Source: Calditrichaceae bacterium (GTDB lineage Bacteria; Calditrichota; Calditrichia; Calditrichales; JBFXGD01). From it: a stretch of DNA of 64,000 nt. Below are positions 1 to 64,000 of this stretch, in pieces (position 1 is the first letter of the stretch; the number at the start of each line of letters is the position of its first letter). The notes under the pieces were generated by a model. That model was not told the origin of the DNA and ran no database searches. It worked only from the letters and a program-made list of their open reading frames with translations. A program made the translations under genes and the position numbers. The stretch spans positions 192,001 to 256,000 of the forward strand of contig JBFXLE010000001.1 in the NCBI GenBank assembly GCA_050173015.1. The letters run 5' to 3'.

Positions 1-1
1 G

Positions 2-334
2 GTCCTGAAATTGCTGGAAGGCGTTGCCGATGTTGTAAAAGAAACCGGAAAGTACGCGTTCAAAAAGAAACTAACCTGGAAGCTTGGAATGGTCATGCTT
101 TCCGAAGGCGTAAAGAGGCTTAAAATTAAAACGGATTATTCTGAGTATGGCGGAGCGCCTGTTCTCGGATTCAAAAAACTCGTGATAAAATCACACGGAC
201 GGTCAAACGCAAAGGCTATTTCAAACGCTATGCAAGTGGCTGTGCGTTCTGTGAAAGAAGATGTCTGCTCGCATATTGGAGAATCGATAGCGGAATTTAA
301 TGCCCGTCATCGATTGGACTTTATTGAAATATAA
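2..334 (+). CDS. plsX: Phosphate acyltransferase PlsX, C-terminal part (5' truncated by window edge)
   Basis: DYSEYGGAPVLG...VIKSHGRSNAKAISNA is the typical PlsX C-terminal motif; frame is open from position 2. Confidence 0.85.
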   Translation, partial: VLKLLEGVADVVKETGKYAFKKKLTWKLGMVMLSEGVKRLKIKTDYSEYGGAPVLGFKKLVIKSHGRSNAKAISNAMQVAVRSVKEDVCSHIGESIAEFNARHRLDFIEI

Positions 335-345
335 TGAGATCGTGG

Positions 346-379
346 AACGGGTACATTTTGATAGTGTGCCCGTTTTTTT
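346..379 (+). terminator. Intrinsic terminator after plsX
   Basis: aacgggtaca / tgtgcccgtt stem (one G-U) followed by a T run, between convergent genes. Confidence 0.75.
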
Positions 380-1112
380 ATCTGATCTGACGCCCGCCGT
401 CCACGGGAATAACCGCTCCTGTAATATAATCAGATCCTTCCAGTAAAAACCGCACCGTTTTGGCGATATCCGAAGCAGAGCCCTCCTTTTTTAAAAGAGT
501 CTGATCAAGCGCTTTCTGCCGTTCCGCCTTAGGCATCTCTTTGGGAATCATCACCGGCCCGGGATTGACACAATTGACCTGAATATATGGAGCCAGAGCT
601 TTCGCGAGGCCGATCGTCATGGCGATAATTCCCGCCTTGCTTATGGAGTAAGGAAGATAGGAAGGCCAGGGAGACAGAGCGCCCGCGTCACCAATATTTA
701 TAATCTTGCCTGAATGCTGCTTAAGCATTTCGTTTCCTGCCGCCTGGGCCAGAAAGAAGGCGCTTTTTAGATTCAGGTTGTGGAAGGTATCCCAGTCTTT
801 TTCGGTAATCTTTCCAAACTGGGTTTTATAGAATACGGCGGAATTATTGATGAGAATATCAATGCGGCCGAATTTCCTGATGACTTCAGATATTAATTCT
901 TTATGTACTCCGGAAGCTGAAAGATCGCATTGATGGATATGAATTTCGCCGCCTGATGACTGAATCTCTTTTTGCAGGCTGACCGCGTCTTCGCGGCTTG
1001 AATGATAGTGGCAAAATATATTCGCGCCCGCCGATGAAAGTTCTTTTGAGATCGCGCGGCCGATACGGATTGCTCCGCCGGTAATGAGGACGGTTTTTTT
1101 TGATAAATCCAC
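378..1112 (-). CDS. SDR oxidoreductase, pteridine reductase/FolM-like
   Basis: TGGAIRIG nucleotide-binding motif, YSISK catalytic motif, VDGGR C-terminus. Confidence 0.8.
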   Translation of the reverse strand: MDLSKKTVLITGGAIRIGRAISKELSSAGANIFCHYHSSREDAVSLQKEIQSSGGEIHIHQCDLSASGVHKELISEVIRKFGRIDILINNSAVFYKTQFGKITEKDWDTFHNLNLKSAFFLAQAAGNEMLKQHSGKIINIGDAGALSPWPSYLPYSISKAGIIAMTIGLAKALAPYIQVNCVNPGPVMIPKEMPKAERQKALDQTLLKKEGSASDIAKTVRFLLEGSDYITGAVIPVDGGRQIR

Positions 1113-1170
1113 ATCGACTCCGGGATTTATTATGAAAATTATTGTTCTAAAGAATGGTCTGAAGTGATTT

Positions 1171-1803
1171 TCAGAGATAATCCTGATTCAGAAAAGGATT
1201 ATGCTCTTTTTCATAACCGATCGTTGTTGTCGGACCGTGACCCGGATATACAATCGTACTATCCGGCAGCGTGAACAGACGGTTTTTGATCGAATCAATG
1301 AGCTGATTGTAATTGCCGCCATAGAGATCCGTCCGGCCGATAGAGTCCTTGAACAAGACATCCCCCACAAAGACATGCCCGTTAAAGAGCAGACAAATAC
1401 TGCCGGGGCTGTGTCCGGGTGTTTGTAAAATTTTAAAGGTACCGTCACCGATGCTAAATTCATCGCCATCCTTGACAAAGCGGATATTTTCGGGGACCGC
1501 AGAGACATCGATGCCGAACATCATACTCTGTCTTGGAAGTGATTCCAGTAACGGAAGATCATCTTCACATAAATGTATCGGAATATCATATTTATTCTGG
1601 ACATCATTTACCCGGCGGACATGGTCTATATGAGAATGGGTGTTAAAAATATAGACAGGATTTAATTTGTTTTGATTGATATAATCAAAAATCTGATTTA
1701 TTTCATCGCCCGGATCGATGAGAATACAATCGCTGCCGTTATCGGCATGTACAACAAAACAATTCATCTCAAATGGTCCGACGGGAATTCTCTCAACTTT
1801 CAT
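1171..1803 (-). CDS. MBL-fold metallohydrolase (glyoxalase II/YcbL-like)
   Basis: THSHIDH, PGHSPG, GDVLF, GRTDL, PGHG motifs; start moved to MKVERIPVG (1803). Confidence 0.88.
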   Translation of the reverse strand: MKVERIPVGPFEMNCFVVHADNGSDCILIDPGDEINQIFDYINQNKLNPVYIFNTHSHIDHVRRVNDVQNKYDIPIHLCEDDLPLLESLPRQSMMFGIDVSAVPENIRFVKDGDEFSIGDGTFKILQTPGHSPGSICLLFNGHVFVGDVLFKDSIGRTDLYGGNYNQLIDSIKNRLFTLPDSTIVYPGHGPTTTIGYEKEHNPFLNQDYL

Positions 1804-1942
1804 TTTTGCCTCTGAAATTGGACAACCAATGAGAAATATATTAAACAGAAAACTAAAATAAAATATTTCATTCACTTATTGTTATGAGTTTAAGGAATTT
1901 TATGTAAAAAGTCATCATTTTTAGACGAGAAAGCCGGCCTTG

Positions 1943-2782
1943 TCAGAAGATTTTGTACCAGACATTCATACTTTCAATGCTTCCCGAGATATCCGTGTTG
2001 TTAATCAAGGTCCCCGCGAATTGATATCTCATTTTTGAAAAAGTAATATTCATGCCCGGAGAAACGGCTCTGGCTATGGTATAAAATGTCCTGATTTTTC
2101 TTTTTGTCATTTCCGCTTCCATTTCCTTCAAAAGCAGTAATGATAAACTTTTTCCCCTGTAATCGGGTAGCGTGGCGAAGTCAGTCATTTCAACATTCCC
2201 GGATATGACATCCATTTCAGCCGAAGACGCGGCAACCAATTTCCCTTCATCAAAAGCGCCGAAGTAAACAATGTTCTCATTCATGGTTTTAATGATATAC
2301 TCACTGTTATGAATCGGAAAAGGGTAAGATTCGAAAACGACATCGTATAGTTCTATTAACTGCCCGGCGTCATTTGCATCAAGTATCCTGAGTTTATATC
2401 CATGATCCGGCGAGATTGTGACCGGTTGGTTCTGTTTAGATTTCGCAAGATGTATGATGTTTTCGATTTGTTCTTTTTCGTTTTGCTCTAAATTGGCGCG
2501 ATCCGAATCAAGAAATTTTGAAACAAAATACACGTCTGCTTCTTCACTATAAAATTTCGGAATCGACGCGCGTTCCTGATAACCCTGGCTAACAAACGCT
2601 TCGCGCGCCCATTCGGGAATTTTGGCAAAAATTTTTGTGTATTTTTTCTCACGGGCTACATTGTCCAGCTTATTTATTATTTGAGGAAAATCTTCTTTAG
2701 AGAGTTTCATAAGATAAATGCGATTATTCTGATTTCCATGCTGGATCAATGATTGACCAAGAGTTTCGACTTTGTCAAACAT
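1943..2782 (-). CDS. ablB: Putative beta-lysine N-acetyltransferase (GNAT)
   Basis: [46 protein letters not shown] resemble the AblB family; clustered with lysine 2,3-aminomutase. Confidence 0.85.
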
Positions 2783-4205
2783 TTACTTTCCTTTCTGATA
2801 TATCTGTTTTTTTGAACACGGTTATGCCGGCAAATACTACAAATGCTATAAGAATTCCATAAATGCTGGCATCAAGTCCCAACGGCAGCTTTATTTTACT
2901 GAATATCAATATGAGCGTTGATCCACCGCCAAAGATCATCGATAACAGGGCCGCGTTGGAATCCCTTTTTTTAAGAAAATACGCGCCGAGCGTCGGTATG
3001 AACAATCCTGCTACCATAAAAGAGTATGCGTGCAATATAATTTCAAGTACCGTCTGAAAAGAGCTTGCGATGATCAGGGTCAGAGCGCCAATAATTAATG
3101 TTACAAATTGGGAGAGTCTCATAATGGTCTTATCAGAGGCGTCCGGAAAGAAGTATCTTTCGATGATATCATTTACAAAATTGCCGGAGGACGCGATAAG
3201 GCAGCTGTCCGCCGTTGACATGATTGCTGAAAAATAGGCGGCGATGACAATTCCGGTAACACCTATGGGAAGAACATCTCTAAGGAGTAATGGTAATCCC
3301 ATTTCCGCTTCCACATCCGGGAAAAATAACCGGGATATCATTCCCAAAAATACCCCGAGAAATGACATGACAGGATATTCAAGTAATCCGGCGATGTAAA
3401 AGGCCTTTTTTGCTTCCTTCTCGGTCCGCACCGCGTAGATTCTTTGATACAGAGTCATGGCGATGAACCAGATGGGGACAATTGTAAAAAACCAGTTGGT
3501 AAACTGAACAAAACTGATATTTCCTAACGAGAAAAATTCCGGCGGAAGATTCGCCTGTAGAGCGTTCCATCCACCGGCGGAGAAGTAGGCAAAAGGAACG
3601 CCAAAAAACATCAGACCGCATAAGAGGACAATCCATTGGATGGTGTCGGTATAAATGACAGCTTTTAAGCCTCCCAGTACGGTGTAAAACAGAACGATCC
3701 CCGCCATGATGTAGAGCGAAATATTCAACGGGTCCATCCAGGTGATTCCTGAAAAAACACTTCCCGCCGCCAGTTTAGCGCCGGCCAGAATTTGCGCTCC
3801 GGTGAAACCGAGATAACCGATCCCGGAAATGAGAGCGGCAACCAGCGCCACACGGTCGTTGTATTTATATCTCAAAAAATCAGGGAAGGTAAACATCCCC
3901 ATTTTCGAATCAACCCTTTTGATCCGGGGGATAATTAGTATGGCGGCAAGCCACGCCCCTACTAACCCGGTGAATAAGAGCCAGCTTCCCGAAAGCCCCA
4001 TGGCAAATCCGAGACCGCCGAGTCCGATAGAAAAACCTCCGCCGACATCGGTGGCCACAATTGATAACCCCACGTGTCCGGCTGAAAGCGAACGGCCGCC
4101 GACATAATAGTCTTCTTTACTTTCATTTTTTCTGTAGAAATAGAAGCCGACATACAGAATTAACGCGAAATAGATTACAAAAATGATATAATCAATGAGA
4201 TGCAT
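2775..4205 (-). CDS. Sodium:solute symporter (SSS family)
   Basis: [27 protein letters not shown]; many hydrophobic helices; overlaps both neighbours. Confidence 0.9.
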
Positions 4206-5524
4206 TATTCTTCGCCACCGTTTCTGCGGTTAATCCGATCAGTGTTATCAGGAATCAAAGAAATCGTGTCACCGTAATCAGATAGTAATTCAGCGATACC
4301 GGTTGCTTTGTATTCATCGGCATCTTCCAGATTCAACTGAAGAGAACAGTTGTCGCAATTCCTGTCACAAAATACCTGCTCGTAAGAATCAGGTTCCTTA
4401 TATGTGGAAATCACACCTTCATAGTTCCGAAGAACAACCTTATTGGTTGACCAGGAGATCAGATAATTCGGCATGACAGGTATTTTTCCACCGCCGCCCG
4501 GCGCGTCAATCACATAGGTTGGAACCGCGAAACCGCTGGTATGACCGATTAAACTTTCAATAATTTCGATTCCTTTGCCGACCGGTGTTCTGAAATGGGA
4601 TAAGCCCTCGGAAAGATCACACTGGTAAAGATAGTAAGGACGAACACGATTTTGAACCAGCTTATGGACCAGAGACTTCATAATTCGGGGGCAGTCATTG
4701 ACTCCGGCAAGAAGAACCGATTGATTTCCCAGGGGAATTCCGGCGTCAGCCAGTTTTCTAAGCGCTTCCTTTGATGAAGTTGTAATTTCCCTTGGATGGT
4801 TGAAGTGGGTGTTGATCCACAGAGGATGGTGCTTTTTGAGCATATTAACAAGATCGTCCGTGATACGGTAAGGAAGAACCACCGGCATTCGTGTTCCGAT
4901 CCGGATCACTTCCACATGCGGGATGGCCCGCAATTCCGTCAGCACCCAGTCGAGATAAGAATCCGATAACATCAGGGGATCACCGCCGGAGAGCAGTACA
5001 TCACGAACCTGAGGGGTTTCTTTGATGTAATCGATTCCCATTTGAACGATCCGTTTGTTCGGGATAGAATCCACATCGCCGACTTTTCGTTTTCTGGTGC
5101 AGTGTCTGCAGTACATGGAACAGATATTACTGATATGAAACAGAACCCGGTCCGGGTAACGATGTGTAAGGTTCGGCACCGGACTGTCTTTATCTTCAGC
5201 CAGGGGATCCTTCATGTCATGTTCATTGATGATCAGTTCGGAAGAATGAGGAAACGCCTGTTTGTAAACCGGATCGTTGGCGTAATCGTTTTCGTCAATC
5301 AGAGAAACATAGTATGGAGGAACGGAAAGAGGAAATTTTTGCATCGTTTTTTCAAGAACGGCTCTGTCTTCTCCCTTAAATTTTATTCCCAGCGCTTGTT
5401 CAAATGTGTCGATGTCTTTAATAGCATGCTTAAGCTGCCATTTCCAATCCTTCCAATTGGATAGCGCTACATGATTATCAATTCTGTGAGCGAGATCCTG
5501 TTGTCTTTCGTTATATATGGACAT
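4205..5524 (-). CDS. ablA: Lysine 2,3-aminomutase (radical SAM, PLP)
   Basis: CSMYCRHC radical SAM motif, [23 protein letters not shown] (PLP lysine); start at MSIYN (5524) after an AAGGA RBS. Confidence 0.93.
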
Positions 5525-5922
5525 ATAGATTCCTTGTGATTTATAAATAAAAAATTCCAAATGTTGTCGGAAGAATCATTGACATTAACTTATTGGACAA
5601 GGTCAGATGATTTGCCGATAACAAAAGGAAAATGTTTTGAAATTAGAGTATTCTCATAATAGAATATGATGAATTGGGGAAATATCAGTAAAAATAAAAG
5701 GTGTAGATTTTTTTGAATAAATGCAGATGATTTTTTAGATCAAATAATGTAATCATGATATTATCTGGTTTTGTTTGACATAAATGGTGTCTAAGTTAAG
5801 ACATTAACCAGGGTAATGAAAATTTTTTTATTAATTATGAAACCGGAATCGGTTATTATCTTATTTATAGTAGAATAAAGGGAGATAAGATATTATTTTT
5901 CCGTATAAACAGATGGACAAGT

Positions 5923-6900
5923 ATGCAAAGTTATAAATTTATGAAAAAAAAAATAATGTTTTATTTACTGATTTTCCTTGTCGCGGTTTTTGCCATAATT
6001 GTTGTTTTTACGGCATGGCTGATTTTCGATGAAAATTTAAGGAATCCGGTAAAGGTACTTCAGCGTGAATATGAGGTCAAGGAAGTTGCCGCGGCTGATG
6101 AATATATCATCCGGATCGGAAATATTGAACGACTTTATAAAGATATGATGATGACGGCCGGTGATGAGGATAGCATCCGGTTTACGATCAGCATGCCAAA
6201 AGTAATGACTGAAGAATCCATTCCGCTTGTTTTTATCATGGGCGGACTGGAAATCGGCAGAAACAGCCTTAAATACATTCCTGAGCACGGGAATAACATA
6301 TTAATCGCCTATGAATATCCGTATAGCCCGAAATATTGGTATGACGGCATGGCAATAGAACAAATCCCGCTGATCAGGAACGCGGTTCTTAGCGCGCCCG
6401 CGCAGATGGCCGCGGTGATTACCTGGGCCGCAAAACAGAAGTGGGCCGATCCTGACAGAATTAATCTTTTGGGATATAGTTTTGGCGCCCTGTTTGTCCC
6501 TTCGGTTCATCATTTGACTCAGGAAAAAGGACTCAAGATCCATTCAACCATTCTTGCCTACGGAGGGACGAATATTAATCAATTATTAAACAATAATTTA
6601 AAAATGAAACCGGAATGGGTAAAATCAATAACGGCATATTTCGCGTCAAAAGCGATCTGGCCCGTTGACCCGGCGTGGCATCTGCCGAAACTACAGGGAC
6701 AGTTTTTAGTTATTAACGGCGACCACGATCATCAAATTCCGAAATTATCTTCCGAAAATATGCGGAAATTGACACCAGAGCCCAAGACGATCATCACGCT
6801 AAACGAAGGGCATATGCATCCAGATAAGCCCGAATTGACCGCCAAAATTATTGATATCAGCCGTAAATGGCTGTCGGAAATGAAAACGGTAAATCCCTGA
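5923..6900 (+). CDS. Membrane-anchored alpha/beta hydrolase
   Basis: N-terminal TM helix, GYSFG nucleophile elbow, NGDHD acid, GH near C-terminus. Confidence 0.75.
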   Translation: MQSYKFMKKKIMFYLLIFLVAVFAIIVVFTAWLIFDENLRNPVKVLQREYEVKEVAAADEYIIRIGNIERLYKDMMMTAGDEDSIRFTISMPKVMTEESIPLVFIMGGLEIGRNSLKYIPEHGNNILIAYEYPYSPKYWYDGMAIEQIPLIRNAVLSAPAQMAAVITWAAKQKWADPDRINLLGYSFGALFVPSVHHLTQEKGLKIHSTILAYGGTNINQLLNNNLKMKPEWVKSITAYFASKAIWPVDPAWHLPKLQGQFLVINGDHDHQIPKLSSENMRKLTPEPKTIITLNEGHMHPDKPELTAKIIDISRKWLSEMKTVNP

Positions 6901-6926
6901 GAAATAAGACGACTCCAATCTCACGT

Positions 6927-7964
6927 TCACAGAAGATTCCATTCCGCCGCGATCAGAGTTAATCCGAATGACAGGCCCAGAGAAATCAGCGGCGCGATGA
7001 TCCAAATGGTAACAAGTTTTTTTACCGATGTCTGAACAATGACTTTTTTCCACCCGAATTTGGAGATTCCCAGACCGATAATGGCGGCAATGTTCATCTG
7101 AACCAGTGATGTCGGTATGCCCTTTGTGACGGAAGCCAGAAGAAGCAACGTGGCCGTTATGAAGGAAATCAATGAGGCGCCAAGCGGACCGAATTCAACG
7201 ATCTGTTTTCCGGTGGTTTCAAGTACGCGGTGTCCGAAAAGCGAACTGCCTATGCCAAAGCAGGGGGCAATTACCAGCGTCGCCGCGATCATAATCAGAT
7301 TAAAGTTTCCGCTTTCAACCGGTATTCCGAGATCGTTTGACATCATGGACGCAAGCGGCCCCGCGGCATTGGCAACATTATTTGATCCAATGGAGAAGGC
7401 CACATATAGAGCGGTCATAATGACCACATATTTTAAGCCCTTATGAGAAGAAATTTGATCAAAATTGATCAATCCCCGGCTTTTTACAGGGTTGTAGATA
7501 TATTTACCAATCATATAAGTGATGATAAACGCGATGACCGGAAGAATAAACCAGGTGGGGATGATTTCAAAAAAAAGTTTTTCTGTTTGAAGGATATCGA
7601 GATAAACAGCCGGGCCGATCAGCGCGGCGATTGTTGACTGACTGGTGGATTGAGGGATTTTTAGTAAATTGGCCAGGAGCAATGACAGAGAGACAGACAG
7701 AAGAATAATGGTGGTCAGAACCAAAGTCATGTTATCGGCAGGCAGAATCCCTTTCCCAATGGTCAGAACTACTTTCTTGCCGGCGATCAGCGCTCCGATG
7801 AAAACAAATATACCGAAGAGCCCCGGTATCATGTCCTTACGAATAATATTGGCTCCATAGGCTGCCGAAAACGCTGGCGCTGTTCCGCTTCCGCCCATAT
7901 TTATGGCCAGAAACATGGAAATAATGAATGGAATCAGGAGGATAGATAGCATAGGAGAAAACAT
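6927..7964 (-). CDS. Inorganic phosphate transporter (PiT family)
   Basis: PQSTSQ, GSNNVANA, GIPTSLVQ, WIIAP motifs; start at MFSPML with RBS. Confidence 0.82.
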   Translation of the reverse strand: MFSPMLSILLIPFIISMFLAINMGGSGTAPAFSAAYGANIIRKDMIPGLFGIFVFIGALIAGKKVVLTIGKGILPADNMTLVLTTIILLSVSLSLLLANLLKIPQSTSQSTIAALIGPAVYLDILQTEKLFFEIIPTWFILPVIAFIITYMIGKYIYNPVKSRGLINFDQISSHKGLKYVVIMTALYVAFSIGSNNVANAAGPLASMMSNDLGIPVESGNFNLIMIAATLVIAPCFGIGSSLFGHRVLETTGKQIVEFGPLGASLISFITATLLLLASVTKGIPTSLVQMNIAAIIGLGISKFGWKKVIVQTSVKKLVTIWIIAPLISLGLSFGLTLIAAEWNLL

Positions 7965-8075
7965 TTCAGAATTCCTTTTTGCGATGTGTAATTCGAACAG
8001 TAATGTGAAAAGATCCAATCAAAATAATCACAAAAAAAAAGAATCAATCAATATAAAATTCCAGATAAAGTATTA

Positions 8076-9041
8076 TTACCAAACCGGATTAAGCGCGGCT
8101 TTGTTTTCCAGCACGGCAATAACATTGTTGGCGGCCATACGCGCCATTTCTGTTCGTGTTTCCGGTGTGGCGCTTCCCACATGAGGCAGCAGTATCACAT
8201 TATTCAGTTTTAAGAGACTTGTGGTGATCTCAGGTTCAAATTCATACACATCCAGACCGGCGCCTCCGATTTGGCTGTTTTCAAGAGCTTCGGCGAGCGC
8301 GGATTCATCCACGACAGGTCCCCTGGAAGTATTGATGAATATGACGGTTTTTTTCATGAGACTAAAGGCGTGTTTATCTATCAGGTGCCGGGTTTCATCG
8401 GTCAGGGGGCAATGAAGAGAAATGATATCCGAGCGGCTTAACAGCATCTCAAGATCAACCCTCATCGCCCCGGTGGCTTGTTCAAATTCCTGTTTTTTCT
8501 GATTGCTCGTATAGAGAACGGACATTTCAAATCCCGCGGCTCTTCTACCGACCGCCTGTCCGATTCGACCGGCGCCGATAATTCCGATCACTTTCCCAGT
8601 AATCTCGGCTCCAAGCATCAGAAGCGGTCCCCAGCCGCTGAATTTGCCATCGCGAACAAACCGGTCACCTTCAGTTACGCGTTTTGCAACCGAAAGAATC
8701 AAAGCCCAGGTCAGGTCTGCGGTGGCATTGGTAAGGACATCGGGGGTATTGGTGACGACAATGCCTTTTGAGCGCGCGTAGTCAATATCAATATTATTAT
8801 AGCCCGCCGCGTAATTGGCAATTATCCTGAGATTGGGCGCCTGATCGATGACTTCCTTGCCTATCGGGTCTGAAAGAAGGGGAATCAACGCATCTGAGCT
8901 ATTTAGATTACTTTTCAGAAATTCTTCCAGAGTTTCCCTTTCTTCATCCCGGATGAGGACATCGTACCCTTTACCCGTCAGAATTTCACGCGCGGCTTCG
9001 GGGAGTTTACGTGTGATAAGAACCTTAGACTTTTTCATCAT
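8076..9041 (-). CDS. D-isomer-specific 2-hydroxyacid dehydrogenase (glyoxylate reductase/D-glycerate dehydrogenase)
   Basis: VTNTPDVLT, GAGRIG, NTSRGPVVDE, LDVYEFEP, PHVGSAT. Confidence 0.92.
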   Translation of the reverse strand: MMKKSKVLITRKLPEAAREILTGKGYDVLIRDEERETLEEFLKSNLNSSDALIPLLSDPIGKEVIDQAPNLRIIANYAAGYNNIDIDYARSKGIVVTNTPDVLTNATADLTWALILSVAKRVTEGDRFVRDGKFSGWGPLLMLGAEITGKVIGIIGAGRIGQAVGRRAAGFEMSVLYTSNQKKQEFEQATGAMRVDLEMLLSRSDIISLHCPLTDETRHLIDKHAFSLMKKTVIFINTSRGPVVDESALAEALENSQIGGAGLDVYEFEPEITTSLLKLNNVILLPHVGSATPETRTEMARMAANNVIAVLENKAALNPVW

Positions 9042-9494
9042 GATTTCTCATTTTTAATTTAAACCAAAAATGCTTTGTGGGGTGATCACCCAAACTTAAC
9101 AAATTCAAATTAAATAAAAAACAGTAAAGGAATCTTTTTGATGATGGTCTGCTTTTTATGCCCGGGTCAAATAAGTAAATATCCTTCAAGCCATGCCCGG
9201 CTCCTGCATGCGGGATGACTGGTATGGGTGCGATATCAGGTATCTCTAATATTCATCTTGTTAGTTTGAATGTGCTTTCCAGGTGAACATAGATTCATCC
9301 TATTTTTTTTCAAAATAATCAAGACAGCATCTTTTCTCATATGATCAGGTTCAAAAAATTCCTATTCTTATTAGTTGAAATAGTTCTCTGTGTTTCATAA
9401 TATCTTTGTAGTTGTGAATAAGTTTAGCATTCATTTGAGACTGTTTTAAAGGCTGAAAATATCCTATGTATATATAATAAATGAGTTAATATAT

Positions 9495-10361
9495 ATGAAA
9501 TGTTTGCAAAGCATGAGCTCTCCTATTATCGTAATTGGCGCACATCGATCGGGTACAAGTTTGATTAGCAGGGTACTTGAATCGGCAGGAGTATTTATGG
9601 GAAGAAAAAAAGATATCAATAACGAATCTTTATTCTTTCAGAATCTAAATCAGTGGCTTCTGGCACAGAGCAGCGCAACGTGGGATAATCCGGATTACAT
9701 AGAGTACTTAATTCAAAATGAAGAGATTTTAAGTTTAAATGTTGAATATTTGGAAAGTCTTCTTCATTCACCTCACATGATAAATTATTTAGGATTAATG
9801 AAATATTTAAGAAGTTTTAATGGCAAAAATTTGAAATTTACCTGGGGGTGGAAAGATCCTAGAAATACATTCACATTACCTGTATGGCTAAATATTTTCC
9901 CAGACGCAAAAATAATTCACGTATATCGGCATGGGGTGGATGTGGCGAACAGTCTGACCATCAGGGAAGCGAAGATTTTTTCGGAATCGAAAAGACTGCA
10001 TTATAACAGACACTCACTTTATAAAATACAAAAGAAAAAAGGCTATTTTACATATAGTATCTATTTAAGCAGATTAAATAACGCCTTCGATTTATGGCTA
10101 AAGTACATGAAAGCTGCAAAAAGATACCAAGGATCTTTGGGTGAAAATTATTTTGAATTAAGCTATGAAAACTTTTTACTCGAACCAGAAAGACATCTGC
10201 CGCGACTACTTAATTTTATCGATCAGGAATATCAGGTTAATCATTTAGAAAATATCAAGGGGATGTTAAGAAAAGACAGAGTTTATGCGTATAAAAATGA
10301 TGAAAAATTACTAGCTTTTTCAAAAACCGTTGAAGATAAAATTAGGTCTTATTATGAATAG
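9495..10361 (+). CDS. Sulfotransferase family protein
   Basis: GAHRSGTS PAPS-binding loop, WGWKDPRN, YENFL. Confidence 0.85.
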   Translation: MKCLQSMSSPIIVIGAHRSGTSLISRVLESAGVFMGRKKDINNESLFFQNLNQWLLAQSSATWDNPDYIEYLIQNEEILSLNVEYLESLLHSPHMINYLGLMKYLRSFNGKNLKFTWGWKDPRNTFTLPVWLNIFPDAKIIHVYRHGVDVANSLTIREAKIFSESKRLHYNRHSLYKIQKKKGYFTYSIYLSRLNNAFDLWLKYMKAAKRYQGSLGENYFELSYENFLLEPERHLPRLLNFIDQEYQVNHLENIKGMLRKDRVYAYKNDEKLLAFSKTVEDKIRSYYE

Positions 10362-10380
10362 TGATTGCTTTTTTCTTCTC

Positions 10381-10716
10381 CTTCTTACTTCCTGCTTCCT
10401 ACTTCTAACTTAGGGCACGAGCCTCGTGCCCCTACTCATAACTCATAACTCTTTTCACTTAACGCTCTTTAATTCTTACTTCCTACTTCTTACTTCCAAC
10501 TTTTCTTCCTCCCTACTTTTTGAATGGCCAAAAAGTAGCAAAAAGCCCTGGCGAATTTTAACTCGTGATCATTATTTCTATTTTTCTCATTCATCTACTC
10601 GAACAGAAAATTCGCCCCAAAGAATCCGGCACCACAATAGTTGAATCTGAAACTCTTTTCTCTTTTCTCTTTTTTCTTTTATCTTTTTTCTTACTTCCTA
10701 CTTCCTACTTCTTTTG
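10381..10716. repeat. Mosaic of heptamer tandem repeats and REP-like palindromes
   Basis: cttccta/cttctta heptamers (10381-10410, 10473-10502, ~10690-10712), tcataac x2, cttttct tracts, plus three inverted repeats. Confidence 0.75.
10411..10435 (-). repeat. GTAG-type REP-like palindrome
   Basis: Minus strand reads GTAG-GGGCACGAG-G-CTCGTGCCC-TA. Confidence 0.7.
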
Positions 10717-10859
10717 CTTCTCCGTTCATCTTCCAGCCAATGAATCACGAAAGAGTTTCGTAAAAAGCCTAAATTTAGTACATTTAACGAATTATATGTT
10801 AAACTTCGGTAGTTAAAAGGTAGTAAGTGTGTCGAAATATCAAACAGGAGTCAGATACA

Positions 10860-11333
10860 ATGCGGAAATTGATATATTTAATGGTTATTCAATCAATTTT
10901 TATTTTAAACGTTTTCGCGTCAGAAGATAAGGCGGCGGATTTTACACTGAAGGATCTTTCAGGGAAAGAATTTTCACTAAGTGATTACAAAGGGAAGGTT
11001 ATACTTATAAATTTCTGGGCGACCTGGTGCGGTCCTTGTCTTAAAGAGATGCCCGATCTTGAAAAATTATATCAGAATTATAAAGCCAAAGATTTTCAGA
11101 TTCTGGGTATCGCGGTAGCATCCAAGGAGAAGGATATTCCTAAAAAGGTGCAGAGTACCGGAGTGACCTATCCCATTTTGCTTGGGAACAATCAGACGGT
11201 TTCGGATTATGGTAGCTTCAGTTCTATCCCACAGTCTTTTATCATTGACCGGGACGGTTCAATCGTCATGCAGATTACGGGTAGCTGGCACTATGAGCAA
11301 TTTGAAGAGGCAGTTAAGGATCTGCTTGAATGA
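10860..11333 (+). CDS. TlpA/ResA-like thiol-disulfide oxidoreductase
   Basis: Signal peptide, NFWATWCGPC motif, IPQSFIID cis-Pro loop; start MRKLIY after AGGAG. Confidence 0.92.
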   Translation: MRKLIYLMVIQSIFILNVFASEDKAADFTLKDLSGKEFSLSDYKGKVILINFWATWCGPCLKEMPDLEKLYQNYKAKDFQILGIAVASKEKDIPKKVQSTGVTYPILLGNNQTVSDYGSFSSIPQSFIIDRDGSIVMQITGSWHYEQFEEAVKDLLE

Positions 11334-11414
11334 CGCAAAAAATCGGCGGGAATATTTGAGACGGAGTTTTATCTGATTATCATAAATTTTAGTCGGCAAA
11401 TTGAAATAATCAAC

Positions 11415-11861
11415 ATGTCCGGAACCGGTGACACAAAGCAGGAACTTCTCGCGAAATCGGATCCGGGTATGGATGTCATCGATGAACTCATGTTCCGGCT
11501 TTATCATCGTCCGGATGGTGACAGTGGAAAAATCGCCGGACTGGGAAAACTGTCGAAAACAGTCTGGAAGGTTCTGCAAGCTTGTTATGAGAACGGCGCT
11601 AACGAATCTGAACCCGTCATCAGGATTTTAAAAACCGCTTTCCGCCGGAGAATCGCCGAACCTGATATCATGTATACGGCGACCGGGTATATTGCCTATT
11701 CCGCTTATCAGCAGTACAAAAAAATTAAATACAACTCACCGCCGGCTGAATTTATTGCCGTAAGCGGCGCCGCGGTGACGAATTTATTTCTTCTAAAAAA
11801 AATTAAAACTCTTTTTTATCCAGTGTCTGTTAAAATTATAAACGATTTAATAATCATTTAA
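11415..11861 (+). CDS. Hypothetical protein
   Basis: 148 aa ORF co-oriented with tlpA; no recognised motif. Confidence 0.45.
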   Translation: MSGTGDTKQELLAKSDPGMDVIDELMFRLYHRPDGDSGKIAGLGKLSKTVWKVLQACYENGANESEPVIRILKTAFRRRIAEPDIMYTATGYIAYSAYQQYKKIKYNSPPAEFIAVSGAAVTNLFLLKKIKTLFYPVSVKIINDLIII

Positions 11862-12358
11862 GCCACATTATATTCCTTTTTGAATGTCATAATCAATTTT
11901 TTCTGAAATTACCATAAAAAACATTGAAATATATTTTAAAATTGGTTAATATCCATCTCTTTGTTAAGTGAGCACTAACTTAGTTGTAGAGGATTAAAGG
12001 CGGCAATGAAGTTTAATCCAATTTTTATATTCTATTTAACTCAACTTTTTTTTCAAAGCGCCGATAACTCATAGTCTCATAATTATTTAGCATAATGAGA
12101 ATATTTACAGGTGCTTATTCTCATACGCAGGTTTAAAAGCTTATTTTTTAAGTCTTTAACGATGGTGATCCATTGTTTAGATTTCAGATTCATTTTTAAT
12201 CACAAGTTCTGGGGAGGGGAAATGCATTGGCATTCTGCATCCAAAATGACGCGCGCCGTTTTTTTTTGAGATGTAAGTGACGTGGCGGAGCTGTGCCCGG
12301 CCCTCTTTATAGATTTTGTAAAAATTATTTAACATCTAAAAAAATTAAAGGTTTTGTG

Positions 12359-14632
12359 ATGAAGTATAGCCTATGTATTCTGTTTACTGCATTCATATTT
12401 ACGGCGACTTTACAGGCTCAAACACTAGACGATCTTAGGCAGATAGAAAATCTAAAGAGACAATTGGAGAAAGCGGGGGACATACCAACTAAAACTATTC
12501 CTGAATCCACGACGGTACGTTCGCTTGAGGTGTTTCAGGATTCGGTTTCCGTGATCCCCAAACCTGATCAGGCGGAGGGCGACAGCGGTAAGGTTGAAAA
12601 AGATAAAACTGAAGTCGCGGAAAATCCATTCTCTGAGCTACCTGTGTTTGGGTTTGATCTGTTCAAAAACGCGAATTTAAATTTCAATCCGGAGGTTTAC
12701 GGACCGGTGGATGCGGATTATCCCATCGGCGCCGGTGATCAAATCATTATCTCATTATGGGGTGAAGTTGAGTTAAGGCATGATCTGACGGTGGACAGGA
12801 ATGGTCAGATTTTTATACCGGATGTGGGTCTTGTAAAGGCAAGCGGTTTTACTCTCGGTGATTTGAAGAAGAAGCTGGTTCAGGTAATGGGCCGCTCCTA
12901 TTCTTCTCTCCTGAAAAATAAAGCGTATCTCGATGTTTCGCTTGGTAAACTTAGATCAATTCGATTGTTTGTTGTCGGCGATGTTAATAAGCCGGGAGTG
13001 TTTACGGTGCCGGCTCTAACTTCAGCTTTTAATATGTTTTTCTATGCGGCGGGCATAAAAGAAACCGGTTCACTCAGGAGAATCTCGTTAGTTCGAAATG
13101 ATGAGGAGGTTGAAATACTGGATATATATGATTTTCTCAATCATGGAAAACAATTCTCAAGCATCCGGCTGCAGCAAAATGATGTCATTGTCGTCCCTAC
13201 CGCGGTTAAGCATGTTTATCTCGCCGGCGCTGCAAATAAAAAAGCCATTTTTGAATTGAAAGATGACGAGGGCTTATTAGAGCTTATCAAATTTGCAGGA
13301 GGTTTTAAAGATAACGCGTACATGGAACAGATACAGATTGAACGGTACTCGGCAAATAAGGATCGAAAATTAATAGACGTGAACTATAAACATTTAATTT
13401 CAGACAACAGAAATTTTACTCTTGAAAACGGTGATCGAGTTCTAGTTAATAAATTAAATCGAGATATTGAAAATTTTGTTACGATCGATGGTCCTATCTA
13501 CGGTCCGAAGAAATTTGAATATATGCCGGGAATGACCGTAGGCGAATTGTTTGCGAAGGTAGATAGTGTACGCGGGGACGCGTTTCTGGAGCGAATTCAT
13601 ATCACACGAACCTTGCCGGACAGAAAGAAGCAGGTATTTTCCATAAATTTAAAGATGATTCTGGAAAAAGCGCAGAACGACTTTGACCTGGCGGCTCAGG
13701 ATCACATCAGTATCAAATCAAAATCAGATCTTTTTCCACCCGATTCGGTTTCGATATACGGCGCTGTAAATAGCCCGGGGAAATATTTGTTAAAGAAAAG
13801 TATGACTTTGAGAGATCTGGTTTTTGATGCAGGCGGCTTCAGAAAGGACGCCAAAATAATGGAGACGGAGATTTCCAGGGTTGACCCGCAGAATTCAATG
13901 AGTGACAGTTTGGCGACCATTCTGTATGTGGCGGTTGATACCAATTATGTCAAGGAAAAATTGACAGACGATCAGGCGTTTTATTTGCAGGCGTATGACA
14001 ATGTGTTTGTGCGCGCGAACAGCGATTGGGAATTGCAGCGCAATGTGATGGTCAAAGGTGAAGTCAATCTGCCCGGAACTTATACGCTGCGCAGCAAGAA
14101 TGAGCGCATCACCGATATTGTTAAAAGAGCAGGCGGTTTAAAGCCGACCTCCTATTTGAAGGGCGCCACCCTCGTAAGGAATCAGGATAACGCCGGTAAA
14201 ATAGGGCTTGATTTTGAAAGGATTTTTAAAAATCCAAAGGATGAAGATAATATTTATCTGATTGACGGCGATGTAATCACCATACCGGAGCAACTGCATA
14301 CCGTCAAAGTTGCCGGGGGCGTCAATTTTCCGAGCAGTGTTTTGTTTGAAAAGGGTAAGGGAGCGGGGTATTATATCAATTCCGCCGGTGGTTTTTCAGA
14401 GCTGGCCAATGAGAAGAATGTATCCGTACGCCTGGCAAATGGCCGTGTGTTTAAACAAAAACGGTTCCTGTTCTGGAAATACTGGCCAAAGGATATCACC
14501 GCCGGGAGTACCATTTATGTGCCGACCTTCGCGGAAAAACCGCGAACGGACTGGTCCGGCGCCATTCGCGACGCCGCGGCCATTCTGAGCAGCGTGGCCA
14601 CGACGATTCTGATTATTAATGAGGTAAAGTAG
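12359..14632 (+). CDS. Polysaccharide export protein with multiple SLBB domains (Wza/KpsD-like)
   Basis: Signal peptide, YPIGAGD..ISLWG poly_export motif, repeated V.G.V..PG.Y SLBB units; start MKYSLC. Confidence 0.9.
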   Translation: MKYSLCILFTAFIFTATLQAQTLDDLRQIENLKRQLEKAGDIPTKTIPESTTVRSLEVFQDSVSVIPKPDQAEGDSGKVEKDKTEVAENPFSELPVFGFDLFKNANLNFNPEVYGPVDADYPIGAGDQIIISLWGEVELRHDLTVDRNGQIFIPDVGLVKASGFTLGDLKKKLVQVMGRSYSSLLKNKAYLDVSLGKLRSIRLFVVGDVNKPGVFTVPALTSAFNMFFYAAGIKETGSLRRISLVRNDEEVEILDIYDFLNHGKQFSSIRLQQNDVIVVPTAVKHVYLAGAANKKAIFELKDDEGLLELIKFAGGFKDNAYMEQIQIERYSANKDRKLIDVNYKHLISDNRNFTLENGDRVLVNKLNRDIENFVTIDGPIYGPKKFEYMPGMTVGELFAKVDSVRGDAFLERIHITRTLPDRKKQVFSINLKMILEKAQNDFDLAAQDHISIKSKSDLFPPDSVSIYGAVNSPGKYLLKKSMTLRDLVFDAGGFRKDAKIMETEISRVDPQNSMSDSLATILYVAVDTNYVKEKLTDDQAFYLQAYDNVFVRANSDWELQRNVMVKGEVNLPGTYTLRSKNERITDIVKRAGGLKPTSYLKGATLVRNQDNAGKIGLDFERIFKNPKDEDNIYLIDGDVITIPEQLHTVKVAGGVNFPSSVLFEKGKGAGYYINSAGGFSELANEKNVSVRLANGRVFKQKRFLFWKYWPKDITAGSTIYVPTFAEKPRTDWSGAIRDAAAILSSVATTILIINEVK

Positions 14633-14729
14633 CGTTCCGGGATTACCTGTTTCGTATTGCACACAACAGGGTAAAACTTTCTTAATATACCGAATGCATA
14701 AAACAGTATTTTGATTACAGGATTATCAA

Positions 14730-15767
14730 ATGATTGACAAAGATTCCGAAAAAAAGGACATTGAAGTTAAGGAGGCCGCGGCAGCGGGTTCGGGTGACGA
14801 GATCGATTTAATGGAGCTGATCGCGGTGCTCTGGCAAGGCCGCAAAAAAATCATATATATCACTTCCGCGTTTACGATTATCGGAATATTATACGCCTTT
14901 TTGGCCACACCCTGGTATGAAGCCACGGTAAAAATTATGCCCGGCAGCAAATCCGGAAACAGTATGTTGAGTCAATATGCCGGTTTGGCGGCGATGGCGG
15001 GAATCAGTCTGCCTTCATCTGGCGGTAATGAACAGTTATATCCTGAAATCATAAAATCAAATTTTGTACTGGATCGCGTATTGGAGCATAAATTCCAAAC
15101 GGCCACATACGAAAAGCCGGTCACATTGTTTGACTTTTGGGAAACCGAACTAGATTCGAGTGAAAAAGATTGGCAACATGTTCTTTTTGAAAATTCAAAG
15201 AGAACCTTGCGGGATAACTATATCGATATAAGCGTTGATAAAATGACGAATTTGCTGACGATGAAAGTTTCTGCTCCGGATGATCCGGTGTTAGCCGCGA
15301 GTCTCGCTAACTTTATGGCGGAGCAATTAGATCTCTATAACCGGAAATTTAGAAAGAATAAAGCCTCCGAACAGCGTCAATTTATTGAGAAAAGCCTTTA
15401 TGAAAATAAATCCAAATTTACAGAGGCGGAGAATAATCTAAGAAGATTCCGGGAAGAAAACCGTGATTTGGGGTCACCGGATAAACAGCTTCTGCATGAA
15501 AGGCTTCAAACTGAATTGGAAGTCCAGAGAAATCTCTACATCGAACTAACAAAACAGTTGGAAATCGCAAAGATTGAAGAGTTTAAAGAGATGGAAACGG
15601 TGGATATTTTGGAAAAGGCTGAAGTACCGGTGTACCGAATAAAACCTAAAAGAAAATTGCTTGTGCTTATGATGTTTGTTCTTGGGGCAATAAGTTCTAT
15701 TTTTTATGTTTTTGGATTAAGGTTATGGGATTCTAATTATAATAAATTCTGGAAAATTTATGTATAA
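14730..15767 (+). CDS. wzz: Wzz-type chain length determinant
   Basis: DEIDLMELIAVLW N-terminus, two TM segments, coiled coil, KPKRKLL before the C-terminal TM. Confidence 0.88.
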   Translation: MIDKDSEKKDIEVKEAAAAGSGDEIDLMELIAVLWQGRKKIIYITSAFTIIGILYAFLATPWYEATVKIMPGSKSGNSMLSQYAGLAAMAGISLPSSGGNEQLYPEIIKSNFVLDRVLEHKFQTATYEKPVTLFDFWETELDSSEKDWQHVLFENSKRTLRDNYIDISVDKMTNLLTMKVSAPDDPVLAASLANFMAEQLDLYNRKFRKNKASEQRQFIEKSLYENKSKFTEAENNLRRFREENRDLGSPDKQLLHERLQTELEVQRNLYIELTKQLEIAKIEEFKEMETVDILEKAEVPVYRIKPKRKLLVLMMFVLGAISSIFYVFGLRLWDSNYNKFWKIYV

Positions 15768-16058
15768 GGAATTAGCCTCTCTTTTTATACCATAAAATTA
15801 TCTATGTATGTTTTCTATATTTCTTATGTTATTTTTTCCGAATTTGATGATCGTACTGATAAGTAAATTTAATATTAAAAAACAATGCTGTTTGAGAGTT
15901 AGTCAAAAGTTTAATTATAAACAACAATTTAAAAATATTAATTAATATCAATTTTAGAATAAGATACTTAATAAATTATCACCATAAAAAAATATTTCAA
16001 ATCTCTAAAAAGTCAATTAGAAATGCTGAACCATACATTGAATAAAGTTTGAGGAAAT

Positions 16059-17177
16059 ATGAAAATTACGCATTCTAAAATCGAAAGTGAACGATTTAAA
16101 ATCAATGTCCACCGAGGATCATTTGAAAATTTTAGACCGAGTGAGTTGAAAAAGTATATAATAGAGAATACTGTTGATTTGTTAATATTGCGTTTACCGA
16201 GTAAAAATAAAGTTTACCAGGAGAAATTAGAGAAACTGGGATTTGATTCTATCCATGCAGATAGTCTGGTGTATTATTCAAAAGATTTGACTAAATCGGA
16301 TATACAGAAACCACAAAATCAATTGGATTTTGAAGTTGTAACGCAAGACAATCAGAGATTTTTTGATGAGATTATTCCTGTAATTTTTAAAGATTATCAA
16401 AATCATTATTTCTCAAATCCATTCTTAAATCCAACCGACATTAATGATGGGTATGTAGAATGGGCAAAAAATTATGTTGCCAATGATAATAATCGAATCG
16501 CCTGGTATGTTAAATCTGAAGATAGGATTGCAGGTTTTGCAACTTGTTCGTTTGACCCTCTAATCATGGAATGCGAGGGTGTTCTTTATGGAGTTATGCC
16601 TGGTTTCGAAGGAAAGGGAATTTATTCTGATATCATGAGATTTACACAAGATTATTTTAAAAAACTTGGATACAAGAAAATGCTTGTATCTACTCAAATT
16701 CAAAATTATGCTGTCCAGAAAGTTTGGGTTCGCGAAAATTTTTTTCTGACTCACTCATTTGAAACTTATCATATTAATTCAATGCTGGAATATTCAGTGA
16801 ATGAAAAAAAAGTATTTAAAATAGAAATTACTAAAAAAGAACTGAACGAATTTGCTGAATACTCTGGTGATTATAACAGCGTCCATTTTGATGCTGAATA
16901 TGCTAGAAGTTTAGGATTTGAAGATCGTATAGTGCATGGGATGATTATTCAGGCAAAATTATCAAAAATTTTTGGAACAGACTACCCTGGGCAAGGGACC
17001 CTGTTCATGTCCAATAAAAATTTATTTATAAAACCAATGTATCTTGGCGTTGAGTATTCAATAATTATTTCTACTACAAAAATTGACCAAAATGGAGTAA
17101 TTCAGGTTTTGGCGAAAATTCTTGATAGCAGTAGTAACCTCTGCCTTCTGTCATATAATTATTTGGTGAAACGATGA
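16059..17177 (+). CDS. GNAT acyltransferase (WecD-like) fused to a MaoC-like hotdog hydratase
   Basis: GVMPGFEGKGIY acyl-CoA motif and VSTQIQNYAVQKVW (WecD-like); C-terminal FAEYSGDYNSVHFD...IVHGM...PGQGT (MaoC/PhaJ). Confidence 0.8.
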   Translation: MKITHSKIESERFKINVHRGSFENFRPSELKKYIIENTVDLLILRLPSKNKVYQEKLEKLGFDSIHADSLVYYSKDLTKSDIQKPQNQLDFEVVTQDNQRFFDEIIPVIFKDYQNHYFSNPFLNPTDINDGYVEWAKNYVANDNNRIAWYVKSEDRIAGFATCSFDPLIMECEGVLYGVMPGFEGKGIYSDIMRFTQDYFKKLGYKKMLVSTQIQNYAVQKVWVRENFFLTHSFETYHINSMLEYSVNEKKVFKIEITKKELNEFAEYSGDYNSVHFDAEYARSLGFEDRIVHGMIIQAKLSKIFGTDYPGQGTLFMSNKNLFIKPMYLGVEYSIIISTTKIDQNGVIQVLAKILDSSSNLCLLSYNYLVKR

Positions 17178-18307
17178 CCACTTTTATACCGTACAATAAG
17201 CCATACCTCACCGGTAAAGAGATGCATTATATATATCAAGCAGTTTACTCTGGGAAAATATCCGGTAATGGTATATTTACTAAAAAATGCAATGAGTTTT
17301 TTGAAACTAAATATGGTTTCAAAAAAGCCTTGCTAACTACATCCTGTACTGATGCTTTGGAAATGAGTGCCATGCTGACAGATATACAACCTGGAGACGA
17401 GGTCATTATACCCTCTTACACATTTGTATCAACCGCTTTGGCATTTGTAAGGCAAGGTGCAAAGATCATTTTTGCAGATAGCCGGAAAGATCACCCGGGG
17501 ATTGATGAAGACAAAATAGAAGAACTTATTACGCCTAAAACTAAAGTAATTGTCCCGGTACATTATGCTGGTGTTGCCTGTGATATGGATAAAATAATGG
17601 CAATTGCTAATAAATATAATTTATTGGTCATTGAGGATGCAGCACAAGCAATAGATTCCTTTTATAAGGGTAGACCGCTAGGTAGCATTGGGCACATGAG
17701 TACGTTTTCATTCCATGAGACAAAGAACATTAATGCTGGGGAAGGAGGCCTGTTAGTAATTAATGATGACCGATTTATTCACCGTGCTGAAATAATATGG
17801 GAAAAAGGAACTAATCGTGCTGAGTTCTTTCGGGGAGAAATAAATAAATACGGATGGATTGATTTAGGATCGTCGTTTCTCCCATCAGAAATTATTGCAG
17901 CTTATTTGTGGGCTCAATTGGAAAATTTGGAGGAAATACAAAGCAGGCGTAAAAAAATATGGGAAAAATATTATGATGATCTAAAAGGGTGGGCAAATAA
18001 ACAAGAAATTGGTTTACCTTTTATCCCAGAATATGCAACCAACAATGGTCATATTTTTTATCTGGTATGCAATAGCCAAAAACAAAGAGAGTACATAATT
18101 AATTATTTAAGAAATAATAATATTCATGCAGTTTTTCATTATTTAAGTCTTCACAAAAGTGCGTTCATCAAAAAGCTGTATTCAGAATTACAAGAATTAT
18201 ATTATTCGGATCTTTATTCTGAAAATTTAATAAGACTCCCATTGTTTTTTGAACTTACGAGTGAAGAACAACAACAGATAATTAAAATACTGAAAAAGAT
18301 TATATAA
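17174..18307 (+). CDS. wecE: dTDP-4-amino-4,6-dideoxygalactose transaminase
   Basis: SCTDALEM, SFHETKN, EKGTNR, GSSFLPSE are WecE/RffA hallmarks. Confidence 0.88.
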   Translation: MTTFIPYNKPYLTGKEMHYIYQAVYSGKISGNGIFTKKCNEFFETKYGFKKALLTTSCTDALEMSAMLTDIQPGDEVIIPSYTFVSTALAFVRQGAKIIFADSRKDHPGIDEDKIEELITPKTKVIVPVHYAGVACDMDKIMAIANKYNLLVIEDAAQAIDSFYKGRPLGSIGHMSTFSFHETKNINAGEGGLLVINDDRFIHRAEIIWEKGTNRAEFFRGEINKYGWIDLGSSFLPSEIIAAYLWAQLENLEEIQSRRKKIWEKYYDDLKGWANKQEIGLPFIPEYATNNGHIFYLVCNSQKQREYIINYLRNNNIHAVFHYLSLHKSAFIKKLYSELQELYYSDLYSENLIRLPLFFELTSEEQQQIIKILKKII

Positions 18308-19482
18308 TGATTTTACATTTTGTTAAAGATGAAAAAGTTGTTGATCAAATAATTGAAAATTTTAGTCGTGTTTATGATCAAAATATTTTTCTAGTTTTCT
18401 GTAGAGATGTGGATGGACATTTGTTTAGACATATTAAACACACAGAGAAAGTTCAATGTTTTGATCCGATTGATAATAATATTAATAATGTAATAGCCAA
18501 GAATAAAGTAAGATCAATCCTGGTGCATGGATTATTTGTAGAATTTATAGAAACTATATTAAAAATAGAAAAAGAATTACGTATTGGTTGGTATGTATGG
18601 GGATTTGATCTTTATGGCTTACCGAAAATAAGGCCTGAGATATACGCTCCAATTACGGATCAGTTTTTAATGAAAAATACTAAATTATTGAGACTTAGGC
18701 GAGTGCTGAGAAAGAATAGAATTGCCAGAAAATTTTACTATCAAATTTTGGTGAATAAAGTTGATCCGTTGGAATTCAGGTTTAAAGCATTGGTGAAAAT
18801 GCAATTTTTTATTTCTTATCTAAAAGAAGATTATGATTATTTTGGCCGATATTATAAAAATAATTTAACATTTATAGATACTCCCTTTAGTACCATTGAC
18901 CAATACCTAGCCGGAAATCGAGGGGAAAAATTAGATTCCAATGCAAAAAATATACTTATTGGGAATTCAAATTCTCCTGAATCTAATCATCTGGATGTAC
19001 TTCTTATGCTAAAAAATACTTTGTCGAAAAGTGAGTTAGCAAATATCGACATTTATGTGCCATTGAGTTATGGCGAGAATGATAAATATAAAGATGAAAT
19101 AATAGGAACCGGTAAATCATTTTTCAGAGATATTTTTAAACCAATGTTAACTTTTATGGATAGAGATTCCTACATGAATGTGCTTTTGTCTTGTTCTATT
19201 GGCATATTTTTTCACTATAGACAACAGGCGATGGGAAACATAATTGCAATGCTGTGGTTTGGCTCCAGAATCTATTTATCAAAAAAAAATCCTGCATATT
19301 ATTTTTTCAAAAGAAAGAATATGCATGTTTTTGATCTTGAAAGTGAATTTTCGATATATAAACTCGCACCTTTAGATGATAATCAAATTAAGGAGAATAG
19401 AACACAATTGAATAATATGTTTTCTGGTGATAATATAGATAATGGATTGAAAGTGCTTATACAAGTATTATTAGATGAATAA
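18307..19482 (+). CDS. TDP-Fuc4N-acyl transferase-like glycosyltransferase (WecF/GT56-like)
   Basis: ILIGNSNSPESNHL, VPLSYG, RQQAMGN resemble the WecF family; follows wecE. Confidence 0.72.
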   Translation: MILHFVKDEKVVDQIIENFSRVYDQNIFLVFCRDVDGHLFRHIKHTEKVQCFDPIDNNINNVIAKNKVRSILVHGLFVEFIETILKIEKELRIGWYVWGFDLYGLPKIRPEIYAPITDQFLMKNTKLLRLRRVLRKNRIARKFYYQILVNKVDPLEFRFKALVKMQFFISYLKEDYDYFGRYYKNNLTFIDTPFSTIDQYLAGNRGEKLDSNAKNILIGNSNSPESNHLDVLLMLKNTLSKSELANIDIYVPLSYGENDKYKDEIIGTGKSFFRDIFKPMLTFMDRDSYMNVLLSCSIGIFFHYRQQAMGNIIAMLWFGSRIYLSKKNPAYYFFKRKNMHVFDLESEFSIYKLAPLDDNQIKENRTQLNNMFSGDNIDNGLKVLIQVLLDE

Positions 19483-20914
19483 TGATAACCTAAAAGATAA
19501 AACGATAAATGGCGTAAAATGGACTACGATATCAACTATCGTCCTTGCCATTGCGGGATTGTTAAAAATATCAGTTTTGGCGCGTTTTTTAGAACCATCT
19601 GATTTTGGGCTCATGGCCCTAATTACTTTTGTCTTAGGTTTTTTAAATTTATTTATGGATATGGGCTTAACTTCTGCCATTCTGCATAAACAAGATATTT
19701 CAAAATCTGAATATTCGAGTTTATTTTTTTTAAATATAATTTTTAGTTTAATTTTGTTTTGCTTGATCGTTCTGGTAAGCCCTATATTTGCAAGTTTTTA
19801 CAAAGAGACTGAGCTCGCTGTGTTAATACCTTTAATGTCTATAAGCATAATAATCTCTGCTCTTGGAGGACAATTCAAAACAGTAGAGCAAAAAAATCTA
19901 AATTTTAAATTTATTTCAAGCATAGATATTCCAAGTGCATTTGCGGGATTGATTAGTGGAGTTGTTCTCGCGTATTTTAATTTTGGTGTTTATGCATTGG
20001 TATATAGTGCGCTCATCCAATATGCATTATCAAATATGACTTACTTCATAAAAGGAGTATCTAAAAAAAGGATAGTGTTCCATTTTAACTTTAGAGAAAC
20101 GAAACGTTTCTTAAAAATTGGTATTTACCAGGTTGGTGGTCAATTTATCAATTATATGAATCGGGATCTTGACGTGTTAATTATCGGAAAGTTTTTTGGA
20201 GCGGATGTCTTGGGTGGATATAGTTTAGCAAAGCAATTGGTTAGAAGACCTCTGCAAATTATAAATCCCATAGTTACGAAAGTTGGAATTTCAGTATTAC
20301 CTCGATTTCAAAATGATAATAAATTGCTTAGAAGATTTTTCTTAAAATTATTTAATGGTCTTGGTTCAATTAACGCATTTGTATATGGATTTGCAGCTAT
20401 CATGGCGAATTATCTTGTATTGCTCTTTTATGGGGAAGAGTTTTTGAAAATTACCAAATTAGTTCAGTGGTTCGCGATCCTTATATTTTTAAGATCGATG
20501 GGTAATCTTGTAGGTTTGCTTGTGATTACTAAAGGGCGAACCGACTATGAATTTTATTGGAATATTATGGTATCATTGCTAATGCCGGCTTCGATAATAA
20601 TTGGCGTAATGTATTCAGTAGAAGTAGTCATCATTTTGATGGCGATTGTTCAAATACTATTAGTGATACCAAGCTGGTTTATATTCTATAAAAGATTGAT
20701 TAATTTAAATTTGTTTGCATTTATCAAAGTCAATTTTTCATATTTAATTATTGCTGCTCTGTTTGTTCTTCTTAGCCAGGCAATATTTATTAATAGCATT
20801 ATATGGAAATTCACTACTTTGATCTTGATGGGAGTGATTTTATGCATCAACCTGTTCAGAGAATTAGAAGAGTTCCGATATTTAATAAGAAAAATAAAAA
20901 TGCGCTTAGTTTAG
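19475..20914 (+). CDS. wzx: MOP-family flippase (Wzx/WzxC-like)
   Basis: LARFLEPSDFGL, DMGLTSAI, many TM helices. Confidence 0.9.
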   Translation: MNNDNLKDKTINGVKWTTISTIVLAIAGLLKISVLARFLEPSDFGLMALITFVLGFLNLFMDMGLTSAILHKQDISKSEYSSLFFLNIIFSLILFCLIVLVSPIFASFYKETELAVLIPLMSISIIISALGGQFKTVEQKNLNFKFISSIDIPSAFAGLISGVVLAYFNFGVYALVYSALIQYALSNMTYFIKGVSKKRIVFHFNFRETKRFLKIGIYQVGGQFINYMNRDLDVLIIGKFFGADVLGGYSLAKQLVRRPLQIINPIVTKVGISVLPRFQNDNKLLRRFFLKLFNGLGSINAFVYGFAAIMANYLVLLFYGEEFLKITKLVQWFAILIFLRSMGNLVGLLVITKGRTDYEFYWNIMVSLLMPASIIIGVMYSVEVVIILMAIVQILLVIPSWFIFYKRLINLNLFAFIKVNFSYLIIAALFVLLSQAIFINSIIWKFTTLILMGVILCINLFRELEEFRYLIRKIKMRLV

Positions 20915-21006
20915 ATACTTAATTTGTTAAACATGTGCGATATAGATCAATCCTAATAATTAAAATGCTAAATTCTTAATATATAAATGAGATAAAAAGC
21001 TAAAAA

Positions 21007-22299
21007 ATGAAGAATTTGAAAAAAGTTGTAATTATCGCCCCTTATTTTAATAATGATAGCCATGTTGGAGTATATAGAATAAAAAGATTTATAAAGTGGC
21101 TAAAATTGAAAGATTATGAAATTGTTTTAGTAAGCGCAGGTAGCAGTGATAACTTGCTAAGACATAAGGACACAATTGAAATTACTATAAAAGATCCTTT
21201 GGGATTAAATATTAATTCGAAAGATCAAAAAGTATCACTAAATGTCAAAAAACGTAAACCAAACGCGCTTAGGAGGAAAATTGTCTATTGGCTTTTTACA
21301 CCTGATCCAACCATAGTCTGGTCCAGAAGGGTTATGAAATCCAAACTAGTCCTTAAATATATTGCAGATGCATCATTTGTTCTATCTTCAAGTCCTCCCG
21401 AATCAGTACATTTAGCAGCAGCAAAACTAGCAAAAAAAATTAAGGCATCTTTTATTATGGATATGCGTGATGGGTGGATAGACGAACCCTTAAAGCCAAT
21501 TTTGAAAAAATCAGGAATAAGAAATTGGCTGGAAACAAAGATGGAGAAGAAATTATTGAAGCAGGCTAAGATAATTTTTGTCTCATCGGATAATTGGCGT
21601 GATAGTTTATTAACACGAGTAAAATGCACACATAAAAAAGTTATTACACTTACGAATGCTTATCCTGAAGCATATCTACATCTATTCGATTCTAAAACAT
21701 CCAAAAAGATATCAGATAAAAGGGAAAAGCATATCACTCTTTTGCACGCTGGCAAATTTACTGAGTCGCGGGGGACGCAAAAACCTGAATTATTATTGAT
21801 ACCTTTATTGGAAGGAATTAAGACAGAAAACAACCTATCTGGGACCTTGATATTAATGGGTTATTTAAATGAAAGTGATAAGAAAACGATTGGGGCATTT
21901 TCAGAAAATTTCAAGAAAAGCGGGTGGTCTATCGAGATCTGGGATTCTGTGCCGAGAGAAAAAATGATGTTGTTATTAAAAAAAGCAGACGGCTTATTGC
22001 TTCTTTCAGTCTCTGAAGCAGCGATACCAAGTAAATTATTTGAATATTTGATGGCCAAAAAACCAATTTTGGCGGTAACTCCGCAAAACAGTTCTGTATG
22101 GAATATTTGCAAACCATTGCCTCAAATATCTGTCATAGATTCGAATTTTTCAAAAGATGATTCGCTTAAAAATGAGCTCATAAAGTATTTTTACTCATGT
22201 AAAAATGGATGTTATAATTTTATTGTTCCTCAAGAATTCACGGAAGGATATTTGGGGCAGAAATATTTAAGAGCTTTATCAGAAATATCAAGCACGTAA
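21007..22299 (+). CDS. Glycosyltransferase, GT-B fold (GT4-like)
   Basis: SSPPESVH, DMRDGW, IPSKLFEYL motifs. Confidence 0.8.
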   Translation: MKNLKKVVIIAPYFNNDSHVGVYRIKRFIKWLKLKDYEIVLVSAGSSDNLLRHKDTIEITIKDPLGLNINSKDQKVSLNVKKRKPNALRRKIVYWLFTPDPTIVWSRRVMKSKLVLKYIADASFVLSSSPPESVHLAAAKLAKKIKASFIMDMRDGWIDEPLKPILKKSGIRNWLETKMEKKLLKQAKIIFVSSDNWRDSLLTRVKCTHKKVITLTNAYPEAYLHLFDSKTSKKISDKREKHITLLHAGKFTESRGTQKPELLLIPLLEGIKTENNLSGTLILMGYLNESDKKTIGAFSENFKKSGWSIEIWDSVPREKMMLLLKKADGLLLLSVSEAAIPSKLFEYLMAKKPILAVTPQNSSVWNICKPLPQISVIDSNFSKDDSLKNELIKYFYSCKNGCYNFIVPQEFTEGYLGQKYLRALSEISST

Positions 22300-22412
22300 G
22301 ATAAACTATCCACCGTTTATACTTATTTAGGAGTTTAATAGAAAATCTTGTTTATAGACCTTCGGTAATGAATAATAAAACATATTCAATTATTTAAATA
22401 TTAGTTTATAGA

Positions 22413-23690
22413 ATGAATCTTAATCCAGTTAATAAAAAATATACAACAAGACTTCCCAATATTGATGATTTAATCATTAATATTTTGTTTCTATTGGGAG
22501 CCATACCATTCGGGCAGATATTTAAGCTCTCACTTGGTGGAATTATTCTAAATTCATTTGAGCTACTATATTTAAGTTTGATATTTTTATTGTTGATCAG
22601 ACTCTTAATAAAAGGAAGACTCTATAAATTTTATAGTTTTTTTTTATTTATAGGTCTGGTAATAGTTTATGTTATCGGTTCAAATTATTTCCGAGATATA
22701 ACATATCACAAATCTTTAATACAACTTCGATTTTATCTTCCATTCTTTTTAGCTGGCCTCATACTGATAGTTGGTACTGAAATTGAGCGTATACGATATT
22801 TGAGAGTAATATTGTATGCAAGTATTATCAGTAGCGCGACATCCTTGATTATACATTATATTTACCCGGAAATTTTTGTGAAAAGCTTTTCTGCCTCTGA
22901 AGAGTTGATAGAAATCTATACTATTCATGGAAGGTTATATTGGAAAAACGTGCTATTGTTGTTCTTCGTGATCTATATAAAATTTGGAGGTGTTGAAAAT
23001 CTGTCAATCAAGCCTTTTGTAATCAATTCAGCGGTTGTTCTCAATTTGCTTGCAGCATTCAGTACTTTAAACAGAACACTAATGATAGGGGTTGTAATTT
23101 TCGTTTTATTTACAATATATAATTCAGACACATCGAGAGCGATGCTCATAAAGTCATGGGAATATTTTCGCTGGAGTCTTGGAATACTTATATCAATAAT
23201 GCTGGTAGCAAATATCGATAAGCGATTGTACCATTTAATTGAATTGAGACTGTTTGGGGATGGTCACGGATTGGAGAAGGTATATGAAAATGCTGTACTT
23301 CTGGGTAGAGTGAACAATTATGAACAATATGTTGCGAGCATTAGTAATTACTTCCCATTTGGACAAGGTTTGGGACAGTGCTTTTCAATTAATGCAAATT
23401 TAGTAGATATCTACACGTCCGATATATCATTAATTTCCTTCCTTTTGCCATTTGGGATATTCGGGATAATTATTTTAGTAATATTCATAAGGAGATTGTT
23501 TCATCTAATTAATGATATTCGATTCCCCTTAAACCGGAAAGAGAGGTACTCTTTAAATTTACTTTTAATTGTATCATTACTAATGTCATTGAACATTGAT
23601 TTATTCTCAAGAGACAATTTTATAATATTTTTTTCTTTTTTAGTCATGACATTAAAGAATTCTCAAAAATCGTTGTTTAATTTACATTGA
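22413..23690 (+). CDS. Putative Wzy O-antigen polymerase/ligase-like membrane protein
   Basis: About ten hydrophobic segments, large periplasmic loop, FGQGLG motif, position within a Wzx/Wzz locus. Confidence 0.65.
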   Translation: MNLNPVNKKYTTRLPNIDDLIINILFLLGAIPFGQIFKLSLGGIILNSFELLYLSLIFLLLIRLLIKGRLYKFYSFFLFIGLVIVYVIGSNYFRDITYHKSLIQLRFYLPFFLAGLILIVGTEIERIRYLRVILYASIISSATSLIIHYIYPEIFVKSFSASEELIEIYTIHGRLYWKNVLLLFFVIYIKFGGVENLSIKPFVINSAVVLNLLAAFSTLNRTLMIGVVIFVLFTIYNSDTSRAMLIKSWEYFRWSLGILISIMLVANIDKRLYHLIELRLFGDGHGLEKVYENAVLLGRVNNYEQYVASISNYFPFGQGLGQCFSINANLVDIYTSDISLISFLLPFGIFGIIILVIFIRRLFHLINDIRFPLNRKERYSLNLLLIVSLLMSLNIDLFSRDNFIIFFSFLVMTLKNSQKSLFNLH

Positions 23691-24008
23691 AATCAACTAA
23701 ATTCGTTTATAAAAGCGTTAGGAAGTGTTGGGATTTCTTCAAGAGCTTTAATAATATTATAAGATATTTGTAATCAGGTGAAGCAATATCAAATAATTGT
23801 GTAAAATGCAAAAGTAAAGATATGAGTAGAATATAATTATTCTTAAAGTTAATCCATTAGGTATATAATTAAGTTTGATTTTGCAATAGCCGGTTTAAGC
23901 GATCCAAATTTCAAATCAAATACAATTCGACTTCCTTGTAAATTCGAGTGAGTCGGGGCAGGTATAAAAGGGGAGTTTTCTATCATTCTTTTACCAGTTA
24001 AAAATGTT

Positions 24009-24953
24009 ATGAACAAATTGGATATAATAATAGTAAATTGGAATTCCGGTAGACAATTAAAGAGTTGTCTGGAATCTGTCGCTAAAACGAAAAAAGATGG
24101 GTTCCAGTTAAATCATGTCTTTATAGTGGATAATGCGTCCAGGGATGATTCTCTGGAAGGAATTCTGGAATCGAAGTTACCCATCACAATAAAGCAGAAC
24201 AAAGAGAATTTTGGATTCGCAACTGCTTGTAATCAGGGTGCACGAGAAAGTAATGCGGATCTTTTGTTGTTCTTAAATCCGGATACAATCCTTTTTGAGA
24301 ACTCATTAGATAAAACAATTGCATTTATGCAAGATTCGATTAACTCAAAAGTTGGAATATGTGGCATACAGTTAGTTAATGATAAAGGAGAAATAACACG
24401 CACATGTGCAAGATTTCCAAAACTTTCAATCTTTATCACAAAAATACTGGGTCTAAATTTAATTTTTCCAATAAATTTCAAAAGCCATTTTATGACAGAC
24501 TGGGATCATACGCAAACCAGAGATGTTGATCAAGTGATGGGTGCCTTTTTTATGATAAGACGCCCTTTATTTGAAGATTTGAAAGGGTTCGATGAGAGAT
24601 TCTTTGTATATTTTGAGGAGGTTGATCTATCAGTCAGAGCTAAAAATATGGGATGGAGAAGTATTTATTACTCAGAAGTTCAGGCATATCATTATGGTGG
24701 CGGTACATCAGAACAGATAAAAGCGCGGAGACTTTTTTATAGCCTTAGAAGCAGAATTTTATACGGATATAAACATTTCAATTTTATTTCAGCTTCTATT
24801 TTATTGATTGTTACTCTATTTATTGAGCCATTCACCAGGATTATGTTTTCAATTGTACAAAGATCATACAGCCAGGTTCAAGAAACTATTGGGGGGTATT
24901 TTTTAGTTTGGAAAGATATTAAAAACATTATATTAAAAATCAGGCAGCCTTGA
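24009..24953 (+). CDS. Glycosyltransferase family 2
   Basis: IIVNWN, VDNAS.D, FLNPD, FDERFFVYFEEVD. Confidence 0.92.
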   Translation: MNKLDIIIVNWNSGRQLKSCLESVAKTKKDGFQLNHVFIVDNASRDDSLEGILESKLPITIKQNKENFGFATACNQGARESNADLLLFLNPDTILFENSLDKTIAFMQDSINSKVGICGIQLVNDKGEITRTCARFPKLSIFITKILGLNLIFPINFKSHFMTDWDHTQTRDVDQVMGAFFMIRRPLFEDLKGFDERFFVYFEEVDLSVRAKNMGWRSIYYSEVQAYHYGGGTSEQIKARRLFYSLRSRILYGYKHFNFISASILLIVTLFIEPFTRIMFSIVQRSYSQVQETIGGYFLVWKDIKNIILKIRQP

Positions 24954-26023
24954 TTTTGAGAGTATTAGTGTTAACGAGATACAGTAAATTGGGTGCAAGC
25001 AGCAGATTAAGAATATACCAGTATATTCCTTTTTTAGAAGTGGAGAAAATACAATTTGATATCTCTTCATTCTTTGATGACGATTACCTTAAACGACTCT
25101 ATAGCAACCAGAAAGCTTCAAAATTTAAGATTCTTATATATTATCTGAAACGAATAAAACAAATTTATAAAAGTAAAAATTATGATTTGGTTTGGTTTGA
25201 TAAAGAACTATTACCTTATTTCCCTGCAATTGGTGAATGGTTTCTAAAGATGATGGGAGTACATTATATAGTAGATTTTGATGATGCCGTTTTTCATAAC
25301 TATGATTTACACAAAAATTTATTGGTTCGAAAAATGCTGGGAAAAAAAATTGATCATGTTATGAAGCTCGCATCTGCAGTCGTTGTTGGTAATCAATATC
25401 TCTTAGAGAGGGCAAAAATCGCAGGGGCCAAAAACATAAATATTGTTCCAACAGTAGTGGATATAAAAAAATATAAAATTACAAAAAATAAAGGTAAATC
25501 AAAAGTGTTTACAATCGGCTGGATTGGTACACCTATCACAGCAAGATACCTTGATATTATTAATTCAGTGTTAACTGATCTGTATAAAAATTATGTTTTT
25601 AAATTTTCAGTCATTGGTTTATCCGGAATGGTTTTTAAAGAAGAATACTATAATGTAATCCCTTGGTCAGAATCAACTGAAGTGGAAGAGATTCAAAAAT
25701 TTGATGTAGGAATTATGCCGTTGTTCAATACTCCATGGGAGCAAGGAAAATGCGGATATAAGTTAATCCAGTATATGGCCTGTGGTATTCCGGTCATCGC
25801 ATCACCGATAGGTATTAATCAAAGTTTAGTTGAAAACGGTAAAAATGGCTTCATTGCCTCGACAGAGGAGGAATGGCTTAACTCATTAAAGATTCTAATC
25901 GAAAACAAAAATATGGCTCGTGAAATGGGTTTGTATGGCCGTTACCTAGTTGAACAAAAATATTCAATTCAATCAACAATAAATTACTTGACGAATATCT
26001 TAAAATTGAACACGGGAATATAG
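24950..26023 (+). CDS. Glycosyltransferase family 4
   Basis: ASSRLR, DFDDA, GKCGYKLIQYMACGIPV. Confidence 0.9.
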   Translation: MILRVLVLTRYSKLGASSRLRIYQYIPFLEVEKIQFDISSFFDDDYLKRLYSNQKASKFKILIYYLKRIKQIYKSKNYDLVWFDKELLPYFPAIGEWFLKMMGVHYIVDFDDAVFHNYDLHKNLLVRKMLGKKIDHVMKLASAVVVGNQYLLERAKIAGAKNINIVPTVVDIKKYKITKNKGKSKVFTIGWIGTPITARYLDIINSVLTDLYKNYVFKFSVIGLSGMVFKEEYYNVIPWSESTEVEEIQKFDVGIMPLFNTPWEQGKCGYKLIQYMACGIPVIASPIGINQSLVENGKNGFIASTEEEWLNSLKILIENKNMAREMGLYGRYLVEQKYSIQSTINYLTNILKLNTGI

Positions 26024-26163
26024 TAAATTCTCAGTAAAGCAGGTCTAATAAATTTTAATTTCCCTGATCATAAAAAAATTAAAGATACTCTTAATTATAA
26101 TGGACATGATGAACAATCATATTTTGAAGTTAAAAATAAATTATTTTGGCAACTAACTGAATT

Positions 26164-27297
26164 ATGAAAAAACGAACAATTATCTTTGTAGCTAACAGGG
26201 GATTTGCATTATATAATTCCAGATTAATGTTGATGCGTCATTTTTTAAGAAATGGGTGGAATGTGATTGCAATCACCGGTTTAGATAGATATACGGATAT
26301 GCTAAAAAATGAAGGCATTTCTATAGAACCAATTCATGTAATGAGAGGAAATATTTCTATCATTAATGATTTAAAATTATATTTGAGATTAAAAAAAATA
26401 TATAAACAATATGATCCGACCCTGATCCATCATTTTCATTCAAAGCCAGTTATTTTAGGAACACTCGCGGGTAGAAAAAGGAGAAAATTTGGAACAAGAA
26501 TTGTCAATACCATAACTGGAATTGGTAACGCAATAAATACTGAAGGAAAAAAGAAAATACCTGCCGGATTAGGATATAAATTGGCAATTTCTAAAAATGA
26601 TAGAGTGGTTTTCCAAAATGCTGATGATTTAGATTGTTTTCATAAATCAGGCTGGGTACAAAATAACAGTGAGAGACTAATTGTGAGTTCAGGAGTGGAT
26701 ATTCATCGATTTTCTTCAATACGAAACAGAAATGATAGAAAAAACATCAAAATTTTAATGATTAGTAGATTGTTATGGCAAAAAGGTGTGGGCGAATTCC
26801 TAGAAGCGGCTCGATTGGTTAAGAAGCAGTTGCCGAATGTTGAATTTTTATTAGCAGGTGAATTTGATTCAAAACATCCTGATGCAGTTTCTGAGAGTGC
26901 ATTAAAAAAATACACTGAGAGCAATATTGTTAAGTTCTTGGGGTATATTGATAAACCCGAAAATCTATATCATGAGGTAGACCTTTTTGTATTCCCTTCC
27001 TATTATCGGGAAGGGGTACCAAGAGTTGTACTTGAAGCAGCCGCCTGTAATTTACCTGTCATTGGGTGTGATGTCCCCGGAACACGAGAGGCCATTATTG
27101 ATGGAAAAACAGGATATTTAGTGAATCCGAAGAATATTATTCAATTAGCAAAAAAAATAACTGAGCTGGCAAATGATCATGATAAAAGAGTTAAAATGGG
27201 CGATGCAGCACATGAATTCATGAAATCTGAATTCGATATTAATATTATTACCGAAAAATATCTTGATATTTACCGTGAAGTAGGAATTGAAATTTAG
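26164..27297 (+). CDS. Glycosyltransferase family 4 (CapM/PglA-like)
   Basis: FQNADD, SGVD, SRLLWQKG, YREGVPRVVLEAAA. Confidence 0.9.
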   Translation: MKKRTIIFVANRGFALYNSRLMLMRHFLRNGWNVIAITGLDRYTDMLKNEGISIEPIHVMRGNISIINDLKLYLRLKKIYKQYDPTLIHHFHSKPVILGTLAGRKRRKFGTRIVNTITGIGNAINTEGKKKIPAGLGYKLAISKNDRVVFQNADDLDCFHKSGWVQNNSERLIVSSGVDIHRFSSIRNRNDRKNIKILMISRLLWQKGVGEFLEAARLVKKQLPNVEFLLAGEFDSKHPDAVSESALKKYTESNIVKFLGYIDKPENLYHEVDLFVFPSYYREGVPRVVLEAAACNLPVIGCDVPGTREAIIDGKTGYLVNPKNIIQLAKKITELANDHDKRVKMGDAAHEFMKSEFDINIITEKYLDIYREVGIEI

Positions 27298-27305
27298 AGT
27301 AATAT

Positions 27306-28163
27306 ATGAATAAAACATACAAACCAGTTATAATAATAGGTGCGCCGCGTTCAGGAACAAACATATTAAGGGATGTTCTAACAAGTCTCTCCGGTGTTGG
27401 TACCTGGCCTTGTGATGAAATAAATTATATTTGGCGTCATGGAAATGTCAAATATCCGTCGGATGAATTTCCTCCGGATTTGGCGAACCTGAAAGTCAAA
27501 GAATTTATAAATGGGCAATTCAGAAAGTTGGCAATCCAATATGATTTAGATTATATAGTTGAAAAAACGTGTGCGAATTCTTTGAGAGTCGGATTTGTAA
27601 ATGAAGTGATGCCAAATGCAAAATATATTTTTATTATTCGGAATGGTATAGATGTGACAGCATCAGCAATAAAAAGATGGAAAGCAGATTTAGATTTGAA
27701 ATATGTTCTAAGAAAGGCAAGATATATTCCTGCGTCCGATATACCATATTATTCGACAAAATATATCTGGAATCGATTATATAAGCTCATGAATTCTGAC
27801 AAACGATTAGCATTCTGGGGTCCTAAGCTAAATGAAATGAATGATCTGTCAAATCAATATTCTATTCATGAAATCGCGGCATTACAATGGCAGAAATGTG
27901 TAATCAATGCAGAAAATGATTTTAAGCATATTAACGAAACTAGGATACATCGATTAAAATATGAAAATTTTGTCCTGAATCCTGAAAATGAATTAGCTGA
28001 GATTTGTGACTTTATGGAAGTTCCAATACCAAATAATTTAAATTTAATTTCAAAACAAGTTTCAAAATCTAGTATTGGAAAGGGAACCGGTAGCTTAAAT
28101 CCTGATATCCTTAACAAAATTGTGCCTTTAATAAAAAACACATTACAAGAGTATAATTATTAA
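27306..28163 (+). CDS. Sulfotransferase family protein
   Basis: GAPRSGTN PAPS-binding loop, VEKT, IRNGIDV, YENFV. Confidence 0.85.
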   Translation: MNKTYKPVIIIGAPRSGTNILRDVLTSLSGVGTWPCDEINYIWRHGNVKYPSDEFPPDLANLKVKEFINGQFRKLAIQYDLDYIVEKTCANSLRVGFVNEVMPNAKYIFIIRNGIDVTASAIKRWKADLDLKYVLRKARYIPASDIPYYSTKYIWNRLYKLMNSDKRLAFWGPKLNEMNDLSNQYSIHEIAALQWQKCVINAENDFKHINETRIHRLKYENFVLNPENELAEICDFMEVPIPNNLNLISKQVSKSSIGKGTGSLNPDILNKIVPLIKNTLQEYNY

Positions 28164-28172
28164 GTATTTTTT

Positions 28173-28769
28173 ATGTCAAAAAGAAATAAAATTATTAAAC
28201 GGATATTTGATGTTTTGTTTTCATTCATCGGTCTAATCTTATTTAGCTGGCTAATCTTTATTGCTTTTGTCCTGGCATCAATAACCACAAAATCGAGTGG
28301 TTTTTTTATACAGGAACGAATTGGTAGGAATGGGCGGAAATTTAAGATTATAAAAATTAAAACTATGATTAGTAACCCCCAAATAAGTAGCTGTGTCACT
28401 ACCGAGAATGATCCTAGAATTACGCGATTGGGCAAAATATTTAGAAAAACAAAAATTGATGAATTGCCACAGCTTTTGAATGTGCTAATTGGAGATATGA
28501 GTTTTGTAGGTCCTCGTCCAGACGTAGAATCTTATTATGTAAATTTGTCGGAAAATGATAAAATCATCCTTACTGTTAGACCGGGTATCACTGGTCCGGC
28601 CACGTTAAAATATCGCAATGAAGAAAAAATATTATCCATGCAAGAAAACCCCGAACAATATAGTCGCAATATAATTTTTCCCAACAAAATAGCCTTAAAC
28701 AAGGATTACATTAAAAATTATGGTCTAAATAAAGATTTTTACTATATCTTTAAAACCATTTTTAAATGA
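28173..28769 (+). CDS. Initiating sugar-phosphate transferase (PglC/WcaJ C-terminal-like)
   Basis: KRIFD, DPRIT, KIDELPQL, GDMSFVGPRP, RPGITG. Confidence 0.93.
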   Translation: MSKRNKIIKRIFDVLFSFIGLILFSWLIFIAFVLASITTKSSGFFIQERIGRNGRKFKIIKIKTMISNPQISSCVTTENDPRITRLGKIFRKTKIDELPQLLNVLIGDMSFVGPRPDVESYYVNLSENDKIILTVRPGITGPATLKYRNEEKILSMQENPEQYSRNIIFPNKIALNKDYIKNYGLNKDFYYIFKTIFK

Positions 28770-28818
28770 ATTATAAATTTAGAAATAAATACATTCTATT
28801 TAACTTTTATTATTTCAA

Positions 28819-29961
28819 ATGGATTTTATGAACTTAAAAAAAATCTGGCTTTCTTCCCCGCACATGAGCGGGGAAGAGCTTAAATACATTCAGGAAGCAT
28901 TTGACACAAACTGGATCGCGCCGCTTGGCCCTCATGTGGACGCTTTCGAAAATGAAGTCGCCAATTTTGTTGGCGTAAAACACGCGGCGGCGCTCATGTC
29001 CGGTACGGCGGCTATTCATCTTGCTTTAGTAATGCTTGGAGTCGGTTCGGGAGATGAAGTCATTTGTCAGTCCTTCACCTTCTCCGCCAGCGCGAATCCA
29101 ATTATATATCAACACGCGACACCTGTTTTTGTGGACAGTGAGACCGATACCTGGAATATGGATCCCAATTTACTGGAAGAAGCCATAAAGGACCGAATTC
29201 TTAAGGGAAGAAAACCAAAAGCAGTCATCCTGGTACATCTTTACGGACAGCCCGCTAAACTGGATGAGATTATACAAATTTGCAATCGATACGAAATACC
29301 GCTGATTGAAGACGCGGCGGAAGCCCTCGGAAGCGAGTATAAAGCGAAAAAAGCAGGTAGTTTTGGAAAATTTGGCATACTCTCCTTCAACGGCAATAAA
29401 ATTATTACGACTTCCGGCGGTGGAATGCTGATCTCAAATGACGAAGATATAATTCAAAAAGCGCGATTTCTCTCCACCCAGGCCAGAGATGACGCGCCGC
29501 ATTATGAACATACGCATATTGGATATAATTACCGGATGAGCAATGTGCTGGCGGCCATCGGACGCGGCCAGATGTCCGTTCTTCGGAAACGGATTGAACA
29601 GCGCAGATCAGTATTTGAGCATTATAAAACCGTGTTGAGTGATTTACCCGGAATACACTTTCAGCCGGAATATAAGGGAACTCTTTCCAACAGATGGCTA
29701 ACCGCGCTTACGATTGATCCTAAGCTCTCAAAAGTTGACCGGGAAAAAGTTCGCCTGGAGCTTGCCCAAAAAAATATAGAATCACGGCCATTATGGAAAC
29801 CGATGCATCTTCAGCCGGTATTTAAAAATGCTCCGGCTTATATAAATGGGAATTCTGAACTTTTATTCCTAAGCGGTTTATGCCTCCCATCTGGGAGTAA
29901 TCTGGAAAAGAATGATTTAATAATGATTGCTGATACGGTTAAAAATATTATCATTAGTTAA
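28819..29961 (+). CDS. DegT/DnrJ/EryC1/StrS aminotransferase (PglE/EpsN-like)
   Basis: NWIAPLGP, EDAAEALG, SFNGNKIITTSGGG, RPLWKPMH. Confidence 0.9.
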   Translation: MDFMNLKKIWLSSPHMSGEELKYIQEAFDTNWIAPLGPHVDAFENEVANFVGVKHAAALMSGTAAIHLALVMLGVGSGDEVICQSFTFSASANPIIYQHATPVFVDSETDTWNMDPNLLEEAIKDRILKGRKPKAVILVHLYGQPAKLDEIIQICNRYEIPLIEDAAEALGSEYKAKKAGSFGKFGILSFNGNKIITTSGGGMLISNDEDIIQKARFLSTQARDDAPHYEHTHIGYNYRMSNVLAAIGRGQMSVLRKRIEQRRSVFEHYKTVLSDLPGIHFQPEYKGTLSNRWLTALTIDPKLSKVDREKVRLELAQKNIESRPLWKPMHLQPVFKNAPAYINGNSELLFLSGLCLPSGSNLEKNDLIMIADTVKNIIIS

Positions 29962-30058
29962 ACATTCATCGCTAAGATTATATAGTCACTAATATTCAGA
30001 AATAATCAATATTACTTTTTTTTGGATATAATTTAACAGGTGCTAATTATTAGAATTA

Positions 30059-31102
30059 ATGGGAACATCTGGGTTGAAAAAATTAAATATTGAACGGATA
30101 TTGATTACAGGAGCAGCAGGTTTTATCGGATTTCACCTTGCAAAGCAACTTTTAGATGCTGGATATGAGATTTCGGGTATTGATAATCTAAATAATTACT
30201 ATGATGTCAGTCTAAAAAATGCCAGGCTGAATATATTGAAGAAATATGATAATTTTACTTTTGATAAAGTTGAACTTGCTGATAGAACAGAGATAGATAA
30301 AATATTTACGACAAAATCACCGGATGTTGTTGTTAATCTAGCCGCACAGGCCGGAGTAAGATATTCCATTGAGAATCCCTATGCATACCTGGATAGTAAT
30401 CTAAGCGGATTCCTGAATATATTGGAAGGATGTCGGAATTATAATGTGAAACATCTGGTATATGCATCTTCCAGCTCCGTTTATGGCGCGAATACCCGGA
30501 TGCCTTTTTCCACACACCAGACAGTGGACCATCCACTTAGTCTGTACGCGGCTACAAAAAAATCAAATGAATTAATGGCTCACACATATAGTAATTTATA
30601 TGATATTCCGACTACCGGTCTCAGATTTTTTACCGTTTACGGACCATGGGGCAGACCGGATATGGCTATGTTTTTATTCACGAAAGCAATATTATCAAAC
30701 CAACCCATCGATGTATTTAATCACGGAGACATGGAAAGAGATTTCACCTATATAGATGATATAGTGAATGGCATTGAAAAAATATTGTTCAGAATTCCTG
30801 AGGCAAATCCCGGATGGTCAGGAAACGCTCCGGATCCGGCTTCAAGTTTTTCCCGTTATAAAATATACAATATCGGTAATAACAAGCCGGAAAAGCTATC
30901 CTATTTAATTATGCTTCTGGAAAAATATCTCGGTAAAAAAGCCATAATAAATTATCTGCCCATGCAGCCCGGAGATGTAAAAGCAACTTTCGCAGATATA
31001 GATGATTTGGTTAATGATGCCGGGTTCAGACCTTCAACCGCGTTAGAAGAAGGTGTAAAAAAATTTGTAGATTGGTATAAAAAATTTTATAAAATAAATT
31101 AA
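30059..31102 (+). CDS. NAD-dependent epimerase, UDP-glucuronate 4-epimerase-like
   Basis: [39 protein letters not shown]. Confidence 0.88.
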
Positions 31103-31322
31103 GATTATCAGTTTATATCATTTAATTATCCCCTTTAATCCCATACGATTTCTCTAATTGTTGAATTTGATTTTTCGGCGTAGTGAGTCTACCTAAAATC
31201 AATTAAAGTGAAAAATCATATCCCATTATTAAGTCTTTCGATTTGGCCACGTATGATATCATTTAGAATAATTTTTGTGCTTGATTAAAAGCTTCTGCTA
31301 TATATTTACGGAGGTTATCACC

Positions 31323-33245
31323 ATGAAAAACGGCTATAATAATGCCGGTTCATCCAAAAACAGTGTTTATGATGCTCTGCCGCAAAAAAAGGTTCTCAAG
31401 TTTATAATCGATACGGCGACACTGTTTTTTGCCTACGCGCTTGCTTCGCTGCTGCGATTTGACTTCCGACCTACACCGGTACAAATATTAAACGTTCAAA
31501 ATTCCCTTCTGCTGGCGGTTTTTATCCCGACGGTGGTCATTTACGCGCTTAGAGTGAATCACGGAAAATGGCGCTATTCGAGTCTCGCGGATTTGATGAA
31601 TCTGTTTGGGGCGTTTACCGCCGGATGGGCGGGATTTGTTTTTGTACTCTATTTCCTGGATTCCGTGTTCGTGCCAAGAACCGTTCTGCTCATGTACTGG
31701 GTGCTGGGTATGTTTTCACTGAGTGTCACAAGAGCTATGCCCAGAATTTTGACCAAACTGAGAATGTATATGCTCCCTGATAAACGACGCACAATGGTTA
31801 TCGGCGCGGGAGACGCGGGGGAAATGATTATTCGTCAAATGAAAAACAATCCAGAACTGGGCTATTATCCCGTTGCGATCGTGGATGATTCAAAGAAAAA
31901 AATAAATACTAAAATACACGGCGTTAAAGTCTATGGCGGTATCTCTAAATTAACGGAAATCGCCCGGATAAACAAAATAGATGAGATTATTATCGCCACA
32001 CCATCGGCGAGACCGACACAGATGAGACGCATCGTCCAGCTCTGTGAAGCGACCGGCATCGAGTTCAAAACCGTCCCGGGGCCGCGGGAAATTGTAAACG
32101 GTCAGGTCGAACTAAACCAGATCAGAAAAGTTAAAATCGACGATCTGCTCGACCGCAGACCGGTTCAGATTGACTGGGAGAAAATCCGTGAATATGCGAA
32201 GGATAAAGTGGTTTTAATCACCGGGGCGGGTGGATCGATTGGTTCGGAGCTTTCAAGACAAATATTGAAATTGAATCCCAAAAAACTGATCTGTCTCGAC
32301 AGAACCGAAAACAGCCTGTTCTATCTTGAACATGAACTTCGTCAGATGCATGAACAAACCGATTATCAGGTATGTGTGGCGGATATTCTTGATGAGGATA
32401 AAATCAGTTCCGTTCTGACAAAACACCGGCCCCATATGGTGTTTCACGCGGCTGCTTATAAGCATGTACCGTTAATGGAGCTGCATCCGGAAGAGGCCAT
32501 CCGGAATAATGTGATCGGCACGTATAAAATGATGAGCCTTTCAGAGAAATTTGGTGTGGAAAAATTTGTGCTCATCTCAACCGATAAAGCGGTGAATCCA
32601 AGCTCCATCATGGGAGCGACAAAAAGAACGGCGGAACTGATTCTGCAATCATACTCATCAAAAACGGACATGAAACTGATTACCGTCCGTTTCGGGAATG
32701 TGCTCGGCAGCTACGGCAGTGTGATTCCATTGTTTCAAAAACAAATTTCAAACGGCGGACCGGTAACAATAACGCACCCGGATATGAAACGGTTTTTTAT
32801 GACCATTCCGGAAGCGGTGAAACTCATTTTGGAATCAGCGCGTATGGGACAGGGGAATGAAATCTTTGTTTTGGATATGGGTGAACCGGTGAAACTGTTA
32901 AACATCGCGCGGAGATTGATCAGCCTTTCGGGATATGAACCGGACAAAGATATCGCGATTGAAATTATCGGAACAAGACCGGGTGAAAAACTGGAAGAAG
33001 AGCTCTGGAACACAGGAGAAGTCCCGATGAAAACGGATCATCCGAAAATTATGATGGCGCTGGGCAATCATTTCAATCACTGGGATATCATGAGCCAACA
33101 CATTGACGTTTTAAGCGAATATTCCCAGACTTACAATATAAAAGGCATCTATGATAAACTAATGTCGATTATACCGGAATATTCTCCAAACCGGGGTGAT
33201 CAGATTTCCAAACCCGCTAAGACCACTGTAAAAACCCCGGAATAG
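31323..33245 (+). CDS. Membrane-bound UDP-GlcNAc 4,6-dehydratase (PglF/CapD/WbpM-like)
   Basis: Four N-terminal TMs, GAGDAG, TGAGGSIGSE, HAAAYKHVP, STDKAVNP, VRFGNVLGS; start MKNGYN after GGAGG. Confidence 0.92.
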   Translation: MKNGYNNAGSSKNSVYDALPQKKVLKFIIDTATLFFAYALASLLRFDFRPTPVQILNVQNSLLLAVFIPTVVIYALRVNHGKWRYSSLADLMNLFGAFTAGWAGFVFVLYFLDSVFVPRTVLLMYWVLGMFSLSVTRAMPRILTKLRMYMLPDKRRTMVIGAGDAGEMIIRQMKNNPELGYYPVAIVDDSKKKINTKIHGVKVYGGISKLTEIARINKIDEIIIATPSARPTQMRRIVQLCEATGIEFKTVPGPREIVNGQVELNQIRKVKIDDLLDRRPVQIDWEKIREYAKDKVVLITGAGGSIGSELSRQILKLNPKKLICLDRTENSLFYLEHELRQMHEQTDYQVCVADILDEDKISSVLTKHRPHMVFHAAAYKHVPLMELHPEEAIRNNVIGTYKMMSLSEKFGVEKFVLISTDKAVNPSSIMGATKRTAELILQSYSSKTDMKLITVRFGNVLGSYGSVIPLFQKQISNGGPVTITHPDMKRFFMTIPEAVKLILESARMGQGNEIFVLDMGEPVKLLNIARRLISLSGYEPDKDIAIEIIGTRPGEKLEEELWNTGEVPMKTDHPKIMMALGNHFNHWDIMSQHIDVLSEYSQTYNIKGIYDKLMSIIPEYSPNRGDQISKPAKTTVKTPE

Positions 33246-34302
33246 CCCACGAATTACACGAATTATCACAAAAAAAGAAGAATTGTCCACGGATTGCACG
33301 AATTACACAGAAGAAGATTAAAATAATAGGTTTTGTTTTTTAAATCCGTGAAAATCAGTGAAATCAGTGGACCATCTTTAAAGCCGCAAGAGAAGAATTG
33401 TCCACGGATTACACAGATTGCACAGAAAAAGAATTATAAAATTTATTTTAAATCCGTGAAAATCAGTGAAATCAGTGGACTGTCTTTAAAGCAGCAAGAG
33501 AAGAAGAATTGTCCACGGATTGCACGGATTACACAGAAAAAGATTAAACTATAAGACCTTGTTATTTTAAATCCGTGAAAATTAGTGAAATTAGTGGACG
33601 ATCTTTAAAGCCGGAAGAGAAGAAGAATTGTCCACGGATTGCACGAATTAACACTAAGAAGAGAAAAATAAAATAATTGTTTTTTCTAAATCCGTGAAAA
33701 TCAGTGAAATCAGTGGACTATCTTTAAAGCCGCAAGAGAAGAAGAAGTGTCCACGGATTGCACGGATTACACAAAAAAAGAGAAAAATAAAATAATTGTT
33801 TTTTCTAAATCCGTGAAAATCGGTGAAATCAGTGGACTGTCTTTAAAGCCGCAAGAGCAGAAGAATTGTCCACAGATTGCACGGATTACACAGAAAAAGA
33901 TTAAACTATAAGACCTTGTTATTTTAAATCCGTGAAAATTAGTGTAATTAGTGGACGATCTTTAAAGCCGGAAGAGAAGAAGAATTGTCCACGGATTGCA
34001 CGGATTACACAGAAAAAGATTAAACTATAAGACCTTGTTATTTTAAATCCGTGGAAATTAGTGTAATTAGTGGACGATCTTTAACGCCGGAAGAAAAGAA
34101 GAATTGTCCACGGATTACACAGAAAAAGATTAATATATTAGGTTTTGTTTTTTTAATCCGTGAAAATCAGTGAAATCAGTGGACTGTCTTTAAAGCCGCA
34201 AGAGCAGAAGAATTGTCCACGGATTGCACGGATTACACAGAAAAAGATTAAAAGAATAGGCTTTGCTTTTTAAATCCGTGAAAATTGGTGAAATTAGTGG
34301 AC
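33245..34302 (+). repeat. Tandem array of nine ~109-119 bp palindromic (REP/REPIN-like) units plus a leading half unit
   Basis: gtccac starts at 33285, 33400, 33511, 33630, 33749, 33868, 33987, 34106, 34215; each unit closes with gtggac; conserved linker resembling tctttaaagccgcaagagaagaagaatt. Confidence 0.95.
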
Positions 34303-34336
34303 AAAATAAGTTTTTTAATAAGTCGGGTGAAATGAT

Positions 34337-34990
34337 ATGCGAATTATAAGCAAAATTGATGGGCTGAAATTTGGGATTATTCACGCTGAAAACGTAAAAG
34401 TTTGTGATAATGATGAAAAATTTGATAAGATATTTGAAGAATTAGAGGAACAAACACATCTTAAATTTGCAAACACCCGCCCTTCTGAAAATGATATCGT
34501 CAGTCATGTGCGCCGGATGTACCGCCGGATAGGATGGGAACCGACAAAATACAGGCCGTCATCAGAAGCATTAGTCCGACGTATTCTTCAGGGCAAGGGT
34601 TTTTACAGAATCAATAATTTTGTGGATTACGGCAATCTGGTGTCCGCGAAATATCATCTGCCGCTCGGATTGTATGATGTTGACAAAATTCTCGGTGACA
34701 TTGTTGTGGATGTCGGCAAGGCGGGGGAAAGCTATCAGGGGATAAGTAAGCCGGTGATTCATGCCGAAGGGAAAATGATCCTGAGGGATGAGGCGGGGAT
34801 CTTTGGTAATCCGACAGCCGATTCACTCAGAACCTCAATCACAGATGAAACAACACAGGTTCTTGCCGTTTTCTTTTGCCCGCCCGAAGTCAGCGATGAA
34901 CATCTGAAAAAAACGCTCAATACACTTTCCGAATATTACCTGCCTTTCTGCAAAAACAAAAAAATTGATCAAAACATTGTTAAGAATTAA
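34337..34990 (+). CDS. Stand-alone B3/B4 (PheRS beta editing-like) domain protein
   Basis: PTKYRPSSEALVRR, INNFVD.GN, LPLGLYD, GNPTADS.RT. Confidence 0.85.
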   Translation: MRIISKIDGLKFGIIHAENVKVCDNDEKFDKIFEELEEQTHLKFANTRPSENDIVSHVRRMYRRIGWEPTKYRPSSEALVRRILQGKGFYRINNFVDYGNLVSAKYHLPLGLYDVDKILGDIVVDVGKAGESYQGISKPVIHAEGKMILRDEAGIFGNPTADSLRTSITDETTQVLAVFFCPPEVSDEHLKKTLNTLSEYYLPFCKNKKIDQNIVKN

Positions 34991-35131
34991 GATAAAAGAA
35001 AAAAGAATAAGGGGAATTTAAAAATCAACCTTTTCCCCGTGAATAAATTAGAATCAGATTATTATGATCTGACACACCGTTATTTGCATATAGCTATATT
35101 ATTGTTTAATTGACAAGTCATCATCTTTCTT

Positions 35132-36850
35132 TTATTTCACATAAATCATCTTTCGTGTCAGACTGCTCTCCTTCCCCGAAACCAGATCTTTTGCGACTAT
35201 CCTGTAAAAATATATGCCCGAGGCAAGATCATTCCCATATATGGTTTTACTTCCCCGGCCACTCACGACCGCGTCATATAATTTTCTTACTTTTCTTCCT
35301 AATATATCATATAAATCAATGGTGACGCGACTTTCTCCCACAACTGAAAATCTGATAACCGTAAAATAGTTGAACGGATTAGGGTAGTTTTGTCCAAGCA
35401 AAAATAGATCGGGACTTTCTCCGCCACCCGCGTAATTCCATGAAGCGAAATTATAGGCCTCCGTCATGTTCACAATTCCCCATCCCAATAATTTGTCGGG
35501 ATTATGTGACTGACTGGCGGTTGCTTTTAATGAGTTGACCACCTGAGCAGGTGTCAGATCCGGAAAAGCCTGAAGCAGAAGCGCGATTGAGCCGGCGACC
35601 AGCGGACAGGAAAATGAAGTCCCCGATGCGGTTGTAAATGAAGTGGTTGTGAAATCCGATGCCACTTTTACACCGGATGACATGGCGGCCATATCGGGTT
35701 TGATTCTGCCGTCAGCGGTGGGACCGACAGATGATCCTCCCCAGCGGGTACCATCAGCAAGCACGCCCCCCACAGCAATGACATTCTTCCCGTCAGCGGG
35801 AGCGATCAATGTGTTTTGTGAAGCATTGAATCCTTCATTGCCTGCCGAATTGACGACAATCAGGCCGCGGTTAACCGCTTTGTCGGCGGCGATGGTAGTC
35901 ACCGCTGTTACCCCGTCCATATCATCGGGAGTGTACCAGTCGATATAACCCAGAGAACTGCTCACGATATCGGCGCCCTGATTCTCGGCCCATTCCAGCC
36001 CGGCCACCCAGTAGTCTTCTTCCACAGGCGTTTCGCCAAAATCGTCTTCTGTTTTACCCAGTAAAAAAGTAGCTTTGTATGCCGGCCCGATCAACTCCCC
36101 CTGAGCATAGCCCGCGATGGTAGAGAGCGTCTTGGTGCCATGTTTACCCGATCCGTCGTTATCATCAACGGTCTCGTCATTGTTGATAAAATCCCATGTG
36201 CCCATGACCTTTAGCGAATCAAACACAATATGCTGATCGTATTTCGCGAATCCGTCATCAAGCATACAAATCAAAACACCCTCGCCATTCAACCCATCGG
36301 TATGCAAAACAGGAACCTGGATTTGCGCCAGTTGAGTGATCGAACTGCCGTAGTCAATCTCTCCTGTTCCTTTCGGTAAACGGTAACGATCCGCCTCATA
36401 AACTTCACCGGATTCCGGTTCATTACGCTGATAACCCAATACAGGCGTGACCCGGTCAATAAATTCATACCGGTTTAATTCACTGATATCATCTCTGTTG
36501 ATATCGATGCTTACCGCGTTCAGCCATTTCGATCGAATTCTAACTTTTGCGGCAAATGGGAGAAGCATATTGATATAAGTTTCGTTGACGGGTATATCGT
36601 CATAATCATATAGTTGACCGGCAGGTCTGACTTTAAGCCGTCTGGTGACCGCGCGTTCGGTCAGATATTCGGTCTGTTTTCTTAGGTTTGTATCAGAATG
36701 GGGGCCTTTGTCCTTGAAATATATCCATACAGGAATAATTTGTTTGTCAGTTTTTTCTATATACCGTTCAATTTCTGTTTGCTGAGCATATAAATTGGTG
36801 TGAACCGATAAGATTAAAAAGATTAAAGCAAACAATAACAATCGTAGCAT
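35132..36850 (-). CDS. Secreted S8 (subtilisin-like) peptidase with C-terminal secretion/sorting domain
   Basis: Signal peptide; LDDG, HGT, SAGNEG, GTSFSCP catalytic motifs; QNYPNPFN...ASGIYFY tail. Confidence 0.92.
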   Translation of the reverse strand: MLRLLLFALIFLILSVHTNLYAQQTEIERYIEKTDKQIIPVWIYFKDKGPHSDTNLRKQTEYLTERAVTRRLKVRPAGQLYDYDDIPVNETYINMLLPFAAKVRIRSKWLNAVSIDINRDDISELNRYEFIDRVTPVLGYQRNEPESGEVYEADRYRLPKGTGEIDYGSSITQLAQIQVPVLHTDGLNGEGVLICMLDDGFAKYDQHIVFDSLKVMGTWDFINNDETVDDNDGSGKHGTKTLSTIAGYAQGELIGPAYKATFLLGKTEDDFGETPVEEDYWVAGLEWAENQGADIVSSSLGYIDWYTPDDMDGVTAVTTIAADKAVNRGLIVVNSAGNEGFNASQNTLIAPADGKNVIAVGGVLADGTRWGGSSVGPTADGRIKPDMAAMSSGVKVASDFTTTSFTTASGTSFSCPLVAGSIALLLQAFPDLTPAQVVNSLKATASQSHNPDKLLGWGIVNMTEAYNFASWNYAGGGESPDLFLLGQNYPNPFNYFTVIRFSVVGESRVTIDLYDILGRKVRKLYDAVVSGRGSKTIYGNDLASGIYFYRIVAKDLVSGKESSLTRKMIYVK

Positions 36851-36947
36851 GGATTTTTCCCCGTAAAATATATTCTTTTACCCGTCGTTCGGAAATTGAT
36901 TTAATAAATAAAATGCGTTTTAAAATTAAAAGTTCATATTAGCCGTA

Positions 36948-37934
36948 TCAGGTATTTTTTTGATTTCTGAAATATTGAAGTTCCTCATCTAATTCAAGAT
37001 ACGGATATTCATTTTTTAATGCACTGATAAATTGGATCTGCTTATCCAAAAATTTTTGGTGCGCCGGCGAATCCGGATTTCTTACCCTGTGCGAGCGCGC
37101 CGATGCCAGTTTTTCCAGTTTTGCCACGGCGGTTCCGGCATTATGGGTCAGCCATGTTTCACGAAATTTATCCCAGATATAGTCAGTCGCGGCGCGGTTC
37201 GGATGTACAAGATCAGAGTCATAAAACCGGTAATCCCTCAGATCATCCATCATAATTTCAAAGGAAGGAAAATAGAAACAATTTTCATTCTCATTTACAG
37301 TTTTATCAACGGCAAGAAGCAGGGTGGATTTACTTAGTTGATTTTGAACCGGACCGTCTTTAAGATGACGTACCGGGCTGACCGTCATGATGACTTTGAT
37401 CATCGGATTAATCCGCGCGAGCATCTGAAGCGTTTTTTGAAGATAGTCATAAACCTGATCCGCTCGTAAGCGGAAGTGATCGAATTCTTGTGATGGAATT
37501 TTATGGCAATTGGAAACAATTAATCCGGATTGTGTATGCCTGAACACATAGGCTGTGCCAAAGGTTAAAATAAGCCAGTTTGCTGTTTTTAAAAAATCGG
37601 CCGCGGAATTCAATTCCCGGTTAATATTTTCGATACATGTTTCCGCTTTGTGATGGGAAAAATCACTGTGATGAAAAAAGCTGTGCCATTCATCGTCATG
37701 AAATATCAGATCAGACGGTTTGAATCGTTTATTTTCGATTAAAAGTTTAACCCCTGAATAGATCGACGCGGGATTATAGAGAACGCCAAATGGATTTTCA
37801 AGGATTTTAAACCGGGATTTCTTCATATATTGGGCGATATTGGTGGCAAAACATGATCCCATTGATAAAATGTTGTGATCGTGTTCCATCAAAACCGGAC
37901 TTTTATCCGGATTAATCTCTGTACGAAATTGCAT
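36948..37934 (-). CDS. GSCFA domain protein (SGNH/GDSL-like)
   Basis: MGSCFA, NPFGVLYNP, SNCHK, TVSPVRH, YFPSFE, DLVHP. Confidence 0.9.
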   Translation of the reverse strand: MQFRTEINPDKSPVLMEHDHNILSMGSCFATNIAQYMKKSRFKILENPFGVLYNPASIYSGVKLLIENKRFKPSDLIFHDDEWHSFFHHSDFSHHKAETCIENINRELNSAADFLKTANWLILTFGTAYVFRHTQSGLIVSNCHKIPSQEFDHFRLRADQVYDYLQKTLQMLARINPMIKVIMTVSPVRHLKDGPVQNQLSKSTLLLAVDKTVNENENCFYFPSFEIMMDDLRDYRFYDSDLVHPNRAATDYIWDKFRETWLTHNAGTAVAKLEKLASARSHRVRNPDSPAHQKFLDKQIQFISALKNEYPYLELDEELQYFRNQKNT

Positions 37935-38201
37935 GATTAATTCTCTTAATGATAAAAGGATGATTTAATTTAATGAAAATTGATTGTTTTTTCAGGATTA
38001 AATGACCTTGTATGAGAATTACCGCGTATTTCGGGTTTTATTTATAGCATGTATTTTTTAAATTAAGAATAAACCGATTCTCAGTTCGGGGGCATCAATG
38101 AGCAGTTAATCAATGATTTAGGCTTATTTGGTAATTTATAGATATTTAAATTTCACTGACTGAGACCATCTAGGAAATTAGATAAAAAAATGGAGATTTA
38201 A

Positions 38202-39038
38202 ATGGGATTTTGGGGCAAAGCAATAGGGGCAGGTTTGGGGTTCATGGTTGGAGGCCCGCTGGGGGCCATCATCGGAGGCGCGATCGGACATTCCTTTGAT
38301 GCCGACTCGGGGAACGGCAGGAAGCAACAGGTACAGTGCCCGCATTGCGGGAATAAAGTAATTATCGACCATCCCGGGAATTGGAGCTGTCCTTATTGCG
38401 GAAAACAAATAGGATATTCCGATGTTGGTAATGACTATGATCGTCAGTTTGTATTTTATGTGAGTCTTGCATCGCTGGCGGCAAAAATGGCAAAGGCCGA
38501 CGGTGTGGTCACCGATGATGAGGTGAAAGCATTTGATCATTTTGTCAGAGCGGATCTGGGATTAAAAGATGAGGAACGGAAGATTGTCGCGCGGCTTTTT
38601 AATGAGGCGAAAAAATCGCCGGAAGATGGTTTAAGCTTTGCCAGACAATTTAAAAGCCTGATCGGGTATCAGCCGGATGTCGCGCAAATGATGATCCAGC
38701 TGCTGTTCAGGATCTCCATGGCCGACGGACATTTTCACCCGGCGGAAGAGCAGTTTATCCGGCAGGTCGCTTCGGTGCTTGGAATTTCGCAAATGGAATA
38801 TGATCAAATAATGGCGATTTATGTCAAGAATAATGACGGAGCTTACCGCATACTTGGGCTGACTCCTCAGGCAACCGATGATGAAATAAAAAAATCATAC
38901 AGAAAATTGGTTGTGGAATATCACCCTGATAAGTTAATGGCAAAGGGCATTCCGGAAGATTTTATAAAAATAGCCAATGAAAAAATGGCCGAAATAAACA
39001 ACGCCTATAACGCGCTAAGAAAAGAACGGGGATTCTGA
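38202..39038 (+). CDS. DjlA-like co-chaperone (TerB + J domain) with zinc-ribbon insertion
   Basis: WGKAIGAGLG...GGPLGA N-terminal anchor, AKMAKADG TerB motif, HPD J-domain motif, CPHC...CPYC insert. Confidence 0.85.
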   Translation: MGFWGKAIGAGLGFMVGGPLGAIIGGAIGHSFDADSGNGRKQQVQCPHCGNKVIIDHPGNWSCPYCGKQIGYSDVGNDYDRQFVFYVSLASLAAKMAKADGVVTDDEVKAFDHFVRADLGLKDEERKIVARLFNEAKKSPEDGLSFARQFKSLIGYQPDVAQMMIQLLFRISMADGHFHPAEEQFIRQVASVLGISQMEYDQIMAIYVKNNDGAYRILGLTPQATDDEIKKSYRKLVVEYHPDKLMAKGIPEDFIKIANEKMAEINNAYNALRKERGF

Positions 39039-39040
39039 AA

Positions 39041-39505
39041 ATGAATGATGAAATCATTAAAGATGAAATGAATCGGGATCAAAGAGATTTTTATCAGAAT
39101 ATGAGAAAACAGATTCACGCCTATCTGAAAAGAAAGAATTTCAAGCATGCGGAGTTGTTGATGCTGGCTCCTGATTTCTTTCACTTACTGGTAAAACTGA
39201 GCCTGGATAGTCGTGTGCCGAATGACAAGAAAGTGAAGTTTGCGGCGGGTGTGGCTTATTTTATCATGCCTATCGATTTCCTACCCGAAGCGATTCTCGG
39301 GCCGATCGGCTACATGGACGATTTGGCTGTGGCGGCATATATTCTGAATGATTATCTTAATAATAATGATCCGGATATTATCTACGAACACTGGGCCGGT
39401 GAAGGAGATGTCCTGGCATCCATCCAAAATATCGCCACAACGGCAAATTATTTTCTGGGCGAAGGGCTTTGGACAAGGATTAAAAAGAAATTTTCACAGT
39501 TTTGA
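39041..39505 (+). CDS. YkvA/DUF1232 family protein
   Basis: AYFIMPIDFLPE..LGPIGYMDD. Confidence 0.88.
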   Translation: MNDEIIKDEMNRDQRDFYQNMRKQIHAYLKRKNFKHAELLMLAPDFFHLLVKLSLDSRVPNDKKVKFAAGVAYFIMPIDFLPEAILGPIGYMDDLAVAAYILNDYLNNNDPDIIYEHWAGEGDVLASIQNIATTANYFLGEGLWTRIKKKFSQF

Positions 39506-39572
39506 CAGCGCGAAAAGAAGGTATTGTAGTTAACAGTCTGTATAAAATACAAATTTGAGAAAACAGACCATC

Positions 39573-40718
39573 ATGTCAACTTTAAATGCGCAAATTTTTC
39601 CGTCTTATCACATAATCCCGCTGCATTCTCATATCCCGACTCCCGCGCTGCTGATTCTCGAAAACAGGTTGATCGATAATATTCACGCGATGCAGAAGCT
39701 CGCCGACAGTCACTCCTGCAGACTACGTCCGCATATAAAGACGCATAAATCCACAAACATCGCATTGCGTCAGATAGAGTCAGGCGCCAACGGAATTACG
39801 GTGGCAAAGCTTTCTGAAGCGGAAATTATGGCGGACGCGGGAATCGAAGACATTTTCATCGCCAATCAGATCACGCAGCAAATAAAAATGAGCAGGTTAA
39901 AAGAACTCCATGATAAAATACGGCTGATTGTCGGGTTGGATCATCCCGATCAGATCTCAGCGCTGGAAAATACTTTTCACAACTCTGACAAGCCTTTAGA
40001 AGTTCGGATCGAAATCGACAGCGGATTGCACCGCTGCGGGATGGCGGTGGATGAGTCACTTGTCACGCTGGCAAAAAAAATCAAAAAAACTGACTGGCTT
40101 GAGATGGAAGGTATTTTTACACATGCGGGTCACGCCTATGCCGCTTCTTCGACGGAAGAAATTATGAAAATCGGGATTCATGAAGGAGCCGTTATGGAAA
40201 ATGCAGAGCGGCTGCTCAGGCAAAATGGTATGGACATGAAGACGGTCAGTACCGGATCAACACCGACGGTACGCTGGTCGGCGGCGAATCCATCCGTGAA
40301 TGAAATAAGACCGGGGAATTATGTATTCTATGACGGGATTCAGATGGCTCTTGGCGTCTGCGGACCTGAGATATGCGGGTTGTTTGTGATGTCAACGGTT
40401 ATTTCGCAACCGTCTGAAAATCAAATCGTCATCGACGCCGGCAGTAAGGCGCTTAATCTGGATCGCGGCGCGCATTCTGCATCGCTGTTGTCTGGATATG
40501 GCGCGTTGATCAATGTTGACGGTGAAATTGTAAGGTTATCCGAAGAACACGGTGTGGTCCGGCTTCACCATCCGCATCCGGTTCAGGTTGGCAGTCCGGT
40601 GATCATCATACCCAACCATGCCTGCGCCGTTGCCAATTTGTTCGAAAAATACTATCTTATCGGTAATGATAAGCCAATCAAAGAAATTCCCGTTTCCGCC
40701 CGGGGGAATAGTCAATAA
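39573..40718 (+). CDS. PLP fold-type III enzyme (D-threonine aldolase/D-serine dehydratase-like)
   Basis: RPHIKTHK PLP lysine, RPGNYVFYD, DAGSK, SEEHG, PNHAC. Confidence 0.85.
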   Translation: MSTLNAQIFPSYHIIPLHSHIPTPALLILENRLIDNIHAMQKLADSHSCRLRPHIKTHKSTNIALRQIESGANGITVAKLSEAEIMADAGIEDIFIANQITQQIKMSRLKELHDKIRLIVGLDHPDQISALENTFHNSDKPLEVRIEIDSGLHRCGMAVDESLVTLAKKIKKTDWLEMEGIFTHAGHAYAASSTEEIMKIGIHEGAVMENAERLLRQNGMDMKTVSTGSTPTVRWSAANPSVNEIRPGNYVFYDGIQMALGVCGPEICGLFVMSTVISQPSENQIVIDAGSKALNLDRGAHSASLLSGYGALINVDGEIVRLSEEHGVVRLHHPHPVQVGSPVIIIPNHACAVANLFEKYYLIGNDKPIKEIPVSARGNSQ

Positions 40719-40762
40719 TTAATGTCTGTTTGACACTCTGACACTATATAAGAGCATTCTTG

Positions 40763-42604
40763 ATGAAATCATTTTACAAGCGTATTATCATCATTATCGG
40801 GGTTTTCTTCCTGGCCGTGGGGATCAGCGTTTTTCTGATATACCAGACTTATTCCAACCTTAGTGAACAGTTGATCAGAAGGACATCTCTTCTGCTGGCC
40901 CGGTCGGTTGAAGAAACGCTCATAAACGCGGCGGATCAAAATCTGGAATCGCTTACGTCAAGAGAAAAGAACAGTGTACGAAAACTGATGAGTTCGCTTA
41001 CGACCGAGACGGGTAGTATTTTGCATATCCTGTTGATTAATGATAAGATGAAAATACTTCTCAGCAGTGATAAAGCCGTAGAAGGGAAAAAATATACATC
41101 CACAGAAGAATTGGCTAACCTGACCGGAGACCAGCCCCGGGTCCTCAGCAAGGAATGGGAAGGAAATTTCCGGGTTGTTGATGTCATTGTGCCGCTCAAA
41201 AATAAAGAGGGAAATGTATTTGGATATTTAAGGCTGGTTCTTTCATATAAAGAGCTATACATGCTTTATAAGGATTTATCTCTTATCTTTATCCCCATCA
41301 CCGTTGTATTTACCATACTGATTATATTTACCTTTTATTTTGTTTCGAGAACGTACACCAAACCGCTTGAGTCGATTAAAAAAATGGCCAGCAAATTAAA
41401 TGACGGCGACTTTTCCTACCGAATCAATTACACGGGAAATGATGAGTTTACTGATACTTTTATGAGCCTGAACAGGTCAATCGAAAAGGTGAATATTCTT
41501 AGTGAAAGCTATAAAAAAGCGGAAAAAAGAATTTCGGCATTGCTCAAATTTGCCGATGAAAGCATCATTTTATTGGATCAGGAAGGGCAGATCAGCAGCT
41601 ATAATGACGCGGCCGTAAAACTTTTCCGGTGCGATCATACTGATGACTTTACAGACTATTTTAGTCATATCAAATCACAGAACAAGGAACTGCAAACGGT
41701 GATCGCGAACGCGTTCCGGGGCGGCGCGCTTGAGACAAACAGGGAGATGGCTGTCTGGCTGCCGGACGGCAGAAGTTTGCTGACCCGTGTTTCCACGCAG
41801 GTTCTGAGAGAAGAATCCAGGGTAAACGGTATATTACTCTCCTTTAAAGATCTTCAATTGTTGAATGAACTACAGCACAATCTTCAAAGATCAATGAAAT
41901 TCGGAGTGATTGCCAATCTGGCCTCATCGATCAGTCATGAAATAAAAAACCCGCTTTCATCGCTCGCCATTCACGCCGAAGTCCTGAATGTCAGAATTAA
42001 AAAGATGCAAATTACAGATGACGCGACGGTAACCCGGTCCCTTGATGTGCTCCAGAATGAAGTGAAGAGGCTCAACCGGATTATCAGTCAGTTCTTTAAT
42101 CTGGCGCGAATCAAAAAAACAGATTTAAATCTGATCAACCTGAATTCCATCCTGAAAGATGTCCTGTTTTTAGTTCAGCAGCAGGCAATCGAACGTAATA
42201 TACGTATTGAATCACAACTGGATGATACGATTGATTTTATTTACGGTGATCCTGATCAGCTCAAACAGGTGATACTGAATATTGTATTGAATGGCTTTCA
42301 GGCCATCGATCAAAACGGCATTGTGTTAATTAAGACAAGAAGCTCAAACGACCGGATCTTCGCTGAAATTCAGGATGACGGCAAAGGCATGTCGGCAGAT
42401 GTACAACAGCGGCTTTTTGAACTGTATTTCACGACAAAAAGTGACGGCGGCGGAATCGGTTTAGCCGTAAGTAAAAATATAATGGAAGCGCATGAGGGAC
42501 GTCTCACTTTCGAAAGTGTCGAAGGCAAAGGGACGAAATTCATACTCGATTTTCCAAGAAAAGATAAAACGACGCAAATCCGCAGACAACCGATCAAACA
42601 GTAG
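40763..42604 (+). CDS. Membrane sensor histidine kinase (HAMP, PAS, HisKA, HATPase)
   Basis: Two TMs, SHEIKNPL H-box, QVILNIVLNG N-box, DDGKG, FTTK..GGGIGL. Confidence 0.93.
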   Translation: MKSFYKRIIIIIGVFFLAVGISVFLIYQTYSNLSEQLIRRTSLLLARSVEETLINAADQNLESLTSREKNSVRKLMSSLTTETGSILHILLINDKMKILLSSDKAVEGKKYTSTEELANLTGDQPRVLSKEWEGNFRVVDVIVPLKNKEGNVFGYLRLVLSYKELYMLYKDLSLIFIPITVVFTILIIFTFYFVSRTYTKPLESIKKMASKLNDGDFSYRINYTGNDEFTDTFMSLNRSIEKVNILSESYKKAEKRISALLKFADESIILLDQEGQISSYNDAAVKLFRCDHTDDFTDYFSHIKSQNKELQTVIANAFRGGALETNREMAVWLPDGRSLLTRVSTQVLREESRVNGILLSFKDLQLLNELQHNLQRSMKFGVIANLASSISHEIKNPLSSLAIHAEVLNVRIKKMQITDDATVTRSLDVLQNEVKRLNRIISQFFNLARIKKTDLNLINLNSILKDVLFLVQQQAIERNIRIESQLDDTIDFIYGDPDQLKQVILNIVLNGFQAIDQNGIVLIKTRSSNDRIFAEIQDDGKGMSADVQQRLFELYFTTKSDGGGIGLAVSKNIMEAHEGRLTFESVEGKGTKFILDFPRKDKTTQIRRQPIKQ

Positions 42605-42652
42605 AGTGGACCTGCCGGGACGAATAAACACAAAAAGGAATTAGCAGAATCT

Positions 42653-45600
42653 ATGAGCCAGCTTTATATCTACAAAGGGGCACTGAAAAAATACTATTAT
42701 TTTGAAGATCAAATTAAAAAACATGTTGAGAATGGGAAATCAGATTACCTGGCTATTTTACCGGTAAACAGGGCGGTACGGCTTTTTAAAAAAAGTCTGC
42801 TGGATTCAGCGTCGGGTAACGCGCTAATTGATCCGCCGGTTTTTACATTCGATCAGCTGCTCCTGAAACTTTATGAGAATCATTTTTCCGGAAAGCGGGT
42901 CATTAACAGCGATATGCAACTTTTTATGGTAGAAGAGCTGTTGCGATCGAATTACAGGGAGCTGAAATACCTTCCGGCTAAAGATAAAATTCCGGTAGGC
43001 CTTGTCAAAAAAACGAGCGATATGATCAATGAACTGCGCAGGTTTGGTTATTCATCTTCAAATTTTGAAGATATTGATCTGACCGATATAAGTGAAAATC
43101 AGTTAAAACTCGATGATTTTAAGCTGCTGTTATCCAAGCTGGATGAGCTGCTCGGAGATAAGCTGATCGATGAAGCCTTCGCCATGCATACCGCCGCGGA
43201 ACTACTTGATGAGAAATCGTTTAAACGGATATTTCCGGGAACCCGGTCCGTTTATATCAGCGGCTACGGACTCTTCACACCCGCAATGTATGAATTTATC
43301 GGAAAAATCAAGGAGTGGTGTCAGGTTCATATAAAAATCGAGTATGTTGATCACAATCATGATTTATTCAGGCATACATCCGCTGTCATTTCCCGCTTCG
43401 AGGTAATGGGAGCTCAGGTGGAAACCATATCACATCCGGGACCGTTGGCGAGGAGACTTTTTAATCGCGATCATGAGGAAGAGACAAAAAGCGGCCTGCA
43501 TAATCATGTCGAAATTCAGCCTCTTCAAAATCGCCGTGATGAAGTAGCCTTTATGGCCGCCAAGGCCCGTGATCTTCATCTGAATAAAAAATTGCCCTTA
43601 GACAGAATCGCGCTGACGTTCAGCGATATGGAGAGATATGTACCGCTGATCCGGCAGGTTTTTACCGAACACGGTATTCCCTTCAATCTGTCAACAGGCT
43701 ACAGCCTGAATCAGTCCCCGCTCATACTGGCTTTTTTAAACACGTTACGTCTGGTGGAATCGGGGTTTGAATATCAAAAAGTATTTGATCTGCTTAATTC
43801 CAATCTGATTTATAAGAAAGAACCGATTAATACCACCGCGCTTTATAAATTGATTGTGGAAAACCGCATTAAATATTTACGGCCCGGCTGGCAGGATAAA
43901 ATCTCAATAAAACAGAATCATAAATCAGGGAAAGAAATAGTTTCTGAGATTGAGAAACTGAACAATTTTATAAAGCCTTTTCTTTTAATTCCTCAAAAAG
44001 CGGATATTGCTGAATTTCGATCGCATTTTATAAAACTGCTGAAGACTAACGGACTTTTAACCTGGTATGCCACTGAGAATAAAAATTTGACCGAAAGGCA
44101 AAGGGAAAAGGAATTTCGCGCTTTTAACCGGTTTATGAAACTGTTTGATAAGTTTATCTGGACGATGGAATTCCTAAGTCAGGGAAAACCCATCACGCTC
44201 GATGTTTTTCTGAGACATTTACAAACAGCGGTAGAACGGGCTTCCTTTAATCTTACTGAATGGCCGGGATTCGGAGTCCAGATTATGCCCCGCCTGGAAA
44301 TTCAGGCGATGGACTTTGATGTGTTAATGATCGGAGGGCTGGTGGATGGAGATTTCCCCAGAAGTTCGTCAAAAGATGTGTTTTTCAGTGATCCGGTAAG
44401 GGCCAGAATGGGTCTGGTCGCTGCTGAAGAACTGCTGGATCAGGACCGGTTTATGTTTTATAATTTGCTCGATTCGGGAGCTGATTCAATTTTTTTGACC
44501 TATCCAAAATATGAAGGAGAGCGGGCACTCGTAACTTCTACGTTTATTTCGGAACTTGATGAAATCGCCGATATAAAATTTTCAGATTTGCCGGATGAAA
44601 ATTACTTATACAGTTCCAATAAACTCTGGGAAAAGATGGGACTAAAATTACAGCAGAATAAAATTTCTGAGGCGGAAGAAGCCGCAAAAGATTTAGTTCT
44701 GTTATCCGATGAATCAGATGGCAGAATACGTCATGATCTTATATCTGTTCTGAATCGTATAGGACGATCCCGGCAGCGTATCACAGCGAATGGATTCTCT
44801 GTTTTTGAAGGCAATCTGGAATCCGCTCCTTCGATTGCCGCTGAACTTTCAGAAATATATAAAGATTTTGGCTGGTCGATCAGTTCTCTGGAAGATTACG
44901 CTTTCTGTCCGATGTTTTATTATTTAAAAAGAAAACTTAAGATCGAAGAAACACCTGAATTTGAAGAGGAAATGACCAGTCTTGAACGGGGCAATACTGT
45001 GCATGAGATTCTGTTCAGATTCTACTCTGAACTGGTTGAAAAAGGAGAACAGAACCATCCATCCAAACACAGAGACCGGCTTTTTCAAATTGGCGAAGAA
45101 GTCTTTGACGCTTTGCCGTTTCATGGCTTTTTCTGGGATCTCGAGAAAAAAAGATATTTCGGTGTGCCGGGTACAAAAGGCCTGTTGGACGCTTTTCTTG
45201 AACATGATCAGGATCAAATTGACCAAACGGGATTCGCGCCCGCGTTTCTGGAATATTCATTCGGGTACACAGGTGATTCGGCGGCGGGCAAGTCATCAGT
45301 TAAAACAACCGCGCGCCTTGAAAATGAAAAGGGAGGCATAAGATTAAGCGGCAAGCTGGATCGCGCGGACATGAACTCCAAAGATCAGATTTTGATATTT
45401 GATTACAAAACCGGTTCAAAGGCTGAGAACATTAAGGCCAGACAGATCCTGGACGGTATCAGCTTTCAGTTGCCATTTTATATCTTAGCGTTTCAAAAAT
45501 TAAAACCTGAATTGGATCCGGTCTATGCCGGATATTTTCAGGTGAAAGACGCGGAAAAATGTCAACGGATTCACGTCATGGCCGACAAGAATAAAATTAA

Positions 45601-45862
45601 TTTTGATTTAGGAAGAAGCAACGCTTCGCTGCCGAATAAAAAAGTCACGGATGAAGCTGGAAATGAGCTGACCTTTGATGATCTGCTCGAACATTCCCTT
45701 GCTACGGCTGTGGACAAGGTTGAAGAATTAAAGCAGGGGATGTTTCGTCATACGATGTATCCGAAGCAATATTTTTGCGAGAGTCTGTGTGAATACCGCC
45801 GTATGTGTCAGAAAAATGTGGCTAAACTCAAAAAAATGGCCGGGAGAGATGATGATGAGTAA
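42653..45862 (+). CDS. addB: AddB/RexB-like subunit with PD-(D/E)XK nuclease
   Basis: SISSLEDYAFCP, GKLDRAD, IFDYKTG, QLPFY; C-terminal C-x3-C-x5-C plus upstream Cys (Fe-S staple); precedes addA. Confidence 0.8.
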   Translation: MSQLYIYKGALKKYYYFEDQIKKHVENGKSDYLAILPVNRAVRLFKKSLLDSASGNALIDPPVFTFDQLLLKLYENHFSGKRVINSDMQLFMVEELLRSNYRELKYLPAKDKIPVGLVKKTSDMINELRRFGYSSSNFEDIDLTDISENQLKLDDFKLLLSKLDELLGDKLIDEAFAMHTAAELLDEKSFKRIFPGTRSVYISGYGLFTPAMYEFIGKIKEWCQVHIKIEYVDHNHDLFRHTSAVISRFEVMGAQVETISHPGPLARRLFNRDHEEETKSGLHNHVEIQPLQNRRDEVAFMAAKARDLHLNKKLPLDRIALTFSDMERYVPLIRQVFTEHGIPFNLSTGYSLNQSPLILAFLNTLRLVESGFEYQKVFDLLNSNLIYKKEPINTTALYKLIVENRIKYLRPGWQDKISIKQNHKSGKEIVSEIEKLNNFIKPFLLIPQKADIAEFRSHFIKLLKTNGLLTWYATENKNLTERQREKEFRAFNRFMKLFDKFIWTMEFLSQGKPITLDVFLRHLQTAVERASFNLTEWPGFGVQIMPRLEIQAMDFDVLMIGGLVDGDFPRSSSKDVFFSDPVRARMGLVAAEELLDQDRFMFYNLLDSGADSIFLTYPKYEGERALVTSTFISELDEIADIKFSDLPDENYLYSSNKLWEKMGLKLQQNKISEAEEAAKDLVLLSDESDGRIRHDLISVLNRIGRSRQRITANGFSVFEGNLESAPSIAAELSEIYKDFGWSISSLEDYAFCPMFYYLKRKLKIEETPEFEEEMTSLERGNTVHEILFRFYSELVEKGEQNHPSKHRDRLFQIGEEVFDALPFHGFFWDLEKKRYFGVPGTKGLLDAFLEHDQDQIDQTGFAPAFLEYSFGYTGDSAAGKSSVKTTARLENEKGGIRLSGKLDRADMNSKDQILIFDYKTGSKAENIKARQILDGISFQLPFYILAFQKLKPELDPVYAGYFQVKDAEKCQRIHVMADKNKINFDLGRSNASLPNKKVTDEAGNELTFDDLLEHSLATAVDKVEELKQGMFRHTMYPKQYFCESLCEYRRMCQKNVAKLKKMAGRDDDE

Positions 45863-45961
45863 TTCCGGTCGGTATTTAGGATAAAATTAGTTTAAATATT
45901 ATTAAACAACATCGATATTACGGGCCCGTCAAAAGAAGGCCCGACAACAAGAAGGAAAAAC

Positions 45962-48900
45962 ATGCCTGAATTGACCATTGCTCAGCAAAAAGCGCTGGTG
46001 CTGGATAAAAATATTTCTGTTACCGCGGGTGCGGGATCGGGAAAGACAAAAATTCTGGTTGACCGTTACCTGAAAATTGTGATGCTTGATCCGCGAAAAG
46101 TCAGAAAAGTTCTGGCCATTACTTTTACAGATAAAGCCGCGGGTGAGATGCAGGAACGTATTGCGGAGGAAGTCAACCGTAAACTGACCACTACAGAAAA
46201 TCCGGATGAAAGAAAAAAACTGCTAAAGATTCGTGATCAGCTGAATTCGGCGTTTATTTCAACCATACACGGTTTTTGCTCGCGGCTTTTGCGTGAATTC
46301 CCGCTTGAAGCCGGTCTTGTACCCGATTTTTCGGTTATGGATGAGATAAAGCAATCGGTAATGATAAATGAAGCGATAAAAAAGATTTTTGAGAAGATCG
46401 ACAGCAGTAAAGAGACTACTGAGATTGAAGAATGGGCAAAACTCTTTTTCGAGCTGTCCGGAAAATCAATCATTGATATGCTTCGGGAAGCTCTTGGAAA
46501 GCCCTGGGAAATGAATCAGATTATTGAAATCTATCGGGACCGGGATGAAGAAGAATATATAAAATTTTTAGAGAGTTCATGGCTTGAACTCTTTAGTCAG
46601 AGTCTGGGTAATCCGAATATTGATGAATTTGTCCAACTAAGTGATCAAATTGTCGCGCTGGACAGCGTCACGAATAAGAACAAAGCCGGTAAAGATCTCC
46701 TGGATACGTTGAACTCTCTGCGGGAGAATTACCGACGCGATAAAAATGATTTGCAGACAAAAGCAGTATTTGTTCGTCTGATTAAGCAATCCACATCCGC
46801 AAAAGGAAACGCGTATAAAAACTTAGCTCACTTAGGAACCAATGACGGGTGGTCTCCGCCCGCGCGTCCCCTGGTAAAACAATTAAGTATTATGTCCGAA
46901 TCTCATGCTCAGAATATCCAAACAGTTGATCCCGGTGAACCGCCAAATGAAAATGATCGTAAATGGTTCAGGCTGTTAAAAATATTTATCAATCTGTTTA
47001 TACTTGTCCGGCGGCAATATGTCGAAATGAAAGAAGATAATGGGTGTGTTGATTTTGAGGATCTGCAATCACTGTCCTTAAAACTTCTTACGGAAAATGA
47101 AACGGTGTTGTCGGAATTTCAAAACAGATTTGAGTATATCATGGTTGATGAGTTCCAGGATACAAATGAGCTGCAGTGGCAGATAGTCACGGCACTGGGA
47201 AATAAAGGATCCGGACCGGAAAAAGTGTTTGTAGTGGGTGATCCAAAGCAGTCTATTTATGGTTTCCGCAACGCGGACATACGGGTATTCAGGCATGTTA
47301 AAAATTTATTCGCGGAGCAAGCGGGATATAAAACAGAAACCGAATACGACGGTAACGTGATTTTTTCAGAGAGTTTCCGCTTTCTGCCGCGATTGAACGC
47401 GTTTATCAATCACCTGTTTAGTGATATACTTAGGGAAAACCCCGAAAATCCATTCGAAGTGGGATATAATCCATTGACTTCAAAACGCGATTTGCCGGGA
47501 AAGGGCTGGGCGGAGCTGGCGATTCTTGACTCCACTGATCCCGAGTCCCCCGGTGAGGCGGAATACATCGCCTGGAAAATAAGAAATTTGATTGACGGAT
47601 CGATGCCCTGTTATAAATGGGATACAGAAGAAAAGGAACTGCCGCTGGAGTATGGGGACATCACAATTCTTCTGAAAAACAGAAATCGTTTGCTTGAGGT
47701 AGAAGAAGCCCTGAGGAGAAAAGGAATACCCTTTAAAACGGTTGGCGGGATTGGATTCTGGCAGCGTCAGGAAATTTTTGATTTTTATCATCTACTCAGA
47801 TTTATCAGCAATCCCGGGGATGACTTTGCCTTAATCGCCCTCCTACGCTCAAGAGTTTTTTTAATCCCGGACAGCGCTTTATATCTTCTCGCGAGCGAAG
47901 AGGGTAATACTTATCTTGAAAAACTTTCCGCTGAATTTAATCAGACCGGATATTCTGAAGAGGATATTGAACAACTTCGCGCCGCCGGCCAACTGGCTTC
48001 CAAATGGTTGGAATGCCGTGATCGTATGAGTCTGTTCGATTTGCTGAATATGATTATCGATGATGTTAGATTAAGGGCGGTTTTGAGCGCCGAATTGGAC
48101 GGTGAGCAGCTTTCCGCCAATCTGGAGAAAGTCATCGATCTGGCAAGTGCATTTGACAGCGGGGGATTGGGCGGATTTCAGGATTTCATGAGCAGCGTGG
48201 AAGATTTAATCGACAGGGAAATAAAGGAAGCCGAAGCGCAGGTAACTCTTGAGGACAGAGGGACTGTAAAGATTATGACGATTCATGCTTCCAAGGGGCT
48301 TCAGTTTCCGGTTATCTTCGCGCCCTATCTCAATCAAAAACAGAAAAACAGAAGCGCTTCAATTCTCATTGATACAAATTTAGGGTTCAGCGCAAAATTG
48401 AGACCCAACAATGGTGAAAAGGAACCGCGGGATCACCTTCTCCATCGCCTGATTAAATTCCGTGAATACAGGAAACAGATTGCCGAATTGAAACGACTTT
48501 TTTATGTGGCTGTGACAAGATCAAGTAATTACCTGTTTCTATCTTCAACTGTCAAGAAAGAGAAAATTGAGGCGGATTCAGCGTTAAGCTGGATTTTCAG
48601 CCGTTTCGGGTTAGATTTGGCGTCTTTAAATGAAATTAAAAGAATTGAAATGGAAGAATTTGATGTTTCTGTAGTCACCGGATTTGATGATACCGGGGCA
48701 CCGGAAAGTGATTATGAGAGTTTTTATAAAGGTCTGCGCCGTCTTTCGCAAATAGCCCTGGGGGAGGACAAATATTCTGAGAATATACCGGAATATTTAA
48801 TCCCTTTGAAAGGAAAAGTCCGTGGCCGAACATTTTCCGCGACTCAGATCATGACATATCTTCAGGATAAAGATGAATATTTCCGCAGATACCATCTTGG

Positions 48901-49522
48901 CTTTTTTGAAGGTGACTATGAGACCTTCGCGGATGATGTTCGTAAGACAGATCACGCGTTGTTGAAGGGCAAAATGGTGCACCGTTATCTGGAACTGATG
49001 CACAAAGATGCCGATCCGGAAGATAAAATCATCGATCAGATATTATTTGAATTTGATATTTTTGAATCAAAATTAAGGGAAGAATTCAGATTGGATTTGG
49101 TAAATCTGAACAGGGATGTCCTTAATTCACCGGTCGGTAGAGAAATAATCCGCGCGGCTGACGCCAAAAACGAAACATCCGTGACAATGAAGATCGGAGA
49201 TGACTATTTTACCGGGACGCTTGACAGGATATACAAGGATGAAAGCGGAGAATGGCTGGTCGCGGACTACAAAACAAACCGGATCACGGAAGACCGAATA
49301 AATAGTGAAGGCCTCAAATACGAATGGCAGATAAAATCCTATGCCCTGCTCCTAAGCCGGCTTTTTCCTGATCAGGCGCGATATAGAATCAATCTGTACT
49401 TTATAAAACCGGATCGTATATACCAGCGGAGTTTCAGCCGGGAAGATGTATTGGATATTGAGAATTTCTTTAAGGATAAAATTGATGAAATAAAGAATAC
49501 CTTCCCGGTTTATCTGCCCTGA
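45962..49522 (+). CDS. addA: AddA/UvrD-like helicase-nuclease
   Basis: AGAGSGKT, TFTDKAA, VDEFQDT, VGDPKQSIY, TIHASKGL, YVAVTR, C-terminal DRI...DYKT nuclease. Confidence 0.88.
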   Translation: MPELTIAQQKALVLDKNISVTAGAGSGKTKILVDRYLKIVMLDPRKVRKVLAITFTDKAAGEMQERIAEEVNRKLTTTENPDERKKLLKIRDQLNSAFISTIHGFCSRLLREFPLEAGLVPDFSVMDEIKQSVMINEAIKKIFEKIDSSKETTEIEEWAKLFFELSGKSIIDMLREALGKPWEMNQIIEIYRDRDEEEYIKFLESSWLELFSQSLGNPNIDEFVQLSDQIVALDSVTNKNKAGKDLLDTLNSLRENYRRDKNDLQTKAVFVRLIKQSTSAKGNAYKNLAHLGTNDGWSPPARPLVKQLSIMSESHAQNIQTVDPGEPPNENDRKWFRLLKIFINLFILVRRQYVEMKEDNGCVDFEDLQSLSLKLLTENETVLSEFQNRFEYIMVDEFQDTNELQWQIVTALGNKGSGPEKVFVVGDPKQSIYGFRNADIRVFRHVKNLFAEQAGYKTETEYDGNVIFSESFRFLPRLNAFINHLFSDILRENPENPFEVGYNPLTSKRDLPGKGWAELAILDSTDPESPGEAEYIAWKIRNLIDGSMPCYKWDTEEKELPLEYGDITILLKNRNRLLEVEEALRRKGIPFKTVGGIGFWQRQEIFDFYHLLRFISNPGDDFALIALLRSRVFLIPDSALYLLASEEGNTYLEKLSAEFNQTGYSEEDIEQLRAAGQLASKWLECRDRMSLFDLLNMIIDDVRLRAVLSAELDGEQLSANLEKVIDLASAFDSGGLGGFQDFMSSVEDLIDREIKEAEAQVTLEDRGTVKIMTIHASKGLQFPVIFAPYLNQKQKNRSASILIDTNLGFSAKLRPNNGEKEPRDHLLHRLIKFREYRKQIAELKRLFYVAVTRSSNYLFLSSTVKKEKIEADSALSWIFSRFGLDLASLNEIKRIEMEEFDVSVVTGFDDTGAPESDYESFYKGLRRLSQIALGEDKYSENIPEYLIPLKGKVRGRTFSATQIMTYLQDKDEYFRRYHLGFFEGDYETFADDVRKTDHALLKGKMVHRYLELMHKDADPEDKIIDQILFEFDIFESKLREEFRLDLVNLNRDVLNSPVGREIIRAADAKNETSVTMKIGDDYFTGTLDRIYKDESGEWLVADYKTNRITEDRINSEGLKYEWQIKSYALLLSRLFPDQARYRINLYFIKPDRIYQRSFSREDVLDIENFFKDKIDEIKNTFPVYLP

Positions 49523-50733
49523 TTATTCCGCGTTTTTTGACTACTGTTCAAGGCGGGGTGAGGACTGGATATAAATCGTTTCCACGCGAGCGGAATGAGC
49601 AGAATCAGCAAAAGCGCGCTGACAATCCCCGGAGCGGAGGCGCCGTATTGTTCCAGAACATATCCGCCGGCGGAAGGCGCTATGACACGTGTCAAGCTGT
49701 CGAGAGAGGCCGAAATACCAAGAATACCTCCTATTTCTTTCTTTGATACCGCGATACTTAATGAACTGTTGATTACCGTATTAAAAACACCGCTGGATAA
49801 TGCCAAAGGTATGAGAACAATCAGAAGTACCGGGACCGTATAGGTAAATGCCCAAAATAAGAGAGAAAATCCCATTAAGACCATGGAACTGAAGAGCAGG
49901 CGTCCTTCAGTAATTCTTGAAGTTAGCGCGCCTATGGCAAATGCCTGAACAATCACAATCAACAAACCTACATAGGCCAGTATATATCCGGTTGACTGAG
50001 CGTTAAGCGAGAGGCGGTATTGAGCAAACAAAGCAAATACCGTAGTAAACATCGCGAACGAGAGGCTGAACAAAAAGCGCGTTTGCAGCAGTGTTCCAAC
50101 CAAAGGCCGGGTTAATGCATCGGATAAGGCTGAAAAACTTATCGGCGGTTTTTGATTCGCTGAATGGTTTTCCCTGTCTTCCACTGTTAATGTTTCGGGA
50201 AGCCAATGATAAACGGCAAAAAGACTGGCAAGATTCAAAACACCTGCCGCATAGGCGGGCGCGCCATAGCCCCATACGCTCAATGCGCCTCCCAGAGCCG
50301 GACCGGTTATAAAACCGAGTCCGAAAGCGGCGGCAATAAGCCCCAGACCCTTCGCGCGGTCTTTTTCATCGGTGATGTCGGCTATATAAGCCTGGGCCAC
50401 GGAAATATTTCCGCTCATAAAGCCGGATACTATGCGGCTGAAAAATAGAAGTGACAATGATGAAGCATTGGCAAATATTATATAACCTAGAACCGAACCG
50501 GCAATGCTGTACATTAACGCCGGACGTCTGCCGAATTTATCAGAAAAACGTCCGATCAGTGGCGCGCCGATCAGTTGAGCCCCCGCGTAGGAAGCAACCA
50601 GAAACCCAACCTGCGTGGGGTGGGCTCCAAATGTCTCCGCATAGTACGGGAGCAAGGGAATGATAACTCCAAATCCGATCAGATTCAGGAAGGCGACCAC
50701 AAATATCGCGGTCATGCGGGAATCGATTTTCAA
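49510..50733 (-). CDS. MFS transporter, TetA/DHA1-like
   Basis: GRFSDKFGRRP motif A, AYIADIT, GFITGPALGG motif C. Confidence 0.9.
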   Translation of the reverse strand: MKIDSRMTAIFVVAFLNLIGFGVIIPLLPYYAETFGAHPTQVGFLVASYAGAQLIGAPLIGRFSDKFGRRPALMYSIAGSVLGYIIFANASSLSLLFFSRIVSGFMSGNISVAQAYIADITDEKDRAKGLGLIAAAFGLGFITGPALGGALSVWGYGAPAYAAGVLNLASLFAVYHWLPETLTVEDRENHSANQKPPISFSALSDALTRPLVGTLLQTRFLFSLSFAMFTTVFALFAQYRLSLNAQSTGYILAYVGLLIVIVQAFAIGALTSRITEGRLLFSSMVLMGFSLLFWAFTYTVPVLLIVLIPLALSSGVFNTVINSSLSIAVSKKEIGGILGISASLDSLTRVIAPSAGGYVLEQYGASAPGIVSALLLILLIPLAWKRFISSPHPALNSSQKTRNNQGR

Positions 50734-51063
50734 ACTAATAAGACTCCGAATAGAAAAAAGTAAAAATTTGTCAGGTTAATTGTGTTTTGTTTTGAATATA
50801 TATATCTTAACAAAGAATTGTGTCCACATCAACGTCTGAATTTTGCCTGGAGAATGGATAAAAATGTTTCCTTCATTGTTGAAATTTTAAAAAGACAATT
50901 TTACATTCCGGTAACATTCAAAATAATAAATTTACAGTACAGAGGAATTTAACTGAACCCCAAAAAAAGATCACATTTCAGATTTTTCCGGAGAGTCAGA
51001 GTAACCCGGAATCAAAAAAGCGAACAAACAAAACAGACAGCGCTTGTATATTATTTACGCGGA

Positions 51064-51876
51064 TTGAAGACACGCGCCGGTTCTCATCATATTTTTATTC
51101 TTGGAGGCGGCCTGGCATTTTCAATGTTTGCCTGTATTATGCCGTTTATACTGGTGATTTTTTATGTGGTGGGAAATCTACTCGAAATTTCATCAATCCG
51201 CGAGCAATTAGATGTTGTTGTGGAAACCCTTATCCCGTATTCCAATTACTCGGCGGTTGTAAAAGATATTTTAAATTCACGGGTTGAAGAATTTATAAAA
51301 TACAAAAAAATAGCCGGTTATTTTGGGGTCATCGGGCTGATACTCGCGTCAAGCGGCTTTTTTTCAAGCCTCAGAACGATTCTAAACAGTGTCTATAATA
51401 TTAAAGAGACCCCGCATTTTCTGATTGCAAAACTGAGAGATTTTGGCATGGTGATTTTGCTCATGATTCTTTTCCTCAGTTCGGCAATGCTTCTTCCATT
51501 TTTTCACACGGCTAAAACACTGGCGCGAAACTTTCCATATACTCACTGGTTTGGTTCGCTAAATATCAATTCTTTTTTACTGTTCATTTTTTCTTCAATC
51601 TCGTTATTCGCGGTGTTTTTTCTGTTTTATAAGGTGATTCCTTATCGAAAAATGAAAAAACGAATTGTCAGTGTCAGCGCATTTTGGGCTGTGGCATTTT
51701 GGATTACCGCTCAACAGGTATTCGGGTATTATCTTTCAAACTTCGCGTCGCTCAACCAGATCTATGGCACCTATCTGCTTTTTGCGGTCGTTGCTTTCTG
51801 GATATATTATTCAGCCATAATTTTTATTGTAGGAGCCGAAATAGGGCAGTTGTACAAGGAGAGGCATGGACTATAA
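51064..51876 (+). CDS. YihY/virulence factor BrkB family membrane protein (start may lie upstream)
   Basis: GGLAFS, LNSVY, YKVIP, IYG, GAEI motifs; multiple TMs. Confidence 0.85.
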   Translation: MKTRAGSHHIFILGGGLAFSMFACIMPFILVIFYVVGNLLEISSIREQLDVVVETLIPYSNYSAVVKDILNSRVEEFIKYKKIAGYFGVIGLILASSGFFSSLRTILNSVYNIKETPHFLIAKLRDFGMVILLMILFLSSAMLLPFFHTAKTLARNFPYTHWFGSLNINSFLLFIFSSISLFAVFFLFYKVIPYRKMKKRIVSVSAFWAVAFWITAQQVFGYYLSNFASLNQIYGTYLLFAVVAFWIYYSAIIFIVGAEIGQLYKERHGL

Positions 51877-52011
51877 CTGATTGAAGATCCCACCCGCAAA
51901 ATTTTTCATTCCTTGCATTTATATCACCATCTGAATATTTTGATTATCGACTTTAATAGAGAGAAAAATGTAGAATAGTAAAATGCAGATACATATTCAA
52001 TCAGATCACAA

Positions 52012-52710
52012 ATGAAGAAAATAATCATCACCTGTGAGCATGGTGGGAACAGAATTCCCGATGAGTACACGGCGCTTTTTTCGGGTTATGAGGATTTACT
52101 GAACACACATAAAGCATATGATCCCGGAGCTCTGGAGTTAAGTCAAAAATTCGCGGGAACGCTTACGGTTTCATGCTATTCGTCAACCGTAACCCGTCTT
52201 CTTGTTGATTTGAACCGATCTTTAAAAAGACGATCAATTTTCTCCGAGGTTACAAGAGGCCTGAGCCGTTATGAGAAGGAGAGGATTTTAGAAAAATATT
52301 ATTACTCATACCGTAAGCGGCTGGAAAATGATATCTTCTATCATATTGACCATGACGATGAGGTTATTCATATATCTGTTCATAGCTTTACTCCCGTTTT
52401 GAAGGATGTTGAAAGAAAAGCGGATACCGCGTTTTTGTATGACAATTCAAGAAAAAGGGAAAAAGATTTCTGTTGGTTGTGGAAAAGATATCTCAAGCAA
52501 ATGGAGCCCGGGTTAAAAATACGATTCAATTATCCATACTCAGGGAAGCCGGAAGGATTAACAGCTTATTTCAGGAAACGATTACCGGAGGAGTGTTATA
52601 TAGGCATCGAGCTTGAGGTGAATCAAAAATACATTAATGGAAATCAGACGCGATGGATTAATTTACAGAATAAAATAATCGGTTCATTCCTCGACGCGGT
52701 GAAAATCTGA
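52012..52710 (+). CDS. N-formylglutamate amidohydrolase family protein
   Basis: TCEHGGN, YDPGA, RLLVDLNRS, HSFTP, IELEVNQ. Confidence 0.85.
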   Translation: MKKIIITCEHGGNRIPDEYTALFSGYEDLLNTHKAYDPGALELSQKFAGTLTVSCYSSTVTRLLVDLNRSLKRRSIFSEVTRGLSRYEKERILEKYYYSYRKRLENDIFYHIDHDDEVIHISVHSFTPVLKDVERKADTAFLYDNSRKREKDFCWLWKRYLKQMEPGLKIRFNYPYSGKPEGLTAYFRKRLPEECYIGIELEVNQKYINGNQTRWINLQNKIIGSFLDAVKI

Positions 52711-52805
52711 TCACCTCGCTACCCGCCATTTCCCAAACCCATAGAATATTTAAACAAATCTTATCGTTACTAAATGTAAATTAATGAATTTTCGGGATTC
52801 TCATT

Positions 52806-53891
52806 ATGAGTAAATTAATTCTTATCATACTGTTTCTTCCACTGATTCTTTTATCTCAACAAGGAGAACAGCGGTTAATGCATCATACATCAGACGGATT
52901 TGCCAATCCGGATCCGGGATATATTGACCGGGGTTTCAAGGACTTTCTAAAATGGTCGGTTGTTGATCGCCTGGCGGGTAAAAAACCCGATAAACCGGAA
53001 AATTATAATTTTGAAATGATATCCAACGATGGTCAATTTCTCCGGGAGAATACAGAGGAGTTTACGGTGACCTGGATCGGGCATTCTACATTGCTCATTC
53101 AGATCGATGGGATCAATATTCTTACCGATCCCATATGGAGCGAAAGATGTTCACCCGTAAATTTTGCCGGTCCGAAAAGACATGTGCCACCCGGTCTTGC
53201 GTTTGATGATCTGCCGGAAATTGATGTGGTTCTGATTTCCCATGATCATTACGATCATCTTGACAAGGCTACAATTAAAATGCTGGGGAATAAACCGTTA
53301 TATTTGGTACCTTTGGGTGTCGGAGCAATTTTGCGGGATTGGGGAATGACGCGTTATTCAGAAATGGACTGGTGGGACTCCATGAAATTTAATGGGGTCG
53401 AAATTGTGTGCGTGCCGGCGCAACATTTTTCCGGGAGGTCTCTCTTCAACCGCAACAAAACTCTTTGGAGCGGATGGGTAGTGCGGGGAAAAAACCAGAA
53501 TTTTTATTTCGCGGGCGATACGGGATATTTTCCCGGTTTTAAGGAAATAGGAAAAAGATACGGACCTTTTGACCTCGCCGCATTGCCCATTGGCGCGTAT
53601 CTGCCCCGCTGGTTTATGGGACCTGTTCATTTAAGCCCTGATGAAGCGGTGGACGCGTACATAGATCTGCGGGCTAAAAAGTTCGTCGCGATCCACTGGG
53701 GAACATTTGAACTGGCGGACGAACCACTTGATGAACCGCCAAAAGCTCTGGCACAAGCGCTGAAAGAAAAAAAACTTAGCGATAATGATTTTTGGGTACT
53801 AAACCACGGTGAAACCAGAAAATTATTCCAAAGCGCGTCTGAAAAGGAGTATGTGGAATTTGGAAATTCCGGCATGCCGGGGAAACCTTAA
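52806..53891 (+). CDS. Exported MBL-fold hydrolase (NAPE-PLD/RomA-like)
   Basis: Signal peptide, WIGHST, SHDHYDH, PAQHFSGR, GDTGY, IHWGTF. Confidence 0.88.
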   Translation: MSKLILIILFLPLILLSQQGEQRLMHHTSDGFANPDPGYIDRGFKDFLKWSVVDRLAGKKPDKPENYNFEMISNDGQFLRENTEEFTVTWIGHSTLLIQIDGINILTDPIWSERCSPVNFAGPKRHVPPGLAFDDLPEIDVVLISHDHYDHLDKATIKMLGNKPLYLVPLGVGAILRDWGMTRYSEMDWWDSMKFNGVEIVCVPAQHFSGRSLFNRNKTLWSGWVVRGKNQNFYFAGDTGYFPGFKEIGKRYGPFDLAALPIGAYLPRWFMGPVHLSPDEAVDAYIDLRAKKFVAIHWGTFELADEPLDEPPKALAQALKEKKLSDNDFWVLNHGETRKLFQSASEKEYVEFGNSGMPGKP

Positions 53892-55240
53892 AGGGCGAAT
53901 TTTAAAGAAAGAGTAGTGATCGTCAGATAAATGAGCAGCCCGATAATATCGTTAGATGTGGATACAAAAGGCGCCGCGGCCAATGCTGGGTCGATATTAA
54001 ATCTTTTAAACATTAAAGGTACAAGAGCTCCGATAACGGCCGCGTTGTTGATAACGATAAACATGGAAGTAGCGAGGATAGAGGCAAATACCGGGCCGTC
54101 CCAAACATAGACAATTAAAAAAATCAAAGAAGCAAAGACAAAACTGTTTATCAGAGAAATTCGGAATTCTTTAAATAGCCGGCTTTTTGTATCACTGATA
54201 CTTATATCTCCCGTTGAAAGACCTCGCACGACAATAACACTAGCCTGCTGACCGGTTGACCCGCCCATAGCCATGATGATCGGGATAAAAAATGCCGCCA
54301 TCACCTTTTGAGCCAGGGTGGCTGAGAAAGAATCAAGAATCATCGCGGCGGCAATTTCGCCAAAAAAAGCGACTGCCAGCCAGGGAAGGCGCGCTTTGGA
54401 GAGAACAAAAGCGGATTCTTCAAGAATTTCTTCATCGGGCGCTCCGGATAATCGGGAGATATCTTCAGAACCTTCTTCTTCCAATACGTCGACGATATCG
54501 TCAACAGTGATCCGTCCGACCAATTTTCCGGATTCATTGACAACAGGCACACTGATCAGATCGTATTTTTTAAAGAAATTCGCCACATTCTCCTGATCCA
54601 TGTCCACAGTGACATATTGAATATCCACATCCATAATTTCTCTGAGCGTCATATAGCCTTTGGCCAAAACAAGGTCAGTCAGAGAAACACTGCCGATCAG
54701 AGAATTATTTTCATCAACTACCCAGATATTATAAAGATCATCAAAGTCATCACGGACTTCGCGTATTCTTTCTATGGTTTCATTGACCGTGGCTGTCTCA
54801 GGCATGGAGAGAAACTCCAGCGCCATAATACCGCCGGCGGTATCTTCTTTGTAATGAAGCAGTTCTTTGACATCCTGTTGTCCCTCAATAGCCATATGGT
54901 CAAGAACCTTAATGGCAATTTCTTCAGGAAGCTCGGAAAGAAGGTCAGCCGCGTCATCCGATTCCATCTGATCGACAAGCAGAGAGATCGATTTTTCACT
55001 TGCTTCTTCCAAAACCTGTTCCACAAGAGGGGTGTCAAGTTCGGATAAAACTTCACTGGCAAGTTCTGTAGGAAGGAGATGGAAAAGATACTTACGGTCA
55101 TCCTTCTTTAAACGGTTCAGGATGTCTTCAATATCAGCAGGATGCAAATCAATTAGAATATTGAGCAGATGGCCCGCTTGTTTGCTCTCTATGAGCTTTT
55201 CAATATCCGTTATGGTACTTTCGAAATTAATTTCATCCAT
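53888..55240 (-). CDS. mgtE: Magnesium transporter MgtE
   Basis: HPADI, DTAGGIM, CBS pair, RLPWL, MGGSTGQQ, DPALAAAPF. Confidence 0.93.
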   Translation of the reverse strand: MDEINFESTITDIEKLIESKQAGHLLNILIDLHPADIEDILNRLKKDDRKYLFHLLPTELASEVLSELDTPLVEQVLEEASEKSISLLVDQMESDDAADLLSELPEEIAIKVLDHMAIEGQQDVKELLHYKEDTAGGIMALEFLSMPETATVNETIERIREVRDDFDDLYNIWVVDENNSLIGSVSLTDLVLAKGYMTLREIMDVDIQYVTVDMDQENVANFFKKYDLISVPVVNESGKLVGRITVDDIVDVLEEEGSEDISRLSGAPDEEILEESAFVLSKARLPWLAVAFFGEIAAAMILDSFSATLAQKVMAAFFIPIIMAMGGSTGQQASVIVVRGLSTGDISISDTKSRLFKEFRISLINSFVFASLIFLIVYVWDGPVFASILATSMFIVINNAAVIGALVPLMFKRFNIDPALAAAPFVSTSNDIIGLLIYLTITTLSLKFAL

Positions 55241-56039
55241 AATCTTGATTCAGTTTATGATTTAATTCATTAGAAAGTTTTTTGAACTCAGCTATTGTCA
55301 GGTTTTCCGGCCGGCTGTCAAGATTCACAGCCTCTAAAGAATATACGATACTTTTGTCAAATATTCTACACAAAGAATTTCTCAACATTTTTCTCCGGTA
55401 GTTAAATGTGCCTCTTACCAGGTTCCTGAAAAGTGTCAAATTGTCGATATCCGGAATTGTGTTGATGAATTCCATTTTAAAAACAGCCGAATCAACATTG
55501 GGGATCGGGAAAAAATTCCCGCGTTTAACATCAAATAAATACTCAAGCCTGCTGTAGGTCTGACATATCACCGATAAGATGCCATACTCTTTTGAACCGG
55601 GAGGGGAGACAATGCGTTTCGCCACCTCTTTCTGGGTCATAAGAACCGCTGAATCCACAGATTGATGATTGTCAATTAAACTGAACAAAATCGGACTGGT
55701 GATATTGTAAGGAATGTTGCCTAAGATTTTCAATTTTCTTCCGGACTGTTCAGAAAGCTGCGGCAAATCCAGGGTCATAAAGTCCTGATTAAGTATCCGA
55801 ACCCCGGCCGGGAAAAGCTCTGTGATATAATCTGACATTCTTTTGTCGATTTCGACGGCGACAAAATCAGCCGGAGACGCCTTGATCACCAGTTCCGTCA
55901 GCGCGCCTTTACCGGGACCTATCTCCACGACAACATCGTCGGATGAAATATTAATGGCGTTGACAATTTCCTGACGAATATACGGGTTATTCAGAAAGTT
56001 CTGGCCAAATCGTTTCAACGGGCGCTGATTGCTGTCCAT
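55233..56039 (-). CDS. rsmA: 16S rRNA m6,2A dimethyltransferase RsmA/KsgA
   Basis: FGQNFL, EIGPGKG, GNIPYNITSP, QKEVAKR, RPENL. Confidence 0.95.
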   Translation of the reverse strand: MDSNQRPLKRFGQNFLNNPYIRQEIVNAINISSDDVVVEIGPGKGALTELVIKASPADFVAVEIDKRMSDYITELFPAGVRILNQDFMTLDLPQLSEQSGRKLKILGNIPYNITSPILFSLIDNHQSVDSAVLMTQKEVAKRIVSPPGSKEYGILSVICQTYSRLEYLFDVKRGNFFPIPNVDSAVFKMEFINTIPDIDNLTLFRNLVRGTFNYRRKMLRNSLCRIFDKSIVYSLEAVNLDSRPENLTIAEFKKLSNELNHKLNQDYG

Positions 56040-56089
56040 TCAGACAAACCTCGGATTAATGCTGCTAAAAAAGTTTCCAGCCGGTTTGA

Positions 56090-56857
56090 TTAGAATTTTA
56101 TCTGGAATAATGCCCCCGCGTTTTCAGAAGTAACTTCGGCGAGTTGATCAATTGTAATTCCGCGTATTTCCGCGATTCTTTTTGCGGTGTGAACAATCAG
56201 AGAAGGCTCATTTCTTTTTCCGCGCAGCGGCATGGGGGAAAGAAATGGGCTGTCTGTTTCAAGGAGCAGCCTTTCCAACGGGACATTAGCGATCAAAGCT
56301 TCAGAATCATTGTTTTTATAAGTAATTGCTCCGGTGAATGATATATGGAAGTTGGTCAGAAGAATGTTTTCGAGAAACTTTTCATCACCGGTAAATGAAT
56401 GAAGCACACCGCCCACTTCAGTGGCTTTTTCGCTGATGATCATGTTGTAAACATCCTCGTGAGCGTCGCGGTTATGAATAATCAATGGTAATTTCAGTTC
56501 TCTGGCCAGTTTTATCTGTCTCCCGAATGTATCTTTCTGTTTGTCTTTTTCCGCGTGCATCCGGTAATAATCGAGACCGACCTCGCCGATGGCAACGACC
56601 TTCTCATGTTTGGCAAGCTCCCGAATTTCTTCAAAATCATTGTCTTCCGCTTCAGCGCAATCCGATGGATGGATTCCGACGGCGGCGTATATTGACGCGT
56701 ATTTTTCAGCCAGAAGAACGGCGTTTTTTGATGATTTTAAATCGGTGCCGATGGTGATGATTGCAAGAACCTGGTTCTGAATGGCGCGCTGTATAACCAC
56801 TTCTCTGTCCTCGTTAAAGGAATCGAAATCAAGATGCGCATGTGTGTCAACGAACAT
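56090..56857 (-). CDS. tatD: TatD family DNase
   Basis: DTHAH, GIHP, GEVGLDY, LETDSP, RNEP. Confidence 0.93.
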   Translation of the reverse strand: MFVDTHAHLDFDSFNEDREVVIQRAIQNQVLAIITIGTDLKSSKNAVLLAEKYASIYAAVGIHPSDCAEAEDNDFEEIRELAKHEKVVAIGEVGLDYYRMHAEKDKQKDTFGRQIKLARELKLPLIIHNRDAHEDVYNMIISEKATEVGGVLHSFTGDEKFLENILLTNFHISFTGAITYKNNDSEALIANVPLERLLLETDSPFLSPMPLRGKRNEPSLIVHTAKRIAEIRGITIDQLAEVTSENAGALFQIKF

Positions 56858-56883
56858 ATTAATCCTTTAATTTTTTCTCACAC

Positions 56884-58941
56884 TTAACTTATTTTACTGC
56901 CTGATTCCACGTCATCCATGGTGGTCAAAAGGCTCAATCCCGTATCACCGCTCGCGGCAAGGAGCATACCCTGAGATTCGATTCCCCTCAAAGTAACAGG
57001 TTTAAGATTTGCTATGACGACAACTTTTCTGCCGATCAGCTTTTCCGGGTCGTACGATTTAGCGATACCGGCAACGATCTGTCTTTGTTCTTCCCCGATT
57101 TTGACCTGCAGCTTCAATAAACGATCGGCTTTCTTAATTTTTTCCGCCTGAATGATTTCGCCCACACGCAGATCAACTTTCTGAAAAGTTTCTATATCGA
57201 TGGTTTGATCATCAATTTGCTCATTCGAATCCGGTTTGTTTCCTGAATCAATCACATTTTTTAATCGTTCAATTTCAGCTTCAATCGGTCCGTCCTCGAT
57301 TTTGCTAAAAAGGATCTCCGGTTCATTGATCACATGCCCGGCCTTTAAATCCGGATCTTCTGCATTTTTCCAGTTTATGTTTTCCGATTTAATAGCCAGC
57401 ATATGCCTGATTTTAGCAGAAGTGAACGGAAGCAGCGGTTCAGATAAAATCGACAGACCATAAACCATCTTTAAACACAAATTGATGGTTGTGGCGCAGG
57501 TGTCCGGATCTGATTTACGGGTTTTCCAGGGTTCTTTATCGTTAAAATACTTATTGGCGGATCGGGCGAAATCCATCAGTTCGCGAACATAGTTTTTAAA
57601 CTGAAACTGTTCGACGCTGGAGCCAAGTTTCGCCGGCGTGGTCTTCATCAGTTCGATGAGTTCACGATCAGTTTCATCGGTAACGTTTAGCGATGGAACT
57701 TTTCCGTCAAAATATTTTTGCGCAAATGTAAGAGTACGATTTACAAAATTCCCAAGTATATCGGCCAGTTCATTATTATACCGCGCCTGAAAATCCTTCC
57801 AGGAAAAATCCGTATCGCGGGCTTCGGGAAGATTACTGGCAAGAACATAACGCAGAGGATCAGGATCAAATTTCTCAAGGTATTCATCAAGCCAAACCGC
57901 ATAATTCCGGCTGGTGGATAGTTTATTTCCCTCCAGATTGAGAAATTCCATCGCCGGTACGTTTTCCGGAAGAACATAATCACCGTGAACCATCAGCATA
58001 GCCGGAAAGATCAGGCAGTGAAAGACAATGTTATCCTTACCAATGAAATGAACCAGTTTTGTCTCTTTATTTTGCCAGTATTCTTTCCATAATTCTGAAT
58101 TGCCTTTGGCTGCAGCCCATTCCTTTGTCGCGGATATGTAACCGATGGGAGCATCAAACCAGACATATAGTACTTTACCGGAAGCATCAACGCTTTTTTC
58201 TTTCGCGACGTCTTCAGGTACGGCGACTCCCCAGGGTAAATCACGCGTTACGGCGCGGTCTTTAAGGCCGTCATTGAACCAGCTTTTTACCTGGTTTACG
58301 ACGTTTGTCTTCCATTCGGGATGCGTGTCGATCCATTTTTCTAACCTCTCCTGATATTTAGCGAGCGGCAGATACCAGTGCGTCGTCTCTTTTAAGACAG
58401 GCGCCGCGTTGGTGATTGCGCTGCGGGGACTTTTCAGGTCCTTGGGACTGAGAGAACTGCCGCATTTTTCGCACTGATCACCATAGGCGTCATCATAACC
58501 GCAAACCGGACAGGTACCCCGAACAAACCGGTCGGCAAGAAAAATCTTTGCTTCCGGATCAAAGAGTTGTTCTTCTGATTTAAGGATGAATTCATTTTTT
58601 TCAGCAAGATGTCTGAAAAAATCCCGGCTGGTTTCATGATGCGTTTTTGATGATGTGCGTCCGTAATAGTCAAAACTAATCCCAAAAGCCGCAAAGCTTT
58701 TTTTGTTTAAAAAATGGTAACGATCAACAATTTCCTGGGGGGCGACTTTTTCTTTTCTGGCCCTCAGCATAATCGGCACACCATGTTCATCGGAACCGCA
58801 GATATATACAATATCAGAACCTTTTAGCCGGTGGTATCGGACAAATATATCAGCAGGCAAATAGGCGCCGGCCAGGTGCCCCAGATGTATAGGACCATTG
58901 GCATAGGGCAGAGCGCTGGTTACTAAAAGTTTTTCAGACAA
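56884..58941 (-). CDS. metG: Methionine--tRNA ligase with C-terminal tRNA-binding domain
   Basis: ALPYANGPIHLGH, zinc knuckles CPVC/CEKC, KLSTS, C-terminal Trbp111-like OB fold; TTG start. Confidence 0.97.
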   Translation of the reverse strand: MSEKLLVTSALPYANGPIHLGHLAGAYLPADIFVRYHRLKGSDIVYICGSDEHGVPIMLRARKEKVAPQEIVDRYHFLNKKSFAAFGISFDYYGRTSSKTHHETSRDFFRHLAEKNEFILKSEEQLFDPEAKIFLADRFVRGTCPVCGYDDAYGDQCEKCGSSLSPKDLKSPRSAITNAAPVLKETTHWYLPLAKYQERLEKWIDTHPEWKTNVVNQVKSWFNDGLKDRAVTRDLPWGVAVPEDVAKEKSVDASGKVLYVWFDAPIGYISATKEWAAAKGNSELWKEYWQNKETKLVHFIGKDNIVFHCLIFPAMLMVHGDYVLPENVPAMEFLNLEGNKLSTSRNYAVWLDEYLEKFDPDPLRYVLASNLPEARDTDFSWKDFQARYNNELADILGNFVNRTLTFAQKYFDGKVPSLNVTDETDRELIELMKTTPAKLGSSVEQFQFKNYVRELMDFARSANKYFNDKEPWKTRKSDPDTCATTINLCLKMVYGLSILSEPLLPFTSAKIRHMLAIKSENINWKNAEDPDLKAGHVINEPEILFSKIEDGPIEAEIERLKNVIDSGNKPDSNEQIDDQTIDIETFQKVDLRVGEIIQAEKIKKADRLLKLQVKIGEEQRQIVAGIAKSYDPEKLIGRKVVVIANLKPVTLRGIESQGMLLAASGDTGLSLLTTMDDVESGSKIS

Positions 58942-59127
58942 TTGAAACTCCGAAATCTATAAAATAATGTTAATTCACGAATTGAATAATCGAGCAGAAA
59001 TTTACTGTAGTAACATAAAATATGCAAATAGTGAAACAATCCAAAAGGCATCTGTTCGTGATTTACAAATAAAGTATGAAGCGGTCAATATTTCAGAATA
59101 ACCGGCAGGAAAATAATAATTTTGTTC

Positions 59128-59156
59128 TTGCTATTTCAAATAAAGCAAACTATCTT
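59128..59156 (+). promoter_or_regulatory. Putative sigma70-type promoter of the regulator gene
   Basis: TTGCTA-17 bp-TATCTT, 33 bp upstream of the ATG at 59190. Confidence 0.45.
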
Positions 59157-59159
59157 TTA

Positions 59160-59183
59160 AATGTTTGAATTATATCAAAAGAT
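59160..59183. promoter_or_regulatory. Putative operator 1 (imperfect 24-bp palindrome)
   Basis: AATGTTTGAATTATATCAAAAGAT; 17/24 identical to the palindrome at 59697-59720. Confidence 0.5.
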
Positions 59184-59189
59184 TATAAT

Positions 59190-59660
59190 ATGAATAATAT
59201 CCCAGCTATAAAACAAGAATTTATTCAGGATTACGGTGAAGCCTATCAGACTTTTGGACTGCCCAAATTGATGGGACGGATTGTCGGCCTGCTAATTTTT
59301 ATCGGCCGTCCAATCAGCCTGGATGATATAACGGATGAATTGAATGTGAGTAAAGGACCGGTCAGTCAGATCACCCGCCGGCTCCGGGATCACAATCTTA
59401 TCCAGCGTATTTGGGTGCCGGGGGACAGGAAAGACTATTATCAGGCGGCGCCCGATATATTCGGTAACGCCTTCCGTAACCAGATCTCTCTAATGAAAGA
59501 AAATTTAAGACTGGCGCAAAAATATCATTCCATGGCTCAGAACGATTCCACGGAAGAAGTTCAGTTTTTTAAGCAGAACATGGAAGAAATGACGCGGTTT
59601 TATTCATTGATGGTAAAACACTTCAATGAATTTTTGAAAGAATGGACAGCGCAAAAATAG
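59190..59660 (+). CDS. GbsR/MarR family transcriptional regulator
   Basis: FGLPKLMGRIVGLL, SLDDI..EL.VSKGPVS wHTH, PGDRKDYY. Confidence 0.88.
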   Translation: MNNIPAIKQEFIQDYGEAYQTFGLPKLMGRIVGLLIFIGRPISLDDITDELNVSKGPVSQITRRLRDHNLIQRIWVPGDRKDYYQAAPDIFGNAFRNQISLMKENLRLAQKYHSMAQNDSTEEVQFFKQNMEEMTRFYSLMVKHFNEFLKEWTAQK

Positions 59661-59696
59661 TCGGCAAGTAAACAGACGTATATTTTTTATGAAGAC

Positions 59697-59720
59697 AACG
59701 TTTTAAAAATTTCAAACGTT
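59697..59720. promoter_or_regulatory. Putative operator 2 (24-bp palindrome)
   Basis: AACGTTT-TAAAAATTTC-AAACGTT directly upstream of the RBS of the SDR gene. Confidence 0.55.
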
Positions 59721-59742
59721 TCAATTATATAGCGGAGGCGAT

Positions 59743-60486
59743 ATGAAACGACTGGAAGGAAAAGTAGCTGTTGTAACCGGCGGAGCGGCGGGTATCGGAG
59801 AAACAACCGTACGGGTCTTTGCCGGAGAAGGCGCGATCGTTTCCATTTGGGATGTCGATCGGGAAAAAGGCGAAAAACTATCTGAAGAATTAACCAAAAA
59901 AGGAAACAAGGTTGAATTCCGGATGGTTGACGTATCCTCGTTAAAGGATGTGGCCCGACAGGTTGCTGAAATTAAAGAGAAATACGGGCATATCGATATT
60001 CTGATCAATAATGCCGGAATTACCCGGGATGCGGCTTTACTGAAAATGGAAGAACAGCAGTGGGATCAGGTGATTGCAGTGAATCTTAAAGGTGTTTTTG
60101 CCTGCGCACAGGCAGTCGGAAGGATCATGGCCGAACAGGGATCAGGCGTCATTATTAATACCAGTTCTGTGGTCGCTCTTTATGGGAATTACGGACAGAC
60201 GAACTACGTGGCGGCAAAATCGGGTATCATCGGTATGACAAAAACCTGGGCGAGAGAGCTTGGCCGCAAAGGCGTCCGTGTAAACGCGGTAGCTCCGGGA
60301 TTTATCGCTACAGAAATGGTGAAAACCGTGCCGGAGAAAGTTATCAACGCGGTTAAAGATAAAACACCGCTTGCAAGACTCGGCGAACCGGAAGATATCG
60401 CGAACGCATATCTTTTCCTGTCCTCCGATGAGGCATCTTTTATAAACGGCAATGTGCTATGTGTGGACGGTGGTCTGATTCTTTAA
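59743..60486 (+). CDS. 3-oxoacyl-ACP/acetoacetyl-CoA reductase-like SDR
   Basis: TGGAAGIG, NNAGITRD, GQTNYVAAK, NAVAPGFI. Confidence 0.88.
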   Translation: MKRLEGKVAVVTGGAAGIGETTVRVFAGEGAIVSIWDVDREKGEKLSEELTKKGNKVEFRMVDVSSLKDVARQVAEIKEKYGHIDILINNAGITRDAALLKMEEQQWDQVIAVNLKGVFACAQAVGRIMAEQGSGVIINTSSVVALYGNYGQTNYVAAKSGIIGMTKTWARELGRKGVRVNAVAPGFIATEMVKTVPEKVINAVKDKTPLARLGEPEDIANAYLFLSSDEASFINGNVLCVDGGLIL

Positions 60487-60542
60487 ATAAACTGTCCGTT
60501 TTCCACAGATCTCTATGAATATGAAAGCAGGATAAATAAATA

Positions 60543-61529
60543 ATGCGAAACGCCAGAATTATTTCTACAGCATTTTACGCGCCGGAAAAAGTGCTGACAA
60601 ATCAATATTTTAATGATCTTCTTGGCGAAGATGTGGATACCTGGCTGAGTGAGAATCTGACCATTCGTGAACGCCGTTGGTGCGCTGATGATGAAAGCAC
60701 AGCAGATCTTGCCTGCCGCGCGGGTGAACAGGCGATATCCGGGGCTGGATTATCGCCGAAGGATATTGATCTGATTATCTTGTCAACGGATACACCGGAA
60801 TATATTTCGCCAAGTACGTCCTCGGTTGTGCAATACCGTCTCGGAATGGTGAATGCCGGGACTTTTGATATAAACACAGCGTGCGCGGGTTTTGTCACCG
60901 GTCTGGATATCGGTTCTAAATATATCAGGGCGGATGAACAATATAATAATATCCTTGTGATCGGCGCGTATGCGATGTCAAAATATTTGGATATGGCCGA
61001 TAAAAAAACAGTCACATTATTTGCCGACGGAGCGGGCGCGGTAGTACTTCAGGCAACGAAAGAAGACCGCGGTTTTTTAAAATCCCTCCTGCATACCGAA
61101 GGCCAATATCATGACTGGATGGGGATTTACGCAGGGGGCACATACAAACCGGTGAACCGGGATGTGTTAAATTCAAAGGACCATTTGTTGAAATTCGTCA
61201 GAAAATTTCCAAAAGAAATCAATCCGACGACCTGGAGCCGGATGGTCAGGGAAGCGGTTGAAGGTTCAGGAAACTCGCTGAGCGATATCAGTATGATTTT
61301 TCTGACTCAAATAAATATCAACAGTATCAGGGAAACACTGGATATACTGGGTTTGAAAATGAATCAGACACATACCGTAATGGATCGTTACGGGTACACG
61401 GGATCAGCCTGTATTCCAATGGCGTTGGCGGAAGCAAATGAACTCGGCAAACTAAAGGATAACGATTTGATTGTTTTTATGGGGTCCGGGGGGGGGCTTT
61501 CTTTTGCGACTGCTGTGTTTCGCTGGTGA
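60543..61529 (+). CDS. FabH/KAS III-like protein with atypical active site
   Basis: FDINTACAGF (Cys), FADGAGA, GSGGG; TQIN and YGYTGSA replace the canonical HQAN and GNTS. Confidence 0.85.
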   Translation: MRNARIISTAFYAPEKVLTNQYFNDLLGEDVDTWLSENLTIRERRWCADDESTADLACRAGEQAISGAGLSPKDIDLIILSTDTPEYISPSTSSVVQYRLGMVNAGTFDINTACAGFVTGLDIGSKYIRADEQYNNILVIGAYAMSKYLDMADKKTVTLFADGAGAVVLQATKEDRGFLKSLLHTEGQYHDWMGIYAGGTYKPVNRDVLNSKDHLLKFVRKFPKEINPTTWSRMVREAVEGSGNSLSDISMIFLTQININSIRETLDILGLKMNQTHTVMDRYGYTGSACIPMALAEANELGKLKDNDLIVFMGSGGGLSFATAVFRW

Positions 61530-61600
61530 TGTAAAAATGAAATCATGATCAGGATTCCGGGTTGACAGATACCGTATAATTTTTGAAAAAGGGTGAAAAA

Positions 61601-63121
61601 ATGACAGGTATCGCTTCAAAAGATTTAATTGTTGCGGGGTGGATATTCATTCTCTGCTATATGGGCGTTATTCTTTTCTTTGTTATCCGTGGCGCGATGA
61701 AAATTAAGACAATTTCGGATTACGCGGTAGGTAATATCGCTTTCTCGCCGGTAGCAGTCGGTCTGGCATTGGCGGCATCTATGACCAGCGCCGCGACTTT
61801 TATCATCAATCCCGGGTTCATCGCTCTATACGGCATCAGCGCGGTAATATCCTACGCGTTTGTTCTTCCCGCCGCTGCCATGGTTTCCCTTGTCATCTTG
61901 ACAAAAGGGTTTCGTAAACACGGCAGTACGGTCAAAGCGTTAAGTCTGGCGCAATGGATTGGCAGCCGCTACAAGAGTTCGGGCTACGGATTGTTTTTTG
62001 GTTTTCTGTCTCTGCTGCTTATTACTTTTATCGTCCTTATTGTTGTGGGACTGACAAAGGTCTTGTCTAAAACACTGGATGTCACCGAATTATATATCCT
62101 TATCGGAATTGTGGTTTTTATTTTTGGGTATATGATGTTCGGCGGCGCGAATTCAATGGTTTACACAAACACCGTTCAGGCCATCCTGATGCTGATTGTC
62201 GCGTTCATACTGCTGGGATCGGGTTATGAACATTTTAGTAACGGGGTTCAGGGATTTCTTGATAAATTGAGCTCGATCGATTCCAAAATGATACAAATGA
62301 CCAATGACAGCAGCTTTCTTTTCAGAGATTATTTTGAAATATTTTTCGCGCAGATCGTTGTCGGTGTCGCCATTGTCTGCCAGCCGCATATTATCACAAA
62401 ATCGTTACTGCTGAAAACGGACAAAGATGTGAACCGCTATCTTGTAGTCGGCATCATCACCGAAATTATATTCTTTTTAGTGGTCATCACCGGCCTTTAC
62501 GCGCGTATCGCTTTCCCGGATTTAAGCGTAAACGGCGCTCCGCTAAAGATGGATGGAATCATGTCCGCTTATGTGGTTAGCGAATTTCCTGTCTATGTCG
62601 GTCTGATTGTGGTTTTGGGATTAATCTCCGCTGGAATTTCAACCCTGGAAGGACTGATTCAGGCGCTGGGCACGACGATCACATCTGATATTATCAAACC
62701 TTTGTTTGGGAAATACTATCCCGCAAATGAATCAAAAAAATCATTTTTTGAAGTTTCCATTAACCGGGTCGCGATCGTAATTCTCGGTATTGTCTCTGCA
62801 TATATCTCCTATGATCAGTTAATCAATCCGAAATTGAGCGTCGCTATCTTTGCCCAGAACGGGGTCTATGCCTATTTCGCCGCCGCCTTTGTACCTATTT
62901 TGTTTGGCATGTTTTTAAAGGATGTTCCCAAAGCGGCTCCAATCGCGGCATCGGTAACCGCAATCGTTGTTCATTTTACGATGTACTATGGAAAAATAGC
63001 GGTGCCATTGAGCAAATCAAGCGGAGAGAATCCGGGAGTCGCGGCGGCTGTCGCGATCGTTTGCTCTGTGATCGTCGGTTATTTGGTTTTTATCGCTTTT
63101 AGGAGAAAAAGCCATGATTAA
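61601..63121 (+). CDS. Sodium:solute symporter (SSS family)
   Basis: DYAVG, SAATF, YTNTVQ, QPHI, SAGISTL; many TMs. Confidence 0.85.
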   Translation: MTGIASKDLIVAGWIFILCYMGVILFFVIRGAMKIKTISDYAVGNIAFSPVAVGLALAASMTSAATFIINPGFIALYGISAVISYAFVLPAAAMVSLVILTKGFRKHGSTVKALSLAQWIGSRYKSSGYGLFFGFLSLLLITFIVLIVVGLTKVLSKTLDVTELYILIGIVVFIFGYMMFGGANSMVYTNTVQAILMLIVAFILLGSGYEHFSNGVQGFLDKLSSIDSKMIQMTNDSSFLFRDYFEIFFAQIVVGVAIVCQPHIITKSLLLKTDKDVNRYLVVGIITEIIFFLVVITGLYARIAFPDLSVNGAPLKMDGIMSAYVVSEFPVYVGLIVVLGLISAGISTLEGLIQALGTTITSDIIKPLFGKYYPANESKKSFFEVSINRVAIVILGIVSAYISYDQLINPKLSVAIFAQNGVYAYFAAAFVPILFGMFLKDVPKAAPIAASVTAIVVHFTMYYGKIAVPLSKSSGENPGVAAAVAIVCSVIVGYLVFIAFRRKSHD

Positions 63122-64000
63122 TGCTGGATTTGACTGGTTAAAAAAATGGGCTCTCTATACACCTAAGAGAATGGCGCTGCGTGAACATGACCGTGATTTG
63201 CAATGGACATATTTTGAGTTTAACAATCGTGTCAACGCCCTCGCGCAATATCTTATTGATGATTTAAAGATAAAAAAAGGCGATAGAATTGCCGTTTACT
63301 CAAAAAACCGGGCTGAATATGTTTTTATGTTTTACGCCTGTGTCAAGACAGGCGCGATTCTTGTGCCTCTTAATTTCAGACTGACGCCGGTTGAACTGGA
63401 TGTCCTGATTTCAGATGCCGAACCAAAAGTATTTATCTATGAAAGTGAATTCAAAGATCAGGTTTCGCTGCTAAAATCGCTGGAGCCCATAAAAATTAAG
63501 TCTGAGATGAACACAATTACTCCGTTTCTAACGGAAAATATGGCGTTGGATCATGTAAATCCGGAACGTCCCATTACCGAAGATGATCTGGTTATGATCT
63601 TATATACGGCGGGTACAACAGGATTGCCAAAAGGCGCGATGATCAATCATCGGATGTTGTTCTGGAATTCCATCAACACTTCCCTGAGACTGGATCTGAA
63701 TTCACTGGATCATACCCAGAGTTTCGCTCCGTTTTTTCATACAGGCGGTTGGAATGTGCTGCTGACGCCTTTTATTCACCACGGCGCGTCGCATACCCTG
63801 CTTTCCGGATTTGACGCCGATGAGATTCTAACATTGATGGAAAAAGAAAAATCGACCATATTGTTTGGTGTTCCAACCATGCTTCGGATGATGTCCGATT
63901 CACCACTCTTTGATAAAGTGGATCTTTCGGGTGTCCGGTACGCCATCGTCGGCGGCGCCCCGATGCCCATCCCGTTAATCAATCGTTGGCACGCAAAAGG
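63114..64000 (+). CDS. AMP-dependent acyl-CoA synthetase (3' truncated; absent from the ORF track)
   Basis: My translation from ATG 63114 (AGGAG RBS): MINAGFDWLKKW...GDRIAV...VPLNFRL...LYTAGTTGLPKG...PFFHTGG...VPTM...GGAPMP; open to the window end. Confidence 0.92.
   Translation, partial: MINAGFDWLKKWALYTPKRMALREHDRDLQWTYFEFNNRVNALAQYLIDDLKIKKGDRIAVYSKNRAEYVFMFYACVKTGAILVPLNFRLTPVELDVLISDAEPKVFIYESEFKDQVSLLKSLEPIKIKSEMNTITPFLTENMALDHVNPERPITEDDLVMILYTAGTTGLPKGAMINHRMLFWNSINTSLRLDLNSLDHTQSFAPFFHTGGWNVLLTPFIHHGASHTLLSGFDADEILTLMEKEKSTILFGVPTMLRMMSDSPLFDKVDLSGVRYAIVGGAPMPIPLINRWHAK

Follow-up and report, generated by a model that had tools for sequence, protein, structure and literature searches.

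A nine-unit hairpin array at the end of a Calditrichaceae polysaccharide operon as a possible BIME-like amplification of an extragenic palindrome

REP elements are extragenic palindromes whose hallmark is a tetranucleotide of the GTAG type at the hairpin's 5' foot. In the BIME-2 clusters of E. coli, the arms alternate in orientation and so do the two types of spacer between them; clusters of the BIME type bind IHF, gyrase or Pol I and stabilise mRNA. Hairpin-forming intergenic sequences also include MITEs, such as Correia, RUP and ERIC, the STRR of cyanobacteria, which are heptamer repeats, and the small dispersed repeats of the same group. In PMC5317091, where REP elements and REPINs are also cited, REPs are described as species- or genus-specific. 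This specificity makes the partners and roles of REP-like elements hard to generalise. The same paper describes an 18-nt palindromic intergenic repeat of Caldithrix abyssi, nAACCGTTnnAACGGTTn, which prefers regions downstream of genes (PMC5317091). Larger hairpins are used by UG27 reverse transcriptases (RTs): according to a preprint (bioRxiv 10.64898/2026.09.22.753630), these enzymes use arrays of hairpin ncRNAs of about 150 nt, which lie in prophages next to the RT and two accessory genes and have the motif AUC-N7-UANAG in every unit.

Here we describe an array of hairpins in a 64,000-nucleotide stretch of DNA from a Calditrichaceae bacterium (the window). We consider the chance about even that the array is a BIME-like local tandem amplification of a REP/REPIN-like extragenic palindrome, probably transcribed into stem-loops at the 3' end of an operon. 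The array can be regarded as an amplified member of a dispersed family because its capped nonamer arm recurs intergenically in unrelated bacteria. By analogy, the array matches the BIME-2 architecture: its 18 arms alternate in orientation, the loop and the linker are the two alternating spacers, and the alternating arms begin directly 3' of the stop codon of the last operon gene. As in a REPIN, two inverted arms of each unit form a hairpin.

The array and its genomic setting

The array is preceded by the gene of a PglF/CapD-like membrane-anchored UDP-sugar 4,6-dehydratase (31275..33245, + strand; NCBIfam PseB/FnlA-type dehydratase, 7e-51 and 8e-45), the final gene of a + strand polysaccharide cluster at about 12.3-33.2 kb, and is followed, on the same strand as the operon, by the gene of a stand-alone B3/4-domain protein (34337..34990, +; Pfam PF03483, 4e-22). 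The first-pass annotation had placed a lone left arm at the stop codon of the upstream gene and nine co-oriented units behind it, and both are there. A truncated 'unit 0' (33246..33284, +), a degenerate lone left arm CCCACGAATTACACGAATTATCAC (CACGAATT twice plus ATCAC) starting at 33246, abuts the TAG stop at 33243-33245 and is followed on its 3' side, within the same interval, by an A-run and by AAGAATT, the 3' end of the linker. The nine hairpin units at 33285-34302, all co-oriented and with GTCCAC...GTGGAC ends, have starts that reproduce the annotated periods of 115, 111, 119 (five times) and 109 bp exactly.

The array amounts to about 1.06 kb of non-coding DNA, all six frames being interrupted by 18-25 stop codons each, and every module joins one imperfect hairpin (79-89 nt) to a linker (27-30 nt). 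Units 1 (33285..33372, +, 88 nt) and 2 (33400..33480, +, 81 nt) fold with -23.4 kcal/mol (z -4.3) and -21.9 kcal/mol (z -5.5), respectively. Units 3 to 7, of 89 nt each, lie on the + strand at 33511..33599, 33630..33718, 33749..33837, 33868..33956 and 33987..34075; unit 3 is 97-98% identical to units 6 and 7, unit 4 is 92% identical to unit 5, and unit 5 folds with -26.1 kcal/mol (z -5.6). Unit 8 (34106..34184, +, 79 nt) has lost one nonamer from its left arm and folds in another register (-16.1 kcal/mol, z -1.8), and 34 nt separate unit 9 (34215..34302, +, 88 nt) from the start codon of the next gene. The purine-rich linkers of 27-30 nt (+ strand; 33373-33399, 33481-33510, 33600-33629, 33719-33748, 33838-33867, 33957-33986, 34076-34105 and 34185-34214) have the consensus TCTTTAAAGCCG[C/G]AAGAGAAGAAGAATT and are as conserved as the arms, the loop centre being less conserved than either. 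They occur in this array alone and in none of the 129 related loci described below. TRF reports a period of 119 with 7.3-8.7 copies and 82-86% matches, as well as higher-order periods of 238 and 357.

In every hairpin the arm consists of a GTCCAC cap followed by two to three nonamers CAC-N-RATT-N, the 9-10 bp sub-repeats of the first-pass annotation. The left arm quoted there has seven copies at three or fewer mismatches (three exact) in the 64-kb window, all within the array, and none in 100 shuffles; units 4 and 8 are more divergent. Likewise, 22 of the 24 exact CACGGATT octamers of the window fall inside the array (chance mean 2.35), as do 46 of its 57 CAC-N-RATT octamers, and the window contains a single cluster of arms. 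Tandem repeats are prone to misassembly, and one could suspect that a shorter repeat was inflated or scrambled. The probability of this is close to nil: the units share 77-98% identity, and fall into three loop types and two indel variants. Such differences make unambiguous assembly possible and would not arise from collapse or expansion of identical copies.

Eight of the nine units fold in a common register. Energies range from -16.1 to -26.1 kcal/mol over the nine units, and z-scores, each against 200 shuffles, lie between -1.8 and -5.6, which bears out their earlier description as hairpins. A single-base mismatch at every N position would interrupt the stem-loops. Folding energy is better on the + strand for five units and on the - strand for four, and a search for covariation beyond paralogy and for clear strand asymmetry among the array units found neither. 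Some pairs are G.U on the + strand alone (8/83 and 17/74, in four units each), but they are balanced by others that are A.C on that strand (17/74 in two units, plus three further single cells), and this mixed signal was dropped as strand-specific evidence for an RNA. The other first-pass proposal, a multi-hairpin structured RNA/ssDNA platform, is thereby neither favoured nor disfavoured. At gathering score, Rfam (15) has no match in the whole window; at E <= 10, only sub-threshold, chance-level matches were obtained at 33100-34450.

The window contains 49 ORFs of 90 aa or more. There is no cas, transposase, RT, RAYT/Y1 transposase or integrase gene among them, as had been noted for cas, transposase and RT genes next to the array, and none encodes a GxxExxY/four-helix-bundle protein. 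Searching plasmids and phages with two array units by blastn gave short AT-rich chance matches or nothing. A CRISPR array, which would have identical direct repeats, unique spacers and cas genes close by, was rejected, since the arms alternate in orientation, the loop and linker 'spacers' are both repeated and the window has no cas gene. The core sites of integron attC are RYYYAAC / GTTRRRY; the unit ends found here are GTCCAC / GTGGAC and no integrase is encoded in the window, so an attC or cassette array was rejected as well.

It is also very unlikely that the locus is a dedicated structured-RNA array feeding a specific system, whether as an RT template, as for UG27, or as a sponge for an RNA-binding protein or a small RNA. 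Hairpin units of about 119 nt with conserved single-stranded linkers would suit such a role, for which the UG27 arrays are a precedent. However, the 49 window ORFs contain neither an RT nor accessory genes, AUC-N7-UANAG has no match on either strand, Rfam is silent, and related arms elsewhere adjoin unrelated housekeeping genes.

Related arms in other genomes

The arm motif was scanned against 185,579 species genomes, which yielded at least 129 loci in at least about 95 assemblies, the titles of which name at least 16 phyla; about 70 chance matches (2 x 596e9 / 4^17) are expected in the whole collection. Among the matches listed, an extra family feature, i.e., a third nonamer, an inverted partner or further nonamers close by, is detected by regex for 122 of 154 unique matches, which fall in 96 of the 127 distinct loci; the remaining 31 loci show none. 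A third nonamer accompanies 91 of these 154 listed matches and a strict inverted partner within 300 nt accompanies 45. The motif occurs in Bacteroidota, Calditrichota, Planctomycetota, Acidobacteriota, Cyanobacteriota, Spirochaetota and Caulobacterales; isolate carriers are Asticcacaulis spp. and Salinisphaera among the matches listed and, further, Bacteroides finegoldii, Haliscomenobacter hydrossis and Persicobacter. None of 5,426 E. coli genomes contains it. Seventeen assemblies among the matches listed have 2-10 loci each, and the plasmid pHALHY01, with two hairpins per 100 kb, gives a low apparent density. Arms are arranged in tandem at L046, L054, L068, L090 and L124, in the first four cases lacking any inverted partner.

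The sequence of the arms is conserved rather than their pairing: in 38 independent hairpins the fixed positions differ between the two arms in only 9 of 570 cells, whereas differences at the N positions affect 9, 19 and 13 of the 38 hairpins (24-50%). Arm variants of Bacteroides and Haliscomenobacter have a CACCAC end. At 12 variable arm positions, identity is 0.55 within genomes versus 0.376 between them; in this test for genome-specific subfamilies, none of 2,000 label shuffles reached the observed value. The elements are also often nested, the palindrome being extended by its flanks (4.33 versus 3.59 +/- 0.15 in controls), and nested hairpins of related loci reach -84 to -105 kcal/mol. No Rfam match overlaps the motif in 20 related loci; the sole gathering-score match among them, Flavo-1 in L008, is unrelated to it. 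The parent family is widespread, and the literature searched contains no description of it: a string search with arm 17-mers found no publication, 11-mers match unrelated primer lists only, and the papers found on extragenic palindromes in connection with Bacteroides and intergenic sequences do not describe the motif.

Almost all related loci listed are intergenic and adjoin unrelated housekeeping genes. Among 80 loci with 2-kb flanks, 35 lie in tandem, 18 in convergent and 4 in divergent spacers, while 7 fall within a called ORF and 16 at the edge of a contig; the ratio of convergent to divergent spacers (binomial p = 0.004) indicates that divergent, i.e., promoter, spacers are avoided. In tandem spacers the motif is nearer to the upstream stop in 14 of 33 cases and to the downstream start in 19 (p = 0.49). 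Outer A-runs, which would give a U-tail, accompany 12 of 153 arms and T-runs 18, against a background of about 1%; though runs are enriched over this background, 123 of the 153 arms have neither. The elements are not classical terminators because there is no bias toward the upstream stop and only 12 of 153 arms have an A-run; a scan of the window region with an intrinsic-terminator consensus found nothing exceeding shuffles. Sites of sigma-54, CRP, parS, NrdR and IHF were rejected for their poor fit by eye to the consensus sequences.

The first-pass annotation had proposed that a GxxExxY protein, the gene of which would be flanked by similar palindromes in polysaccharide loci, could be the trans-acting partner of the array. 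Copies of the motif did turn up between genes in many genomes, but the contexts of the related loci are not polysaccharide-specific, and the 234 ORFs around the 80 loci include no GxxExxY, RAYT or four-helix-bundle neighbours (0/234 for both PF05635 and Y1 transposase). On the carrier plasmid pHALHY01, none of the 74 listed feature rows that cover its first 100 kb is annotated as GxxExxY either, and the papers listed for this protein do not appear to concern repeats. The neighbour ORFs of related loci (n=159) are heterogeneous housekeeping genes, and all-vs-all BLASTP of 1,092 ORFs found ABC ATPases, at 4 loci, as the only recurrent neighbour family.

A MITE, i.e., a deletion derivative of an IS with a DDE transposase, the arms being terminal inverted repeats that carry repeated transposase-binding sites, would account for sub-repeats inside inverted repeats and for genome-specific subfamilies. 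Nevertheless, we regard this origin as highly improbable. In 48 hairpins there is no sign of target-site duplication (the longest direct match between 15-nt flanks has a mean of 3.48 versus 3.44 +/- 0.12 for shuffled partners), and in the 2-kb flanks of the 80 loci no transposase lies between + and - arms spaced 0.4-3.5 kb apart. Only one of the 234 ORFs is transposase-like; at L058, a fragment of a DUF772 (IS5-type) transposase, which a MITE origin could accommodate, lies 376 bp from a motif.

Alternatively, the array may be a neutral minisatellite in which one dispersed palindrome, having landed or arisen after the operon, was amplified by slippage or unequal crossing-over and has no role of its own. 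The array linker has no full-length match in the fetched related loci, so the repeat unit is, in this reading, simply the element plus its local flank; the periods of 238 and 357 bp and the near-identical units 3, 6 and 7 speak for ongoing local duplication, and the window encodes no partner. We nonetheless find a purely neutral history rather unlikely, as the oldest units, at 77-87% identity, have still preserved arms and linker more closely than the centre of the loop, eight of nine units still fold in register, and placement of the family across loci is non-random. Retention of arms, linker and folding suggests some constraint, but gene conversion could give the same pattern.

Possible origin, function and partner of the array

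If the array is a BIME-like amplification of an extragenic palindrome, the similarity of its units suggests that a 'hairpin + flank' block was duplicated repeatedly, by unequal recombination or by slippage during replication; old copies would be those that are 77-87% alike and recent ones units 3, 6 and 7 (97-98%). The array is probably co-transcribed with the polysaccharide operon because it lies between two same-strand genes, and each transcribed unit would form a stem-loop (-16 to -26 kcal/mol). Stacked in a row, these structures would hinder 3'-to-5' exonucleases, and RNA polymerase might pause or partly terminate at them. By analogy with REP/BIME elements, the stability and expression of the operon may in this way be uncoupled from the downstream gene. 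Taken alone, the locus in the window is of modest consequence: the polysaccharide operon probably ends in a buffer of stem-loops.

The spread of the family, which left no target-site duplication within genomes, would imply a sequence-specific trans-acting factor, because 7 of 9 nonamer positions are kept across phyla while the N positions float. The proposal that a REPIN-like element was amplified in tandem holds for the architecture and for the dispersal of arms in other genomes, and does not hold for the GTAG head and the RAYT. Among the genes sampled and for close homologues, RAYT was rejected as the partner: the palindromes on either side of RayT-like genes in Chloroflexota and cyanobacterial records (L135-L137) are GTAGG-headed and unrelated in sequence to the motif, rather than GTCCAC arms, and tblastn with E. 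coli RayT (E <= 1e-3) has no match in the hairpin-bearing B. finegoldii, Haliscomenobacter and Persicobacter records.

It is possible, and we propose it tentatively, that the array represents a class of extragenic palindromes that is pan-bacterial and previously undescribed, with CAC-N-GATT-N as its building block, a conserved sequence and a conserved partner. Such a sequence-specific partner would be required because it is the sequence, and not merely the fold, that is kept across phyla. It could be a novel domesticated mobile-element enzyme that inserts palindrome into palindrome without target duplication, or a widely conserved nucleic-acid-binding protein. If so, the nine-unit array would be an unusually rich natural platform for binding or processing by this partner. 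If one factor recognises the motif, it should be findable in the culturable Bacteroides finegoldii, Asticcacaulis and Haliscomenobacter.

The array could also act at the DNA level, as a platform that titrates or organises a putative cross-phylum sequence-specific DNA-binding protein, for which a nucleoid-associated protein, one of the ribbon-helix-helix type, or DnaA are candidates; we think this improbable. The 46 CAC-N-RATT octamers in 1 kb, spaced by 9-10 bp and in inverted blocks, resemble operator sites, a universal DNA-binding protein would be expected to yield a DNA word conserved across phyla, and both the conservation of sequence rather than pairing and the arm arrays lacking inverted partners are consistent with recognition of DNA. 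The DnaA-box consensus is TT[A/G]TCCACA, which the head of the arm, usually preceded by TT (TTGTCCAC[A/G]), resembles; a cluster of DnaA boxes would comprise several 9-mers that depart from the consensus at no more than one position. Eight of the nine left arms in the window read TTGTCCAC[G/A], one mismatch from the high-GC DnaA-box variant and two from TTATCCACA, and among the matches listed 61 of 201 arms have the TT prefix, versus about 6% by chance, and 37 of 201 read TT[ATG]TCCACA. However, the full box is missing from the other 164 of these 201 listed arms, the CACCAC ends of the Bacteroides and Haliscomenobacter variants lose T4 of the box, and internal nonamers match it at about 6-7 of 9 positions only. 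The period of 9 bp leaves no gap between neighbouring 9-mer sites, and the E. coli genomes lack the motif, yet DnaA is universal. Moreover, the free positions are more alike within than between genomes, which indicates descent or propagation rather than independent selection of sites.

Comparison with known systems

The UG27 arrays, known from Bacteroidota and others according to the preprint, resemble the present one as intergenic tandem arrays of hairpin units of roughly 120-150 nt; the window differs in having neither an RT nor the AUC-N7-UANAG motif. The Caldithrix abyssi repeat is likewise a REP-like intergenic palindrome and comes from a related deep lineage of the FCB group, but its sequence is unrelated and has no nonamer arms. 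MITEs share with the present family a small size, the absence of coding capacity, terminal inverted repeats, the ability to fold as RNA and the ability to affect neighbouring mRNAs, whereas target-site duplications and a matching autonomous element are absent here. The STRR are intergenic tandem 'words', often inverted, hairpin-forming and nested, and L036, L042, L072 and the CAZIEA MAG look much like them; STRR, however, are cyanobacterial heptamers, while the present word is a nonamer with two free positions found in many phyla. For annotation, the motif would explain a class of long intergenic hairpins outside the coverage of Rfam.

There is a close likeness to the REP elements and BIME-2 clusters of E. 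coli and to the REPINs of Pseudomonas. The window array and its relatives are short imperfect extragenic palindromes, the inverted doublets of which form hairpins, and like REP/BIME elements the family sits after genes, avoids promoter regions, has no target-site duplication and forms genome-specific subfamilies. It differs in that all nine array units are headed by GTCCAC instead of the canonical GTAG, and because the GTAG head is missing the array falls outside the canonical RAYT-REP type. Its arms comprise two to three tandem nonamers, and its apparent density is low, with one cluster per 64 kb here and two hairpins per 100 kb on pHALHY01. Finally, unlike the usual species- or genus-specific REP-like elements, the arm motif of about 20 nt is common to isolates and MAGs of many phyla.

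Unit structure and genomic setting of the array

The region 33245-34302 contains nine co-oriented units, each starting with GTCCAC and ending with GTGGAC (unit 1, 33285-33372; unit 2, 33400-33480; unit 3, 33511-33599; unit 4, 33630-33718; unit 5, 33749-33837; unit 6, 33868-33956; unit 7, 33987-34075; unit 8, 34106-34184; unit 9, 34215-34302). Their start-to-start distances are identical to the periods of 115, 111, 119, 119, 119, 119, 119 and 109 bp reported in the first-pass annotation, and Tandem Repeats Finder gives a period of 119 with 7.3-8.7 copies and 82-86% matches, as well as higher-order periods of 238 and 357 bp. An arm has a GTCCAC head and then two or three CAC-N-RATT-N nonamers, its inverted copy forms the right arm, and the units are separated by conserved purine-rich linkers of 27-30 nt. 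A degenerate left arm (two copies of CACGAATT) begins at 33246, directly 3' of the TAG stop codon of the upstream gene. Stop codons interrupt every reading frame across the array (18-25 per frame). The left arm described earlier, with up to three mismatches allowed, occurs seven times in the window, always within the array (0 of 100 shuffles); of the 24 exact CACGGATT octamers in the window, 22 fall inside the array (chance mean 2.35), as do 46 of the 57 CAC-N-RATT octamers, and no arm copies were found in the rest of the 64-kb window.

Arms and linker are better conserved across the units than the loop centre, which is of three types. Identity is 97-98% among units 3, 6 and 7, 92% between units 4 and 5, and 77-87% for the others. 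This spread of 77-98% suggests that the array is old and has continued to duplicate locally, and it makes an assembly artefact an unlikely source.

The array adjoins the 3' end of a plus-strand polysaccharide cluster (~12.3-33.2 kb) that encodes a Wza-like exporter, a Wzz-like protein, a Wzx flippase, aminotransferases, glycosyltransferases, sulfotransferases, a small phosphoglycosyltransferase and, as its last gene upstream of the array, a PglF/CapD-like dehydratase (31275-33245, plus strand). A B3/4-domain gene (34337-34990, plus strand) starts 34 nt after the array end, and the gene next in order carries a type-IX-secretion sorting domain, which assigns the source organism to the FCB group. 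The 49 window ORFs of at least 90 aa include no cas, transposase, reverse-transcriptase, integrase, Y1-transposase or four-helix-bundle gene.

Several features of this neighbourhood can be recorded separately. The genes grouped at 28173-33245 (PglC-like small phosphoglycosyltransferase, LegC/PglE-like aminotransferase, SDR epimerase/dehydratase and PglF-like dehydratase) resemble a bacillosamine-type amino-sugar module placed at the end of the operon. Of two ORFs in sulfotransferase families (PF13469, PF00685), one lies beside the cluster (9495-10361) and the other within it (27306-28163); the glycan may be sulfated. A 148-aa ORF at 11415-11861 aligns with the anhydro-N-acetylmuramic acid kinase model (E 1.7e-7) over just 201-340 of its 386 positions and may be a gene fragment.

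Folding, arm conservation and proposed role

In computed folds, eight of the nine units share one register with helix segments of 6, 4, 3, 4 and 3 pairs, and each single mismatch between the segments coincides with an N position; unit 8, which is short of one nonamer, takes a different fold. Folding energies of the units range from -16.1 to -26.1 kcal/mol, with z-scores from -1.8 to -5.6. No strand preference by folding energy is consistent across the nine units, and the G.U pairs exclusive to the plus strand are balanced by positions that read A.C there. We speculate that the mismatches at every N position would make the stems poor substrates of double-strand-specific RNases.

In 38 independent hairpins, whose partner arms were chosen by similarity, the two arms disagree at 9 of the 570 fixed-position cells, and at the three N positions in 9, 19 and 13 of the 38 hairpins. 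The inter-nonamer N agrees with its partner no more often than after shuffling (19 cases vs 16.2 +/- 2.4, a value reached in 892 of 5,000 shuffles). The few differences at fixed positions, together with the free N positions, indicate that conservation is stricter for the word than for the pairing, in a comparison where partner arms were picked for their similarity. A word conserved in this way would imply a sequence-specific partner; no candidate was found, and in the flanks covered none is encoded beside the elements.

It could be argued that the array is a DNA-binding platform: with its frequent TT prefix, the head of the arm, TTGTCCAC[A/G], resembles the DnaA-box consensus, and this form is present in eight of the nine left arms in the window. 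Family-wide, however, only 37 of 201 arms form a DnaA-like box, and the Bacteroides-type head breaks it, and we consider this explanation improbable. REP and BIME elements are known for their effects at the RNA level, and by analogy with them an RNA-level effect of the array is likely. The array would then place moderately stable stem-loops in series at the end of the operon transcript, where they could shield its 3' end, or bring about pausing or partial termination ahead of the next gene. Effects of this kind are summarised for REP/BIME elements in PMC5317091. The window locus is probably a modest stem-loop buffer.

Related palindromes in other genomes

A scan of 185,579 species genomes with the pattern GTCCACNGATTNCACNGATT identified at least 129 loci with related arms; the chance expectation over the whole collection, an arithmetic estimate, is ~70 matches. 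The matches listed come from at least ~95 assemblies, counted by accession prefix, and among them a further family feature is present in 122 of 154 unique matches and 96 of 127 distinct loci, a third nonamer straight after the pattern in 91 of the 154, and a strict inverted partner within 300 nt in 45. By record title, the carriers belong to Acidobacteriota, Planctomycetota, Verrucomicrobiota, Kiritimatiellota, Lentisphaerota, Omnitrophota, Spirochaetota, Bacteroidota, Calditrichota, KSB1, Gemmatimonadota, Hydrogenedentota, Chloroflexota, Cyanobacteriota, Nitrospirota, Desulfobacterota and Pseudomonadota. Isolates among the carriers are Asticcacaulis biprosthecium, Asticcacaulis sp. AC402, A. 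solisilvae and Salinisphaera sp. RV14, and 5,426 E. coli genomes gave no match. Further copies, with the head CACCAC in place of GTCCAC, were found by blastn in Bacteroides finegoldii, Haliscomenobacter hydrossis plasmids and Persicobacter psychrovividus.

Among 80 loci fetched with 2-kb flanks, the motif is intergenic except for seven overlapping ORF calls, which are doubtful or lack a family match. The spacers are tandem in 35 cases, convergent in 18, divergent in 4 and unclassed in 16; the excess of convergent over divergent spacers has p = 0.004, and elements in tandem spacers do not lie preferentially near the upstream stop (14 vs 19). The flanking genes are heterogeneous and of housekeeping type (e.g., dnaK, mur ligase, flagellar ring genes, secretion ATPases, aminoacyl-tRNA synthetases, ABC transporters), and around the fetched loci no protein family recurs beside the motif. 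Among the matches listed, variable-position identity is 0.55 within genomes vs 0.376 between them (0 of 2,000 shuffles reach the observed value). The flanks tend to prolong the palindrome (4.33 vs 3.59 +/- 0.15), and no target-site duplication was found at related hairpins. The linker of the window array has no full-length match in the fetched loci and is unique to the window locus.

The arms also occur in other arrangements. Five loci carry them in tandem without hairpins (L046, L054, L068, L090, L124), and in three loci of a Calditrichia MAG (L036:1985-2160, L042:1985-2205, L072:1850-2040) perfect outer CACGGATT arms surround inner palindromes composed of different short words specific to the genome, and the predicted nested hairpins fold at -84 to -105 kcal/mol. 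In the CAZIEA MAG (L027, L043, L044, L052, L075, L099, L111, L117, L126) the intergenic regions are a mosaic of 7-9 nt words in 2-5 tandem copies each (e.g., GACGCAAA, CTTCATG, CTGAAGG, CATGTAG, GGGTTCA), with recurring order and nested palindromes, and the CACAGATT module is one among several.

Other observations concern individual loci. Toxin-antitoxin-type small genes (HEPN/HepT-MNT, PIN, RelE/ParD, FitA-like) are found up to 2 kb from the motif at a raw count of ~9 of 80 loci (L016, L021, L028, L032, L033, L039, L054, L055, L065), and in L033 a PIN cassette is flanked by two composite repeat modules. On a Treponema MAG contig, a Flavo-1 RNA match (L008:480-562, minus strand; 43.5 bits, gathering score 42) adjoins group II intron D1-D4 and D5 matches (L008:643-1317, plus strand); the Flavo-1 match is unrelated to the motif at L008:2001. 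Two records labelled B. finegoldii plasmids (L130, NZ_OY725969.1; L131, NZ_OY725947.1) carry housekeeping serC, trmB, xseA/B and nqrF and look like chromosome pieces. The two Haliscomenobacter plasmids (L132:4083-4130, L133:4087-4125) share, after the nonamer hairpin, the flank AAATCATCTTTATCAATTTCCGCCG..GGCGG; this flank holds a second small hairpin, and its ATCTTTA resembles, possibly by coincidence, the start of the window linker (ATCTTTAAAG).

Comparison with known repeat classes

The array hairpin is best described as a member of a dispersed family of REP/REPIN-like extragenic palindromes, and the array as a BIME-like cluster in which a 'hairpin plus flank' block has been amplified locally in tandem. 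The initial proposal of a REPIN-like element amplified in tandem fits the architecture well, and the element behaves as a REP/REPIN would, but it does not qualify as a canonical RAYT-REP system. Canonical RAYT-REP elements have a GTAG head, whereas the array and its family lack it, and neither the window nor the set of 234 ORFs around the 80 loci includes a Y1 transposase. RayT-like genes with 41-44% identity to E. coli RayT are found in three fetched records, a Chloroflexota plasmid (L135, CP069395.1), Gloeocapsa PCC 7428 (L136, NC_019746.1) and Kovacikia (L137, NZ_CP083583.1), where they are flanked by classical GTAGG-headed REP palindromes unrelated in sequence to the nonamer family; canonical REP-RAYT systems therefore coexist with the nonamer family in these phyla. 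The suggested link to GxxExxY or four-helix-bundle proteins gained no support: none was found among the 234 ORFs or in the window, and none is annotated in 100 kb of the H. hydrossis plasmid pHALHY01, although such proteins may still act in trans from other parts of those genomes.

The element does not qualify as a MITE (no target-site duplication and no autonomous partner element in the fetched loci), nor the array as a CRISPR, integron attC or UG27 array. Rfam yielded no family for the array or related loci, and ten 17-nt arm strings are absent from the searchable literature, with subscription journals and bioRxiv supplements outside the search. According to a 2026 preprint (bioRxiv 10.64898/2026.09.22.753630), most multi-hairpin intergenic loci are still uncharacterised. 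The array is of a kind already known, that of REP/BIME-like extragenic palindromes, and what is unusual about it is the construction from nonamers, the free N positions and the conservation across phyla.
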